From an uncultured delta proteobacterium (GTDB lineage: Bacteria > Desulfobacterota > Binatia > JACPRU01), in assembly GCA_963745025.1 (NCBI GenBank), contig CAVUWD010000010.1, positions 1 through 64,000 of the forward strand: DNA of 64,000 bases, in the 5' to 3' direction. Position 1 is the first letter of the stretch; the number at the start of each line of letters is the position of its first letter. The notes beneath the pieces were generated by a model. It had not been told where the DNA came from. It searched no databases and saw only the letters and a list, made by a program, of their open reading frames with translations. The position numbers and the translations under genes are program-made. Shown one piece after another: positions 1 through 64,000 of the stretch.

Positions 1-341
1 GCGGAGGCGATCAACGAGTTTCAGAAGGCCGCCGATATCTCGGGAGGGGGCGCGGCGCAGCTGGGCTCTCTTGGATATGCCTGCGCCCTCGCCAACCGCC
101 GGGCCGAAGCGCTCGAGATCGTCGAGAAGCTGAAGGAGCGATCGAGAGCAGTACGTGCCCCTCGCGATGGTGGCCGTCGTCTACACCGGGCTGGGTGACA
201 GGGATCAGGCTATGACATGGCTCGAAAGCCAACGAGGAGCGGGATCCCTGGCTCACTGGGCTCAAGGTGGACCCCATGTTCGACTCTCTTCGGTCGGACC
301 CGCGGTTCCTCGATCTCATGCACCGTGTTGGGTTTAACTGA
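1..341 (+). CDS. 3' end of a TPR-repeat protein (TolB-like/TPR tail of Ser/Thr kinase or cyclase type), partial and frameshifted
   Basis: Joining frames gives [16 protein letters not shown]...[25 protein letters not shown]...[25 protein letters not shown]...[34 protein letters not shown]; TGA at 339-341. Confidence 0.7.
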
Positions 342-393
342 CCGCGCCTCCGTAGGTGTCTGTCATATCCTCCGATCCCATCGGAGGTAACAC

Positions 394-2440
394 GTGGCCG
401 TTGAAGTCTCTCCCGCGAAGCTGAGGTACCGCGTCCGCACCCTGTCAGTCCTCGTGGCGCTGGCCGGCGCGTCGCTCCTCGGTGGGCCCGCAAGTGCCCA
501 GACCACGGCGCACGCGAAGGCGACTCCGGCGAAGACGCCGCCCCCGCCACGTACCCGGCGCTGCCGAGCGAGACGCCGGCAGAGTTCGCGCCGACGAACG
601 ACGGCTTCGACCACGTCCAGGCGCGAGGTGATGATCCCCATGCGCGACGGCGTGAAGCTGCACACGGTCATCCTGGTTCCGAAGGGCGCCAAGGGCGCGC
701 CGATCCTGCTGACGCGCACGCCCTACGACGCCGACAAGCTCACGAGCCACGCCGAGAGCGCTCACCTCGGCCCGATCCTGACGGCTACGACAACGCCACC
801 GACGTGATCGTCGAGGGCGGCTACATCCGCGTCGTGCAGGACATGCGCGGCAAGCACGGCTCCGAGGGCGACTACGTGATGAACCGTCCGCTGCGCGGGC
901 CGCAGAACCCGACGCCCGTCGATCATGCGACCGACACCTACGACACCATCGACTGGCTCGTGAAGAACGTCCCGGAGAGCAACGGCAAGGTCGGCATCCT
1001 CGGCATCTCGTACGACGGCTTCCTGCCCTTGATGGCGCTGGTCAATCCGCACCCGGCGCTCAAGGTGTCGGTGCCGATGAACCCGATGGTGGACGGCTGG
1101 ATGGGCGACGACTGGTTCCACAACGGCGCCTTCCGCCAGTCAGACGATGACCTACATCTACAACCAGGAGGCGACGCGCAAGTCGGAGGCGAAGTGGTGG
1201 ACGAGCCACTACGACGACTACGACATGTTCATGCGAGGCCGGCTCGGCCGGCGAGCTCGGGCGCCGCCGCGGGCTGGAGCAGGTCGGCTTCTGGCGCAAG
1301 CTCCTCGAGCATCCGAGCCTACGACGCCTTCTGGCGCGACCAGGCGGTGGACAAGGTGCTGGCCGCGCAGCCGCTGAACGGTGCCGGTGATGCTGGTGCA
1401 CAGCCTGTGGGACCAGGAGGACATCTACGGCGCGCTCGCCGTCTACAAGGCGATCGAACCGAAGGACACGGGCAACGACAAGGTGTTCCTGGTCATGGGT
1501 CCCTGGCATCACGGCCAGGAGATCGAGCGATGGCAGCGCGCTCGGCGCCGCTGCAAGTTCGGCAGCGACACCGCGCTCTACTTCCGCCGCGAGATCCTGC
1601 GCCCGTTCCTCGATCAGTACCTGAAGGACGGCGCGCCCAAGGCCGACGTCGCGCCGGTCTACGGCGTTCGAAACCGGGACGAACCACTGGCGCGGCTTGC
1701 CCGCCTGGCCGGCCGGCTGCGCGAGCGGCTGCACCGCGCGCGTCCGACGCCGCTCTACCTCGCCAGCCGGCGCTGAAGCTGGGCTTCGCCGCGCCGAAGA
1801 CCGCGGCGACGCGGCGTTCGACGAATACGTCTCCGACCCGGCCAAGCCGGTGCCCTTCCGCGCCGCGCCCGATCCAGCCGATCGGCTACGACGACGGTGA
1901 CCTGGCGCGCAGTGGCTGCGTCGACGATCAGCGCGAGGCCTCCGGCCGCCCGGACGTCGCTGGCGTTCGTCTCCGACGCCTCTGACCGCGCCGGTGAAGA
2001 TCAGCGGCGAGCCGGTCGCCAATCTGGTCGCCTCCACGAGCGGCACGGACACCGACTGGGTGGTCAAGCTGATCGACGTCTATCCCGACGAAGTGGCCGG
2101 CCAGCCGGAGATGGGCGGCTATCAGCTGATGGTCTCGATGCCGACATCTTCCGCGGCCGCTATCGCGAGAGCTTCGAGACAGCCGAAGCCGATCGCCGCC
2201 GACAAGCCGCTGCCCTACCGCTTCGCGCTGCCGACCGCCAACCACGTCTTCCTGCCGGGCCACCGGATCATGGTGCAGGTCCAGTCGAGCTGGTTCCCGC
2301 TCTACGACCGCAACCCGCAGACGTTCGTGCCGAACATCTTCTGGGCCAAGCCGGAGGACTACCGGAAGGCGACGCAGCGCGTCTACCACGCTCCGGGGCA
2401 GGCGAGCTTCATCGAGCTGCCGCTCGTTCGAACGCCTTGA
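394..2440 (+). CDS. Secreted CocE/NonD family hydrolase (alpha-amino acid ester hydrolase / glutaryl-7-ACA acylase-like), broken by many frameshifts
   Basis: Signal-like N-terminus; motifs EVMIPMRDGVKLHTVI, LLTRTPY, DTYDTIDWLV, GISYDGF (catalytic Ser), WDQED, GPWHHG and HRIMVQVQSSWFPLYDRNPQTFV occur in the expected order across successive ORFs. Confidence 0.85.
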
Positions 2441-2669
2441 GAGAGACGCTCATGTTGCCTCACCAGGCCACAGTCCAGTCCGCCCACAGGTCATAGAGCC
2501 GGAACCCTTTCCCTGTGGTTGCCGCGCCGCGGACGCCGGTTCCAGCTCGTCGGGATCGAAGCGATCGGCGCCTCAACGAACGAGCGCGGGACGGAGCTCC
2601 TTGACGATCGGTCCCAACCCCATGTGCCGTGGCAGGAAGTCGAGCCGTCCCCATCTGCCGTGTGCGATC

Positions 2670-2798
2670 TCAGCGGCGGCGCGGCCGGCGAGCGACGACG
2701 ATCGTCCGCACGCCCCGCGTTGCCATATCGATCGCCGCTTGTCTGCCGATCCCGGACGAGGCCCTGGTGACGATCGCTACCCGACCCTGGTAGTTCAT
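2670..2798 (-). pseudogene. N-terminal remnant of a short-chain dehydrogenase/reductase
   Basis: SD GGAGGGAG then MNYQGRVAIVTRASSGIGRQAAIDMATRGVRTIVVARR; degenerate TGxxxGIG motif; stops after 42 aa. Confidence 0.65.
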
Positions 2799-2837
2799 GT
2801 CTCCCTCCATTTGCCGCGGAGGACCTGGCACTCCCAG

Positions 2838-3521
2838 ATGTCCGAGCCGAACCGCAAGCCGATCGTCCGCGAGATCGCCGAGTATCCCGCGACTCTGATC
2901 GAATTCGAGCATGCAGGCGTGCAGGTCGCTCTCTATCGGGTCGCGCGGCTCGAGGACTTGGTCGACCGCGAAGCGCTGCTGCGGGAAGATCTCGTTCCGG
3001 ACCCACCGTACTGGGCGCATCTTTGGACCGGAGCACGAGCGCTGGCCCGGAGCCTGGCCGAAGCCGGCAGTCTTTCGGGAAGGCGCGTGCTCGATCTCGG
3101 CTGCGGGCTCGGCCTGCCCGGCCTGGTCGCCGCGGCGCTCGGAGCGGAGGTCTGGTTCGTCGATCGCGAAGCCGCCGCGCTCGAGTTCGTGCGCGCGAGC
3201 GCGCGGCGAAACCGCCTGGAACACACGCATTGCGTCGAGCTCGACTTCGTCCGCGGCGCACTCGATCGCAAATTCGACGTCATTCTCGGCGCCGAGCTCG
3301 TCTACGACCCGCAGAGCTACGGTCCGCTCTGCGACTTCCTCGATCGTCACCTCGGCCCGAACGGCGTCATCCATCTCACCGACGCATTCCGTTCCGATGC
3401 CGACAGCTTCTTCGCCGAGCTTCGCTGCCGTGGCTTCGAGGGGAGTCGGCGGTCCTGGCGCGAGTGGGAAGACGGCCGACCGCACGGGCTATTTCTCTGG
3501 ACGTTCCGGCGCACTGGATAA
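2838..3521 (+). CDS. Class I SAM-dependent methyltransferase, family 16 (putative protein-lysine methyltransferase)
   Basis: PYWAHLW, VLDLGCGLG and FDVILGAELVY motifs; ATG at 2838. Confidence 0.8.
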   Translation: MSEPNRKPIVREIAEYPATLIEFEHAGVQVALYRVARLEDLVDREALLREDLVPDPPYWAHLWTGARALARSLAEAGSLSGRRVLDLGCGLGLPGLVAAALGAEVWFVDREAAALEFVRASARRNRLEHTHCVELDFVRGALDRKFDVILGAELVYDPQSYGPLCDFLDRHLGPNGVIHLTDAFRSDADSFFAELRCRGFEGSRRSWREWEDGRPHGLFLWTFRRTG

Positions 3522-4288
3522 TGGGCCCGGATTCGCATACCAATGCGCTTCACCGCGTGACAGGATTGTTTCACATTCGGCACGCTTCGCTCGCGCTCAC
3601 GCAGGCAGCGTTGCTCGCCGCCTGCAGCGGCGCGCTACGTGGAGCCAGCTCCTCTCCGGAAGTGCCTCGAAGAGCGGCCGAGCCAACCGCAGAGAGTCGC
3701 ACCGTTCGAGAAGGGAGCCCGCCCCTGGCAACGGCACCTTCCCCTCTCGCCGCGCCCGGGGCTTCCGCTGAGACGACCAACTTCATGTCGGGTGCGCCGG
3801 CAACCGGGGTGTCTCCGCCCCCTCCACCCTCCGAGCCGTACATGGCTCCCGCTGCGAACGCTCCCCCTCCACCCGCGGCGCCCTCGAGCGAAGCCCGCGA
3901 TCGACAGTTCGACATCCTGAACGAAGCCGTCGCCGCGCTCCGCCAAGAGGTCGCGCGCGGTTACCAGCGCGCGCAGGAGCTCGGCGAGCAAAACGAGTGG
4001 CTGCGCGAGTTGGTTACATCGCTGCGGCGCGATCTCCGCAAGAGCCGCGACCGGAACAAGTCACTCAATGATCGCCTCCAGTTGCTCCAGAAGAAGCTGC
4101 ACGAGATCAGCGCGCCACCGCCGGAAAAGACCGCGGTGACAGAGCCGAGAGGCGCGGCGTCTCCCGAAGAGAAGGCCACGCCCACCCCACCCCTGACGCA
4201 GCCCCCGGAGCAGCCTCCGGCGCGGGATCCGGCCAGCGCCGCGAGCGACGAGGGCTCCGCAGCGGCGCCCCAACGCAAGACCGATTAG
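3521..4288 (+). CDS. Putative lipoprotein with Pro-rich linkers and a coiled coil
   Basis: TAATG overlap with the upstream stop; LLAAC lipobox-like motif; heptad-rich segment FDILNEAVAALRQEV...LQLLQKKLHEI. Confidence 0.55.
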   Translation: MGPDSHTNALHRVTGLFHIRHASLALTQAALLAACSGALRGASSSPEVPRRAAEPTAESRTVREGSPPLATAPSPLAAPGASAETTNFMSGAPATGVSPPPPPSEPYMAPAANAPPPPAAPSSEARDRQFDILNEAVAALRQEVARGYQRAQELGEQNEWLRELVTSLRRDLRKSRDRNKSLNDRLQLLQKKLHEISAPPPEKTAVTEPRGAASPEEKATPTPPLTQPPEQPPARDPASAASDEGSAAAPQRKTD

Positions 4289-4296
4289 CGAACCGC

Positions 4297-4470
4297 TTGA
4301 AGCGAAAATAATTTCGGCCGAGAAAAACGTGCCGAGCCCGCACCCGAGCGCCAGACGAGTCGCGGGGTCGTCTTTTTGGATGCGTCGCGAGGTGCCTAGG
4401 AAGACGCTCGTGGCGGGCGAGTCGGGTGCGGGCTCGGCGCGCTCTGCGGGTCCAAGTATTTTCGTTTCAA
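4297..4470. mobile_element. MITE/REP-like inverted-repeat element, family A copy 1
   Basis: Ends TTGAAGCGAAAATAATT / AAGTATTTTCGTTTCAA (17-bp inverted repeat, 2 mismatches); perfect internal 17-bp IR GCCGAGCCCGCACCCGA / TCGGGTGCGGGCTCGGC; homologous copy at 33078. Confidence 0.7.
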
Positions 4471-5420
4471 GGCCAAGAACGCCTGCTCGCGCCAGCATCG
4501 ACGATGTCTGGCGGGGAGCGGAACACGCGTCCCTCGCCGTGCTCGAGGAGAGCGAGCTGCGACTCGAGGCCTGCTTCTCGAGCGAGCTTGTGAATCCAAC
4601 GCGGCGGCTCGTCTGGCGGTTCGTAAGAGAGCACGAACGTCCCCCAGTGAATGGGCACCAAGTAGCGCGCTCGCAAATCGAGGAACGCCCGAAACGCGTC
4701 CTCGGGATTCATGTGCACTCTTCGGAAGGAAACGGGCTGGTACGCGCCGATCGGCAGAACGGCCACGTCTATCGAGAAGCGCTCGCCGTAATCACGAAAG
4801 AGCGGCGTGTAGGCCGTGTCGCCGGGGAAGAACACCCTGCCCGACGGCCCTTCGATCAGAAACCCCGTGTAGCCACGTCGGTCCGGCAGCAGGCCGCGCG
4901 TCCCCCAGTGATTCACGGCGAGCGAGGTGATGCGGATGCCCTTGTGCTCGACGTGCCGTCCCCAACCGAGCTCGACGACCTTCCGATAACCGGCGCCCGT
5001 GACCAGATCGCCGAGATTTTCGGCGACGACCGCGATCGTGTCACGCTTCTGGAGGCGGTGGTGTGTGGAAACGTCGAGATGATCGTGATGACCGTGAGAC
5101 ACGAGGACGATGTCGAGATCCGGCAGACCGCCTTCCGGCAACCCCGGTGACACCAGGCGCTTCGCCACGAAAAGCCGCTGGGAAAGGACGGGATCCGTGA
5201 GCAGCGTCACGCCGTCGAGCTCGATCAGCACGGTTGCATGGCCGACGAAGGTCACGCCGATCTCGCCGCTGCCGACTCGCAGGCGCGGGCGACGCTTCGG
5301 CTCCCGCGTGGCGGCGAAGCTCGCACGCGCCAGGTGCGCGACGTAGCGCGCCACGCTGAAATCGGCGTCGACCCCCGGGCTCCGTGCGAAGAGGCGGCGC
5401 GGCTTTGAAGATGAGGTCAA
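4467..5420 (-). CDS. MBL-fold metallo-hydrolase (NAPE-PLD/RomA-like)
   Basis: GHATVLI, LLTDPV, SHGHHDHLD, FPGDTAY, LPIGAY and PIHWGTF motifs. Confidence 0.85.
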   Translation of the reverse strand: MTSSSKPRRLFARSPGVDADFSVARYVAHLARASFAATREPKRRPRLRVGSGEIGVTFVGHATVLIELDGVTLLTDPVLSQRLFVAKRLVSPGLPEGGLPDLDIVLVSHGHHDHLDVSTHHRLQKRDTIAVVAENLGDLVTGAGYRKVVELGWGRHVEHKGIRITSLAVNHWGTRGLLPDRRGYTGFLIEGPSGRVFFPGDTAYTPLFRDYGERFSIDVAVLPIGAYQPVSFRRVHMNPEDAFRAFLDLRARYLVPIHWGTFVLSYEPPDEPPRWIHKLAREAGLESQLALLEHGEGRVFRSPPDIVDAGASRRSWP

Positions 5421-5698
5421 CGCGTGAGGATCAGGAAGCGCTTCTTCAGCTCCGTCACCTGGTCCTGAATCGACGGCGAGCCCCGAAGGGTCATCAGCGT
5501 TTGGAAGACCTCGAGATCCCCCGCCTCGCCGTGGCGCTCGACGATCTCCTGCGCCGCGTTGGCGATCTCGCGAATCAGCCGAGGAACCTCTGCTTGCGGA
5601 ATGACCAAGTCGCCCCGGCTGAGAGTGCCGCTCCAGTTCGAAGCATACGGCCGTAGCACGCTGAGGATCCGTTCGGCGATAGCCTTGTTCCCGGACAT
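5417..5698 (-). CDS. Small hypothetical protein
   Basis: ATG at 5698 after GAGGAG-like purine run; 93-aa ORF whose stop overlaps the MBL gene start; typical codon usage. Confidence 0.6.
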   Translation of the reverse strand: MSGNKAIAERILSVLRPYASNWSGTLSRGDLVIPQAEVPRLIREIANAAQEIVERHGEAGDLEVFQTLMTLRGSPSIQDQVTELKKRFLILTR

Positions 5699-5823
5699 TG
5701 CTTGCTCTTCGTGCCGGGGCGAATCGTAACCTAGGGGTGGCGTGCTTTCAATCGAAGTTTCGGCCATCGCGCATTTCGCCTGCCCTCGCGTTCGCGTCGT
5801 TGACCCGCCGGCACCCCTTCCCT

Positions 5824-7176
5824 ATGAAGAAGATGCTCATGTCGGACACGCCGCTCCCATTTCGGCCCCGCACTTCCAGCCCCGTGGACCGAGCCTTGTC
5901 CAACATCGAAGCCCAAGCGACCGCCGTGCGTCGGCGGGTCAATCGATTCGCGCTCGAGCGTGCCGTTTTCCTGACAGGGGGCGCGACGCTTGTTGGCTTT
6001 TCGCTGCTCGTCGCTTTCGCCTTCATACTCTCCCGGCAAGGCTATGCGCTAGTGACGTGGCTGATTCTCGCGTCGTTGACGTTCGTCCTGTCGTCTGGTG
6101 TGCGCCGACTGCGCCGCGTCTGGCTTTCGGGAGCCGAGGCGCCTGTGATCATCGACCATCGAGTCGGTCTCGAGGATCGTCTGGCGACCCTGGTCGCGGC
6201 TTCGCCGAAGGTTCGACAGTCGCGACTCTGGGATTTCCTGCTGCACGAGAACCTACGGCTGCTGCCGCGCTGGGACCCGCGGCGGCTCGAGCCGCGAGCG
6301 ATGCCCCGCAGCGTCTGGTTCTTCGCGCTTTCCGTCTTGCTGGCGCTCTTCGCCCTCTGGATGACTCCCCGGCGCGGGGCGTTCGGCGGTGCGTCGCGTT
6401 CGGGGGTCGGACAAGACCAGCGCGAGCCGCAGGCGGGTGAAGACGAGCAAACCGCCGAAGAGACTCCAGACCTCGCTCCAGGCTCGTCGCTGTGGAGAGA
6501 CCTTCCCGAAAGTTTGCGGCAGGCGATCCTCGGGTCTCGAGCATCGCAGAACCTCGCGGGCGCGATTCCCGAAAAGACACTGCCCCTCGACGAGGACCGT
6601 GGCGGGCCAGCCATCGCTGGCAATCGCATGGCGAGCCACGGGCCGGTTCGATCCGCACCCGCCAGCCCCGATGCCGCTCGCCTCGCGGGCCGTGAAGGCT
6701 CCACGACGAACGGTGCGTCGGTGCCGAATGCGGCGCGTCCTCCTGCGGGGCAGGGAGAGCCGACGACGTCCTCACGCCCTGCGCGTGGTGAGGCCCCGAA
6801 GGAGCTCCGGCGCGTGGAGAGCGGGCGGGCGAAGATTCAGGCGCGTGCTCCGCAGGCGAAGGGCGGAGGAAGTGGCAGTGGTGGGGCGGGGGCCGGCAGC
6901 GGGGGCGACGCGGAAGGTCTCTATGGCGAGCGGCAGGCTTCCGGCCAGACGGCCGGCTCCTTCGCGCTCGACCTCGACGCGATGCGCAGCGCTCAGCCCG
7001 TCAAGGAGGGTGAGAACGATTCTCCGAGCGCACCGCCGTCGAGCCGGCTTGCCGACGATCAGCGCCTCGACGACGCCATTCGGCGCGCGCAGGTTCCCGT
7101 CGAGTACGAGAAGATCGTGCAGAGAATCTTCACTCGAGTTACCGAGTCTTCGGATCGGCCCGATCGGCAGGAGTGA
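5824..7176 (+). CDS. Membrane protein with 3 TM segments and a low-complexity Gly-rich C-terminus (MoxR-associated type)
   Basis: Hydrophobic segments; IDHRVGLEDRLAT motif; C-terminal VPVEYEKIVQRIF; GTGA overlap with moxR. Confidence 0.65.
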   Translation: MKKMLMSDTPLPFRPRTSSPVDRALSNIEAQATAVRRRVNRFALERAVFLTGGATLVGFSLLVAFAFILSRQGYALVTWLILASLTFVLSSGVRRLRRVWLSGAEAPVIIDHRVGLEDRLATLVAASPKVRQSRLWDFLLHENLRLLPRWDPRRLEPRAMPRSVWFFALSVLLALFALWMTPRRGAFGGASRSGVGQDQREPQAGEDEQTAEETPDLAPGSSLWRDLPESLRQAILGSRASQNLAGAIPEKTLPLDEDRGGPAIAGNRMASHGPVRSAPASPDAARLAGREGSTTNGASVPNAARPPAGQGEPTTSSRPARGEAPKELRRVESGRAKIQARAPQAKGGGSGSGGAGAGSGGDAEGLYGERQASGQTAGSFALDLDAMRSAQPVKEGENDSPSAPPSSRLADDQRLDDAIRRAQVPVEYEKIVQRIFTRVTESSDRPDRQE

Positions 7177-8216
7177 CCGTGGAGAGCGGTGAAAGGCTGA
7201 TCCTCGAGTTCCGCGAAACCTTCGCAAGCATCCTCGACCAGGTTTCCCGGGTGATCGTGGGGCATCGCGAGGTCCTCGAGCAGACCCTGGTGGCGTTCTT
7301 CGCGGGCGGCCACGTGTTGATCGAGGGAGTGCCTGGTACGGGCAAGACGTTGATCGTTCGTTCGCTCGGCGAGGCGCTCAACCTGAGCTTCAACCGGATT
7401 CAGTTCACGGTCGACTTGATGCCAGCCGACGTCACGGGAACCCGGATCATCCTCGATCGCGAGGACGGGCGGCGCGAGCTGGTCTTCGTCGAGGGTCCGC
7501 TCTTCAGCCACGTGCTGCTCGCGGATGAGATCAACCGCGCCACGCCGAAGACGCAGGCGGCTCTGCTCGAGGCGATGGCGGAGTTGCAGGTCACCGTGGC
7601 CGCCACGACGTACCGGCTGCGCCCTCCGTTCTTCGTCCTCGCGACGCTGAATCCGATCGAAATGGAAGGGACCTACCCACTTCCCGAGGCTCAGCTCGAC
7701 CGTTTTTTCTTCAAGGTACATCTTCCCTACCCGGGACACGCCGAGATGAAGAAGATTCTCGCAACGACGACCGGTGCGGACGCGGCGAAGATCGAGCCGG
7801 TCTTTCCTCGCGAGGACGCGCCGACACGCCTCGAGAACCTGAAGCGCCTGGTCCGCGAGGTGATGGTGGCACCGCATATCGAGGACTACGCCGCTGCCAT
7901 CGTGCGCGCGACGCATCCGGCAGGCTCGTCGTTCGTGAAGGAGGCCGACCTACCCGGTTTGACCAAGGACGAGTTCGTGAACAAGTACGTCAGCTTCGGC
8001 TCGAGCCCCCGTGGAGGGCAGGCCCTCATCCTCGCCGCGAAGGTCCATGCGCTGCTGGCTGGCCGAGCCAACGTCGCGGCGGACGACGTCGATCGTTCGG
8101 TGGTAGCGGCGCTGAATCACCGGCTGGTGCTCAATTTCGCGGCCGAGGCCGAAGGGGTGAACCCACGAATCATCGTCGAGCGGGCGCTCGCATCGGTGCG
8201 GAAGCTCCGCCGCTGA
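7173..8216 (+). CDS. MoxR family AAA+ ATPase
   Basis: GHVLIEGVPGTGKT, RIQFTVDLMPADVTG, LLADEINRATPKTQAALLEAM, NPIEMEGTYPLPEAQLDRF, SPRG. Confidence 0.92.
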   Translation: MTVESGERLILEFRETFASILDQVSRVIVGHREVLEQTLVAFFAGGHVLIEGVPGTGKTLIVRSLGEALNLSFNRIQFTVDLMPADVTGTRIILDREDGRRELVFVEGPLFSHVLLADEINRATPKTQAALLEAMAELQVTVAATTYRLRPPFFVLATLNPIEMEGTYPLPEAQLDRFFFKVHLPYPGHAEMKKILATTTGADAAKIEPVFPREDAPTRLENLKRLVREVMVAPHIEDYAAAIVRATHPAGSSFVKEADLPGLTKDEFVNKYVSFGSSPRGGQALILAAKVHALLAGRANVAADDVDRSVVAALNHRLVLNFAAEAEGVNPRIIVERALASVRKLRR

Positions 8217-8362
8217 GCGCCGCCTAGTCACGCTCGCTCGCCGTCCGGCACGGCTTGCGATTGCCTACGCTCCGACACGAAGACTGGGAAGCCCCTTTTG
8301 TGGGCTGCTGGTGTTCACGCTGGTCAAACCGATCCCTGCCCCATCTCCCGCCACGGAGATTC

Positions 8363-9541
8363 CTAGAACGGATAGTCGAGCCCCGTGAAAACCGCGGGGC
8401 CTTCGGATCCGTAGCCGATGTCGACGAATCCGACCACCTGCGGCCGCACCACGCCGCGGAAGCCGACGCCACCGACGAAGTGCAGGGCATCGACCGGCAC
8501 GGTGCTCGCGGACGAAAACACCTCGCCCACGTCGAAGAACGGCGCGACCTCGAATTCCGTCAGTACGTCGAACATCTCGCGACGCAGCGCCATCGTGCGC
8601 AGCTCGACGGTGCTGAAAAAACGGTTCGAGTCCACGAAACGGTCGTCGCCGAAGCCGCGCAGGCTCTTCACACCGCCGAGCGAGCTTCGTTCGTAGAACG
8701 GCGCCTGATCCGCGTTTTCGAGGTAGTCGAGCACCGAGTGAAGCGCGAGCACGAAGCGCTCACGGAAGGGCACGAAGTGGCGTAGCTCGAAGCCGTACTT
8801 GACATAGGAATCGGAGCTCCCGAGCGCCCGAGCGACGACTTCGACTCGCGCCGCGCCAAGGGTCCCGCGATTGGTGATCGTCGTCGAGTCGCGATCGTCG
8901 TAGGCCACGCCGAAGCTCTGGCCGTTGACGGTCGAGCCGTCGAGACCCTGCGTGTCGGGGTAGAGCGTCCCCGTGAACGGCAGGTCCGTCACTCCGCCCT
9001 GGTGGATCGAGGCGATTTCGACTCGTCCCTGCCACGCGATCTCGAATTTTTCGATCGGGCGATACGCGACGCGGAGCAAGGTGGCAAACTTGTCCTGCGT
9101 GTAATTCGATTCTCCGCTTTCCTTCGTCTCGTTGCCGAAACCATAGAAACGCAGGCGGGAGTCCTGAAAGTAGGAGAGGTTCACGAGCACGTTCATGGCG
9201 CCGTCGAGCATTCCGTCACGCTCGTATTCGCCGATGAAGTCCTCGTCGATCTTCTGCGACTTGCGCAGCAGAATGTAGTAGCGCTGATCGATGGTCGGGT
9301 AGCCGAACAATCGGAATGCGGGGAACCAGCCGGTGATCTTGTTGTAGCGAATGTCGTCCGCGATGATGTTCTCGAGCCGCCCGTTCCGGTCGAGCAGGAG
9401 CAGCACGGGAAGAAAGCCGTAGGTGTTTCCCTCGTTCGGATCGGTGAGAATTTCCGGGAGCGGTACGACGCTCAGGCCGGCATAGGCGGGCGCAACCCAC
9501 ACCAACGCCCCGAGAGCGAGGAGCCGCGCCAAGTTTCGCAC
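8363..9541 (-). CDS. Omp85/BamA-TamA family outer-membrane beta-barrel protein without POTRA domains
   Basis: Signal peptide; LGG..SLRGF...RF motif; C-terminal GLDYPF beta-signal. Confidence 0.8.
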   Translation of the reverse strand: MRNLARLLALGALVWVAPAYAGLSVVPLPEILTDPNEGNTYGFLPVLLLLDRNGRLENIIADDIRYNKITGWFPAFRLFGYPTIDQRYYILLRKSQKIDEDFIGEYERDGMLDGAMNVLVNLSYFQDSRLRFYGFGNETKESGESNYTQDKFATLLRVAYRPIEKFEIAWQGRVEIASIHQGGVTDLPFTGTLYPDTQGLDGSTVNGQSFGVAYDDRDSTTITNRGTLGAARVEVVARALGSSDSYVKYGFELRHFVPFRERFVLALHSVLDYLENADQAPFYERSSLGGVKSLRGFGDDRFVDSNRFFSTVELRTMALRREMFDVLTEFEVAPFFDVGEVFSSASTVPVDALHFVGGVGFRGVVRPQVVGFVDIGYGSEGPAVFTGLDYPF

Positions 9542-9550
9542 CGGCGGAAT

Positions 9551-10804
9551 CTAACAGAGGGTGCCGGAACTTGTGAAGCCGAACTTTTCGCGCGACGTGT
9601 CGCGGAATGCCGTGCGCGCCAGCAGCACGAAGAGCACGACCACGGCGAGAAAGTGAAAGGACGACAGCTGGAACGCGGTCGACAGCCGTTTGCCGAGGAG
9701 CTCGAGGCCGGCGAGCAAATTCAGACCGAAGACGACCCAGAGACCCGCCGCGAACTCGCGCCGCGCGGGACTCCAGAGGCGGCCGACGGCTCCCCCCAGG
9801 GGAAACATCAGATTCGCGAAGTAGTACTTCCATGAATACGGCGCGGCGACCGTCGAGTAGAGAAGATAGAGCGAGAGCTCGTCGCCGTTCGGGCCTTGCG
9901 GCTCCGGCCGACGGAGGCTCGCGAGACGAGACGACAGCACGACGAGCGGCATCAAAAAGAGACCGTGGAGAAGCAACGTGATCACGCGCACGGCGCTCGG
10001 CGGAAGCTCGAAGAGCGGTGATCCGTCCGGATGGGGCTGGAACAGCCGATAGGTGAACGCCGAGATCGACTGGTTGATCTTGTTGCCCATCTCGTAGTGC
10101 CCCGCCTGATCGACGACGACCCCAACCCAATCGTGCAGCAATTGAGGATAGGCTCGCCCCCACCAGACCGCCGGGATCGCCATCAGCACGGCGAAGCCAA
10201 AGGTCGTCCACAGCGCGAATCGCCACTGGCGTCGGAGCAGCACCTGGAGGAGCAGTACCACCGGTACGATCTTCGCGGCGATGGCTGCTGACAAGGCGAA
10301 GCCGGCGAGCCCGTATCGGCCAAGCGACGCGTACAGGTACGCGCGAAGCACGAGCCACAGAAGGACGAGGTTCAGCTGGCCATGTCCCAGATTGTTGTCG
10401 ATGAATCGGAAGGAAAGAACGATCACGAGCAGGTGAAAGCCCGGCGGCGCCCGACCGTCAGGGAAGAGGAGCGCGGCGGTCGAGTGAAGGATCGATACGA
10501 TGACGACGATGTTGACAACGAACCACAGCATCTTGCCCGCGAGCTCCGGAAGCACCGCGAGCGGAAAGAACGCGAACGTCACGACCGGCGCGTACAGGTA
10601 GCGGTGGGGATCCTCGAGCCGATAGATCGTCTGGCCGGAGACGGCTCGCGTCGCGGCGCGGTGATACACCTTGAAATCGCCCATGCCGTGCGTGACGTGG
10701 CGTGCCGCGTAGACGACCAACAACAGCGCCAGTACGACCTGCACGCGCCGCCGCCGCGTGAGCGCCTCGGCGCGAGCGGCCCAATCGAGCAATGACGCGG
10801 TCAC
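9551..10804 (-). CDS. GT87 / DUF2029 family polytopic glycosyltransferase (GT-C)
   Basis: GDFKVYH, YLYAP, GQLN, KIVP and NQSI motifs; many TM helices. Confidence 0.8.
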   Translation of the reverse strand: MTASLLDWAARAEALTRRRRVQVVLALLLVVYAARHVTHGMGDFKVYHRAATRAVSGQTIYRLEDPHRYLYAPVVTFAFFPLAVLPELAGKMLWFVVNIVVIVSILHSTAALLFPDGRAPPGFHLLVIVLSFRFIDNNLGHGQLNLVLLWLVLRAYLYASLGRYGLAGFALSAAIAAKIVPVVLLLQVLLRRQWRFALWTTFGFAVLMAIPAVWWGRAYPQLLHDWVGVVVDQAGHYEMGNKINQSISAFTYRLFQPHPDGSPLFELPPSAVRVITLLLHGLFLMPLVVLSSRLASLRRPEPQGPNGDELSLYLLYSTVAAPYSWKYYFANLMFPLGGAVGRLWSPARREFAAGLWVVFGLNLLAGLELLGKRLSTAFQLSSFHFLAVVVLFVLLARTAFRDTSREKFGFTSSGTLC

Positions 10805-10895
10805 GGGGAACCGTCGCGGCGAAGTGACGGGAAGAACGGGCGAGAGGTCGCCGCGCCGTCCGTGTCTGAGCTTCCTCTCGCCCGAACGAAGTTCG

Positions 10896-11213
10896 CTAGA
10901 TCTTGCCTTGCAGGATGAAGGCGATGACCAGCGTGTAGAGCGCCAGAGCTTCCATCAGCGCGAGGCCGAGGATGAACGGCGTGAAGAGCCTGTCGGCCGA
11001 GTTCGGATTCCGACCGATGCTCTCCATGGCTGCCGCCGTGGCGCGCCCTTGCCCAAGCCCGACGCCAAACGCGGCGAGCCCCATGCCGATGCCGGCACCG
11101 AGCGCGATGAGTCCGCCCGTGCTGCCTGCGGCCGCCGCGCCCTCCTGTGCCAGCGCCGGACTTGCGATCAGGCACAAGGTGAGAAGGGCCAGAAACGTGA
11201 TGACTGTGCGCAT
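10896..11213 (-). CDS. atpE: ATP synthase F0 subunit c with N-terminal signal-like extension
   Basis: GLAAFGVGLGQG...IGRNP...LALMEALALY; SD AAGGAGG before ATG 11213. Confidence 0.95.
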   Translation of the reverse strand: MRTVITFLALLTLCLIASPALAQEGAAAAGSTGGLIALGAGIGMGLAAFGVGLGQGRATAAAMESIGRNPNSADRLFTPFILGLALMEALALYTLVIAFILQGKI

Positions 11214-11314
11214 CTCTTTCCTCCTTTCCGTCAAGGGGTTTCCCGCCCGCCTTCTCTTTTCTCTCTCCGCCACCGTTTGCGGTTCTGCCCTTGAGCTCTG
11301 ATTCGCGGGCCGCG

Positions 11315-12007
11315 TCAGTGGTCGTGTCCGACTGCCGACGCGATGTAGACCATGCTGAGGACCGTGAACACGAACGCCTGCACGACGCACACGAAGGCGC
11401 CGAGGGTGTAGAAGGCGATCGGGATCACCGCCTTGGTGAGATCCGTGAAGATGCCCAGCACGAGATGATCGGCGAACATGTTTCCGAAGAGACGGATCGC
11501 CAAGGAGACCGGCCGGAACACCTCGCTCAGGATCTCGACAACGGCCAAGAGCGGCGCGAGCCAGATCACCGGTCCGGCGAAGTGCCGCAGGTAGGAAACG
11601 CCATGCTCCCGAAACCCGTAGTAGTTGTACGCGCCGAACGACACGATACCGAGGCCAAAGGTAGTGCCGATGTTGCCGGTGGGCGCCGTGAAGCCGGGAA
11701 CCAGCCCGATCAGGTTCGCGAACAAGATGAAAGTGAACATGGTGGCGAGCAACGGGACGTACTTCCGGCCGTGATGGCCGATCATTCCTTCCACCATCTT
11801 GTTGACGAACGTGGTGATGACCTCGAAGAGCTCCCGCGCGCTCGGCCGCCCGTCCGGCACCAGCGGCTCTTTGGCGGTGGCGAGGGCGTGGCGTGCGGCC
11901 CAAGCGACGCCAACCAGGATGACCGCGACCAGCGTCGCCGTCACCGAGTGATTCGGGAGGTCGCGGAGACCGGGGATCGTCCCGATCCAGCTGAATCCAT
12001 GTTCCAT
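11315..12007 (-). CDS. atpB: ATP synthase F0 subunit a
   Basis: NLIGLVPG, RPVSLAIRLFGNMFADH, VQAFVFTVLSMVYI. Confidence 0.96.
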   Translation of the reverse strand: MEHGFSWIGTIPGLRDLPNHSVTATLVAVILVGVAWAARHALATAKEPLVPDGRPSARELFEVITTFVNKMVEGMIGHHGRKYVPLLATMFTFILFANLIGLVPGFTAPTGNIGTTFGLGIVSFGAYNYYGFREHGVSYLRHFAGPVIWLAPLLAVVEILSEVFRPVSLAIRLFGNMFADHLVLGIFTDLTKAVIPIAFYTLGAFVCVVQAFVFTVLSMVYIASAVGHDH

Positions 12008-12010
12008 CGT

Positions 12011-12394
12011 TTAGGCTGCCGGCGAATGCGTCACGGCTCGCGGTCGGCGAGCCTTCGTCGCGAGAGCGACGAGCAGCGTGGCGAGGACGAAGCAGCTCAC
12101 GCCGAGCGCGAAGCCTTGCCCATCGGCCACGAGCCTCCCGCTGAGCGCTGCCGCGCTGAGGGCCAAGTAGATCAGTATCTTCACGCTGCCGAGCACGATC
12201 GCCAGCGGCTTCCGCCCCGGCTCGGTGATGGACCGGGCAGCGACCCAGAACGTCACGAAGGAGAACGCGATCAGTCCACCGCCGAGCAGTATTCCTTTTA
12301 GAGGCCACCCGAACGCGCGGAGCGCAAGGCTCACGATCGCGAGCAGCGCGGCGTGGGTAGCGGCTACGTAGTAGAGCGCTTCGTCCCTACTCAT
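12011..12394 (-). CDS. atpI: ATP synthase protein I-like membrane protein
   Basis: 4-TM protein immediately upstream of atpB. Confidence 0.65.
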   Translation of the reverse strand: MSRDEALYYVAATHAALLAIVSLALRAFGWPLKGILLGGGLIAFSFVTFWVAARSITEPGRKPLAIVLGSVKILIYLALSAAALSGRLVADGQGFALGVSCFVLATLLVALATKARRPRAVTHSPAA

Positions 12395-12629
12395 CCATGT
12401 TCCTTCGCTCGAGCTGCCTCAACGTCACGACCATCCGATAAAGGCCCGTAGTCGTACCCAACAACGTGAGTGCGATCAAGCCCCACGGCGCGGTCTCGAA
12501 CTGACGGTCGAAGAAGTAGCCGAGCAGCGCCCCCGCTAGGATCGATCCCAGAAATTCATACGCGACCGAGGTGAGCTGACCCACGCGAACCCAGAGGTCG
12601 GCGCCGCCTCGCTGCGGCCGAGAGGTCAT
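12387..12629 (-). CDS. atpZ: AtpZ/AtpI (ATPase gene 1) family protein
   Basis: GALLGYFFDRQFETAPW motif; 2 TM segments; position in the F0 operon. Confidence 0.8.
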   Translation of the reverse strand: MTSRPQRGGADLWVRVGQLTSVAYEFLGSILAGALLGYFFDRQFETAPWGLIALTLLGTTTGLYRMVVTLRQLERRNMDE

Positions 12630-13900
12630 AGCGGCGCCAGGGCTTCCGTAGCGGCCTCGGCGACTCCATCGACGTCTGCCTCGCTGTGTGCCAGCGAGAG
12701 GAACGCCGCCTCGAATTGCGACGGTGGTAGGTAGAAGCCGCGCTCGAGCATCCCGTGGAAAAACCGGGCGTAGGCTTTCGTGTCCGCCGCGCGTGCTTCG
12801 CTGAAGTTCCCTACCCGCTCGACACCGAAAAAAAGCGTGAACATCGAGCCGGCTCGATTGAGCACCGCAGGCACGCGGCGATCGCGGAGTACACGGCGTA
12901 GCTTCTCCTGCAGGCGCGAGCCGAGCGCCTCGAGCCGTGCACAGCTCTTCGGGCCGAGCTCGCGCAGCGTGGCAAGGCCGGCTGCCACCGCCAGGGGATT
13001 TCCGGAGAGGGTTCCCGCCTGATAAACCCCGCCGAGGGGCGAGAGCTTGTCCATCACGTCGCTACGGCCACCAAAGGCGGCGACGGGAAGGCCGCCGCCG
13101 AGGATTTTGCCGAGGCAGGTGAGATCGGCCGCGATGCCGGTCAGTTCCTGCACACCGCCCTTCGCCAGCCGAAAACCGGTGATCACCTCGTCGAAGATCA
13201 GCAGGGTGCCGGATCGGCGCGTGACCTTGCGCAGCGCCTCGAGGAACCCCGGCTTCGGCAGGACTACGCCCATGTTTCCGACGACGGGCTCTACGATCAC
13301 GGCCGCAAGCTCGCGTCCGTGTGATCGCAAGCACGCCTCGACCTCGGCGGCATCATTGAACTCGGCGACGCGCGTGAGCGCCGTGACGGCCTCCGGCACA
13401 CCATCGCTTTCCGGAACGCCGAAGGTGGCGCCCCCGGATCCGGCGCGAACCAGAAGCGCATCCACGTGGCCGTGATAGCAACCGGAAAACTTGAGCACGC
13501 CCGGTCGCTTCGTGAAGGCGCGCGCAACTCGGATCGCTGACATTGTCGCTTCGGTGCCCGAGCTCACCAGCCGAACCTTCTCGATCGACGGATAGGCACC
13601 GACGATGTCGCGCGCGAGCTCGACTTCCCCCGGCGTCGGCGCGCCGAACGACACTCCGCGAGCGGCGGCGTCCTGAACGGCACGGACCACGCTTGGATGT
13701 GCATGACCGAAAATCAGTGATCCCCACGAGCAAACCAGGTCCACGTAGCTTCGCCCGTCGACATCGGTGACGCGTGCACCCTGGCCGCGCGAGAGGAACC
13801 GCGGCGTTCCGCCGACGCTCTTCCAGGCGCGCACGGGGCTGTTGACTCCTCCGGGAATCAATCGTCGTGCCTCGGCGAAGAGCTTTTCCGACCGCTTCAT
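12626..13900 (-). CDS. hemL: Glutamate-1-semialdehyde 2,1-aminomutase
   Basis: IPGGVNSPVRA, SSGTEATMSA, GCYHGH, FDEVITGFR, LGKILGGGLP, YQAGTLSGNPLA. Confidence 0.96.
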   Translation of the reverse strand: MKRSEKLFAEARRLIPGGVNSPVRAWKSVGGTPRFLSRGQGARVTDVDGRSYVDLVCSWGSLIFGHAHPSVVRAVQDAAARGVSFGAPTPGEVELARDIVGAYPSIEKVRLVSSGTEATMSAIRVARAFTKRPGVLKFSGCYHGHVDALLVRAGSGGATFGVPESDGVPEAVTALTRVAEFNDAAEVEACLRSHGRELAAVIVEPVVGNMGVVLPKPGFLEALRKVTRRSGTLLIFDEVITGFRLAKGGVQELTGIAADLTCLGKILGGGLPVAAFGGRSDVMDKLSPLGGVYQAGTLSGNPLAVAAGLATLRELGPKSCARLEALGSRLQEKLRRVLRDRRVPAVLNRAGSMFTLFFGVERVGNFSEARAADTKAYARFFHGMLERGFYLPPSQFEAAFLSLAHSEADVDGVAEAATEALAPL

Positions 13901-14173
13901 CGTGTGTGGACTTCTGCCACAACCTTCGCGAGACACCAATCCCACTCCGCGCGTGCCCCATTTGCGGGTCGCGAAGTTTTTTCTTGAAATGATCGGCGGA
14001 AGGGTCTAGACGAACGTTTCCGGTGGCGGTCTATGTGGAGTACTCGCCGTGCGGCCACGCGGTCGCCATTGGGTGGTGGGGGACGTGGTCAAGGGCATCG
14101 CTGTCGTAAGCGGTTCGCCGATCATCCTTGGTTTCCTAAATCGATCAGAGTTTTGCACCATTGTTGACCGTCT

Positions 14174-14238
14174 TGTGGATGGGCATTCCAACTCCCCATT
14201 GCCACGGGGATTTGCCGATTATCCACCATTGTGGATAA
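14174..14238. promoter_or_regulatory. DnaA boxes upstream of dnaA
   Basis: TTATCCACC at 14219 and perfect TGTGGATAA at 14230 form an inverted pair; degenerate TGTGGATGG at 14174. Confidence 0.8.
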
Positions 14239-14295
14239 CGTTCGGAAGAGTCTCCATCGGTCAAAAACGCTGTCTGAAATGTCTGGAGCTCTGAA

Positions 14296-15648
14296 ATGGA
14301 AGCGGCCTGGTTGCGGGTCACCGACGTCCTGCGTGAGAAGATCGGTAGTCAGAATCTCGAGACCTGGTTTCGGCCGGCGCTCTTTCTCGGAGTGCACGAT
14401 TCCCGAGCTCTTCTCCAGCTGCCGAACAAGTTCTTCGTCGATTGGATCGCGGACCATTACCAGCCAGCCCTACTCGAGAGCTTGCAGGCGGTGCTCGGCA
14501 CCGAGCTCCGTGGTGTGGCACTGCGTGTAAATCCAAATCCGCAAGGCGAACTCTTTCCAAAGTCCGATCGTCCCAGCGATCCGGCGAACGATGAAACCCC
14601 GCGGCGCGCGGCACGCCGCGGCGGCCTGGTGGCTCGCTACACCTTTGCCAACTTCGTCGTTGGCGCCAGCAACAAATTCGCACATGCCGCCGCCGAGGCG
14701 GTGGCCAACAAGCCGGGTGATCACTACAACCCGCTCTTCATCTACGGAGGAGTGGGCCTCGGCAAGACCCACCTCATCAACGCCATCGGGCACCAGGTGC
14801 TCGGGCGCGCCGACGGTGCGAAGGTCGGCTATTTCGCCGCCGAATCGTTCATGAACGAGCTCATCACGGCGATCCGTGAGAAGCGCATGGACGATTTCAA
14901 GAACCGCTTCCGCAAGCTCGATGTGCTCATCCTCGACGACGTCCAGTTCCTCGCCGGCCGAGAGCAAACCCAGGTCGAGTTCTTCCACACGTTCAACACA
15001 CTGCACGAGAGTCATCGTCAGATCGTTCTCTCCTCGGACAAATTCCCGAAGGACATCCCGCAGCTTGAAGAGCGGCTGCGCAACCGTTTCGAGTGGGGCC
15101 TGATCGCCGACATCCAGGCGCCCGACATCGAGACTCGTGTGGCGATTCTGTTGAAAAAGGCAGAGGCAGAGGCCTTACCGCTCGGGCACGATGTCGCTCT
15201 CTTCCTCGCCTCGAAGTTTGAGGCCAACATTCGCGAGCTCGAAGGCTCCCTCACGCGACTGGGGGCGTTGGCCTCCTTCCTGCATAAGTCGATCACCGTT
15301 GAGTTCGCGCGGGAGGTTCTCAAGGACCTCGTCAAGGACCGCAACCTGCAAGTGACCGTCGAGAGCGTCCAGCAGGTAATCTCGGCTCAGTTCGCCGTGA
15401 AGCTCTCCGATCTCAAATCGCCGAAGCGCACCCGCAACCTTGCCTTTGCTCGTCAGGTAGGAATGTACCTATCGCGCAAAGTGGTGGGTGCGTCCCTGCC
15501 ATCGATTGGTGAAAAATTCGGTAACCGTGACCATTCGACGGTAATTCACGCTATCCGGGTGATCGAGAAACGGCGCGATGAGGACCCGGGATTTTACTCG
15601 ACGCTCGAAGGCCTCAAACGTTTGATTGAAAGTCATGGCAAGGTGTGA
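14296..15648 (+). CDS. dnaA: Chromosomal replication initiator DnaA
   Basis: YTFANFVVG, YNPLFIYGGVGLGKTHL, DDVQFL, RLRNRFEWGL, RDHSTVIHA. Confidence 0.98.
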   Translation: MEAAWLRVTDVLREKIGSQNLETWFRPALFLGVHDSRALLQLPNKFFVDWIADHYQPALLESLQAVLGTELRGVALRVNPNPQGELFPKSDRPSDPANDETPRRAARRGGLVARYTFANFVVGASNKFAHAAAEAVANKPGDHYNPLFIYGGVGLGKTHLINAIGHQVLGRADGAKVGYFAAESFMNELITAIREKRMDDFKNRFRKLDVLILDDVQFLAGREQTQVEFFHTFNTLHESHRQIVLSSDKFPKDIPQLEERLRNRFEWGLIADIQAPDIETRVAILLKKAEAEALPLGHDVALFLASKFEANIRELEGSLTRLGALASFLHKSITVEFAREVLKDLVKDRNLQVTVESVQQVISAQFAVKLSDLKSPKRTRNLAFARQVGMYLSRKVVGASLPSIGEKFGNRDHSTVIHAIRVIEKRRDEDPGFYSTLEGLKRLIESHGKV

Positions 15649-15873
15649 GCCGGTTGTGAGTATCGCCGTGGACGATTTGCGCAACACGGCAGTCAGATGC
15701 CCACGGCTTGAGCTTCACGGTTTCTTCTGCAAACCTCCGTCCACAGTCACCGATGGTAGTTTTCTCTCGGAGGATGGACACTTGCGAGAGTTATTCAATT
15801 ACTCACAGTGCCTTCTACTATGATTTTTCTTCTCTTCTTATTTTCCAAAAAATCTCTTATTAGAGAGTCCTGA
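15649..15873. other. Probable oriC (DnaA box, GC tract, DnaA-trios and AT-rich unwinding element)
   Basis: TTATTCAAT/TTACTCACA (15791-15807), GTGCC, TTC TAC TAT GAT, then a strongly AT-rich run to about 15862 in the dnaA-dnaN gap. Confidence 0.75.
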
Positions 15874-16998
15874 ATGGAATTCGAGATCCAGCGAACAGAG
15901 TTTCTCGAGGGCTTGAGGCTCACCCAAGGGGTCGTCGAGCGACGCAACACGCTACCGATTCTCTCGAATACGCTCATCGAGCCGGCCGAAGGCGGAATCT
16001 CGATTCTGGCAACCGATCTCGATACCGGTGTGCGGCGCTGCTGTACGGCGAGGGTGAAAGGATCGGGAGCCATCACCGTAAATGCACGTAAGCTCTTCGA
16101 GCTCGTGAAAGAGATGAAGGGTGACGTCATTCGGGTGCGTGGGCTCGAGAACCACCGCGTCGAAGTGCTGAGCGGAAAGACTCGTCTAAATCTCGTCGGA
16201 CTCGATCCCAAGGAGTTTCCCAGCATTCCGGGACTGACCGGCAAGCCGAACAAGGGGGCAAGCGAGCTCAGGGCGAAGGCGGCTCTCTTGGGGTCCATGA
16301 TCGAGAGCACGCTATTCGCAGTTTCGCTCGACGAGACACGCATCAACCTGAGCGGAGTGTATCTCGAGAATCAGCAGGGCGCGCTTCGCATGGTTGCAAC
16401 TGATGGCCACCGCCTAGCGATGATCGATCGCCAGATCGAGGGGCGGGTGCCGGAAAAGGGCGTGATCCTGCCTCGTAAGGGACTGGTGGAAGCGAAGAAG
16501 CTGCTCGAGTCGGGCGATGGCGAAGACGATCTCGTAACTCTGTGGATCGATGGTCCGATCGCCAAAGTCGTGCGCAACCGAGCCGAGCTCTTCATGCGGT
16601 TGATCGAAGGAGAATTCCCCGATTACCGACAGGTGATTCCCAAGCAGAGCAAGGCGAAGATCAGTCTCGGACGCGAGGAGTTCCTCCGTGCGCTCGGTTG
16701 TATGTCGGTGCTGGCCACGGAGCGAGCCAAAGGTGTGCGCGTTACGCTGAAGCCCGGCGTCCTCGAGGTTCAGGTGAGTAACCCAGATGCCGGTGATGGC
16801 TTGGACGAGATCGAGGTCGCGTACTCTGGAGACGAGCTCTCGATCGGCTTCAATGGGCGCTATTTGATCGAGGCCCTCGTCGCCATGCACGACGGAGAGA
16901 AGGTCGAGTTCATGGTCAGCGACGACGTGAGCCCGGGTGTGCTGAGGCCCGAGGGTGACGAAAGCCACTGCTACGTCGTGATGCCGATGCGGCTCTGA
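15874..16998 (+). CDS. dnaN: DNA polymerase III beta clamp
   Basis: TLPILSN, ATDL, VATDGHRLA, RLIEGEFPDY, FNGRYL, VVMPMRL. Confidence 0.97.
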   Translation: MEFEIQRTEFLEGLRLTQGVVERRNTLPILSNTLIEPAEGGISILATDLDTGVRRCCTARVKGSGAITVNARKLFELVKEMKGDVIRVRGLENHRVEVLSGKTRLNLVGLDPKEFPSIPGLTGKPNKGASELRAKAALLGSMIESTLFAVSLDETRINLSGVYLENQQGALRMVATDGHRLAMIDRQIEGRVPEKGVILPRKGLVEAKKLLESGDGEDDLVTLWIDGPIAKVVRNRAELFMRLIEGEFPDYRQVIPKQSKAKISLGREEFLRALGCMSVLATERAKGVRVTLKPGVLEVQVSNPDAGDGLDEIEVAYSGDELSIGFNGRYLIEALVAMHDGEKVEFMVSDDVSPGVLRPEGDESHCYVVMPMRL

Positions 16999-17188
16999 GC
17001 CAACTCCCTTCCCCACGTTCTTACCCAGTTTTCCAGTTCCGTGCATTTCCCCCATATTCTGCCATGTTCCAAGTGGATTAGAATGCTATTTTAAATCTGT
17101 CACAAAGCTTTACTTTACGTGATTTTTCGCGTAAATTTGCCAACACGGGGAAAGGGCTCTTTCTACCCTTCAACAAAACCATTTTTGA

Positions 17189-19636
<2,448 letters not shown>

Positions 19637-19663
19637 TGAGGTCCCACCCTCTCAGGAACCGTC

Positions 19664-22177
19664 ATGGAGGAAATCAAACAGCCCCGCTCGCCGATCAACA
19701 TCGAAGACGAGATGCGGCAGTCCTACATGGACTACGCGATGTCCGTCATCATCGGGCGCGCGCTGCCGGACGCCCGCGACGGCCTGAAGCCCGTGCATCG
19801 CCGCGTGCTCTACGCGATGTACGACCTCTCGAACGACTGGAACCGGCCGTACAAGAAGTCCGCGCGCGTCGTCGGCGACGTCATCGGTAAGTATCATCCG
19901 CACGGCGACTCGGCGGTCTACGACACGATCGTGCGCATGGCGCAGGACTTCTCGCTGCGCTATCCGCTGATCGACGGCCAGGGCAACTTCGGCTCGGTCG
20001 ACGGCGATCCGCCGGCGGCCATGCGCTACACGGAAGTGCGCATGGCGCGGATCGCCAGCGAGCTGCTCGCCGACATCGACAAGGAGACGGTCGACTTCCT
20101 CCCGAACTACGACGACACGTGCGCGAGCCGCTGCCGCTGCCCGCGAAGATTCCGAACCTGCTGATCAACGGCTCGGCGGGCATCGCCGTCGGCATGGCGA
20201 CGAACATTCCGCCGCACAATCTGGGCGAGATCGTCGATGCGGCGATCGCGCTCATCGAGCATCCCGACGTCACGATCGACGAGCTGATGCGCCAAGGTCC
20301 CGGGACCCGACTTCCCGACCGGCGGGATTCATCTGCGGCCGGAAGGCCATCCGCGAGGCCTACCACGAGGGCCGGGGGATCCTGACCGTGCGCGCGCGGG
20401 CGACGATCGAGACGGACGACGAAGAGCGAACGCGCGTCGATCATCGTCACCGAGATCCCGTACCAGGTGAACAAGGCGCGGCTCATCGAGCGCATCGCCG
20501 AGCTGGTCAACGAGAAGACGCATCGACGGCATCTCCGATCTGCGCGACGAGTCCGATCGCGACGGCATGCGCATCGTCATCGAGCTGAAGCGCGACGCGA
20601 TCGCGGAGATCGTGCTGAACCAGCTCTACAAGCACACGCCGATGCAGGACTCGTTCGGCGTCAACATGCTGGCGATCGTCGACGGCCGGCCGCGGCTCTT
20701 GAATCTCAAGGACGCGCTCGCAGGTCTTCCTCGAGCATCGTCGCGAGGTCGTGCACCGGCGCACGGTCTTCGACCTGCGCAAGGCCGAGGAGCGGCTCCA
20801 CATCCTCGCGGGTCTCAAGATCGCGCTCGACAACCTCGATGCGGTGATCGCACTCATCCGCGGCGCCACCGATCCGAGCGCGGCGCAAGCGAGGGCCTGA
20901 TGACGCCGTTCGGTCTCTCGCGAGATTCAGGCGCAGGCGATCCTCGACATGCGTCTCCAGCGCCTGACCGGCCTCGAGCGCGACAAGATCCTCGAGGAGC
21001 TACGCCGAGACGCGAAGCGCAGATCGCGCCGCTACCGCGAGATCCTCGCCGACGAGCGCGAGGTCGCCAAGATCATCGTCGACGAGCTCGTCGAGGTGCC
21101 GCAAGCCTACGGCGACGCGCGTCGCACCCAGATCGTCGAAGAGGCTGCGAGCGACGTCACGGCCGAGGACCTGATCGTCGAAGAGGACATGGTGGTCACG
21201 ATCTCGCACGAGGGCTACGTCAAGCGGAACCCCGTGACCTCCTACCGCGCGCAGCGTCGCGGCGGCCGCGGCAAGATCGGCGCGACGACGCGCGACGAGG
21301 ACTTCGTCGAGCACCTGTTCGTCGCCTCGACCCACTCCTACATCCTGTTCTTCACCACGACGGGCAAGGTCTACTGGCTGAAGGTCCACGAGGTTCCGCA
21401 GGTCGGCCGGGCCGCGCGCGGCAAGCCGCTGGTCAACCTTCTGAATCTCGGCCCCGAGGAGAAGATCTCCGCGTTCCTGCCCGGTGCGCGAGTTCCGCGA
21501 GGGTCGCTACCTCTGCTTCGCGACGCGGCGCGGCCTGATGAAGAAGACCGACCTGATGGCGTACGCGAATCCGCGCCCGTCGGGAATCATCGCCATCGCC
21601 CTCGAAGAGGGGGACGAGGTGATCGACGTCCGTGAGACCGACGGCCAGCGTGAGATCATTTTGTCGACCCGCCACGGTCAGGCGATCCGCTTCCCCGAGA
21701 CCGGAGTGCGCGCCATGGGACGCGATACGTACGGCGTGAAAGGCATCACGCTCGAAGACGGCGACGCCGTGGTGGCGATGGCGACCGTCGATCCGGCGGC
21801 GAACCTGCTCGCGGTGTCGACGAACGGCTACGGCAAGCGCACCGAGATGGAGGAGTACCGCCTCACCCATCGCGGCGGAAAGGGCATCATCACGATGCGC
21901 GTCACGGAAAAGACGGGCCCGGTGGTCGGCGTGCTGCATCGTTACGGACGAAGACCAGATCATGCTCATCACCACCGGCGGCAAGCTGATCCGCCTGCGC
22001 GTTTCGGAGGTGCGCCGAAGCGGGCGCAACACGCAGGGCGTGCGCCTGATCGGCCTCGAGCCCGGTGAGCAGGTCGTGGCCATCGCTCGCTTGGCGGAGG
22101 GCGAGGAGGCCGAGCCCGGAGACAACGGCAACGGGGGCAACGGTGGCGGCGAAGAAACCGACGGCGATCCTGTTTGA
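19664..22177 (+). CDS. gyrA: DNA gyrase subunit A (multiple frameshifts, probably sequencing errors)
   Basis: [51 protein letters not shown], GyrA-box QRRGGRG and beta-pinwheel repeats spread over about 7 ORFs. Confidence 0.93.
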
Positions 22178-22820
22178 TTTCGACGGGGTCATCGTCGATT
22201 CCGAATCACTCCATCATCGCGCGTACGAGATCGCTTTAGCACCCTACGGCGTAGGCGCGATCCCACTCGAGATCTACGCGGACCGCTTCAGCAATCGGGG
22301 CGTCGGTCTCGAGTACTGCGCGCAGCAGGTGCCAGGACTCGACGTCCGGGAGCTGAAGCGGCGAAAGGATCGCCTGTTTCAAGAGATCCTCGAGACCGAT
22401 GCCCGCTTACTCCCTGGTGTGACCGATGTCCTTGGCGATCTGGCCGAGCAGTGGCCGCTCGCGCTCGCCACCGGCTCGGAGCGGGAAGCGGTCACGCTCG
22501 TACTGCGGCGGTTCGCTCTTCTCGGCTTCTTTCGCGCGCTCGTCGCCCGCGAGGACTACGATCACGACAAGCCGGCGCCGGACGCGTTTCTCCGGGCCTG
22601 CGAGTCGCTCGGCGAGCCGCCCGCGAGCTGTCTCGCCGTGGAGGATTCCTACAAGGGGCTCTGCGCCGCTCGCGCGGCCGGCATTGCGTGCGTCGTGGTC
22701 CCGAACGATTACACGCGGAACGGGGATTTCGCGGGCGCGTCGGCGATCCTTTCGTCGCTCCACGAGCTCTCGCCCGAGCGCGCCGAAGAGATTTTTTGGG
22801 GGCCGGGTTACGAGAGTTGA
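22143..22820 (+). CDS. HAD family phosphatase (CbbY/beta-PGM-like)
   Basis: [26 protein letters not shown]; GTG 22143 overlaps the end of gyrA. Confidence 0.88.
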   Translation: MAAKKPTAILFDFDGVIVDSESLHHRAYEIALAPYGVGAIPLEIYADRFSNRGVGLEYCAQQVPGLDVRELKRRKDRLFQEILETDARLLPGVTDVLGDLAEQWPLALATGSEREAVTLVLRRFALLGFFRALVAREDYDHDKPAPDAFLRACESLGEPPASCLAVEDSYKGLCAARAAGIACVVVPNDYTRNGDFAGASAILSSLHELSPERAEEIFWGPGYES

Positions 22821-22866
22821 AGCGCGCGATAGCGCCGAGCCGCACTACCCTAGGCGTCACTTTCAA
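22817..22866. repeat. Short internally deleted relative of family A element
   Basis: TTGAAGCG...GCCGAGCCGCAC...CCTAGG...CTTTCAA; its TGA is the HAD gene stop codon. Confidence 0.4.
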
Positions 22867-22939
22867 CGGGTACCATGGCTACGCGCTCTGTCCGCACATT
22901 GAGGGGCGGACGGCTTGCTGGCAGGGGCCCTGCGCCGAG

Positions 22940-23124
22940 AGGCCTCGGATCTCGTACTGTTCCAGGAGATCTCGGTCTCGACACTCTACGGGTATCTACC
23001 GCCGCGCCGCGTGGGCGGGCTTCGCGCGGCGGGCCCCGAGCATCACATGGCGTGGCGCTCGCGACGCCGCTACGCCGAGCGTGCACTCGACGCGTTCCTT
23101 CGATTGGTTTCCCGTCGAGGCTAG
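22940..23124 (+). pseudogene. Possible remnant of a LysR-type substrate-binding C-terminus
   Basis: HMAWRSRRRYAERALDAFLRLV resembles LysR C-termini; no HTH and no clear start. Confidence 0.25.
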
Positions 23125-23429
23125 CGAGACCCGGATTCCTTGCCGCCGAGCTCGTCGTAGAGCTCGATCGACGGAGGGCCGTCGAGAAGCCCATGGATGG
23201 CCTTGAAGAGCGCCTGAATGGCGCTCGTCTTGCCGTGCCGGTCGAACGCCTCGGCGTCGACATACTTCTCGTAGAAGAGGAACGTACCGCGCTCCTTGCG
23301 GCCGCGGTGGAGGAGATAGAGCAACGTGCCGGGCTCCTCGCGCTTGACGAAGTCGATCTGTTTACGAAAGGCGGCTTCTGCTTCCGCCTCGCAGCCTTGC
23401 TTCACCTTGATCTTGGCGACGACGACCAT
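23121..23429 (-). CDS. Antibiotic biosynthesis monooxygenase (ABM) family protein
   Basis: VVVAKIKVKQG, EPGTLLYLLHR, FLFYEKY.DAEAFDRH; SD AAGGAG. Confidence 0.88.
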   Translation of the reverse strand: MVVVAKIKVKQGCEAEAEAAFRKQIDFVKREEPGTLLYLLHRGRKERGTFLFYEKYVDAEAFDRHGKTSAIQALFKAIHGLLDGPPSIELYDELGGKESGSR

Positions 23430-23535
23430 GGGAGCTCCTTTTGCTCGAGTTAGAATAGGGTGTTGGGCGTGGCGTGATCAGCAGGCTGACCTGCTGGGTG
23501 CCTTCGAAGAGGTCGTTGATCTTGGCATGATGGCA
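23430..23535 (-). pseudogene. C-terminal remnant of an acyl-CoA dehydrogenase
   Basis: HAKINDLFEGTQQVSLLI resembles the ACAD C-terminal DAKIxxxxEGTxQI motif; the rest of the gene is absent. Confidence 0.55.
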
Positions 23536-23648
23536 ATCCGCGTGCGCGCGGCGTGCATGATGAATCGTGGGTGGGCGCATGTGCTCCGCGGCGTGGCGGC
23601 GTTAATAGTCACGCGCCACACGCACCGCGTCCGAGAGCTCGATGTCGA

Positions 23649-24284
23649 TCAACCGTTGACCTCCTCCTCCCGAGCCTCGAGGTGAGGCGCGTGATTGCGT
23701 CGCGTGATGGTCCATGCGGCGCCGTCCCAGACGAGCTCACTGACCGCCGTGTTGTCGACGGCCGCCACCTCGCGGAGGCGAATCCAGGGCAAGCCAAGGA
23801 CGTGAAGCAGCGCGGTGCGGATCACGCCGCCATGGGTCACGACCGCCACTGTCTGGCCTCCGTGTCGGCGGCGCAGACGATCGAGCGCCGCGATGATGCG
23901 CAGTGAAAAGGCCGAAAACGTTTCGCCTCCTCCGCGGGGCAGATCCTCGCCGGCGCCGATACGCCCCCATTCTTCGGCGAAGCGCTCTTTGATCTCGTCG
24001 CGGCTGAGCCCCGTCCATTGCCCGACTTCGATCTCGCGCCAGGCCGGGTCCACGACGAGTTCGGCCGTCAACACCGCGGCGAGCTTCCGCGCGGTGTCGT
24101 GCGCTCGCCGCAGGTCGCTCGAATAGATCACGCCAATCGACGAGCCCTGCGTCTTCAAGTGATCCGCCAGTCGTGCAGCTTGCGCCAGTCCTTCCGCACT
24201 CAAAGGCACGTCCGCGTGCCCCTGCCAGCGGTGTTCGCGATTCCACGAGGTCTCGCCGTGGCGGATGAGCAGCAGGCGCGTCAT
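23649..24284 (-). CDS. Histidine phosphatase / phosphoglycerate mutase family
   Basis: LIRHGETSWN, YSSDLRRA, EIEVGQW, VVTHGGVI, DNT. Confidence 0.9.
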   Translation of the reverse strand: MTRLLLIRHGETSWNREHRWQGHADVPLSAEGLAQAARLADHLKTQGSSIGVIYSSDLRRAHDTARKLAAVLTAELVVDPAWREIEVGQWTGLSRDEIKERFAEEWGRIGAGEDLPRGGGETFSAFSLRIIAALDRLRRRHGGQTVAVVTHGGVIRTALLHVLGLPWIRLREVAAVDNTAVSELVWDGAAWTITRRNHAPHLEAREEEVNG

Positions 24285-24481
24285 TCGGCGGAGGCCACTC
24301 TTAGGCGCCGTAGAGCGCCGAATCAAACGAAGAGCAACCCGCATCACGGGGATTTCGCATCGGGGCGAACTCGTCGTGCACGCTCGCTCCGCAAGTCGCC
24401 CATTGTTGAAACGGCCTAGGCCAGCTATGAGAGTCAGGACAAGCCATAGGGGCCTGTTGCACTCGAGAGGGAGGACTAGCC

Positions 24482-24895
24482 ATTCCAAGAAAAGTATTCG
24501 TCGGCAATTTGAGCTTCAACACGACCCAGGATCGTCTGAGCGAGGCGTTCGCGTCTGCGGGGCAAGTGGTGAGCGTGCACGTCGGAACGGACCGGGAGAC
24601 CGGCCGATCGAGGGGCTTTGCATTCGTCGAATTCTCGTCGGATGAAGCGGCTCAGAACGCCATCGCGACGTTCAACGACTTCGAGCTCGATGGTCGGAAG
24701 CTTCGGGTCAACGCGGCGGAGGATCGGCCGCCCCGGCGCGCGGGGGGGCCAGGAGGGTTTTCCGGACCGCGCTCCTTCACCGAGTTCAGTGGCTCTCAAG
24801 AGGCGAGCGGATTCGGCGGCGGATTCGGCAAGCCCTTTCACAAGCCGAAAGGGAGCCGCCGAGGCTTGAGAGGGCGCAAGCGAAGCCTCAGCTGA
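24482..24895 (+). CDS. RRM RNA-binding protein, apparent ATT start codon
   Basis: RNP2 KVFVGNL and RNP1 RGFAFVEF; GGAGG 7 nt before ATT 24482; in-frame TGA at 24428 and no ATG/GTG/TTG before RNP2. Confidence 0.88.
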   Translation: MPRKVFVGNLSFNTTQDRLSEAFASAGQVVSVHVGTDRETGRSRGFAFVEFSSDEAAQNAIATFNDFELDGRKLRVNAAEDRPPRRAGGPGGFSGPRSFTEFSGSQEASGFGGGFGKPFHKPKGSRRGLRGRKRSLS

Positions 24896-24995
24896 GGCTT
24901 CGTAGCGAAGCCGACATTTCGCGCCGGGCTAGGAGGCTGCGCCACAGATCGCTCCCGTTGGTCGCGAACGGGCTCCGGCCAGGCAGCCTACCCGG

Positions 24996-25313
24996 CTAGC
25001 GCTGGGAGCTCGCGGGCTCAGTTCCGAGTCCGAGCCGGCGCAAGCACTCATCGGGAGAGTACGGCGACTCGAAGAACCCGAGGGTGAGTCCGCAGAGGTC
25101 GTACCGGTCTTGGCTTGCGACCTCCAGTAACGTGCGCTTACGCTCGGATGTGAGGAGCGCCTGCTCGAGCGGCACCGCTTCGGGCGCCTGCGCGGCGAAG
25201 AACCGCCACGGAGCGATATCGAGGCGGGTGATCGAAGTCTCCAGCGGCACTTCTCCGGCAACCGCACCGCGCAGTCGGAGACCCTCGCGGTAGACGATCC
25301 AGACTTTGGCCAT
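24996..25313 (-). CDS. Hypothetical protein
   Basis: 105-aa ATG ORF co-oriented and 15 nt downstream of the Rho-N-like gene. Confidence 0.6.
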   Translation of the reverse strand: MAKVWIVYREGLRLRGAVAGEVPLETSITRLDIAPWRFFAAQAPEAVPLEQALLTSERKRTLLEVASQDRYDLCGLTLGFFESPYSPDECLRRLGLGTEPASSQR

Positions 25314-25328
25314 AATCGGACGAGTCGA

Positions 25329-25688
25329 TCAGGGCGAAGGTGGTGGGGGGCTGCTTGCCGCCGCCTCGGCCTGCGGGGGAATTCTCGCGAGCCGGCGTGT
25401 TTGCGCCTTCAAGTGCTTGACGTGGCGGCGAAGCTTCCTGAGATCGGTTTTCTGTTTCGTTTGAATCGCCTCGGCGATCTTGCCCCGCAACTCGCGGATC
25501 TGTTTCTTGAGCGTGGACTTTTCCGGTCCGCCGCGACGGCGGGTGGAGAGATCGATCTTGTAAGCCGCGGCGATCGCACGGACCAGCTCTTCCTTATTCA
25601 TGCCGCGGACGCCGCTCATGTCCGGAATCTTCAGGGCTTCTTCACGAAGCTTCACCACAGTCATCCGTTCGAGCGTCTTTAGATCCAT
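25329..25688 (-). CDS. Stand-alone Rho-N-terminal-like (HeH) basic protein
   Basis: LERMTVVKLREEA...GVRGMNKEELVRAI followed by a Lys/Arg-rich helical tail. Confidence 0.65.
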   Translation of the reverse strand: MDLKTLERMTVVKLREEALKIPDMSGVRGMNKEELVRAIAAAYKIDLSTRRRGGPEKSTLKKQIRELRGKIAEAIQTKQKTDLRKLRRHVKHLKAQTRRLARIPPQAEAAASSPPPPSP

Positions 25689-25822
25689 TCTCGATCCCAC
25701 CTCAGGATGCGGACTAGAATTGAAATCCAGCGAGCCGTCAAGTCTCGTGATCGATAGGCAAGAACTGGCACTCGCCGCGCCTGGTCGTGGAGAAGCTCGC
25801 AGCCGAACCTTCGGGTGACTCG

Positions 25823-25884
25823 GAAAATCAGCCTTTGGAAGGATCGAACGCTCGGGCGACGGCGAAAATCAGCCCTTTCAGGAT
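25823..25884. promoter_or_regulatory. Direct repeat, candidate transcription-factor site
   Basis: GAAAATCAGCCTTTGGAAGGAT (25823) and GAAAATCAGCCCTTTCAGGAT (25864), 41 bp apart. Confidence 0.45.
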
Positions 25885-25918
25885 AGCCTGTCGCGGGGAA
25901 TAGCATCTGACAAGCATT

Positions 25919-26138
25919 TGTGGGGATACCTACTTATCAACAACGTGATTTACGTGGGTTGCGCTGCAAGGCTGGGCAGATTGCGGTGATTTCGGTGCGC
26001 GACCCAAAACGCCTATTCGTATAACCCATCGTCATACAAGCGGTTTTTCTTTACATTGCCGCTCCGCGTCCAATGTTGGACGAACCGTATTTTTTTGAGC
26101 CGTAAACAGGAATGCTTATTGTCCACACCTTTTCCACA
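25919..26138. promoter_or_regulatory. DnaA-box-like cluster in an AT-rich intergenic region
   Basis: TTATCAACA 25934, TTGTCCACA 26119, TTTTCCACA 26130, TGTGGGGAT 25919. Confidence 0.5.
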
Positions 26139-26265
26139 AAGCGTCGGAAAAATTCATCTACCAAATAGTCGAAGAAATGATACGCGCAAGATCGATTGAA
26201 AATGAACGTGCGATTCCACTAGATGCGAACGGAGCGATTTTCGTGCTGGGGGGTCGGGTAGAACG

Positions 26266-28626
26266 ATGGTGGTGGGCTATGTTCGCTGGGTAACTGGACA
26301 CGCCGGGTCCGTCGTAGCGCTAGTCCTGCTCCTCACGCTCGGGTTGCTGACGCGAGCCACCCGGCTGAAAGTGGAGGTCAATCCCGACGCGCAGCTGCCG
26401 CAACGGCATCCCTATATTCAGGCGCTCGCGCGCCTCCATGAGATCTTCGGTGAGAAAAACCTCGTCTTCGTCGGTCTATTTCCCAAGAGCGGAGATGTCT
26501 ATTCGCCGGAGTTTCTCGCCAAGTTGGCGAGAATAACCGAGCGCATCGGCGCTTTGCCGGGCCTCGTCTCGCGCACGTTCCTGAGCTTATCGCTATCCAA
26601 GGCGGTTGACATTCGTGGCGCTGGCGAGGGAATGATCATACGCCCCTTTCTCGACCCGTTGCCGAAAGATCGCGCCGAGGCGCTGGCGCTGCGGGAAAGG
26701 CTGTTGGCGAATCCTCAGTACCTCGGCACGATCATCGCCGCCGACGGTCGGGCTGCGGGCATCATCGCCGATTTCGATTTTCAGGCCCCGCTCGACGGTT
26801 ATCCGGAGATTCAAGCCGCCGTCACCCACGTGCTCGAGGAGGAAGAGGACGGCTCCTTCCGCGCGCACCTGAGCGGACCGGCGATCTACGTCGCCTGGCT
26901 AGCGCGCTATTCGGCTCGCATGTTTCTCTTTTTCCCGCTCGCGTTCGTAGTCATCGGGCTCGTCCATTACGAGGCATTCCGAACCCTGCAGGCGATGTTC
27001 CTGCCGCTTCTCACAGCGCTCCTGGCGATGCTCTGGAGTCTCGGCATGCTTGGCATGCTCGGCGTGGCCCTCGATCCCTTCAACGTCACCACACCGATCT
27101 TGATTCTCGCGGTGGCCGCCGGCCACGCGGTGCAGATGCTGAAGCGTTTTTACGAAGAGCTTGCCGTGTCGGCGGATCAACGGCTCGCGGTGGAACGCTC
27201 GTTCGCCAAAGTCGCTCCCGTGATGATCGTCGCCACCAGCATCGCCTCGCTGTCGTTCTTGTCGCTGCTCACGTTCGAGACGGCGGCGATCCGCAACTTC
27301 GGCTTGTTCACCGCACTCGGCATCCTCTCCACCCTGGCGATCGAGATGACGCTGATTCCGGCCGTGCGTTGCCTGCTGCCCGTTCCGACGCTACGCGAGC
27401 GGACGCGCGAAGGGACCCACCACGTGTTCGATCCGATCATCGCGGGCCTGCGAAATCTCACCCGCGGGCGTCGCCGGGGGGCCGTCTTGGCAGTCGCCGC
27501 GCTGATCGCGTCCGCAGCGGCGCTCGCCGCTTCGCGCGTGGTCGTCGATTCGAGCTTTCGACGGCAGTTCTTTCGCGATTCGGAGGTCCGTCGCGACGAT
27601 CGAGCGTTGAACGCGGCATTCGGCGGCACGAGCACGCTGGTCTTGTTGATCGAGGGAGACCGCGATGGAGCCATGGAAGATCCGCGCGTGCTCGAGGGGA
27701 TCGACTCGCTCGAGACATGGTTCGAAAGCCAGCCCGGAGTGGGAAAGGCGCTCTCGTTCGTCGACTTCGTCAAGCGAATGAACGCGGCGATGAACGGCGA
27801 CGATCCTCACGCGCTGCGCGTTCCCGCCACCCGCAACTTGGTAAGTCAGTACCTATTGCTCTACACCATGTCGAGCAGCGCAGAGGATTTCGATAGCTTG
27901 ATCGATCCAGCGCACCGTGTTGGCGTGCTACGCGTGTATCTGAAAGAAGACAGCACGCGCTTCGCCGAGGAGCTGATCGCGCGGCTTCGCGCCCGCCTAC
28001 CCGGCGCCCTGCCATCGGGCATCCGCGTCGAGATCACCGGTTCGCTCGCCTCGAGCGAGGCGATGAATGAAGTGATGGTGCATGGGAAGATCCTCAACAT
28101 TTTGCAGATCGCGGCCATCATCCTGGTCGTCGCGAGCTTCACGCTGCGATCCTTTACCGGGGGCGTCTTGGTGGCGATTCCGTTGGCGCTCGCGGTAGTG
28201 ACGAATTTCGGTGTCATGGGTCTCTTCGCCATCCCGCTCGACATCGGCACGGCGACGATCTCGGCGATGGCGGTCGGGATCGGCGCCGACTATGCCATCT
28301 ACTTCCTGTTCCGGCTTCGCGAAGAGTTAGCCGCGGGCGAGACCCTGCAAGAGGCGGTGGAGCGCACGCTCGAAACCTCGGGCATGGCGATCCTGTTCGT
28401 GTCCTCAGCCATCGCGGCCGGCTACTTGACGCTCTGCTTCTCGGGATTCGGCTATCACATCCGACTCGGCACGCTGGTCGCACTCGCCATGGCCGTGTCG
28501 AGCGCCGGATCGCTGACCGTGCTTCCGGCCCTCGTCTTAGTGATACGACCGAGCTTCCTCGCCAGAGCGCAGGCCCTCCACCTGCCCGCGAGCGAAGCTT
28601 TCCACCGGCCGCTGACCGGACCGTAG
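26266..28626 (+). CDS. MMPL/RND family transporter
   Basis: Two repeated halves with large loops; GIGADYAIYFLFR motif; about 12 TM segments. Confidence 0.88.
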   Translation: MVVGYVRWVTGHAGSVVALVLLLTLGLLTRATRLKVEVNPDAQLPQRHPYIQALARLHEIFGEKNLVFVGLFPKSGDVYSPEFLAKLARITERIGALPGLVSRTFLSLSLSKAVDIRGAGEGMIIRPFLDPLPKDRAEALALRERLLANPQYLGTIIAADGRAAGIIADFDFQAPLDGYPEIQAAVTHVLEEEEDGSFRAHLSGPAIYVAWLARYSARMFLFFPLAFVVIGLVHYEAFRTLQAMFLPLLTALLAMLWSLGMLGMLGVALDPFNVTTPILILAVAAGHAVQMLKRFYEELAVSADQRLAVERSFAKVAPVMIVATSIASLSFLSLLTFETAAIRNFGLFTALGILSTLAIEMTLIPAVRCLLPVPTLRERTREGTHHVFDPIIAGLRNLTRGRRRGAVLAVAALIASAAALAASRVVVDSSFRRQFFRDSEVRRDDRALNAAFGGTSTLVLLIEGDRDGAMEDPRVLEGIDSLETWFESQPGVGKALSFVDFVKRMNAAMNGDDPHALRVPATRNLVSQYLLLYTMSSSAEDFDSLIDPAHRVGVLRVYLKEDSTRFAEELIARLRARLPGALPSGIRVEITGSLASSEAMNEVMVHGKILNILQIAAIILVVASFTLRSFTGGVLVAIPLALAVVTNFGVMGLFAIPLDIGTATISAMAVGIGADYAIYFLFRLREELAAGETLQEAVERTLETSGMAILFVSSAIAAGYLTLCFSGFGYHIRLGTLVALAMAVSSAGSLTVLPALVLVIRPSFLARAQALHLPASEAFHRPLTGP

Positions 28627-28698
28627 GAAGGGCGGCTTGGCAATCCCCGGCGGCCGGGAATAGTGTATTTTCGTTCCAATCGGTTCGAGGAGGACTCT

Positions 28699-29706
28699 AT
28701 GCGTGAGCGGATCGGCGTCATTGGCGGCGGCAGCTGGGGAACTGCCCTCGCCAAGTTACTGGCCGAGAAGGGCTACCCGGTCTCTCTTTGGGTGCACAAT
28801 CCGGAGCGCTGCCGCGAGATCGCGGACAAGCGCGAGAACTCCGCCTATCTGCCGGGCATCACGCTTCCCTACAACCTGATCCCTTCGACCGATCTCCGCG
28901 AAGTCGCGAGCGGCAAGACCGCCATCCTTTGCGTCGTTCCTTCTCACGTCCTGCGACCGGTCATGACCGAGGTAGCGCCATTCCTTGACGGGAAGCCGCT
29001 GGTGATCAGCGCGACCAAAGGCATCGAAGACGAGACCTCCAAGACGATGCTCGGTGTGCTTGAGGAGGTTCTGCCGCGCTCGCTTCATGCTCGGATCTGC
29101 GCGCTCTCGGGTCCGAGCTTCGCCCGTGAGGTGGCGCGCGGAATGCCGACGGCTGTGACCGCGGCATCGGCGAACCCCGAGGCGGCCGCGGAATGCCAAA
29201 CGACCTTCACGACGTCGTTCTTTCGTGTCTACACGAGCCACGACGTGGTCGGCGTCGAGCTCGGTGGTGCGGTCAAGAACGTCATCGCCATTGCCGCCGG
29301 CGTGAGCGACGGGCTCGGATTCGGTCACAACAGCCGCGCGGCATTGATCACCCGCGGAATCGCCGAGATCGCGCGCCTCGGCACACGCATGGGCGCAGAC
29401 CCGCGCACGCTGGCAGGATTGGCGGGGATGGGGGATCTGGTCCTCACCTGCACCGGCGATTTGTCGCGCAATCGCAACGTGGGACTGCGGCTCGGCAAAG
29501 GCGACAGGCTGAGCGACATCTTGGCCGAGATGAAGATGGTCGCCGAGGGCGTGCGCAACGCCAAGTCCGTCTACCACCTCGCGCGCAAGCTCGGCGTGGA
29601 GATGCCGATCACCGAGCAGATGTATCTCCTGCTCCACGAGGGAAAGTCGGCGCGGCAGGTGGTCGTGGACCTCATGACGCGCGATCTCAAGCCGGAGATC
29701 TACTGA
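28699..29706 (+). CDS. gpsA: NAD(P)H-dependent glycerol-3-phosphate dehydrogenase
   Basis: GGGSWGTALA, SATKGIE, SGPSFAREV, GGAVKNVIAIA, GDLVLTCTGDLSRN. Confidence 0.96.
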   Translation: MRERIGVIGGGSWGTALAKLLAEKGYPVSLWVHNPERCREIADKRENSAYLPGITLPYNLIPSTDLREVASGKTAILCVVPSHVLRPVMTEVAPFLDGKPLVISATKGIEDETSKTMLGVLEEVLPRSLHARICALSGPSFAREVARGMPTAVTAASANPEAAAECQTTFTTSFFRVYTSHDVVGVELGGAVKNVIAIAAGVSDGLGFGHNSRAALITRGIAEIARLGTRMGADPRTLAGLAGMGDLVLTCTGDLSRNRNVGLRLGKGDRLSDILAEMKMVAEGVRNAKSVYHLARKLGVEMPITEQMYLLLHEGKSARQVVVDLMTRDLKPEIY

Positions 29707-29748
29707 ATTGACTTCACGGTACGGGTATGGTCAGTATTCCCGTCGCGT

Positions 29749-29775
29749 CGGCCGACGGCTCGTCGGCCGTTTTTT
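29749..29775 (+). terminator. Intrinsic terminator-like hairpin after gpsA
   Basis: CGGCCGACG-GCT-CGTCGGCCG followed by TTTTTT. Confidence 0.65.
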
Positions 29776-29836
29776 ATGGAGCGGGCCGCGAGAGCGGTGG
29801 CTCGAATTTCAAGCTCCCGGAAAGGAAGAGTAGCGG

Positions 29837-29998
29837 ATGAAACGCACGTATCAGCCGAGCAACTTGCGCCGGAAGAGGACGCATGGATTCCTCTCGCGCA
29901 TGGAAACGCCGGGAGGGCGGAACGTGCTGAAGCGGAGGCGGCGCAAGGGACGCAAGCGCCTAACCGTTCAGACCCCACCCAAGCCCGCTCGGCGGTAG
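29837..29998 (+). CDS. rpmH: 50S ribosomal protein L34 (not in the ORF track)
   Basis: Hand translation: [53 protein letters not shown]. Confidence 0.96.
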
Positions 29999-30025
29999 TG
30001 ACGGCTTGGCACAGCCGTGTCGCCG

Positions 30026-30391
30026 ATGGATGCGGGTTCGACGCCGAACCGAGTGGAAAGCCGCAAATTTGGCAAAGCACTCCGTCTTCGTCTCCGGCGC
30101 GATTTCTTGCGAGTTCAGAAGCGAGGTCGCAAGAGTCACAGCCCGAACTTCATCGTCGCGTCCGCGAGCCAGCTTGCGCCGAGAACGTCACGGGCTGGGT
30201 TCAGCGTCAGCCGGCGGGTAGGCAATGCCGTTGTGCGCAACAAATTGAAGCGTCGATTGCGAGAATTCTTCCGGCTCCATCGCCGGGAACTGCCGGCCGC
30301 GTGCGACATGGTAGTGATTGCCAAGCCCGGGGCAGCGAAGCTTTCCTATGGCGAGCTCGTCGAAGAGCTACGTGACCGGTTTTCGATCTGA
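30026..30391 (+). CDS. rnpA: Ribonuclease P protein component
   Basis: RLRLRRDF, GFSVSRRVGNAVVRNKLKRRLREFFR (RNR motif). Confidence 0.93.
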   Translation: MDAGSTPNRVESRKFGKALRLRLRRDFLRVQKRGRKSHSPNFIVASASQLAPRTSRAGFSVSRRVGNAVVRNKLKRRLREFFRLHRRELPAACDMVVIAKPGAAKLSYGELVEELRDRFSI

Positions 30392-30644
30392 TACGGGCCT
30401 GCGAGTGGCTCTCTCTACCGGCGATCGAGCGATCGCTGCGGCGACATCTGCCCTTCTCCGCACGTACCGCCTCCTTCTCTCCCCGGTCCTCGGTCGGAAT
30501 TGTCGCTTTGAACCGTGCTGTTCCCGATACGCCGAGCAGGCAATCGAGAGCTACGGTGCGTGGAGCGGCGGGTTGATGGCGCTCAAGCGGCTCCTGCATT
30601 GTCACCCATGGGGCGGCGCGGGCGGGTTCGATCCGGTTCCCTGA
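30372..30644 (+). CDS. yidD: Membrane protein insertion efficiency factor
   Basis: YRLLLSP...CRFEPCCSRYA..AI...RLLHCHPW..GGFDPVP; start position uncertain. Confidence 0.9.
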   Translation: MTGFRSDTGLRVALSTGDRAIAAATSALLRTYRLLLSPVLGRNCRFEPCCSRYAEQAIESYGAWSGGLMALKRLLHCHPWGGAGGFDPVP

Positions 30645-30680
30645 GCCCTCCGGGAAACGCTGGCACAAGGACACTCCTTC

Positions 30681-32337
30681 GTGGATCGACAAGTACTTCT
30701 CGCCGTGGCGCTGTCGGCTCTCGTCGTGATCGCCTACCAGGAATACTTGAGGATCTACTATCCGGATCTCGGCAAGAAGCAGGCGCCCGCTGCCGGGGTG
30801 ACGCCGGCGCCGTTGCCCGTTCCGAGCGCCGCCGCCGCGCCGCAAACGGTGCCGGAAGAGGCGCGGCACCGCACCGAGCGGAGATGTCGCCGTCGATACG
30901 CCGCTCGTTCACGCCGCGTTTTCGTCGCTCGGAGGAAGGCTCGTCAGTCTCAAGCTGAAGCACTTTCGGACGACGATCGATCCGCAGAGCCCGCCGCTCG
31001 AGCTCATCACGCCGGGGGCAGCCAGTGATCTACCGCTCGGGGTCGTGCTGCGCGGCGCCGCCACCTGGAGCGATCAGAAGCTCTCGTACACGTCGAGCGT
31101 GTCCTCGCTCACGCTCGCGCCGGGTCAGAATGGGGAGGTCGTTCTTCGCGGCCAGAGCCCCGAAGGCGTGACCCTCGAAAAGAAGCTCCGCTTCGACGCC
31201 GAAAGCTACGCGTTCACGGTCGCCCTGGAGGTGTCCGACCCGCTCCACAGTTACGGCGAAGCGGGGCTCCGTTGGACGCACAGCCCGACGGAGAGCCAAT
31301 CGCGCTACTCGTTCTACTCCTTCCAAGGGCCCGAGGCGCTAGTCGGAGGCAAGCTCCTGCACTTCAGCGAGGCGGAGCTCGCGCAGGGCGTAGTGCTCCC
31401 CGACCCGCGAGTGCCGACGGAGCCCCCGCTGGTAGTCTATTGGGCCGGGTACGCCGACAGCTATTTCATCTCCGCGATGCTTCCGCGCGAGAACGACGCC
31501 GTCCGACTCTGGGTGAAGAAGGACGGAGGCGAGGTCTTCACGGAGATCCTGGTCCCCGCCGCCGCGTTCTCGGCTGGAGCGTACCCGTTTCTCGTCTACG
31601 CGGGACCGAAGGAGCTGAATGCGTTGTCGGCCGTCGGCCACCATCTGGCTCGCACGATGAATCTCGGTTGGTTTGGGTTCGTGGCCGAACCGATGCTCCG
31701 CATCCTGAAGATCTTTCATCACGTGACTAGGAACTACGGCATCGACATCATTCTCCTCACCATGCTCGTCAAGTTGGTGACGGTGCCGCTCACGCACAAG
31801 AGCTACAAATCGATGCAGGATCTGCAGAAGCTGCAGCCGCAGATGAAAAAGCTCCAGGAGAAATACGCCGACGACCGGGCCGCCCTGAACAAGGAAGTCA
31901 TGGAGCTCTATCGCCGCCACAACGTGAACCCGCTCGGGGGTTGCTTGCCGATGATCGTGCAGATGCCGATCTTCATCGGCCTCTACAATGCGCTGCTGTC
32001 GGCGGTGGAGCTCCGTCACGCGCCGTTTGCGCTCTGGATCAACGATCTCTCCGCCCCCGACCGGCTGCCGCCGATCCCGACGCCGCCACTGGCCATCGTG
32101 GCGGGCACGGAGGTGCGGATTCCGGTGCTCACGCTGCTCATGGGCGTCAGCATGCTCGTACAGCAGCGCATGACGCCGCAGGCGGGGGATCCCGCGCAGC
32201 AGCGAATGATGATGCTCATGCCGATCGTGTTCACGGTCATGTTCATCAACTTTCCTTCCGGGCTGGCGCTGTATTGGCTCGTGAACAACATCCTGACGAT
32301 CGCTCAGCAGATGCTGGTGCAGCGAACCGCGAGATGA
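30681..32337 (+). CDS. yidC: Membrane protein insertase YidC (frameshift near 30870)
   Basis: MDRQVLLAVALS N-terminus; YAGPK, NYGIDII, NPLGGCLP..VQMPIF, WINDLSAPD, PSGLALYW. Confidence 0.93.
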
Positions 32338-32361
32338 GCCTCGCGACGTGGAGGAGCGTCC

Positions 32362-33075
32362 GTGACGTCCAGTGTGAAATCTGTCGAAGCCGAAGGCGAG
32401 ACGATCGACGAAGCGATCGCGAATGCGCTCGCGACGCTGGGCGTCCCGCGCGAGCGTGTGCAGGTAGAGATCCTGAACGACGCGCGACGCGGGCTGCTCG
32501 GCTTTGGCGGCCAGAAGGCGCGGGTGCGCGTGTCGCCGCGCGAGGGCGCCCCTGCGGCATCCGCCGAGCCGACGGGTCGCGTCACGGTAGCAGTCGCCGA
32601 AGAGGCCGAGCGCGTTCTTCGCGAGCTTCTCGCGCTCATGGACATTCCGGGCCACGTCGAGGCCGCTCCGGTAGAAGAAGCCGGATACGTCATGCTGCGC
32701 ATCACGAGCGAAGCCGGAGGCCTGCTGATCGGCCGGCACGGGCAGACGCTCGACGCGCTCGAATATCTGATCAATCGAACCGTCGGCCGGCAGGACGAAC
32801 AGGGCGGCCGCATCCTGGTCGATGCCGAAGGTTACCGGGAGCGGCGAAGCCAGGAGCTTCGCGAGACGGCGAGCCGGCTCGCCGCTCGGGTGCACCAGAC
32901 GGCGCGCGCACAGAGCATGAATCCACTGAGTCCACGCGAGCGGCGAATCGTGCATATGGCATTGAGCGGCGATTCGACGGTGGTCACTCGAAGCGTCGGC
33001 GAAGGCCAACTGCGTCGCGTGGTGATCTATCCAGCGCGCGAGGCCCGCGGCCGGCAAGCGCCGAGTCGCGGCTAA
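32362..33075 (+). CDS. jag: Jag/EloR (KhpB) RNA-binding protein
   Basis: Jag_N (EGETIDEAI...GLLGFG), KH (LIGRHGQTLDALEYL), R3H (ERRIVHMAL). Confidence 0.92.
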   Translation: MTSSVKSVEAEGETIDEAIANALATLGVPRERVQVEILNDARRGLLGFGGQKARVRVSPREGAPAASAEPTGRVTVAVAEEAERVLRELLALMDIPGHVEAAPVEEAGYVMLRITSEAGGLLIGRHGQTLDALEYLINRTVGRQDEQGGRILVDAEGYRERRSQELRETASRLAARVHQTARAQSMNPLSPRERRIVHMALSGDSTVVTRSVGEGQLRRVVIYPAREARGRQAPSRG

Positions 33076-33077
33076 CT

Positions 33078-33227
33078 TTGAAGCGAAGACAATTTCGCTC
33101 GAGAAGCGTGCCGAGCCCGCACCCGACTGGGACACGTCGCGTGCGCCAGATGAGCCGCGGGGCCGTCTTTGCGGGCGCGGGAGGCGACTAGGAAGAAGCT
33201 CGTGGCGGCCAAGTCGGGCGCGGGCTC
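33078..33227. mobile_element. Family A inverted-repeat element copy 2 (right end lost)
   Basis: TTGAAGCGAAGACAATTTCG...GTGCCGAGCCCGCACCCGA...CTAGGAAGAAGCTCGTGGCGG...AGTCGGGCGCGGGCTC aligns with the 4297 copy. Confidence 0.7.
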
Positions 33228-33235
33228 TAGGCCCG

Positions 33236-33460
33236 TCGATACGAAATTCGCCCGGGTCCTGTCGTCGGCGCAGCCCGCGCCGTGCTCGCTGGACGCCCCT
33301 CCTAGCCGCTCCGGGTCCTTCCGGTCACTCCTGTTGTCGGTGGCGACTCATCTCCCATCGGGGGGCATGCCGCTGAAGTAGCCCCAGGACTTCGCCCCGC
33401 ATTCGCTGCGCGCGGCGCGTGCGCCCAACGCCGACGCCACCCGGGCGAATTTCGCTTCGA
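33236..33460. mobile_element. Second MITE-like element (family B, related ends)
   Basis: TCGATACGAAATTCGCCCGGGT ... ACCCGGGCGAATTTCGCTTCGA: 22-bp terminal IR with 2 mismatches, extended inward by CGTCGGCG/CGCCGACG. Confidence 0.6.
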
Positions 33461-33513
33461 GGCGAACCGGCGCGGATTTACCCCCAGCCGAAGAATCGCT
33501 AACGTCCGCGTCA

Positions 33514-34884
33514 GTGTATTCGCGCGACACCATCGCTGCGATGTCGACGGCGAACGGCGCCGCCGCCGTCGCCATCGTGCGTGTCAGCGGGGCAGACGCC
33601 GTCGCCGTCGCTGCGCGCGTCTTCCGTGGTCCGCGTCCGGATCGATGGACATCGCACCGCCTCTATGCGGGACGCTTCGTCGACGCCGGAGAGCAAGTGC
33701 TCGATCACGGCTTGGGCGTCATCATGCGTGCGCCGCGGAGCTACACGGGAGAAGATGTCGTCGAGCTCCACGGCCACGGCGGCGTACTGCTCGCGCGGCG
33801 CCTGCTCGGTGCGGTGATCGCGGCTGGTGCTCGCCCCGCCGCGCCCGGAGAATTCACGCTGCGGGCGTTCCTCAACGGCAAGCTGGATCTCGCCCAGGCG
33901 GAATCCGTGGCCGAACTGATCGCGGCGCGCACGGACTCGGCTCTGCGAGTCGCTGTGCACCAGCTCGGGGGCTCGCTGTCGAGGGCGATTGAGGAATTGC
34001 GGGAACGAATCATCGGCATCGCAGCTCATCTCGAGGTGGCGATCGATTTTTCGGAAGAGGACGTCGGGGACCTCGATCGCGCCAAGTTCGCAGATGACGC
34101 GACTGGCGTGACCATGGCGCTACGCGAGCTGGCGGCGACCTATCGGCGCGGGCGCATCCTTCGCGAAGGGCTGCGGGTCGCGATCGTCGGCAAGCCGAAC
34201 GTCGGCAAGTCGAGCTTGCTCAATCGTTTGTTGGAGATCGAGCGAGCCATCGTCACACCGGTCCCGGGGACCACCCGAGACGTCATCGAGGAGATGCTGG
34301 AGATCGACGGGCTGGCGATTGTGCTCGCCGACACGGCCGGCATCCGCACGAGCCGCGAAGAGGTCGAGCAGCTCGGCATCGAGCGGACTCGCCAACAGAT
34401 CGCCGCTGCAGACTTGGCGATCATCGTGCTCGACAACAGCCGGGCATGGGGGCCGGAAGACGCCGAGGTTCTTGATGCGACGCGTCATAATCGATCTATC
34501 TTATTGATAAATAAGGTAGATCTACAATCTCACCTTGTGCTTCCCGAAGAATTGCGAGACGCCAACCCTATAGTCCATGTGTCCGCATTGACCGGCGTCG
34601 GTATGGATTCACTGCGTTCGGAACTGCTTCGTGCAGCTGACCTTCCCGCGCGGGGCGAACCAACGCCGACCATCACGATTACGCGGGAACGCCATCGACT
34701 GGCACTCGAGGCGGCTGCGAAGAGCGTCGAGCACGCGGTTGCTTCGCTGCTCGCTGGGAACCCGCCAGACGTGGTAGCGGTTGATGTTATGTCCGGGCTC
34801 GACCATCTCGAAGAGATCGTCGGCCGTACGTCGCCGGAAGCCGTGCTCGATCGTATCTTCGGCGAGTTCTGCATTGGCAAATAG
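33514..34884 (+). CDS. mnmE: tRNA modification GTPase MnmE
   Basis: DTIAA, SYTGEDVVELHGHGG, GEFTLRAFLNGKLDL, GKPNVGKSS, DTAG, NKVD, FCIGK. Confidence 0.97.
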   Translation: MYSRDTIAAMSTANGAAAVAIVRVSGADAVAVAARVFRGPRPDRWTSHRLYAGRFVDAGEQVLDHGLGVIMRAPRSYTGEDVVELHGHGGVLLARRLLGAVIAAGARPAAPGEFTLRAFLNGKLDLAQAESVAELIAARTDSALRVAVHQLGGSLSRAIEELRERIIGIAAHLEVAIDFSEEDVGDLDRAKFADDATGVTMALRELAATYRRGRILREGLRVAIVGKPNVGKSSLLNRLLEIERAIVTPVPGTTRDVIEEMLEIDGLAIVLADTAGIRTSREEVEQLGIERTRQQIAAADLAIIVLDNSRAWGPEDAEVLDATRHNRSILLINKVDLQSHLVLPEELRDANPIVHVSALTGVGMDSLRSELLRAADLPARGEPTPTITITRERHRLALEAAAKSVEHAVASLLAGNPPDVVAVDVMSGLDHLEEIVGRTSPEAVLDRIFGEFCIGK

Positions 34885-34889
34885 TGAAT

Positions 34890-34905
34890 TGTTCCACGTG
34901 GAACA
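34890..34905. promoter_or_regulatory. parS site
   Basis: Perfect palindrome TGTTCCACGTGGAACA. Confidence 0.92.
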
Positions 34906-34918
34906 CCGAGGATCAGGG

Positions 34919-36808
34919 ATGACAAGCAGATTTGACGTGATCGTAGTGGGTGCGGGACATGCCGGAATCGAAGCTGCGTTCGCCGCCGCACGGATGGGCC
35001 GACGAACGCTGATGCTCACCCTCAATCTCGATCACATCGGCCAGATGTCGTGCAATCCGGCGATTGGCGGTATCGGCAAAGGGCATCTCGTGAGGGAAAT
35101 CGACGCGCTCGGCGGAGAGATGGCTCGAGCGATCGATGAGACCGGAATCCAATTTCGGCGCCTTAATACCAAGAAGGGGCCGGCGGTACGCGCGACGCGT
35201 GCGCAGGCCGACAAAGCACTGTACCGAATGCGGATGAAATTGGCCCTCGAACGCGAGCCGAGGATCGCCTGCCGTCAGGGAAGCGTGGAACGATTGCTTG
35301 TCGAAGCGGGAGCGGTACGCGGTGTCGAGACCCAGATCGGTGAGATCTTCGAAGCCAAGACCGTCATTCTCACGACCGGCACCTTTCTGAAGGGCCTCAT
35401 CCACGTGGGAGATAAGAACTATCCTGCAGGACGAGCCGGGGACTTCGCGGCGATGAATTTGTCGAACCAGTTGCGGTCGCTCGGCCTTCGCGTCGGACGC
35501 CTCAAGACCGGCACTTGTCCGCGGCTCGATCGGCGAACGATCGACTTCAGCCGGCTCGAAGAGCAGACGGCCGACGAGCCGCCCCCGGCGTTCTCGTTCT
35601 CGACACGGAAGATCCGCCAGCGACAAGTGTCATGCCATCTCACTTATACGAATCCCGAGACCCACGTCCTGATCCGATCAGGACTCGACCGCTCGCCGCT
35701 CTACAACGGAACCATCCAAAGCCGCGGTCCGCGCTACTGCCCCTCGATCGAGGACAAAGTAGTTCGCTTCCGCGACAAGGAGAGGCACCAGATCTTCTTA
35801 GAGCCCGAGGGCTACGACACCGTCGAGATCTACCCAAACGGTCTCTCGACGAGCCTACCCGTCGACATCCAGATACGCATGGTGCGCTCGATCGCCGGCC
35901 TCGAGGAAGCGGAAATCATGCGACCTGGTTATGCCATCGAATACGACTACTGCGATCCGACACAGCTCGGTCCTTCCCTCGAGAGCAAACTGATGAATGG
36001 GCTCTTTCTGGCCGGTCAGATCAACGGCACGACCGGCTACGAAGAAGCCGCGGCACAGGGAATCATGGCCGGGATCAACGCAGCGCGGCGCTGCGAGGGG
36101 GAGCCGCCGATAGTTCTCGGGCGAGAGCAAGCCTATATCGGCGTACTCATCGACGACCTGGTGACGAAAGGAGTCGGCGGCGAACCCTACCGGATGTTCA
36201 CGTCCCGCGCGGAGCATCGGCTGCTTCTCCGCGAAGACAACGCCGATCTCCGCCTCGGTGAAATCGGCCGTGAAATAGGGCTTCTCGAAGCCGCAGCGCA
36301 CGAGCGGCTCACCCACAAGCAGAGATGGATCGATCGAGAGCTCGCCCGCCTCGAAGGCACGCTCCTAGCGCCGAACGCGAAGGTTCAGGCGCTCCTAGCC
36401 GAGCTCGGTACGACGCCGCTACGCGGCACGTGGAGCCTCGCTGTGCTGCTTCGCCGACCGGAGCTGGGCTACAGGGACATCGTCGCTTTGGAAGAAGCAG
36501 CGGGGGCGATGCAACCCGTCGACCAGTCGGCTGGGGACGATGCCCGCGCGCAAGTCGAGATCGAGATCAAGTACGGGGGCTACGTCGAGCGGCAGCGCGA
36601 GCTCGTCGAGCGCTCCCACCGGATGGAAGCGGTCGGTCTTCCCGCCGACCTGGATTACTCGAGGGTCTCGGGCCTTTCTCACGAGGTGCGCGAGAAGCTC
36701 TCCGTGATCCGTCCGCGCTCGCTCGGGCAGGCATCCCGAATCTCGGGCATCACGCCGGCGGCGCTTTCATTGCTCGCCGTCCACTTGCGTAAGACCGGGC
36801 TTGCCTAA
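34919..36808 (+). CDS. mnmG: tRNA uridine-5-carboxymethylaminomethyl modification enzyme MnmG (GidA)
   Basis: GAGHAGIEA, MSCNPAIGG, RLKTGT, GPRYCPSIEDK, GQINGTTGYEEAAAQG. Confidence 0.97.
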   Translation: MTSRFDVIVVGAGHAGIEAAFAAARMGRRTLMLTLNLDHIGQMSCNPAIGGIGKGHLVREIDALGGEMARAIDETGIQFRRLNTKKGPAVRATRAQADKALYRMRMKLALEREPRIACRQGSVERLLVEAGAVRGVETQIGEIFEAKTVILTTGTFLKGLIHVGDKNYPAGRAGDFAAMNLSNQLRSLGLRVGRLKTGTCPRLDRRTIDFSRLEEQTADEPPPAFSFSTRKIRQRQVSCHLTYTNPETHVLIRSGLDRSPLYNGTIQSRGPRYCPSIEDKVVRFRDKERHQIFLEPEGYDTVEIYPNGLSTSLPVDIQIRMVRSIAGLEEAEIMRPGYAIEYDYCDPTQLGPSLESKLMNGLFLAGQINGTTGYEEAAAQGIMAGINAARRCEGEPPIVLGREQAYIGVLIDDLVTKGVGGEPYRMFTSRAEHRLLLREDNADLRLGEIGREIGLLEAAAHERLTHKQRWIDRELARLEGTLLAPNAKVQALLAELGTTPLRGTWSLAVLLRRPELGYRDIVALEEAAGAMQPVDQSAGDDARAQVEIEIKYGGYVERQRELVERSHRMEAVGLPADLDYSRVSGLSHEVREKLSVIRPRSLGQASRISGITPAALSLLAVHLRKTGLA

Positions 36809-36814
36809 GTGCGG

Positions 36815-36920
36815 GTGGGGACGTTCCTGACCTTCGTAACCTTCGTCGCACCTTTCTGCTTAGGGGATTTCCGAGCGCGAGGAACGCGATGAAGGTTACG
36901 AAGGTCAGGAACGTCCCCAC
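36815..36920. repeat. Long palindrome with 35-bp arms (REP/MITE-like)
   Basis: GTGGGGACGTTCCTGACCTTCGTAACCTTCGTCGC (36815-36849) vs GCGATGAAGGTTACGAAGGTCAGGAACGTCCCCAC (36886-36920); 34/35 complementary. Confidence 0.9.
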
Positions 36921-37527
36921 GGAGCGCCTGCCGCAGCAAGCCAAGGAGCTATTCGGCATCGAGCCGAATAACTCAGAGTGCGAGCGGTTCGACCGCTTTC
37001 TCGATCTCCTCGGTATCTGGTCGAAACGCACGAACCTGATCTCCGCGCGCTCGCGCGGCGAGATCGTCGAGCGCCACGTACTCGATTCGATTGCTCCGCT
37101 GCGTTTCGTTCGCCAAGCCGCGGTCGTCGCTGATTTTGGGAGCGGCGCGGGATTTCCTGCAATACCCCTCGCGATCCTGGCGCCTGCCACGCGATTCCAT
37201 CTCGTAGAGTCAAGGCACAAGCGCGCGACATTTCTCCGCCATGTCGCGCGGGCTCTCGGTCTGACGAACGTTCGGGTGCGCGAGGAGCGTGGAGAAGAGT
37301 GGACTCCGGGTGAGGCGATCGAGGTGACGATCGGTCGGGCGATCCGGGCCGATCTCTTAGCGGCGCTGTCATTGCGGGTCCTGACCTCGAACGGGCGCCT
37401 CATCGTGATGCGGAAGCACACTGATGGCGAGCTCCGAATGACCGGCTTTGTCGAGTTCGAAAGGGCGCCCTATAGCCTGCCTGGTGGCGAACAACATGAG
37501 ATCGTCATCTTGCGCCGCGCCGATTGA
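36889..37527 (+). CDS. rsmG: 16S rRNA m7G527 methyltransferase (GidB)
   Basis: WSKRTNLIS, RHVLDS, DFGSGAGFPAIPLAI, LVES..KR..FL. Confidence 0.92.
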   Translation: MKVTKVRNVPTERLPQQAKELFGIEPNNSECERFDRFLDLLGIWSKRTNLISARSRGEIVERHVLDSIAPLRFVRQAAVVADFGSGAGFPAIPLAILAPATRFHLVESRHKRATFLRHVARALGLTNVRVREERGEEWTPGEAIEVTIGRAIRADLLAALSLRVLTSNGRLIVMRKHTDGELRMTGFVEFERAPYSLPGGEQHEIVILRRAD

Positions 37528-37531
37528 CGAT

Positions 37532-37547
37532 TGTTTCACGTGAAACT
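37532..37547. promoter_or_regulatory. parS site
   Basis: TGTTTCACGTGAAACT, 15/16 match to consensus, just upstream of parA. Confidence 0.88.
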
Positions 37548-37601
37548 TCCGGTCCCCCTGGCGTTGTGATAACCCATCGGCTGTTCCGAGGAGAGGCACC
37601 T

Positions 37602-38360
37602 TTGGCGAGGATCATCGCGATCACCAACCAAAAGGGGGGTGTGGGTAAGACCACGACGGCGGTCAACCTCGCTGCATCGCTGGGCAGCCTAGGAAAGAAC
37701 GTCTTGCTCGTGGATCTCGATCCCCAGAGCAATTCGACTAGTGGTGTGGGCGTAGTTCCGAGTGAGGTCACGCACTCGACGTACACGGTGCTCGCCGGCA
37801 GTTCTTCTCCCGGCGAGGCCGTTCTCGGAACCAAGGCTTCCGGCCTCTACGTATTGCCCGCCAACCGCGATTTGACTGGGGCAGAGATCGAACTAGTTTC
37901 CTTGGAAAATCGGGAGCTTGTGCTAAAGGAACGGATTGGCGAGATTATTTCCAAACATGATTTTATTATCGTTGACTGCCCTCCTTCGCTCGGTCTTCTC
38001 ACGGTAAATGCGCTGGCTGCCTGCGAGGGAGTCATCATACCGCTCCAATGCGAGTATTATGCGATGGAAGGTGTGAGCGCGCTGATCGAAACGCTAGATA
38101 TGGTTCGCGTCTCCCTGAATGCAGGCCTCGCTTTGGACGGCGTGCTGCTCACCATGTTCGATACGCGCAACTCGATCTGCCACCAGGTCGCCGAGCAGGC
38201 CCGGCAGTACTTCGGCGAGAAGGTCTTCCGTACGGTGATCCCCCGCAACGTGCGCCTCAGCGAGAGTCCGAGCTTCGGTGTTCCGATCCTCCTCTACGAT
38301 CCGGGCTCGCGCGGAGCCCAGAGCTATCTCGAGCTGGCTCGCGAGATGCTCGCCCGGTAG
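37602..38360 (+). CDS. parA: Chromosome partitioning ATPase ParA/Soj
   Basis: NQKGGVGKTTT, DLDPQSN, DCPPSLG, QCEYYAMEG, RNVRLSESPS; TTG start after GGAGAGG. Confidence 0.96.
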   Translation: MARIIAITNQKGGVGKTTTAVNLAASLGSLGKNVLLVDLDPQSNSTSGVGVVPSEVTHSTYTVLAGSSSPGEAVLGTKASGLYVLPANRDLTGAEIELVSLENRELVLKERIGEIISKHDFIIVDCPPSLGLLTVNALAACEGVIIPLQCEYYAMEGVSALIETLDMVRVSLNAGLALDGVLLTMFDTRNSICHQVAEQARQYFGEKVFRTVIPRNVRLSESPSFGVPILLYDPGSRGAQSYLELAREMLAR

Positions 38361-38441
38361 CATGCTTGATCGGAGGCGGGGCCGCGACCAACGGGAGCGA
38401 ACCGTGACGCAGATTCGCTCGCCACGCTCCTCCGGGAGGCG

Positions 38442-39287
38442 ATGATGGATGCTCCGAAGCGTAAGGGTCTCGGCAGGGGCTTCGGCGCCCTGATTCCGCA
38501 GGCGCCGCCGCCCAAGGCCGTCGAGCGGACCCTGCCGCTCGACGAGATCACGCCCAATCCGTGGCAACCGCGGGTTCACTTCGACGAAGCCAAGATTCAC
38601 GAGATGGCCGAGTCCATCGGCGAGCACGGGATCATCGAGCCGCTCGTCGTTCGGCCGCACGAGGGCGGCTACGAGCTCATCGCCGGCGAACGTCGGCTGC
38701 GCGCCGCGCGCCTCGCCGGCCTCGAGTCCGTGCCGGTCGCGGTTCGCGAGATGAGCGATCGCGACGTCCTGGAGGTGACGCTGATCGAGAACCTCCAGCG
38801 CGAGGATCTCTCCGCGTTGGAAGAGGCCGCCGCGTACGTTCGGCTGATGGAGGAATTCGGTGCGACTCAGGACGAAGTTGCGCGACGAGTCGGGAAGAGC
38901 CGTCCAGCCGTCGCCAATACGATCCGTTTACTCCAGCTTCCCGAAGCCGTGCGTGACGAGATGCGAGCAGGACGGCTCTCGGCGGGGCATGCACGCGCAT
39001 TGCTCGCACTCGATTCGGCGGTCGAGCAGACGGCGCTCGCGCGCGATGCGATCCGGCTCGGCCTCTCCGTGCGTCAGCTCGAGGGGCGGATCCGACTGCG
39101 CCTGCAGCCCCCCGCTCGCAAACCGGCGAGCCGTGATCTGCATGTTGCGGATGTCGAAAAGCAGCTGATGCGCAGCCTCGGTACACGCGTTCGATTGCAA
39201 AGCCACGGCGGGCGTGGGCGGATCGTCATCGAGTTCTACTCGCCGGCCGAACTCCAGCGCCTCGTCGAGCGATTGCGGCATCCGTAG
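38442..39287 (+). CDS. parB: Chromosome partitioning protein ParB
   Basis: KGLGRG, PNPWQPR, IAGERRLRA, IENLQREDL, HTH, GHARALL. Confidence 0.96.
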   Translation: MMDAPKRKGLGRGFGALIPQAPPPKAVERTLPLDEITPNPWQPRVHFDEAKIHEMAESIGEHGIIEPLVVRPHEGGYELIAGERRLRAARLAGLESVPVAVREMSDRDVLEVTLIENLQREDLSALEEAAAYVRLMEEFGATQDEVARRVGKSRPAVANTIRLLQLPEAVRDEMRAGRLSAGHARALLALDSAVEQTALARDAIRLGLSVRQLEGRIRLRLQPPARKPASRDLHVADVEKQLMRSLGTRVRLQSHGGRGRIVIEFYSPAELQRLVERLRHP

Positions 39288-39367
39288 AGGCGGCACTACT
39301 CCTGGACAAGGTGGGGGTGTGGTGGTAATGGCACCGCTTCGCGAGAAGGCCGTTGAAGGAGGCACCG

Positions 39368-40002
39368 ATGGGCTTGTTCGGCCGCGACGAGAAGGACCCG
39401 AAGGAACCGGCGAAGGATCCGTTGAAGGACTACCGGCCGACGGAGGTTCGACCCCAGCCGTTCGAGCCGAAGACGTCGCCCGCAGCGCTGCAGGTTCACT
39501 CGCAGCCGCGCCCCAGCCCGTGACTGGCTCGGCAAAGGAGCACACGGTGGTCGAGAAGGAGAAGACGGAAGGCGGGGAGTTCGGTGAGATCCACGCGTAC
39601 CTGGGCAAGGGCAGCCGTGTGAGCGGGGAGCTCAACTTCGACGGCACCGTTCGCGTCGACGGTCAGGTGGAGGGCGAGATTTCTGCCCAGGACACGCTGA
39701 TAGTCGGCGAGCGGGCAGTCGTGACGGCGCAGATTAGCGGCAACACGGTGGTCATCCGCGGCAAGGTGACCGGCGACATCAATGCACGCAAGCGCGTCGA
39801 GATCCGCGCCCCCGGAAAGCTCTTCGGCAACATCGTCACGCCGAGTCTAGTGATTCACGAGGGAGTGATCTTCGAGGGACACTGCTCGATGGGAAGCGGC
39901 CTCGAGTCCCGCACTGCCGAATCCAAGATCACCCCCGTCGCCAAGGAAGAGAAGGGAGGCAATGGTGTCCTCACTCGCCTGTCGAGCGAAGGGACCAAGT
40001 AG
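39368..40002 (+). CDS. Bactofilin (polymer-forming cytoskeletal protein); long form frameshifted near 39480-39520, core from GTG 39547
   Basis: AYLGKGSRVSGELNFDGTVRVDGQVEGEI...GNIVTPSLVIHEGVIFEGHCSM; SD-led ATG 39368 (MGLFGR) is in another frame. Confidence 0.85.
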
Positions 40003-40126
40003 CTCCAGCCTCTCGCGTATTTCCACAGAGCCGTCTGGCTTCTGAGCCTGCTGATTTTCCTCGACGCCCGGCTCGGGCGAGGGGCGCGCCGCGATTAATC
40101 GGTCGCGCGAAGAACGACAAGGTCCC

Positions 40127-40552
40127 ATGGAGTTCAGCCTAGAGACGATCGTCTACCAAGCCGCCCTGTTCGTCGCGCTCTATTTCGTTCTGAAGAAACT
40201 CGTCTTCGAGCGCTTCTTAGCGAACCTGGACGCGCGCCAAGACCGTACGCGCGGCGCCCTGGAGGAAGCGACGAGGCTCCGCGAGGAAGCCGCTCGACTG
40301 CAGGCCGACTACGCGAGCCAAATGGGCGAGATCCGTCGGCGAGCCGCCGCGGAGCGGGAAGAGAGCCGCAGGCAGGCGGAAGAGGAGGAGCGCAAGTTTG
40401 TGGAATCGGCCCGCCAAGAGGCGGCGCGCGCGCTCATGGCGGCGCGCGTCAAGATTGCCGCGGAGGCCGAGGCGACCCGTGCCGCGCTCGCCGGCGAGAT
40501 CGCCCCGCTTTCCGAGGAAATCCTCGCAAGCCTCCTCGGGCGACGGTCATGA
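40127..40552 (+). CDS. ATP synthase F0 subunit b'
   Basis: Single N-terminal TM, then a coiled coil ending ILASLLGRRS; position before atpF. Confidence 0.85.
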   Translation: MEFSLETIVYQAALFVALYFVLKKLVFERFLANLDARQDRTRGALEEATRLREEAARLQADYASQMGEIRRRAAAEREESRRQAEEEERKFVESARQEAARALMAARVKIAAEAEATRAALAGEIAPLSEEILASLLGRRS

Positions 40553-41142
40553 AGCGAAGACTCATCCACCGCCTCTCCTCGCTCTCGACCGCAACGATTC
40601 TGCTTGCAGGCGACCTTGCCCTCGCCGCCGAAGCACACGGCGGGCCCGAGGGACCGTCGTTGACGACTAGCCTGTTTCTACCCCTCTTCAACTTCGCGGC
40701 ATTCGTTTTTCTACTCTACTGGTTCGCTTGGCCCGTGCTCCTCAGCGCACTTACCGAGCGGCGCCGCTCGATCGAGAACGAGATCTCCGAGGCCGACCGC
40801 GCGCAGCGTGAGGCGGCGAGGATGCACGCCGAGGTCGAGGCTCGGCGGGCGCACCTCGCGGAGGAAGGAGAACGTCTCATGCGCGAGCTGCGCGGGGAGG
40901 CGGAAGCAGATCGGCGACGGCTCCTCGAAGCCGCTCGCCAAAGCGCCGAACGCATTCGAGCCGACGCACGCTTGCTCGCGGAACAGGAGAGCGCTCGCGC
41001 CGGACGGCAGATCCGGGAGCAGGTCGCCGAGCAAGTCATCGCACGCGTCACGGCTGCCCTCCGCGAGCGGCTGACGAGGGAAGACGAGGAGCGCTTCGTC
41101 AGAGCGTTCGTCTCGGGCGTCGAGACGGGGGATTTCCAGTGA
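40549..41142 (+). CDS. atpF: ATP synthase F0 subunit b
   Basis: FNFAAFVFLLYWFAWPV...L.ERR..I coiled coil. Confidence 0.88.
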   Translation: MKRRLIHRLSSLSTATILLAGDLALAAEAHGGPEGPSLTTSLFLPLFNFAAFVFLLYWFAWPVLLSALTERRRSIENEISEADRAQREAARMHAEVEARRAHLAEEGERLMRELRGEAEADRRRLLEAARQSAERIRADARLLAEQESARAGRQIREQVAEQVIARVTAALRERLTREDEERFVRAFVSGVETGDFQ

Positions 41143-41669
41143 GCGCGGTCGCCAAGCGATACGCGAAGGCGCTCCTGGCACTCGGAGCGGAATCGGGCGA
41201 AGGCGAATCCGTCGGTCGCGAGCTCGACCGCGTGGCGCAGGTGTTCGCGACGGGTCCGCTCCAGGCGTTCGCCGGCGACACGACGCTCCACCGTAACACG
41301 CGAAGGGCGGTCGTCGCCCGCGTCTCGGAAGCGCTCGGTGTCTCGCGGCTGCTCCGCAACTTTCTCGGCCTGCTCGCCGAGAACAACCGCCTGCGGGATC
41401 TGTCCGCGATCCGCTCGCAATACCAGCGGCTGGAAGACCGCTCGCTCGGGCGGGTGCGCGCGCGTGTACTCTCGGCTCAGCCGCTTTCCGAGGAGAGCCG
41501 TTCCCGGATCCACGAGATTTTCGAGCGCCAGGTGGGCAAACGCGTCATCGCCGAGACCGCCATCGCACCGGAGCTCCTCGGCGGCGCGGTCGTGGCGCTC
41601 GAAGGCCGGGTGTTCGACGGTAGTCTGCGAACGCGGCTCGAGCATCTGAGACGATCGCTTTCGGGGTAG
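41139..41669 (+). CDS. atpH: ATP synthase F1 delta
   Basis: VAKRYAKAL, NFLGLLAENNRL, LLGG, DGSLRTRL. Confidence 0.93.
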   Translation: MSAVAKRYAKALLALGAESGEGESVGRELDRVAQVFATGPLQAFAGDTTLHRNTRRAVVARVSEALGVSRLLRNFLGLLAENNRLRDLSAIRSQYQRLEDRSLGRVRARVLSAQPLSEESRSRIHEIFERQVGKRVIAETAIAPELLGGAVVALEGRVFDGSLRTRLEHLRRSLSG

Positions 41670-41720
41670 GAACGGCGGCCGGTTCAAGAACCGTCGAAAC
41701 CAGACGAGGCAGGGTCAGTG

Positions 41721-43232
41721 ATGGCGATTCGAGCATCCGAGATCAGCGAAATCTTGAAGCAGCAGATCAAGGACTTCGACAGTCGAGTCGAAGTCCGGGA
41801 GACCGGGACCGTGCTCTCGACGGGCGACGGAATCGCACGCATCCACGGGCTCGACGGCGCCGCGGCGGGGGAGCTCCTGCAGTTTCCGCACGATCTCTAC
41901 GGCCTGGTGCTGAACCTCGAGGAGGACAACGTCGGAGCGGCGATCTTCGGTGAGGCCCAACTCGTTGCCGAAGGCGACGAAGTACGCCGCACCGGCAGAA
42001 TCGCCGAAGTGCCGGTCGGCGCCGAGATGCGCGGGCGCGTCGTGAACGCGCTCGGGCAGCCGATCGACGGCAAGGGCCCGGTCGCGTCGAAGGAGGCGCG
42101 CCGCATCGAGCTGAAAGCGCCGGGAATCGTCGCTCGGCTGCCGGTCAAACAGGCGCTGCAAACCGGCCTCAAGGCGATCGATGCCATGATCCCGATCGGT
42201 CGCGGCCAGCGCGAGCTCATCATCGGCGACCGGCAGACCGGAAAAACGGCGGTCGGCATCGATACGATCATCAATCAGAAGGGGGGCGACGTCACCTGCA
42301 TCTACGTCGCGATCGGCCAGAAACGCTCGACGGTGGCGCAGGTGGTCGACAGACTCACCCGGCAAGGCGCCATGGACTACACGATCGTGGTTGCGGCGAC
42401 GGCCTCCGAATCGGCGCCGCTGCAGTACATCGCGCCCTACACCGGATGCACCATCGGCGAGTATTTCCGCGACAATGGGCAGCACGCGCTCGTCATCTAT
42501 GATGATCTCTCGAAGCATGCGGTCGCCTACCGTCAGCTCTCGCTGCTCCTGCGCCGGCCGCCGGGACGCGAGGCATTCCCCGGCGACGTCTTCTATCTTC
42601 ACTCGCGCCTCCTCGAGCGCGCGGCGAAGATGAGCGACGCGCGCGGCGGCGGCTCGCTCACCGCGCTACCCATCATCGAGACGCAAGCCGGCGACGTATC
42701 CGCGTACATTCCGACCAACGTGATCTCGATCACCGATGGACAGATCTACCTCGAGACCGACCTCTTCTACTCCGGGGTGCGTCCCGCGGTGAACGTCGGC
42801 CTGTCGGTTTCGCGGGTTGGCGGGTCGGCGCAGGTCAAGGCGATGCGCCAGGTCGCCGGCTCGATGCGGCTGGACCTCGCGCAATTTCGCGAGATGGCCG
42901 CCTTCGCCCAGTTCGGCTCCGACCTCGATGCGACGACGCAAAAGATGCTGGCGCGCGGCTCGCGGCTCGTCGAGGTGCTGAAGCAGGGGCAGTACCGGCC
43001 GGTGCCGGTGGAGCGGCAGGTCGTCATCCTCTATGCGGCGACCAACGGCTACGTCGATCCGCTGCCGGTCGAGGCGGTCACCCGCTACGAGCGCGAGCTC
43101 GAGAGCTTCATGGAGAGCCAGCATCCGGAGATTTACCAAACGATCCTCGAGAAGCGCGAGCTCACCGACGAGCTGAAGCAGCAGCTGAACGCTGCGCTCG
43201 ACGAGTTCAAAGGCCGGTTCTCGGTCGAGTGA
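41721..43232 (+). CDS. atpA: ATP synthase F1 alpha
   Basis: [42 protein letters not shown]. Confidence 0.98.
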
Positions 43233-43253
43233 GCCAACTGCCCCCTGCCGCCC

Positions 43254-44117
43254 ATGCCGAGCCTCAAGGTCATACGCAAGCGCATTGCCTCGGTGCGCAA
43301 CACCCAGCAGATCACCAAGGCGATGAAGATGGTGTCCGCGGCAAAGCTCCGCCGTGCGCAGGAAGCCGCGGTCTCCACGCGTCCCTACGCCCAGAAGCTG
43401 ACCGAGTTGCTGCGAGGCGTGACCGGTGAGGTCACGGACGAGGCGCATCCACTGCTGCGCGCGGTCGAGTCGGAGGCGCGGGTCCATCTCGTGCTCATCA
43501 CCTCCGACCGGGGCCTCTGCGGCGCTTACAACGCGGCGTTGCTCCGCCAGGCGGAGGCTTACATCCGCCGCCAGGCGGGACGCGAAGTTTCACTGACGAT
43601 CATCGGCCGCAAGGGGGTGGAGTACTTCCGTCGCCGCTCCGTGCCGATTGCCGATCGCCACGTTCAGATCCCCGGGCCGTCGATCGGTCTCGCTCGCGAG
43701 ATCGCGGCGAAGGTCTCGGCCGAGTTTGCCGAGGGCCGTGCAGATCGGGTGGATCTACTCTATAGCGCCTTCCGCTCGGCGCTATCGCAGGTACCGACCC
43801 TCGAGACGCTGCTGCCGATTGCGATCGAGGCGAGGGCCCAGGACGCGCCGCCTGCGCTCGAGCACCTCATAGAGCCCGACCGCGCGTCGCTTCTCCATCG
43901 ACTGCTGCCGCAGTTCTTGGAGGTGCGAATCTACCGCGCCCTGCTCGAGGCGGCGGCGAGCGAGCTTGCCGCACGCGTGACCGCCATGGACAGCGCGACG
44001 AACAACGCCGAGAAGATGATCTTCAGCTTGACGCTCGTCATGAACCGGGCGCGGCAGGCGGCGATCACCAAGGAGCTCATGGAGATCGTGTCGGGCGCGG
44101 AGGCCCTGAAAGGATGA
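43254..44117 (+). CDS. atpG: ATP synthase F1 gamma
   Basis: ITKAMKMVSAAK, SDRGLCG, RQAAITKELMEIVSGA. Confidence 0.97.
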   Translation: MPSLKVIRKRIASVRNTQQITKAMKMVSAAKLRRAQEAAVSTRPYAQKLTELLRGVTGEVTDEAHPLLRAVESEARVHLVLITSDRGLCGAYNAALLRQAEAYIRRQAGREVSLTIIGRKGVEYFRRRSVPIADRHVQIPGPSIGLAREIAAKVSAEFAEGRADRVDLLYSAFRSALSQVPTLETLLPIAIEARAQDAPPALEHLIEPDRASLLHRLLPQFLEVRIYRALLEAAASELAARVTAMDSATNNAEKMIFSLTLVMNRARQAAITKELMEIVSGAEALKG

Positions 44118-44224
44118 GGACCTCGTGAGCGCCCGCCGCGTCGATTTCGTGCGTAAGGACGGTGGCGACGATGACGTCGCGCACGTGCATCGGAAGGGCG
44201 TAAATCTCGAAGGGGCGGCGCTGA

Positions 44225-45667
<1,443 letters not shown>

Positions 45668-45692
45668 GCGGTTTTTCGGGCGGAGAAGTGTC

Positions 45693-46100
45693 ATGGCCGA
45701 TACCCTCGAACTTCACCTGCTGACACCGCAGCGTGAGATCTGCGACGAGACGGTCTCGCAGGTCACTGCGCAGGGCGCGCTCGGGCAGTTCGGCGTGCTC
45801 CCCGACCACATCACGTTCCTGACCGCGCTGGAGCCTGGCCCGCTGACGTTCCAGAGAACCGCCGGCGGCGCAGAGACCCTGGCCGTCAAGGGCGGTTACG
45901 CCGAGGTTCGTGACAATGTCATGACCGTGCTTGCCGACGAAGCTCTTCCGCTCGAGCGGATCGACGCGGCTTCGGCGCAGGCCGATCTCGAGCGCGCGGA
46001 AGCCGAGCTCGAGGCGGCGCCGTTCGGTCATCCCGATCACGAGCGGCTGCGTCGGGAAGCTCGCTGGGCCGCCGTGCGGCTGGAGCTGGCGCGCCGTTAA
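45693..46100 (+). CDS. atpC: ATP synthase F1 epsilon
   Basis: LLTP, GQFGVLPDH, GGYAEV, VLADEA. Confidence 0.93.
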   Translation: MADTLELHLLTPQREICDETVSQVTAQGALGQFGVLPDHITFLTALEPGPLTFQRTAGGAETLAVKGGYAEVRDNVMTVLADEALPLERIDAASAQADLERAEAELEAAPFGHPDHERLRREARWAAVRLELARR

Positions 46101-46239
46101 GTGATCGGGCGAAAGGAGTCTTTTTTGCTGCCGCCCGGGATGTCCGTGCGAGACAGCGCGAGACAGCCGTCAGCTCCATCCGCACTACGCGAGCGGCCAC
46201 CTTGTTTGCCCGAGGCCAACCTGCTTAGCTCTGACCCCG

Positions 46240-47616
46240 ATGTTACGTCTGCGTCATTGGTTGGGTGTCTTGGCGGTGACTGAAATGCTGATGGTTCCAA
46301 ATCCAGTCGCGGGCGACGCGCAGTCGATCGTCGAGCGCGTTCGCGAGGCCACACTCGAGAACGGCCTGAAAGTGCTCGTGCTGCCGATCACCAAGGCGCC
46401 GGTCGTCACCTTGCAGATCTGGTATCGCGTCGGATCGCGCAACGAGAAGCTCGGCACCACCGGGCTTTCGCATCTTCTCGAGCACCTGATGTTCAAGGAG
46501 ACCGACAAGCTGAAACCCGAGGAATTCTCCAAGATCATCCAGGCAAACGGGGGTGAGCTCAACGCGTTCACCACGGCAGACTACACGACCTACTTCGAGA
46601 CGCTCTCGTCCGATCGCCTGGCGATCGCGTTAGATCTCGAGGCCGATCGCATGTTGAACCTGAAGCTCCGCGAGGAAACGACCGAGCCGGAGAAACGCGT
46701 CGTGATGGAAGAGCGACGACTACGCAGCGTCGACAACCCTTGGGGAGCGCTCTATGAGGAGACCAACGCCGCGGCGTTTCATGCCCATCCGTACATGTGG
46801 CCGGTGATCGGCTGGATGCACGACATCCAGGAGACGACGCTCGCCGACATTCGCGCCCATTACGAGACCTATTACCGCCCGAACAACGCGATCGCGGTTG
46901 TTGTCGGCAACGTCGACCCCGATCGTGCGATCGAGCAAGTGCGCCAGGCCTTCGGCCCCAACCGACCGGGCGCTGCTCCTCCAGTGGTGACCGAGGTCGA
47001 GCCGCCGCAGCTCGGAGAGCGGCGCGTGATCGTCAAGAAAGAAGCGAACCTGCCCGCGTTCGTGTGGGCGTACAAGGTGCCGAACGTAAAGAACCCCGAT
47101 AGCGCCGCGCTCGAGGTGTTGGCGGCGATCCTGTCCGAGGGAGAGAGCTCCAGGCTCTACCGGCGGCTGGTGATCGAGAAGCGACTGCTACTCGATGTCA
47201 ACGCCGACAATCCGTTGCTGTCTCTCGATCCGAACCTGTTCACGGTCTCGGGGCAATTGCTTCCGGACAAAAAGGTCGAGCAGGTCGAGGCGGCGGTCGA
47301 GAAGGAGATCTCGGCGATCGCGACGGAGCCCGTGTCCGTGCACGAGATCAGCAAGGCGAAGAACCAGATCGAAGCGCAGTTCGTGTTCGCCCAGGATTCG
47401 AACTTCTACCAGGCGATGTTGCTCGCACGCTTCGAGCTGATCGGCGACTGGCGCGGACTCGACGCGTACTTGCCGGCCGTTCGTAAGGTGACCGCCGAGG
47501 ACGTCCAACGCGTGGCGCGCCTGTATCTGGCGCCGGATCATCGCACCGCAGGGATTCTCGTTCCCACGGGGCCGGCGAAGCACGCCGCGGCGCCGCCCCC
47601 CGAGATGCTCCACTGA
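46240..47616 (+). CDS. M16B zinc peptidase, catalytic subunit
   Basis: LENGLKV, HLLEH (inverted zincin HxxEH), NAFTT.DYT.Y, EERR, YYRPNNA. Confidence 0.92.
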   Translation: MLRLRHWLGVLAVTEMLMVPNPVAGDAQSIVERVREATLENGLKVLVLPITKAPVVTLQIWYRVGSRNEKLGTTGLSHLLEHLMFKETDKLKPEEFSKIIQANGGELNAFTTADYTTYFETLSSDRLAIALDLEADRMLNLKLREETTEPEKRVVMEERRLRSVDNPWGALYEETNAAAFHAHPYMWPVIGWMHDIQETTLADIRAHYETYYRPNNAIAVVVGNVDPDRAIEQVRQAFGPNRPGAAPPVVTEVEPPQLGERRVIVKKEANLPAFVWAYKVPNVKNPDSAALEVLAAILSEGESSRLYRRLVIEKRLLLDVNADNPLLSLDPNLFTVSGQLLPDKKVEQVEAAVEKEISAIATEPVSVHEISKAKNQIEAQFVFAQDSNFYQAMLLARFELIGDWRGLDAYLPAVRKVTAEDVQRVARLYLAPDHRTAGILVPTGPAKHAAAPPPEMLH

Positions 47617-47620
47617 CCCA

Positions 47621-48964
47621 ATGCGCCGGACTCTCCTGATGGGCGCCACGCTTTTCTACGGAACGCTCTCGTTGGCCGAGCCGATTCCCGCTCGCGGCGC
47701 GAGCACGCCGCCGGTTGAGCGCGCCGTGCTGCCGAACGGGCTTCGCATCTTGGTCATCCGCCAGCCGCATCTCCCCCTGGTGGTTGTGAGCGCGCTGGTC
47801 GACGCGGGCGGCCGGTTCGACCCCGTCGGTAAGGAAGGTCTCGCCAGCTTGACCGCCAATCTCCTGACCGAGGGCACGGGGAAGCGGTCGGCGGCGGGGA
47901 TCCACGATGAGATCGATTTTCTCGGTGCCAAGCTGTCGGCCTCCGCCGGAGACGACTACGGGAGCGTTTCGCTGACCGTCCTGAAGAAGGATCTCGCCGA
48001 AGCCTTCGATCTGTTCAGCGACGTGCTGCTCCATCCCAAGTTCGCGAAGCCCGAGTTTGCGCGTAAGCGCCAGGAGGCGCTCGCCGAGCTCGAGGCCGCG
48101 GAGCAAAGTCCAGGTTCTGTCGCCGAGCGCGCGTTCCGCAAGGCGCTCTTCGGGGCCGGGCCATACCGCAGCGAACCGAGCGGGTGGAAGGAATCCGTCG
48201 CCAAGCTCGCCATCGGCGACGTCAAGGCGTTCTTCCAAGCCGCATATCAGCCGCAGCGCACGATCCTCGTCGCTTCGGGCGACGTGACGCTCGCCGAGAT
48301 GCGCGATTTGACCGATCGGCTACTCGGCGGATGGAAGGGCAGCGCGGCCGAGGCGAAGCTTCCCGAGGGTAGCTCGAAGACAACGGCAGATCTGATCCGC
48401 ATCAATCGCGACCTCACGCAAGCGAACGTCGTCTTTGGCCACCTCGGCACGACGCGGGACGATCCCGACTGGTACGCGATCCAGGTCATGAATTACATCC
48501 TCGGCGGCGGCGGCTTCTCGTCGCGTATGATGAACTCCATCCGCATCGAAGCGGGCCTCGTTTACTCGGTCTTCAGCTACTTCGTGCCGGGCAAGCTGCC
48601 GGGCTCCTTCGAAGTCGTGCTGCAGACCAAGAGCGCGACGACCGCCGAAGCGCTGCGGCGCGTGCGCGAGGAGATCGAGCGCATGCGCTCGCGCCCCGTC
48701 TCGGACGAGGAGCTCGCGTCGGCGAAGAAGTACCTGACGGGGAGCTTCCCCTTGCGCTTCGATTCCGACGCCGAGATGGTCGGCTTCTACTCGCAGGTCG
48801 AATACTACGGCCTCGGCCTCGATTACCCCGATCGCTACGACGGACTCATCAACGCGATCACCAAGGACGACATCTTGCGCGTCGCCAAGAAGTATCTTCA
48901 CCCCGATGAAGCGATCGTCGTGATCGTCGGCAAGCAAGCCGACATCCAGTTGCCCGAGAAGTAA
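47621..48964 (+). CDS. M16B peptidase, non-catalytic partner subunit
   Basis: LPNGL, no HxxEH (SLTAN instead), ILGGGGFSSR...IR..GLVY (R/Y pair). Confidence 0.88.
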   Translation: MRRTLLMGATLFYGTLSLAEPIPARGASTPPVERAVLPNGLRILVIRQPHLPLVVVSALVDAGGRFDPVGKEGLASLTANLLTEGTGKRSAAGIHDEIDFLGAKLSASAGDDYGSVSLTVLKKDLAEAFDLFSDVLLHPKFAKPEFARKRQEALAELEAAEQSPGSVAERAFRKALFGAGPYRSEPSGWKESVAKLAIGDVKAFFQAAYQPQRTILVASGDVTLAEMRDLTDRLLGGWKGSAAEAKLPEGSSKTTADLIRINRDLTQANVVFGHLGTTRDDPDWYAIQVMNYILGGGGFSSRMMNSIRIEAGLVYSVFSYFVPGKLPGSFEVVLQTKSATTAEALRRVREEIERMRSRPVSDEELASAKKYLTGSFPLRFDSDAEMVGFYSQVEYYGLGLDYPDRYDGLINAITKDDILRVAKKYLHPDEAIVVIVGKQADIQLPEK

Positions 48965-49068
48965 CCCCGGCTGAGCTGCGCACCCCTCTGACGGCAATCG
49001 ACGGGCAGAACGAACCCTTCGCGACGAGTCTATTTCTCACCTCTCCGGCTCTGCCTATAATCGGGCGC

Positions 49069-50073
49069 GTGATCAAGGAGGGTACGTTAACCGTGAACAG
49101 GCCGCCACGCCGGATCCACGTCGTGAGCCATGGCCCGCATTGTCTCGACGGCGTGGCCGCGGCGGTGGCGATCGCCCGGTACCATTCCGGAACCGACGTG
49201 CGATCGCATTTTTCCGGCAACCCGAAGATCAACGAGGTGATCCGAGGCCTGGAGATCGACGACCCACTCGACGATCAGGAGCTTTGGATCACCGACATCT
49301 CGTGGACTTCGCCCGAGACCGATGCGTTCCTGCGGCGACTGGCGAGCCGAGGGCTCAAGATCTTCTGGATCGACCATCACCGCACGGCGATCGAGCGTGT
49401 CAAGGACGGGACGATCGACGTTCCGTTCGCTCACCAGATCGTCGACGATCGCTTTGCCGCGTCGCGGCTCGTGTTCGACTACCTGAGCGAGCGGCTGCGC
49501 GCCGAAGGGCGAAGGAACCCCGCTTTCGAGCGCTTCGCGCACGTCGTGCGCATGGCTGACGACAACGACCGCTGGCTGCACGAGGTGCCCGGCTCCTGGG
49601 AGCTCGCGCTCACGCTTCGCTCGATGAACGGCCCCGAGGCGTTCGAGGACCTGCTGACGATCGACGAGCGCGCCACCTACACGCCGCGGATGGCGGCGGC
49701 GCACGAACGGGTCGCCGCCGAGATCAAGCGGAGCTTCGAGATCGCCGAAGGGAGCCGCACGTTCGCCGCGCTCTCGAGCGGCGTCCAGGTCGTTGCTGCG
49801 GTCTGCGACGGCTATCCGAGCGAGATCGCGGACCGCTGGGGGCGCCAAACGGCAAACGCGGTCTTCGTGCTCTTCGACTTGAAGAGCGGCGCGATCAGCT
49901 ATCGACGCTCCCCCGATTGCGCGATCGATCTTTCCGCGGTAGCCGCCGCATTCGGCGGCGGCGGCCATCCGGCGGCCGCGGGATGCGAGATCCCGGAGCT
50001 TCTCACGCTCCTCTCCCGCGCCGCCGGCGAGCGCGTCGCGGAAGTCGTCAAGCGGCTCGGCGCCAAGGGCTAG
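49069..50073 (+). CDS. DHH/DHHA1 phosphoesterase (nanoRNase-like)
   Basis: HCLDG, ITD, IDHHRTA, GGGGHPAAAG; TATAAT at 49056; alternative GTG start at 49093. Confidence 0.85.
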   Translation: MIKEGTLTVNRPPRRIHVVSHGPHCLDGVAAAVAIARYHSGTDVRSHFSGNPKINEVIRGLEIDDPLDDQELWITDISWTSPETDAFLRRLASRGLKIFWIDHHRTAIERVKDGTIDVPFAHQIVDDRFAASRLVFDYLSERLRAEGRRNPAFERFAHVVRMADDNDRWLHEVPGSWELALTLRSMNGPEAFEDLLTIDERATYTPRMAAAHERVAAEIKRSFEIAEGSRTFAALSSGVQVVAAVCDGYPSEIADRWGRQTANAVFVLFDLKSGAISYRRSPDCAIDLSAVAAAFGGGGHPAAAGCEIPELLTLLSRAAGERVAEVVKRLGAKG

Positions 50074-50082
50074 TACGGTAGA

Positions 50083-52326
50083 ATGCGCGGCCGGAGACGG
50101 GATCGCGACCAACGGGAGCGATCCGAGACGTACGCTTCCCCGTTGTCGCGCGCCGGACTCCGCCCCGAGCTCGCTCTGGCGGTCGTCTTTCTCGCGCTGT
50201 GGATCCTTCCCCCGTTTTGGGGGATCGTTACGCTCAGGGCGGTCAACGTCCAGGACGACATCTTCGCCAGCGATCTCTGGAACGATCGTCTGCCGGCGCG
50301 CGCCTTCGTTGGCGCGAGCCTCGGGCGCGGTGAGAGCCCCGCGTGGATGCCCGGCATCTATACCGGCTTTCCGAGCCTCGCTCAGGTCGAAGTCGGGACG
50401 CTCTATCCGTCGAACCTGCTGCTCTTCGGTTTGCTTCCGCCCTATGCCGCGATTGCCTGGGCGCAGATTCTGCCGCTGGCGATCGCCGGGATCGGCATGT
50501 TTCTGCTCGCGACCGAGCTCGGCTTGCCGCTCGAGGCCCGCTTGCTCACGGCCGGGGCCTTCTCGCTGTCGGGATTCTTGGTTGCGCATCTGCGCCAGCT
50601 CAACATGGTCGACGCGTCTGCGTGGATTCCGTTCGTTCTCCTCGCTGCCGAGCGAATTGCCACGCGGCGGCCGGGACGAGTGCTCGTCTGGCTCTCCGCC
50701 GTGTGGGCGCTCGAGCTTCTCGCGGGTCACCCGCAGATCGCCTACTTCACGGGCTTCGTCACCGCCGCCTACTTCGCCGTGCGCTGGTGGCAGGAGCGGC
50801 CGAGAGCTCGATGGTCGAGCTGGGCCGGCCTCGTGGTGGCGATCGGTCTCGGCACGCTCATCGCCGCCGCCCAGATCGTTCCGGCCATCGAGCTTTCCCG
50901 GCTCACCTATCGCGAGGGGGGGTTGCGGTTCGAGGAGGCGGCAAGATACGCGGTCTCTCCGCTGAACGTGTGGACCTTCTTCGTCCCGGGTCTGTTCGGC
51001 GACGCGCGGGACGACAGCTTCCGCCTATCGGGACTCTACTGGGAGCAGTACGGTTACGTAGGGTTCTTACCGGCGGTGCTCGCGGTCGTGGGGCTGGTGG
51101 TCAAACGGCGGAGCCCGCACGTCCCTCTGATCGGCGCGATCACTGCCCTCAGCTACCTGCTCGTGCTCGGCAAGAACACGCCGGTCTTTGCATGGGTGTT
51201 CGCCATCGTTCCGGGCATGGGCTATTTCCGGTTTCCCACGCGCTTCCTCGTCTTCGTCGAGATCGGCATTTGCCTGCTCGCGGGATTCGGCCTCGCCGCA
51301 TGCCTCGAGGCGTTCGCGGGGCTGCGGCGGTCGCTCGCGGCGGCGGTGGTGATCGCCGTCACCGCCGCTGATCTCTGGACGCATCAGATGCGCCAGGTTC
51401 CGCAGATCGAATGGCGGCGATGGCTCGCGCCGATCGATACCGTACGCATTCTCACCGACGCGCGGCGCGTGACCCCCGAGCCCTGGCGCTACTACGCGCT
51501 GGACGCCTCCCTCGTCCACGCGGAGATGTATCACGCGGCGCACGGATGGAGCGGCGACCTCACTCCCTACCTGCAGCTCCGGGCGCTCCTTCAGCCGAGC
51601 TTCAACCTCCTCTTCGGATTGGAAGCGCCGGATGGGTACGCAAACCTCGTCCCGCGCGACTACGAAGCGATCTGGGGGTCTGAGAAGAAGACCGGCATCC
51701 GCTCGACGCGGCATCTCGAGACCGGCGAGCTCGAGCCCGAGATCGCGAAGATGCTTCGCCTCTTCAACGTGCGCTACGTGCTGTCGATCATGCCGCTGCG
51801 CTCGGCCGCACTGCGGAGCATCGGACGGTCTGCCGAAGGAGTGGAGGTCTACGAGGTCCGCGATCCGCAACCGAGAGCCTTCGTGGTGGGAGCGGCGGTG
51901 TACGCGGCGACCGACGCAGAAGTACTGCGCCTGCTGACGGCACCGGACTTCGACACCGAGCGGCAGGCCGTCGTCGAAGTGGCCGGTCTTCGCCTGCCGG
52001 CAGACGCAGGTTCGTCGACGAACGTCCAGGTTGTCGATCGGGGGAACACGGAGCTCATTCTTCACGCCTTGCTCGCGCGGCCTGGCCTGCTGGTCGTCTC
52101 CGAGGGCTACTATCCGGGCTGGCAAGCGGAGGTCGACGGCGTCGCCACGCCGATCGTACCGACCAACGGGATGATGCGCGGCGTGGTTGTCCCCGCAGGG
52201 GAGCACCAAATCGTCTTTCGGTTCCGCTCGCGGCCGATCGCAGCGGGGTTCCTGGTGTCGGGTCTCGCCATCGTCGTGACGATCGCCGCTCGGCGCCGGC
52301 TGACGATCACACGAACATTTTCTTGA
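50083..52326 (+). CDS. YfhO family membrane glycosyltransferase-like protein
   Basis: W.P....G.P, LYP, FRFPTRF, NVRYV and LVVSEGYYPGWQAEVDG...GEHQIVFRF. Confidence 0.8.
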   Translation: MRGRRRDRDQRERSETYASPLSRAGLRPELALAVVFLALWILPPFWGIVTLRAVNVQDDIFASDLWNDRLPARAFVGASLGRGESPAWMPGIYTGFPSLAQVEVGTLYPSNLLLFGLLPPYAAIAWAQILPLAIAGIGMFLLATELGLPLEARLLTAGAFSLSGFLVAHLRQLNMVDASAWIPFVLLAAERIATRRPGRVLVWLSAVWALELLAGHPQIAYFTGFVTAAYFAVRWWQERPRARWSSWAGLVVAIGLGTLIAAAQIVPAIELSRLTYREGGLRFEEAARYAVSPLNVWTFFVPGLFGDARDDSFRLSGLYWEQYGYVGFLPAVLAVVGLVVKRRSPHVPLIGAITALSYLLVLGKNTPVFAWVFAIVPGMGYFRFPTRFLVFVEIGICLLAGFGLAACLEAFAGLRRSLAAAVVIAVTAADLWTHQMRQVPQIEWRRWLAPIDTVRILTDARRVTPEPWRYYALDASLVHAEMYHAAHGWSGDLTPYLQLRALLQPSFNLLFGLEAPDGYANLVPRDYEAIWGSEKKTGIRSTRHLETGELEPEIAKMLRLFNVRYVLSIMPLRSAALRSIGRSAEGVEVYEVRDPQPRAFVVGAAVYAATDAEVLRLLTAPDFDTERQAVVEVAGLRLPADAGSSTNVQVVDRGNTELILHALLARPGLLVVSEGYYPGWQAEVDGVATPIVPTNGMMRGVVVPAGEHQIVFRFRSRPIAAGFLVSGLAIVVTIAARRRLTITRTFS

Positions 52327-54151
52327 TCGCCTCGATCTCCCGCGCGAGAAACGGCACTGCGACGGACCATTCCGCGACGAGCCCGAAGTCGGATTGCTGG
52401 AAGATCGGCGCCTTCGGGTTCTTGTTGATGGCCACGATCGTTCCCGCCTTGCGCAGGCCGACCATGTGCTCGAACGCTCCGCGGACGCCGATTGCGACGT
52501 AGAGCCGAGGCGAGATCGCTCGTCCCGTGAGACCGACCTGGTGTTGCCTCGGCAGCCAGCCGGCGTCGGCGACGTCGCGGGTGGCGGCGATTGCGGCTCC
52601 GCCCAGGGCTGCAGCGAGCGGTTCGAGTTGCTCGAGATTCTCGACCCCTCCGAGCCCCATGCCGACGCCGATCGCCGTCTCACACTCATCCAAAGCGGCG
52701 GCTCGCTCGACGCCCGGCGCGATCCGGGACTCGGTCACCAGCGTACGGATCGCCGGGGCCTCGGTGATGCGGAGCTCCTCGACGATCGGCGTGCGCCCCG
52801 GGTCTCGGGGGATCGGCTCCAGCATGCCGGGGCGCACGGTCGCCATCTCCGGCAGCGTGCTCGACAGGATCGGTGCAACGATGTTTCCCCCGAAGGCAGG
52901 CTTCCACTGAACGAGGCGGCCCTCGTCGTCGAGCGACAAGTCGACCGCATCTCCGGTGAGGCCGAGACCGAGCCGGGCGGCGATGCGAGGGGCGAAGTCT
53001 CGCCCGAGCGCGGTCGAGGGCACGAGCACCGAGCGCGGCTGCCGTTCGCGGATCGCCCGGGCGAGCACGGCGGCGTAGGCATCGGTGGAATAGTCTGCGA
53101 GCAGCGGATCATCACAAACGATGATGCTCTCGGCTCCGTGTTCAGCGAGCTCCCGGGCGTGCGCACGGACGCCGTGGCCGAGCAGCAGCGCCGACACACG
53201 GCCGCCGCTTTTCGCGGAAAGCGCGACCGCCTTGCCGAGGAGCTCGAGGCTGACTCGCCGCAGCCGCCCGTCGAGCACCTCGGCGACTACCCAGATCGAT
53301 CTCGAGGAATCCGTGGTCCCCTTGGGCGCTCGCGCAGCACCTGCCGCATTCCCCATGGCGCGCGGCCGAAAAACTCCCCGCTCGGCCAAGGCGGCGACCA
53401 CGCTCCGCACGGCCTCGGCGACGTCGCCTTCGCATAGCCGCGCCTCGCGCTTTACCTCGACCGACTGGAGGCCTTCGACCCGCGTCGGCGAGCCGGCGAC
53501 TCCGAAAAGCTGCCGGTCCTCGGAGAGGTCCCGGGCGGCCAGCTCCGTGATCGGTTTGGTCTTCGCCGCTTCCTTCTCGGCGCGCTTCGGGAAGCGTTCG
53601 GGGGCGATGTCCTCGGTGACGCTTACCAGCGCCGGCAGTTGACATTCGACCGCCTCGAATCCCGCGTCGGTTTCACGCTCGGCCTTCACTCGCCCGCGGC
53701 TGGCGTCCAGATCGAGCCGGCGGACGGCCGTCACCTGCGGCAGGTCGAGGATCTCCGCGATCTCGGGTCCGACCTGGCCGGTTTCGGCGTCCACGCTCGA
53801 CTTGCCGCAGAGCACCAGATCGAATCCCTCGCGACGGAGGGCGAGCGCGAGCGCACGGGCGGTTGCGAGAGTGTCCGATCCGGCAAACGCGGGATCGACG
53901 AGGTGAACCCCGCGGTCGGCGCCGAGCGCCAGGCAGTGAACGAGCGCCTCGCGCGCCTGCGGCGGGCCCATCGTCAGCACCACCACTTCTCCGCGGGTCA
54001 GCGCACGAAGCTCCAGAGCGCGCAGAAGCGCACGGACGTCGAACGAGCTGACTTCGAGACGCACCCCCTCACGACGCAGGCGGCGGGTCTCCGGGTCGAA
54101 CTGCATCTGCGAAACGTCGGGAACCTGCTTGATCAAGACGGCATACTTCAT
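52307..54151 (-). CDS. Fused electron transfer flavoprotein beta-alpha
   Basis: ETF-beta (KQVPD, TMGP, GADRG, GSDTLATA, DAETGQVGP) in frame with ETF-alpha (APRIAARLG, PAFGGN, QVGLTG, GAFEHMVG, AINKNPKAPIF); SD AGGAGG. Confidence 0.92.
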   Translation of the reverse strand: MKYAVLIKQVPDVSQMQFDPETRRLRREGVRLEVSSFDVRALLRALELRALTRGEVVVLTMGPPQAREALVHCLALGADRGVHLVDPAFAGSDTLATARALALALRREGFDLVLCGKSSVDAETGQVGPEIAEILDLPQVTAVRRLDLDASRGRVKAERETDAGFEAVECQLPALVSVTEDIAPERFPKRAEKEAAKTKPITELAARDLSEDRQLFGVAGSPTRVEGLQSVEVKREARLCEGDVAEAVRSVVAALAERGVFRPRAMGNAAGAARAPKGTTDSSRSIWVVAEVLDGRLRRVSLELLGKAVALSAKSGGRVSALLLGHGVRAHARELAEHGAESIIVCDDPLLADYSTDAYAAVLARAIRERQPRSVLVPSTALGRDFAPRIAARLGLGLTGDAVDLSLDDEGRLVQWKPAFGGNIVAPILSSTLPEMATVRPGMLEPIPRDPGRTPIVEELRITEAPAIRTLVTESRIAPGVERAAALDECETAIGVGMGLGGVENLEQLEPLAAALGGAAIAATRDVADAGWLPRQHQVGLTGRAISPRLYVAIGVRGAFEHMVGLRKAGTIVAINKNPKAPIFQQSDFGLVAEWSVAVPFLAREIEAIKKMFV

Positions 54152-54235
54152 GGCTTTCCGCCTCCTATGCGAAGCCGCCGGTGTGGGCAAGATTCCGCCT
54201 CGACCGGCGGCGCCATCGCTGCTAGACGACGGATC

Positions 54236-54889
54236 GTGTCTCGGAGCCCGAGTGGCCGGCCGATCCTGGTCTACGCCGTGGTAATCCTCGCGCTGGGCTG
54301 CCGCTCCGCGCTTGGGCTTAGCGATCAGAGTCGAAGGGCGGAGGCGCAGCAGCTCGCGGATGCGGCCTTCGCCGAGCGCCGAAAGGCCGATCGTCTCGAG
54401 AGCGATTGGGAAGCGACTTACGATAGCGGTATCGAGCTCGCCAAGCGGGCGATCGCGATCGATCCGAGCTTGGCGGAGGGCTACTTCGCCCTGTTCGTCA
54501 ATCTGGGAAGAAAGTCCGAGCGCGCGAGTGTCGCGGCGCAGGCGACGCACATCTCGGAGCTGAAGGAACTCTTGGAGAAAACGCTCGAGCTCGATCCCGA
54601 GCACGCCCATGCCTGGGAAGCCAAAGGAGAGATGCTGATGCGTTTGCCGCGGCTCTTCGGAGGCTCCGAGAAGCAAGGCGAGCAGGCGCTGCGGCGCTCC
54701 GCGGAGCTGGATCGCAAGTGGGCGAAGCCAGTGTTGCGGCTTGCCCAGTATGATTGGAAGAAGGGCCGCCGCGCCGAGGCACGCGCGGAGGCCGAACATG
54801 CCCGCGAGCTCGCCCGCGCGGCGGGTGATGAGGATCTTACGAAGGCGGCCAACGATCTACTGAGGGAGATCGATCTGACGGCTCCCTGA
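54236..54889 (+). CDS. TPR-like lipoprotein
   Basis: LALGC lipobox; TPR-like helices; LPRLFGGS motif. Confidence 0.65.
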   Translation: MSRSPSGRPILVYAVVILALGCRSALGLSDQSRRAEAQQLADAAFAERRKADRLESDWEATYDSGIELAKRAIAIDPSLAEGYFALFVNLGRKSERASVAAQATHISELKELLEKTLELDPEHAHAWEAKGEMLMRLPRLFGGSEKQGEQALRRSAELDRKWAKPVLRLAQYDWKKGRRAEARAEAEHARELARAAGDEDLTKAANDLLREIDLTAP

Positions 54890-55371
54890 AGATCGCGCGC
54901 AGCGCCCTCAGCGCCGCGGTCCGGAACGCCCCCAATAGAAAGGCGAGCGGCACTAGCCCGAGCAAGACCGCAGGCTGCAGAAGTACCGCCACGAGACGCC
55001 AGGGCCCCGTCCAGCCTTGCTCCCAATACAAGACGCCGGCGGTCGCTGCCACAAGCCCAGGCCACGGTCCTCGCACCTGCTTGGAAGACCCCGGCGGGCT
55101 CGGTTCGGTAGCCGGGAAGGCGGTTTGGCGAGCTAGGAACGATGCAATCGAGGCAAAGAGCTGCCGCCGAGCCCGTTTCGATCGACAAAAGCCAGCAGCG
55201 GTCGCACACCCGGGCTGCGCACGCGCTGCAGGTGACCGAGGCGACTCCGCCGCACCGGAGGCAGCCCGACGCACGACGCTTCCGATAACGGCGTAGAGCG
55301 ACCGTCGATCGCTGGACTAGCCTCGTCAGCGGCGCCGTCAAAGAACTATCACGTCGAGGAAGTGCCGCCAT
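54837..55371 (-). CDS. Cys-rich (B-box-like zinc finger) membrane protein, frameshift near 55060
   Basis: CLRC-x7-CSAC-x4-CDRC-x13-CLDC, then hydrophobic TM segments in the adjacent frame. Confidence 0.5.
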
Positions 55372-55556
55372 GTTTCAGAGTATCAAATTTTGCTCATCGT
55401 TTCCGTTTAGCCTGAAACATCATTTCCAAGTCGCCCTTCTTAACACCCCAATTTTCCTAGTGCTTTGTGGCTAATCCCGCCTCAGCAGAGATTGGCGCGC
55501 ATTTCGCTACGCAGATCAGTGCGGAGGGGCTGGACCCGGAAAGAGGGAGAACGAGA

Positions 55557-55922
55557 ATGTCTGGCGTTATTTTTGGCATTGATTGGGATCCCAACTCATT
55601 ACTTGATGCGGACTTCATTCTGCCAGAGCAGCTTGAGGGCGGTAGCGTCGCAAATCGGACGGGCGAGTTCGGCCTACTCTGGGCAGTCTTCACGGATGGG
55701 GTTCAAGCCTACTGCCGCGAGATCCTGAGCGGCTCCACCACGAGCCTCACTTACCGGGAGGTCGAGCGTTGGATCTTCCGCCCGAACTCGGACGCCATCA
55801 CCTCGTTCTCGAGCCTCTGCGAGCTGTTCGGTATCGACGCGCGCCGCATGCGACGGGCGCTGATCTGTTTCCGCGAGCATCCGAGCGAAGGGATTTTCAA
55901 CCTACTCACGATCAACGCGTGA
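55557..55922 (+). CDS. Small helical hypothetical protein
   Basis: SD GAGGGAG; ILPEQ...GE..LLWAVF.DGV...EVERWI...SF..LCELFGID...RR pattern. Confidence 0.7.
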   Translation: MSGVIFGIDWDPNSLLDADFILPEQLEGGSVANRTGEFGLLWAVFTDGVQAYCREILSGSTTSLTYREVERWIFRPNSDAITSFSSLCELFGIDARRMRRALICFREHPSEGIFNLLTINA

Positions 55923-56348
55923 GGGAGTGGCTGTCCCCAGCGCCTGGCCGAAGGAGAACTCCACCGAGTTTCCGTCCGGGTCGCGGAGCATGCAGAAATA
56001 GCCGACGATCGGACCGGCGTCCCGCGGCTCGAGCTCCAAGACGCCGTCGGCCCGCGCGACGGCCGCGCGCTCGTCGACGTCTTTCCGGCTCGCGCACGAG
56101 AACCCGAAGTGCGCGAACGAGTTCGGCGCCGAGTGCTCGACGGGACGCCGGATCAGGACGATCACGAAGCGGGAAGGGTCTTTCGTCTCCCCGACCCACA
56201 CCACCCGTCCGCCGTCCGGCTCGACGCGATCGTGGATTACGTCGAGGCTGCAGTACTTGCGATAGAAGGCGACCGTGCGTTCGATGTCCGACGTCCAGAG
56301 CGCGACGTGAGTGAGATGCGGGCGCACTTCGTGAGCGATGCGAGCCAT
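55902..56348 (-). CDS. VOC/glyoxalase family protein
   Basis: LTHVAL..SDIERTVAFY, AHFGF, RDPDGNSVEF. Confidence 0.88.
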   Translation of the reverse strand: MARIAHEVRPHLTHVALWTSDIERTVAFYRKYCSLDVIHDRVEPDGGRVVWVGETKDPSRFVIVLIRRPVEHSAPNSFAHFGFSCASRKDVDERAAVARADGVLELEPRDAGPIVGYFCMLRDPDGNSVEFSFGQALGTATPSRVDRE

Positions 56349-56447
56349 CGGTAGTCGAGTAGCAAATCCGCGGCGCCCCGACCATTGATTTCATGGTCAG
56401 ACAGAAGCATAAGTTCTCGACGGAAGCGGAAGCAGCTGGCTGGTCAT

Positions 56448-56519
<72 letters not shown>

Positions 56520-56525
56520 CTCACG

Positions 56526-56557
56526 AGAACCCCCGAGATGATCGGGGGTTTTCTTTT
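56526..56557 (+). terminator. Intrinsic terminator after the tRNA
   Basis: AACCCCCGA-GATGA-TCGGGGGTT followed by TTCTTTT. Confidence 0.75.
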
Positions 56558-56769
56558 GCGCGGCGACTGCGTCGTCTTCGTCGCTGGGCAGGGTGCCCGG
56601 TAGGTTCTTGGTTTTGTGGCGCCGTCGTCGTTGATCAGCTCATCAAGCTCATCAGCGATGCCGCTCGCCTTCGCATAGTGCTTCTCGATCGCGCGATGCC
56701 AGCAGGTCCGAGGAGGGCCGCAGGTCCACGGGCAACTCGCAGACGGCAAGCTTCACCGGACCTCCTCCT

Positions 56770-57040
56770 TCAGACGATCACCGGCTCGTCGGGCAGCTTG
56801 TTTGCCTGTGTGCCCCGTCGCGGGAACGCCGCCGTCGGATGCTGGCCGACCGCGTGAATACCGCGCACCACGCCGCTCTCGAACTCGTCCCGGCGGAACG
56901 CTCCCTCCATCTGACGGCAGATCGTCTCCCAGGATTCCGTTCCGGCGCGCGCGTGAATGCCGCGGTCGGCGACGATCTCCACGTCGCGGTCCGCGAGTAG
57001 CACGTAGATGAGGACACCATTGTTGTGCTCGGTCTCTCGC
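56770..57040 (-). pseudogene. 5'-truncated TPM-domain protein
   Basis: TEHNNGVLIYVLLADRDVEIVADRGI...NKLPDEPVIV; N-terminal half missing. Confidence 0.7.
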
Positions 57041-57895
57041 CGTTTCAGGGGCGTCGCTTCCGACGGCCACGCGAGCCTCATCGGGCTTGGTGTCAGTTAT
57101 GGTGTCACTTGGCAGTGCGTTCAAACGCTGCACCACTTCGAGCTGGTCGTGTTTCGCTGGGGGACTAGAACGCCTCTGTCGTCCTCGCGTTGATCGTCGC
57201 CGTTGCCAGAGTCAACGGTCGCGGCGCTGACATCGATCGCGAGCCGAAGGACCGTGATGGTCTGTGGCATGCGCCGCAGTCGGTGGCCGCCAACGGCGCA
57301 TCGATCTGGATTTCGGTATTACGCGGAGAAGCTGGTCCAAACGCTTGTATCATCGGCATTTTCTCAACGTTTCCGAGGCGATGTAGAAAAGGGATTCCGA
57401 TGCTTCGAAGCTGGACGTCGCCGGTTCGCACCCCAGTCGCGCCTCAGAGCCGCTAGATCAGGCTCGCTGTTTCAGGAGCGTCGCTCCCGACGGCCATGCG
57501 AGCCTCATGGGCTTGGGCAGTCAAGGCGAGACGACAGAGCGTCGCGGCCGTCTCGTCATCCGCCGCCGCATGCCGCAAAAATCTTCATGGTCGAACCTCC
57601 CCCTGTGCCGCGGCGACTACCCCGGCCACCGCGAGCAGAGCCAAGAACGACAATGCACTCCATCCCGGGGTCGGTGGCGTGGCGTCGCAGTCGGTGGCCG
57701 CCAGCGGCGCATGGATCTGGATTTCGGTTTTGGCCGTCTCGCCATCCGCCGCCGCATGCCGCGCGGGCCAGGCGGCAAGGGCGAGGATTAGGGCGCTGAG
57801 CATTATAAGAATCCTCATGGTCGAACCTCTCGCCGTGCCGCGGCGACTACCCCGGCCACTGCGGGCAGAGCCAAAAACGGCAATACGCTCATCCG
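57036..57895. repeat. Degenerate interleaved duplications (fragments of secreted-protein genes)
   Basis: 57036-57090 ~ 57463-57516; 57271-57317 ~ 57682-57728 (minus strand EIQI.APLAATDC); 57546-57665 ~ 57732-57895. Confidence 0.75.
57408..57445 (+). mobile_element. Degraded att-like copy of the tRNA-Gly 3' half
   Basis: AAGCTGGACGTCGCCGGTTCG is a 21-bp exact match to 56483-56503, followed by a diverged CACCCCAGTCGCGCCTC. Confidence 0.75.
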
Positions 57896-58258
57896 TCCCG
57901 GTCTTCTTCATTCGATCTCCTCCTCGACCGGCAGTCGAAACGACGCCGGTCGTGAGGTTAGGTTGGAGCAAACGTTGGACCATCGATGGAAGGGCGGAAT
58001 ATCCGCGATATTTCAGGGCTCGACGTACGAAAGCGATAATTGTCGCCCCATTCGAGCGTCATAAGATGGACGTCTACAAATAATCGCGCCGTTTGAGATT
58101 AACGACATTACCGCCACGGCAACCAGCTTGTGCTACGAACCCGCTGCGATAGCGATTAGCGGAGTTTTCCAACAGGAAGGGGACAAGCCTACAGTTTGGC
58201 CAGCTCTTCAGGGCGCCGGGGTGGTGTCAGTCGACCGCCGAGCTCGGCGGCATCGTGA

Positions 58259-59341
<1,083 letters not shown>

Positions 59342-59350
59342 AGGCCCCGT

Positions 59351-61210
59351 TTACCCCGCCGTCCAGCCGACCTCACGCAGGAGATACGAGAGGCGGCGCG
59401 GATCGTCGTTCAAACCTTCGCGCTGCGGCACGAAATAGCGAGACGCCTCCAGGTCGATCCGGACGACACCGCCCGCGGCCGGCTCGGCGAGCGGCACCAC
59501 CTGTTCGAAGTCGCCAGGCGGCAGCGGCGCATCCGCGATCAATCGCCCATTGCAGCGCACGCGCAGCGACTGCCCGCGTAGCGAGGCAAACACCTCCGGC
59601 AACGAGCCGCGGATGACGATGTGCTTGCCCGTGCGAGGCAACAACAGGCGTACCGTGGTCGTGGCCCAATCGTCGGCGTACCAGCCTTCCCAACGCACGA
59701 GTGTGCGGAGAACGAACCACTTCCAGATGGGAAACAGCAGGGTGGCCCTGCGGCTGAGGCGCTTCCACATCCACTCTGGAAATCGCCTGCGCAGCACGTT
59801 GAAGAATGTGTCGATGCCGTAGCATAAGTACGCGGGCGGATAGCGCAGTGTCCCGTGACGGCGCATGATACCGACGAGCTCACGAAAACGCGCCAGCCCC
59901 CCACTCGCGGTCTTCGTCGAATCGTACTCCCGCTGAATGGCCATCTCTGCCGGCACGTACGCCAGGTCATACCGCTTGGCGATGCGAATGAATAAGTCCC
60001 AGTCCATTCCCCACTCGAGGCTCTCGTCGAGAAGGCCCACGTCGTCGAGCACGCTGCGCCGCACGTAGACCGTCGGTTGTAGGAGGTAGTCGGAGTAATA
60101 GATGAACTTCCACAGATTGAAGCGGCCCGCCTTCGGAAACGCCCCCTTGATCGAGCCGTCCTCCTCGGCGAGATAGCCGTCCCCGTACACGGCGCCGACT
60201 TGTGGTTGGCGAGCGAAGGCATCGACGGCCATCGATACCGCTCGCGGCATCAGCAGGTCGTCCGAGTTCACCCAACACACGATGTCGCCCCTCGCGCGCT
60301 GAAACCCCTTGTTGATCGCGTGCGATTGGCCGCGGTCGCGCTCGCAGGCCCATACCAACCGGTCGCCGTACTCGGCGACGACGTCGGCGGTCTCGTCGGT
60401 CGAGCCGCCGTCGATGATGAGGTGCTCGATGTGCGGGTAGTCTTGATGGAGCACGCTCTCGATCGTATCGCGGATGAAGCGACCTTGATTGAACGACGGA
60501 GTGACCACCGTGACGAGCGGTCCGTCCACCTCCCGCTTGCGGTTCGCGTAGCCGAAGCGGCGCATCGCGCCGCCGTGTCGAGCCCAGAACAGATCTTCCA
60601 GCTCGGCTGACATTTGGCCGCGGTGACCGCCGATTCGTCCTTCGCGGAAGCCGCCGGGCGACCATCGACGCAAATCCGTGAACGAGGGAACCACCCCACC
60701 GATCGACGGCATGCGAATGCCGAGGGCTTGCAACGCCTCGTTCAAGACCGGGATAGGATCGGCGATGAGGTCCTCGAAGCGGATGTGAGCCGTCGGCGCC
60801 TTGCGCCGACCCCAAACGAGCGCGTGCCGGCCCCACCCGCCGAAGTAGGCGTCGGTGCAAACGAGCTCCCGGAGGACGCTCGCGAAGAGGTCCGGCGACG
60901 ATGGATCGACGTGCTTCTTCTCGTACTCTAGAACGAAACGCGCGTAGGAGACGAGCGAATCGCGACCGTCGCGCACGACGTGGATCGCTCGATGGTCGTC
61001 CTGCCCAGGGAGCTCATGGGTCTTGACGAGGAACAGTTCGGGAGACGGTGCCATCTCGGCGAGACGCCGCGGGCTCGCGAGCCCCGCGTTGATCTCCTTG
61101 TCCGCGGTCTCCTCGTAGATCGAATAGGTCGCGCGCCCGAACAGCCTGCCGAACAGAACGCGGAGAAAGGTATTCCCGGAGCGCGGGTACGACGCCAACC
61201 AGAGAATCAA
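59351..61210 (-). CDS. Sulfotransferase - GT2 glycosyltransferase fusion
   Basis: LASYPRSGNTFLR (5'-PSB), KTH, VRDGRDSLVSY (3'-PB), RFEDL; then VTVVTPSFNQGRFI, DGGSTD, DRGQSHAINKG, NSDD, MDWDLFIR. Confidence 0.88.
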   Translation of the reverse strand: MILWLASYPRSGNTFLRVLFGRLFGRATYSIYEETADKEINAGLASPRRLAEMAPSPELFLVKTHELPGQDDHRAIHVVRDGRDSLVSYARFVLEYEKKHVDPSSPDLFASVLRELVCTDAYFGGWGRHALVWGRRKAPTAHIRFEDLIADPIPVLNEALQALGIRMPSIGGVVPSFTDLRRWSPGGFREGRIGGHRGQMSAELEDLFWARHGGAMRRFGYANRKREVDGPLVTVVTPSFNQGRFIRDTIESVLHQDYPHIEHLIIDGGSTDETADVVAEYGDRLVWACERDRGQSHAINKGFQRARGDIVCWVNSDDLLMPRAVSMAVDAFARQPQVGAVYGDGYLAEEDGSIKGAFPKAGRFNLWKFIYYSDYLLQPTVYVRRSVLDDVGLLDESLEWGMDWDLFIRIAKRYDLAYVPAEMAIQREYDSTKTASGGLARFRELVGIMRRHGTLRYPPAYLCYGIDTFFNVLRRRFPEWMWKRLSRRATLLFPIWKWFVLRTLVRWEGWYADDWATTTVRLLLPRTGKHIVIRGSLPEVFASLRGQSLRVRCNGRLIADAPLPPGDFEQVVPLAEPAAGGVVRIDLEASRYFVPQREGLNDDPRRLSYLLREVGWTAG

Positions 61211-61265
61211 GTCGACATTTCTCCAGGGAGCTCCATATCGGAATCGCCGACCGCGCGAAACAGAC

Positions 61266-61460
61266 TCAGTTGACGCCCGCCGAGGACGTCACGCGCAGCA
61301 CTTCCTCGATCGTCGTCCACCCTTGCCGGACCTTCTCGAGGCCGCCGCGGCGAAGCGTCGTCATACCGAGGGCGATCGCGCGCTTGCGCAGCTCGTCCGT
61401 CGTGGCCAGCGCCATCACCAAGCTCCGCATCTCCTCGGCCATGGCGAGCACCTCGTTAGA
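61266..61460 (-). pseudogene. C-terminal remnant of a GspE/PilB secretion ATPase
   Basis: EVLAMAEEMRSLV...ELRKRAIALGMTTLRRGGLEKVRQGWTTIEEVLRVT; no Walker motifs upstream. Confidence 0.7.
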
Positions 61461-61561
61461 AGGCGAGCCCGAGGGCTGATAGAGCACTAGCCGAACGCTA
61501 GCAGGAAGCACCTCGTCAGGAGGATTGTCCCAAGCTCTCTCTTTTTGTGAGACACTAGACG

Positions 61562-62302
61562 ATGCGTACCGTCTGCATGCTGAACTCTGGAGAAGTCCAC
61601 GTCTGGTGCGCCCGCCCCGAAGAGGTTGGGGGCGAGGCTGACGGTCGTCGGCTGCTTGCCGCCGACGAGCTCGAACGCTCGGCCCGCTATCGCTTCGAGT
61701 GTGACAAGCGCATGGCCGTGGCCACCCGAGTGCTCTTGCGGACGGTGCTGTCGCGGTACGAGGCGGTCGCACCATCCGACTGGCGCTTCTTCGTCGAGGG
61801 GTACGGTCGTCCGGTTATCGCCGACGGCCGTAGCTCGCTTCGCTTCAGTCTGTCGAAGACGGAGGGGCTCATTGCCTGTGCCGTGGCGCGCACGGTGGAT
61901 CTGGGCGTCGATGTCGAGTGCCTGAGACGAAGGGCGCCGCTGGAAGTGGCCGACCGCTTCTTTGCCCCGGCCGAGGTAGCGGCGCTCCGCGCTCTGCCCG
62001 AGCCGGTGCGGCAGGGCCGCTTTTTCGACTACTGGACCCTCAAGGAGAGCTACGTCAAGGCACGCGGCCTGGGCCTGACGCTGCCGCTTCAGAAGTTCTC
62101 GATTGTTCTCGACGAGGGATCGCCGCGCATCGAGATCGATCCGTCGCTCGGCGACGACGGCGCCCTTTGGCAGCTCGTGCAACTGAGGCCGACGCAAGAG
62201 CACGTCCTGTCGCTTTGCGTGCGCAGGCGGGGAAGGCAAGATGTGAAGGTCGTGCTGCGATGGCATCCGGACACCGCGCTTCCTGCCGAAGCGCGCCCGT
62301 GA
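61562..62302 (+). CDS. Sfp-type 4'-phosphopantetheinyl transferase
   Basis: EVHVW, YGRP, FSLSKT, LGVDVE, FFDYWTLKESYVKARGLGL. Confidence 0.92.
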   Translation: MRTVCMLNSGEVHVWCARPEEVGGEADGRRLLAADELERSARYRFECDKRMAVATRVLLRTVLSRYEAVAPSDWRFFVEGYGRPVIADGRSSLRFSLSKTEGLIACAVARTVDLGVDVECLRRRAPLEVADRFFAPAEVAALRALPEPVRQGRFFDYWTLKESYVKARGLGLTLPLQKFSIVLDEGSPRIEIDPSLGDDGALWQLVQLRPTQEHVLSLCVRRRGRQDVKVVLRWHPDTALPAEARP

Positions 62303-62370
62303 ACAGCTGAGTGGGTCCGCAGCGGCGCGCTCGAGCGCCACTCTCGTTGGTCTCGCCGCGAGTGCAATCG

Positions 62371-64000
62371 ATGGACGACAGGATCAATCTCTTCTACGAA
62401 CAGACGCGGCTTCTCAACGGACGTGAGATCGTCGAGCGACCGCACTGGAACACGCTTGCTTCGGTAGATGCGATCCGGCATTTCGCCTACGGAACCAGCG
62501 ACGACAATCCGCTCTGGCTAGACGAAGCCTACGCCGCAGCCACCCCGCACGGGGGACTCCTGGCGCCTCCGGCCTTCGTCTGCTCGGTTCTCTATCCCTT
62601 CCTGCACGGGGCCGCCGTGGACGCGCCATTGGTAAGCCTCATCGGCGAGATCTCGGTCGATTGGTTTCGTACCATCCGAGCGGGCGACCGCTTACGGGCG
62701 ACTTCGCGGCAGACCGACGTCACGGAAGCGTTGGATCGCCGCGGGCGGCGCATCTTCTTCGTCCTCGCGGAGACGACGTACTGGAACCAGGACGATGCAG
62801 TGGCCGCGACGGCCAAGGGCACGATGGTCCGGATCGCGCGTGAGGAGAACGACCTGCTGTTGGATCGGGAGATGAGCCGCTACTCCGAGGGGGAGCGGGA
62901 TGCCCTGCGGCGGGCGATCGAGGACGAGTCGCGCGCCGGGCCGGCATCGCCCACCGGCTCGGACGTGTGGGTAGGTATGCCGCTGCCCGTGATGATGCGC
63001 GGTCCGCTCACCATCGGCGATCTCGTTTGCTGGCAGGCAGCGATCGGGCCGTCCTACCGGGCGGGAAGCCTCGGCTATCTCGATGCGGTGAAGGCGCCGC
63101 ATACCGCGGCGGTGAACCCGGTCACCGGCTGGCCGGTCAAGTATTCCCAGCAGCACGAAGACTTCCTCCTCGCGGCGCAGCGGGGCATGCCGGCGCCATT
63201 CGACAACAGTCTCATGCGGTTCGCCTGGATCGCTCCCTTGCTGACGGACTGGATGGGGAACGAAGGCTTCCTGAAACGGCTCAGCGTGCAGACCGGGGCT
63301 CCGCTGATTTACGGGGACGTGACCTGGTATCGCGGCGTCGTCGTTGAAAAGCGCCCGGCAACGACGGGCGATGCGGTCGACGTGCGCATCCGCATCGTCG
63401 GTGTCAATCAACTCGGGGCCACCACGACCACCGGTGAGGCCGTCGTCACGCTTCCAGCTCGACGGCTGGGCCTGCGCCCCCGGCGATCGCCGACACGCGT
63501 CGTCCAACGACGGGAACAACGACGAAACGGAGAAACGCTGCTCGATCGATTTGCCGCGGCCGCGCAGGCGCATGGCGACAAAGCCGCGCTCATCGGACGG
63601 CGGGAGTCGGTCTCTTTCGCCGAGCTGGATGCGCGGTCCGATCGGGTGGCGGCGCGGCTGGCCGCGATGGGTTGCGGGCCCGGCACGGTCGTCGGACTGT
63701 CGTTCCCGCGCGTGCCGGATTTGCTCGTGGCGATGCTCGGTGTGCTCAAAGCGGGGGCCGCGTATCTGCCGCTCGAGTGGGAAGCGGCCGCGGAGCGCAC
63801 ACGGGCCGTTGTCGATGCGGTTGGGCCGGCCGTCGTCATCCACGCGGGGGATGGCGCGCCGGGCGGCGCGGCTTCGGCGGCACGCGACTACGGAGGCAGG
63901 GCGGCGGCGTGGCGGGAGCTCGATGCGCATGACGCGCGCGCGGTTCCGTGGCAACGGAGGAATCCCGAAGAGCGGGATGTGGCCTACGTGATGCCGACTT
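62371..64000 (+). CDS. Double hot-dog (MaoC/FAS1-like dehydratase) fused to an NRPS-type adenylation domain; runs off the window (not in the ORF track)
   Basis: Stop-free from ATG 62371: DAIRHFAYGTSDDNPLWLDEAYA...LAPPAF; HED...RGMPAPFD...LTDWMG..G.L; then A1 SFAELDARS, A2 LKAGAAYLPL and the start of A3 VAYVMPT. Confidence 0.85.
   Translation, partial: MDDRINLFYEQTRLLNGREIVERPHWNTLASVDAIRHFAYGTSDDNPLWLDEAYAAATPHGGLLAPPAFVCSVLYPFLHGAAVDAPLVSLIGEISVDWFRTIRAGDRLRATSRQTDVTEALDRRGRRIFFVLAETTYWNQDDAVAATAKGTMVRIAREENDLLLDREMSRYSEGERDALRRAIEDESRAGPASPTGSDVWVGMPLPVMMRGPLTIGDLVCWQAAIGPSYRAGSLGYLDAVKAPHTAAVNPVTGWPVKYSQQHEDFLLAAQRGMPAPFDNSLMRFAWIAPLLTDWMGNEGFLKRLSVQTGAPLIYGDVTWYRGVVVEKRPATTGDAVDVRIRIVGVNQLGATTTTGEAVVTLPARRLGLRPRRSPTRVVQRREQRRNGETLLDRFAAAAQAHGDKAALIGRRESVSFAELDARSDRVAARLAAMGCGPGTVVGLSFPRVPDLLVAMLGVLKAGAAYLPLEWEAAAERTRAVVDAVGPAVVIHAGDGAPGGAASAARDYGGRAAAWRELDAHDARAVPWQRRNPEERDVAYVMPT

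Follow-up and report, generated by a model that had tools for sequence, protein, structure and literature searches.

The 64,000-nucleotide stretch of DNA analyzed here (the window) ends inside an open reading frame in which a double hot-dog domain stands in front of an NRPS adenylation (A) domain, and this raises the question of whether such a protein exists as one enzyme and what it would make. The gene at the window end is a real, conserved fusion of a hot-dog domain to an NRPS loading module, and it is uncharacterized. The features on which this description rests are as follows.

61562..62302, + strand: Sfp/HetI-type 4'-phosphopantetheinyl transferase (PPTase), 246 aa (Pfam ACPS, AASDHPPT_N)
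62371..63999, + strand: first 543 codons of a gene for an NRPS initiation module with the order hot-dog-A-PCP, an open frame running into the window end
62371..63456, + strand: double hot-dog (MaoC/FAS1-DH-like), residues 1-362 (Pfam, alignment A1, AlphaFold2, Foldseek)
62500-62502 and 62515-62517, + strand: Asp44 and Trp49 of the N-half motif SDDNPLW
63139-63141 and 63154-63156, + strand: Lys257 and His262 of the invariant C-half motif VKYSQQHED
63457..63549, + strand: Arg-rich interdomain linker LPARRLGLRPRRSPTRVVQRREQRRNGE, approximately residues 363-393 (translation), variable among relatives
63550..63999, + strand: N-terminal part of the A domain, residues 394-543 (Pfam AMP-binding, TIGR01733)
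63982-63999, + strand: A3 motif AYVMPT, the final residues of the window

A Conserved Fusion at the Window End

The frame has no stop from GTG 62311 or ATG 62371 up to position 63999 and encodes 543 aa from ATG 62371, the start that the first-pass annotation had chosen and that agrees with the N-termini of relatives (P0001, for example, begins MDDTIDLF; alignment A1). P0001, the best relative, is 86% identical and has 1001 aa with FAS1_DH, AMP-binding, AMP-binding_C and PP-binding domains; full-length relatives span approximately 990–1030 aa, and the window covers the first 54% of the initiation module. The layout proposed by the same annotation also holds within the window: the motifs it quoted for the two hot-dog halves are present (IRHFAYGTSDDNPLWLDEAYA; HEDF..RGMPAPFDN..LLTDWMG), the Arg-rich linker follows at the point where the alignment becomes ragged and the pLDDT drops at the end of the AlphaFold2 model, and an A domain comes after it.

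Could the fusion be an artefact of assembly or sequencing, either a chimera or a missed stop between two genes? The gene does run off the window end, and in the closest locus (L013) the fused gene is split by indels into three frames. Against this, the hot-dog and A domains share one frame here, intact single genes are found at eight independent genome loci from five phyla (L001–L007 and L018, with only L013 broken), and approximately 100 protein clusters from several sources have the hot-dog-A-T order, so that an artefact is effectively refuted.

The Sfp-type PPTase reported 68 nt upstream of ATG 62371 on the same strand is likewise there. It has an ACPS domain (PF01648, 4e-18), an N-terminal pseudo-repeat (AASDHPPT_N, PF22624, 4.2e-05, with 24.1 bits below the 27-bit cut-off) and the size of approximately 240 aa by which it is counted as Sfp-type, and its match to the NCBIfam HetI model (1.6e-37, 129 bits where the cut-off is 370) makes it HetI-like rather than HetI itself. 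It is 75% identical to the PPTase at 9244-9969 of L013, located just before the fused gene there. Because positions 61581-63998 are the only stretch of the window syntenic with L013, the PPTase travels with the fused gene.

The Double Hot-Dog Domain

The Pfam model FAS1_DH_region matches residues 31-147 (E 1.3e-13), and MaoC_dehydratas matches residues 27-118 with 26.5 bits, just short of its 27-bit cut-off. The AlphaFold2 model (pLDDT 84.6, pTM 0.86) has two units, each a helix with a four-strand sheet, and the best Foldseek matches, all at probability 1.00, are double hot-dogs of 325–353 aa (5i7n with E 9e-19, 4v12, 4e3e and 8hgn). Model and matches together give the two-lobed MaoC/hydratase-2 fold.

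The hydratase-2 motif places a catalytic Asp and a catalytic His five residues apart. In alignment A1, which comprises 42 hot-dog domains, fused and free, only approximately 50–67% identical overall, this pair is complete in neither half: the N-half has Asp44 but Trp49, and the C-half His262 but Lys257, all four being invariant. Catalysis could therefore differ from that of the classical enzymes or have been lost. In the alignment with 4v12 and 5i7n, His262 takes the place of the motif His, and we argue for a preserved active site because the whole block K257-Y-S-Q-Q-H-E-D264, together with R271, D278, N279 and R283, is invariant across all 42 diverged domains.

The Adenylation Domain and Its Pocket

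The window end truncates the A domain: residues 394-543 correspond to positions 1-170 of the 384-position AMP-binding profile (E 2e-24), and TIGR01733 matches as well (4.4e-21). Its A3 variant AYVMPT is common to P0003–P0005, P0010 and P0012, and since more distant members carry the usual YTSG(S/T)TGxPK, we regard it as the trait of a subclade and not a defect. In P0001 the domain is near-complete, with a match to AMP-binding profile positions 2-383 of 384, AMP-binding_C, A8 GRSDLRVKIRGQRVE and A10 PRNAAGKVDR; the A5 motif in the family is a variant, NL(Y/F)SQTE. The profile match in the window and the motifs of P0001 identify an NRPS A domain of the ANL superfamily.

In amino-acid A domains, Asp235 (GrsA numbering) of the A4 motif FDxS binds the alpha-amino group of the substrate. 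The window ends before A4, and the pocket is known from relatives that are 40–86% identical. When the LgrA motifs FDGSALD and FDISVAE are aligned against the family motif FSASVRQ, a Ser falls opposite the LgrA Asp, and this Ser occupies position 235 in 95 of 95 aligned relatives. Positions 235/236/239/278/301/322/330 read S/A/R/D/T/L/G in the same 95 domains, where 278, 299 and 301 are numbered by what we take to be the GrsA scheme, transferred by way of the alignment with LgrA; FSA[SAG]xRQ is found in 100 of the 102 proteins P0001–P0102. Read from these alignments, the pocket (Ser235, Ala236, Arg239, Asp278, Thr301, Leu322, Gly330, Thr331) is non-canonical. Rather than contacting the substrate, Arg239 might form a pair with Asp278. 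The A domain of the partner module retains FDAS, and its pocket in L013 and L002, presumably D-A-L-W-L-G-G-T-F in this numbering, resembles what we take to be the Val code.

The suggestion of the first-pass annotation that the enzyme activates an acid is a better fit than an amino acid, because the pocket of the relatives lacks the Asp that binds the alpha-amino group. On this basis the A domain would take no alpha-amino acid, and the pocket suggests a single small, conserved carboxylic acid that most likely bears another anionic group, for instance a C4–C6 dicarboxylic or hydroxy-dicarboxylic acid.

Distribution and Downstream Modules

Across the clusters with the hot-dog-A-T order, variants carry a TE, a C-A-T module or FkbM, and a methyltransferase is embedded in some (P0025, P0030). 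Fused members occur in cultured cyanobacteria (Aerosakkonemataceae BLCC-F154, Roseofilum reptotaenium CS-1145) and in many uncultured phyla. A carrier domain, expected downstream from the start, lies beyond the window end here and is present in all 10 relatives scanned (PP-binding at 914-977 in P0001, 2e-16). Five of the nine fused loci continue with a C-A-T(-TE) module: a C-A-T-TE gene comes directly after the fused gene in L013, L002 and L004, and in L006 and L018 the module is part of the fused protein itself. Its position as the next gene in L013, the closest locus, bears out the view of the fused gene as the start of a biosynthetic cluster. The shortest fused forms consist of only two modules; L006 (one polypeptide) and L002 (a gene pair with its own PPTase) are two-module systems. 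In L018 the fused gene comes after a protein ending in a C domain, and if the modules there act in the order of their genes, the loaded unit would have to carry a nucleophile.

In a search for proteins of similar length, FSA[SAG]xRQ was present in 19 of the 93 examined; ten of the 19 have hot-dog motifs, six are N-terminally truncated fragments, and three (P0403, P0407, P0425) are ambiguous, on short contigs. Unfused sister A domains have related pockets, SSRDLAMGI (P0401, P0404, P0406, P0408), AVRDAVIGF (P0400) and ALRDVIIGV (P0405). A HMMER search with the A-T part of L002 gave, among the 150 matches listed (ranked by summed score), only giant multi-module NRPSs of 4,837–7,864 aa. A tie to the neighboring sulfotransferase-GT2 gene was considered and rejected: a homologue (35–40% identity) adjoins the fused gene at just one other locus, L001, and two of 10 fused loci, the window included, are too few for a claim.

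The first-pass annotation knew of no characterized example of this architecture. Our full-text literature search found no characterized member of the hot-dog-A-PCP family either, and no paper it returned contains an N-terminal double hot-dog with the pocket S-A-R-D-x-T-L-G-T.

Free Relatives and the Origin of the Fusion

The hot-dog also exists as a free protein of approximately 365 aa. A CoA ligase or CoA-transferase lies within 5 kb, usually adjacent, at 45 of 55 standalone loci, many of which come from related Binatia genomes so that these counts are not independent, and at none of the nine fused loci. The partners are succinyl-CoA-synthetase-like ligases (13 loci) and CoA-transferases of family III (29) and family I (4), with two kinds at L022. 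In L012, for example, the genes of a free hot-dog and its neighboring ligase are at 4278-5495, 5479-6372 and 6393-7508. TctA is found near 27 of the 55 standalone hot-dogs and a fumarate-reductase/KstD-like flavoprotein near 25, neither of them near the nine fused loci. As the CoA-enzyme partners score under every curated NCBIfam cut-off, "dicarboxylate" is a class-level guess.

In the tree, a branch supported at 100/99 sets all nine fused hot-dogs, that of the window included, apart from the others; the fused hot-dogs thus form one clade, and the tree shows a single origin of the fusion. The hot-dog would then be descended from a free enzyme that worked beside CoA ligases or CoA-transferases, and because of this descent the A domain and PCP would take the place of ligase and CoA.

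Comparison with Known Systems

Mycobacterial fused HadA/HadB-like MaoC dehydratases (5i7n, 4v12) are the best structural and sequence-profile matches. As in the HadAB and ChsH1-ChsH2 heterodimers, the N-half resembles the non-catalytic partner (HadA/ChsH2) and the C-half the catalytic one (HadB/ChsH1). These enzymes differ in that they are only 18–19% identical, act on long-chain or steroid acyl thioesters and retain Asp and His, and the NCBIfam model fused_HadA_HadB gives 36 bits against a cut-off of 350.

The mesaconyl-CoA hydratase MeaC/Mch (8hgn, 4e3e) and the itaconyl-CoA hydratase PaIch (8huc, 8khg) are also single-chain double hot-dogs of approximately 350 aa with the active His in the C-half. 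The resemblance is of fold only (Foldseek E 5e-15 to 1e-11, TM approximately 0.5–0.6, identity only 10–11%), with no match of the hot-dog to the NCBIfam/Pfam models for mesaconyl-CoA or itaconyl-CoA hydratases. The substrates of MeaC and PaIch are small dicarboxylic acyl thioesters, and there too another residue stands in for the classical Asp; MeaC uses Asn226 and His231, while Arg142 binds the distal carboxylate (PMC10164722). The hot-dog of the window differs from MeaC in having Lys, not Asn or Asp, at the -5 position, and from both enzymes in being fused to A-PCP, so that the thiol carrier would be the PCP and not CoA.

On the NRPS side, the fused gene is like the initiation modules for keto-, hydroxy- and aryl-acids (and the NRPS-like A-T-TE/R enzymes), with an A-PCP opening the assembly line and Asp235 replaced; the next C domain would similarly N-acylate the following residue. 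Such non-amino-acid modules have Gly, Val or Asn at 235 and are tailored by KR or Ox domains placed after the A domain. AmbE of Pseudomonas aeruginosa (AMB biosynthesis) has an N-terminal domain of unknown function, 461 aa, before A-MT-T (PMC4357302, PMC8949500), for which no conserved-domain match is reported (PMC4357302). The embedded methyltransferase of P0025 and P0030 recalls this A-MT-T order. AmbE is not among the listed relatives of the window gene, and the Pseudomonas locus L066 is not AmbE-like but an unrelated acyl-CoA-synthetase-like ORF.

Proposed Function and Its Alternatives

Our main reading, to which we give a probability of roughly 0.55, is that the hot-dog-A-PCP protein loads a non-amino acid, (de)hydrates the carrier-bound acyl group, and passes it to a downstream module that adds an amino acid. 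The acid would be adenylated and then loaded onto the PCP, which the adjacent PPTase would prime; the N-terminal hot-dog would act on the carrier-bound acyl group; and a C-A-T-TE module, expected here on the model of L013, would couple the modified group to a single amino acid and free the product. The fused gene would thus probably supply a small peptide with an unusual acyl cap. We infer the substrate class, the (de)hydration and its direction, the downstream module in this genome and the product. More tentatively, and with the odds against it, the family may be a new kind of NRPS starter in which a C4–C6 dicarboxylate of the fumarate, malate, itaconate or mesaconate type is (de)hydrated on the carrier to give an electrophilic enoyl- or hydroxy-acid peptide cap, a CoA-pathway hydratase having exchanged ligase or transferase and CoA for A and PCP once and then spread horizontally to at least five phyla, with uncultured lineages and cyanobacteria making up most of its hosts.

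The alternative that weighs most on the hot-dog itself is that it is no (de)hydratase, serving as a non-catalytic scaffold, docking or substrate-holding domain or having another activity such as editing thioester hydrolysis or isomerization. The incomplete Asp/His pair is compatible with this, as is the presence of Rv0216 (2bi0), an entry titled "conserved hypothetical protein," among the Foldseek neighbors of the model. We consider it unlikely in view of the invariant residues in all 42 domains, the alignment of His262 with a catalytic-motif His, and the flavoprotein next to the free form, which amounts to a desaturase-hydratase pairing. MeaC, moreover, is active with Asn instead of Asp (PMC10164722).

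It is also conceivable that the substrate of the A domain is a beta-hydroxy alpha-amino acid (Ser, Thr or beta-hydroxy-Asp), which the hot-dog then dehydrates to a dehydro-amino acid on the carrier. Relatives go by the name "amino acid adenylation domain-containing protein" in the source databases (others by "FAS1-like dehydratase" or "acyl dehydratase"), the closest PDB structures, LgrA among them, are amino-acid A domains, and Asp278 could bind a differently placed amine; yet the Ser at 235 is without exception in the family, whereas the partner module keeps FDAS, and the neighbors of the free hot-dogs are CoA ligases or transferases and carboxylate transporters, not amino-acid genes, which leaves this explanation very unlikely. 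The same neighbors, being enzymes of CoA pathways, would suit a hot-dog that acts in trans on a CoA thioester and makes or recycles the free acid for the A domain. That arrangement has a slim chance, as fused loci have no such CoA enzyme nearby, a CoA product would have to be hydrolyzed before adenylation, and a fusion of single origin kept across five phyla fits action in cis.

Significance

A hot-dog (de)hydratase before the first A domain is absent from the short, well-known list of NRPS tailoring domains, and standard specificity predictors would not assign a substrate to the invariant pocket of this family. The two-module minimal forms lead one to expect a small, tractable product. The free hot-dog with its CoA ligase or transferase, set against the fused hot-dog with its A-PCP, would be a natural example of a step of primary metabolism moved onto an assembly line, and the pairing offers a first clue to the function of a large "acyl dehydratase" family without an assigned reaction.

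Domain Layout of the Fused Gene

Two features on the forward strand occupy the end of the window, and the Pfam matches within the second define its layout.

61562-62302, +: PPTase ORF, 246 aa; 4'-phosphopantetheinyl transferase (Pfam ACPS, 4e-18, and N-terminal PPTase domain)
62371-63999, +: open frame, 543 aa, from ATG 62371 without a stop up to the window end
Residues 27-147 of the frame, +: FAS1_DH_region/MaoC match (Pfam)
Between the hot-dog and AMP-binding parts of the frame, +: Arg-rich linker (translation)
Residues 394-543 of the frame, +: AMP-binding match (Pfam, profile positions 1-170 of 384)

The gap between the PPTase ORF and ATG 62371 is 68 nt, with GTG 62311 as an in-frame alternative start, and the PPTase is closest to HetI in NCBIfam, yet far under the cut-off of that model. 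Since the AMP-binding match reaches only profile position 170 of 384, the window end truncates the adenylation (A) domain, and the final six residues of the frame are AYVMPT. The first-pass annotation, which had described an Sfp-type PPTase upstream, a stop-free frame with hot-dog, Arg-rich linker and partial A domain, and an A3 variant AYVMPT, is right in every detail that could be checked. Shortly past the window end one would expect a carrier domain, because PP-binding is present in relatives with the same order: ten relatives have hot-dog, AMP-binding, AMP-binding_C and PP-binding in succession (Pfam). We assign this architecture a probability of about 0.9.

Reality and Origin of the Fusion

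About 100 clusters with the same domain order came out of a search for longer proteins, the nearest being P0001 (86% identity, 1001 aa) and P0002 (81%, 1007 aa). Variants carry an added TE (P0031, P0061), an added C-A-T or C-A-T-TE (P0020, P0014), a nitroreductase-type domain (P0063), or an FkbM-type methyltransferase inserted near the A-domain end (P0025, P0030). In P0025, P0027, P0030, P0040 and others the methyltransferase separates the beginning of AMP-binding_C from the PCP, which suggests that in those lineages the acyl group is O-methylated once loaded or hydrated.

Scanning a single genome of each species yielded 66 loci; in L001-L007 and L018, tblastn with P0001 shows the fused gene in a single frame. 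Because of these intact genes and the roughly 100 clusters, an assembly artefact as the source of the fusion can, on the sequence evidence, be excluded for practical purposes, and the fusion proposed from the window alone is real. The L013 copy (84% identity) is spread across three frames; this closest genomic relative (L013 10001-12980) is split over frames 2/1/2/3, probably through indel error in that assembly rather than as a pseudogene.

In a maximum-likelihood tree of 42 hot-dog domains, calculated without the frameshifted L013 and without 22 of the 55 free loci, the nine fused domains (window included) form one clade (support 100/99), which indicates a single origin of the fusion. Within the fused clade the window groups with Desulfobulbales, Hydrogenophilales and Solirubrobacterales, and the other half consists of cyanobacteria and Nitrospirales. 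Since this pattern departs from the phyla, it suggests horizontal spread of the fused module.

Double Hot-Dog Fold and Catalytic Residues

The first 370 window residues were aligned with 8 fused and 33 free relatives. The AlphaFold2 model from this alignment is confident (pLDDT 84.6, pTM 0.86) and has two helix-plus-sheet lobes, with residues ~215-280 poorly modelled. The top Foldseek matches in the PDB are single-chain double hot-dogs: the mycobacterial MaoC-like dehydratases 5i7n (E 9e-19) and 4v12, the Chloroflexus MaoC protein 4e3e and the mesaconyl-CoA hydratase MeaC (8hgn), followed by Rv0216, fungal FAS dehydratase, hydratase 2 and itaconyl-CoA hydratase PaIch. Together, model and matches bear out the two MaoC-like halves claimed earlier. 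Sequence likeness to solved structures is weak (E ~0.01 for the single sequence, 2e-7 to 1e-4 for the family profile), the N-half resembling HadA/ChsH2 and the C-half ChsH1/HadB.

The block V-K257-Y-S-Q-Q-H262-E-D and R271, D278, N279 and R283 are invariant in 42/42 sequences. His262 aligns opposite the H-W-D histidine of 4v12 and 5i7n, and Lys257, five residues before it, stands at the classical hydratase Asp position; in the N-half the pattern is reversed, with Asp44 kept and Trp49 replacing His. Although the hot-dog family thus lacks the strict MaoC hydratase motif (Asp plus His), the residue conservation argues for a predicted active enzyme. MeaC carries Asn where this family has Lys257 (PMC10164722), which shows that the classical Asp position tolerates change in enzymes acting on dicarboxylic thioesters.

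The Substrate Pocket

Aligned with LgrA, P0001 has FSASVRQ opposite FDGSALD and FDISVAE, so that Ser replaces the alpha-amino-binding Asp, with Arg four residues further on. We aligned 95 family A domains out of 102 proteins, chosen by a loose A4 pattern that left position 235 free. Positions 235/236/239/278/301/322/330 are S/A/R/D/T/L/G in all 95. At 331, T is found in 92, and 299 is variable (L 65, F 12, M 8, others); the numbers 278, 299 and 301 follow the GrsA sequence as we take it to be. FSA[SAG]xRQ occurs in 100 of the 102 whole sequences, and A5 reads NL(Y/F)SQTE in place of NxYGPTE. Because the pocket is invariant over five phyla, it would mean one substrate for the whole family, and the loss of Asp235 together with the gain of Arg239 points to a carboxylic acid with an anionic group, in agreement with the earlier proposal that the enzyme activates an acid.

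The closest hot-dog-free A domains belong to A-T-TE or A-MT-T proteins of ~905-923 aa, with related pockets also without Asp235 (SSRDLAMGI, AVRDAVIGF, ALRDVIIGV). AYVMPT in the window places it in a subclade with AYVM(P/A)TSGTxxAPR; more distant family members have the standard YTSG(S/T)TGxPK.

Free Hot-Dog Proteins and Proposed Chemistry

A free hot-dog of ~365 aa, 48-60% identical, is found in 55 of the 64 loci carrying the domain, named at source only "acyl dehydratase" or [quoted passage not shown]. Neighbours were identified by Pfam in 13 free loci and then counted by tblastn against all loci.

Neighbours within 5 kb of the free hot-dog (55 free loci; counts are not independent because many are from related Binatia genomes)
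Any CoA ligase or CoA-transferase: 45
Family III CoA-transferase: 29
Succinyl-CoA-synthetase-like alpha+beta pair: 13
Family I CoA-transferase: 4
TctA carboxylate transporter: 27
Fumarate-reductase/KstD-like flavoprotein: 25
PrpD-like protein: 3

Three kinds of CoA-activating enzyme recur across different lineages, directly adjoining the hot-dog in most free loci (L022 has two kinds). The partners are closest to succinate/malate-CoA ligases or formyl-, succinate-glutarate- and mesaconate-type CoA-transferases, all under NCBIfam cut-offs. In none of the nine fused loci does any of these CoA enzymes, TctA, the flavoprotein or the PrpD-like protein lie near the fused gene. On the simplest reading, the free hot-dog would (de)hydrate a small carboxylic acyl-CoA, and in the fused form the A domain and PCP would replace ligase or transferase and CoA. 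We give this chemistry about even odds.

An operon of family III CoA-transferase, free double hot-dog, fumarate-reductase/KstD-like flavoprotein and TctA recurs in L035, L037, L040 and ~22 more loci, and is frequent among genomes of Binatia and Thermodesulfobacteriota. It is apparently undescribed so far and probably serves as a catabolic route for some carboxylic acid.

Gene Neighborhood of the Fused Loci

In 5/9 fused loci a second module comes directly after the first; in L013 and L002 both the C domain (HHxxxDG) and the A4 motif (FDAS) of this partner are normal.

Arrangement at individual fused loci
L013: PPTase, fused gene, then 1312-aa C-A-T-TE protein
L002 (Hydrogenophilales): fused gene, C-A-T-TE, then PPTase
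L004 (cyanobacterium): A-T, fused gene, C-A-T-TE
L006: whole arrangement in one 2332-aa protein
L018 (Nitrospirales): fused module runs on as C-A-T, preceded by other NRPS genes
L003, L005, L007: without NRPS neighbour
L001: 250-aa C-terminal extension without Pfam match

At the nucleotide level, L013 aligns (76%) with a single stretch of the window, 61581-63998, which comprises the PPTase and NRPS gene. Just before it, a 79-aa stretch (61266-61505, -) matches the T2SSE type II/IV secretion ATPase profile over its last 53 positions only (318-370 of 370; E 7e-5, 22.1 bits against a cut-off of 24.9), and looks like what is left of the 3' end of a secretion-ATPase gene, the 5' portion of which would fall at the present PPTase site. 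Because synteny with L013 begins at 61581, beside this putative remnant, the PPTase-NRPS unit may be an insertion at this place.

Further upstream lie a 619-aa sulfotransferase and family-2 glycosyltransferase fusion (59351-61210, -) and a GDP-L-fucose-synthase-like epimerase/reductase (58355-59341, +; NCBIfam 4.5e-90, under cut-off), preceded by housekeeping genes for ATP synthase alpha and gamma, two M16 peptidases, a YfhO-like membrane protein and an ETF fusion. L001 4862-6706 encodes a homologue of the sulfotransferase-glycosyltransferase fusion (35-40% identity over both halves), directly after the fused NRPS gene and before Wzm/Wzt-type ABC transporter genes. A tie of the fused gene to glycan decoration is possible but unsupported, since this neighbor occurs in only 2/10 fused loci, the window counted among them.

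In L018 (6246-16189), a 2040-aa NRPS and an A-T-C protein ending in a C domain precede the hot-dog-A-T-C-A-T protein. At this locus the position of the hot-dog module may be internal; if so, its substrate would have to carry a nucleophile.

Implications

The full-text literature searched, which covers few subscription journals, contained no description of a hot-dog/MaoC domain fused to an NRPS A domain, in line with the first-pass view that the architecture was not known as characterized. Among described proteins AmbE comes nearest, through an N-terminal domain that is unexplained; the likeness is one of description. The original observation is confirmed, and its interpretation is supported overall by the architecture, the conserved fusion and the acid-type pocket. 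The fused gene is, as judged from its relatives, a member of a sizeable uncharacterized family and not a one-off, and would represent an NRPS initiation module that combines a tailoring domain with a specificity pocket, for which we found no prior description.
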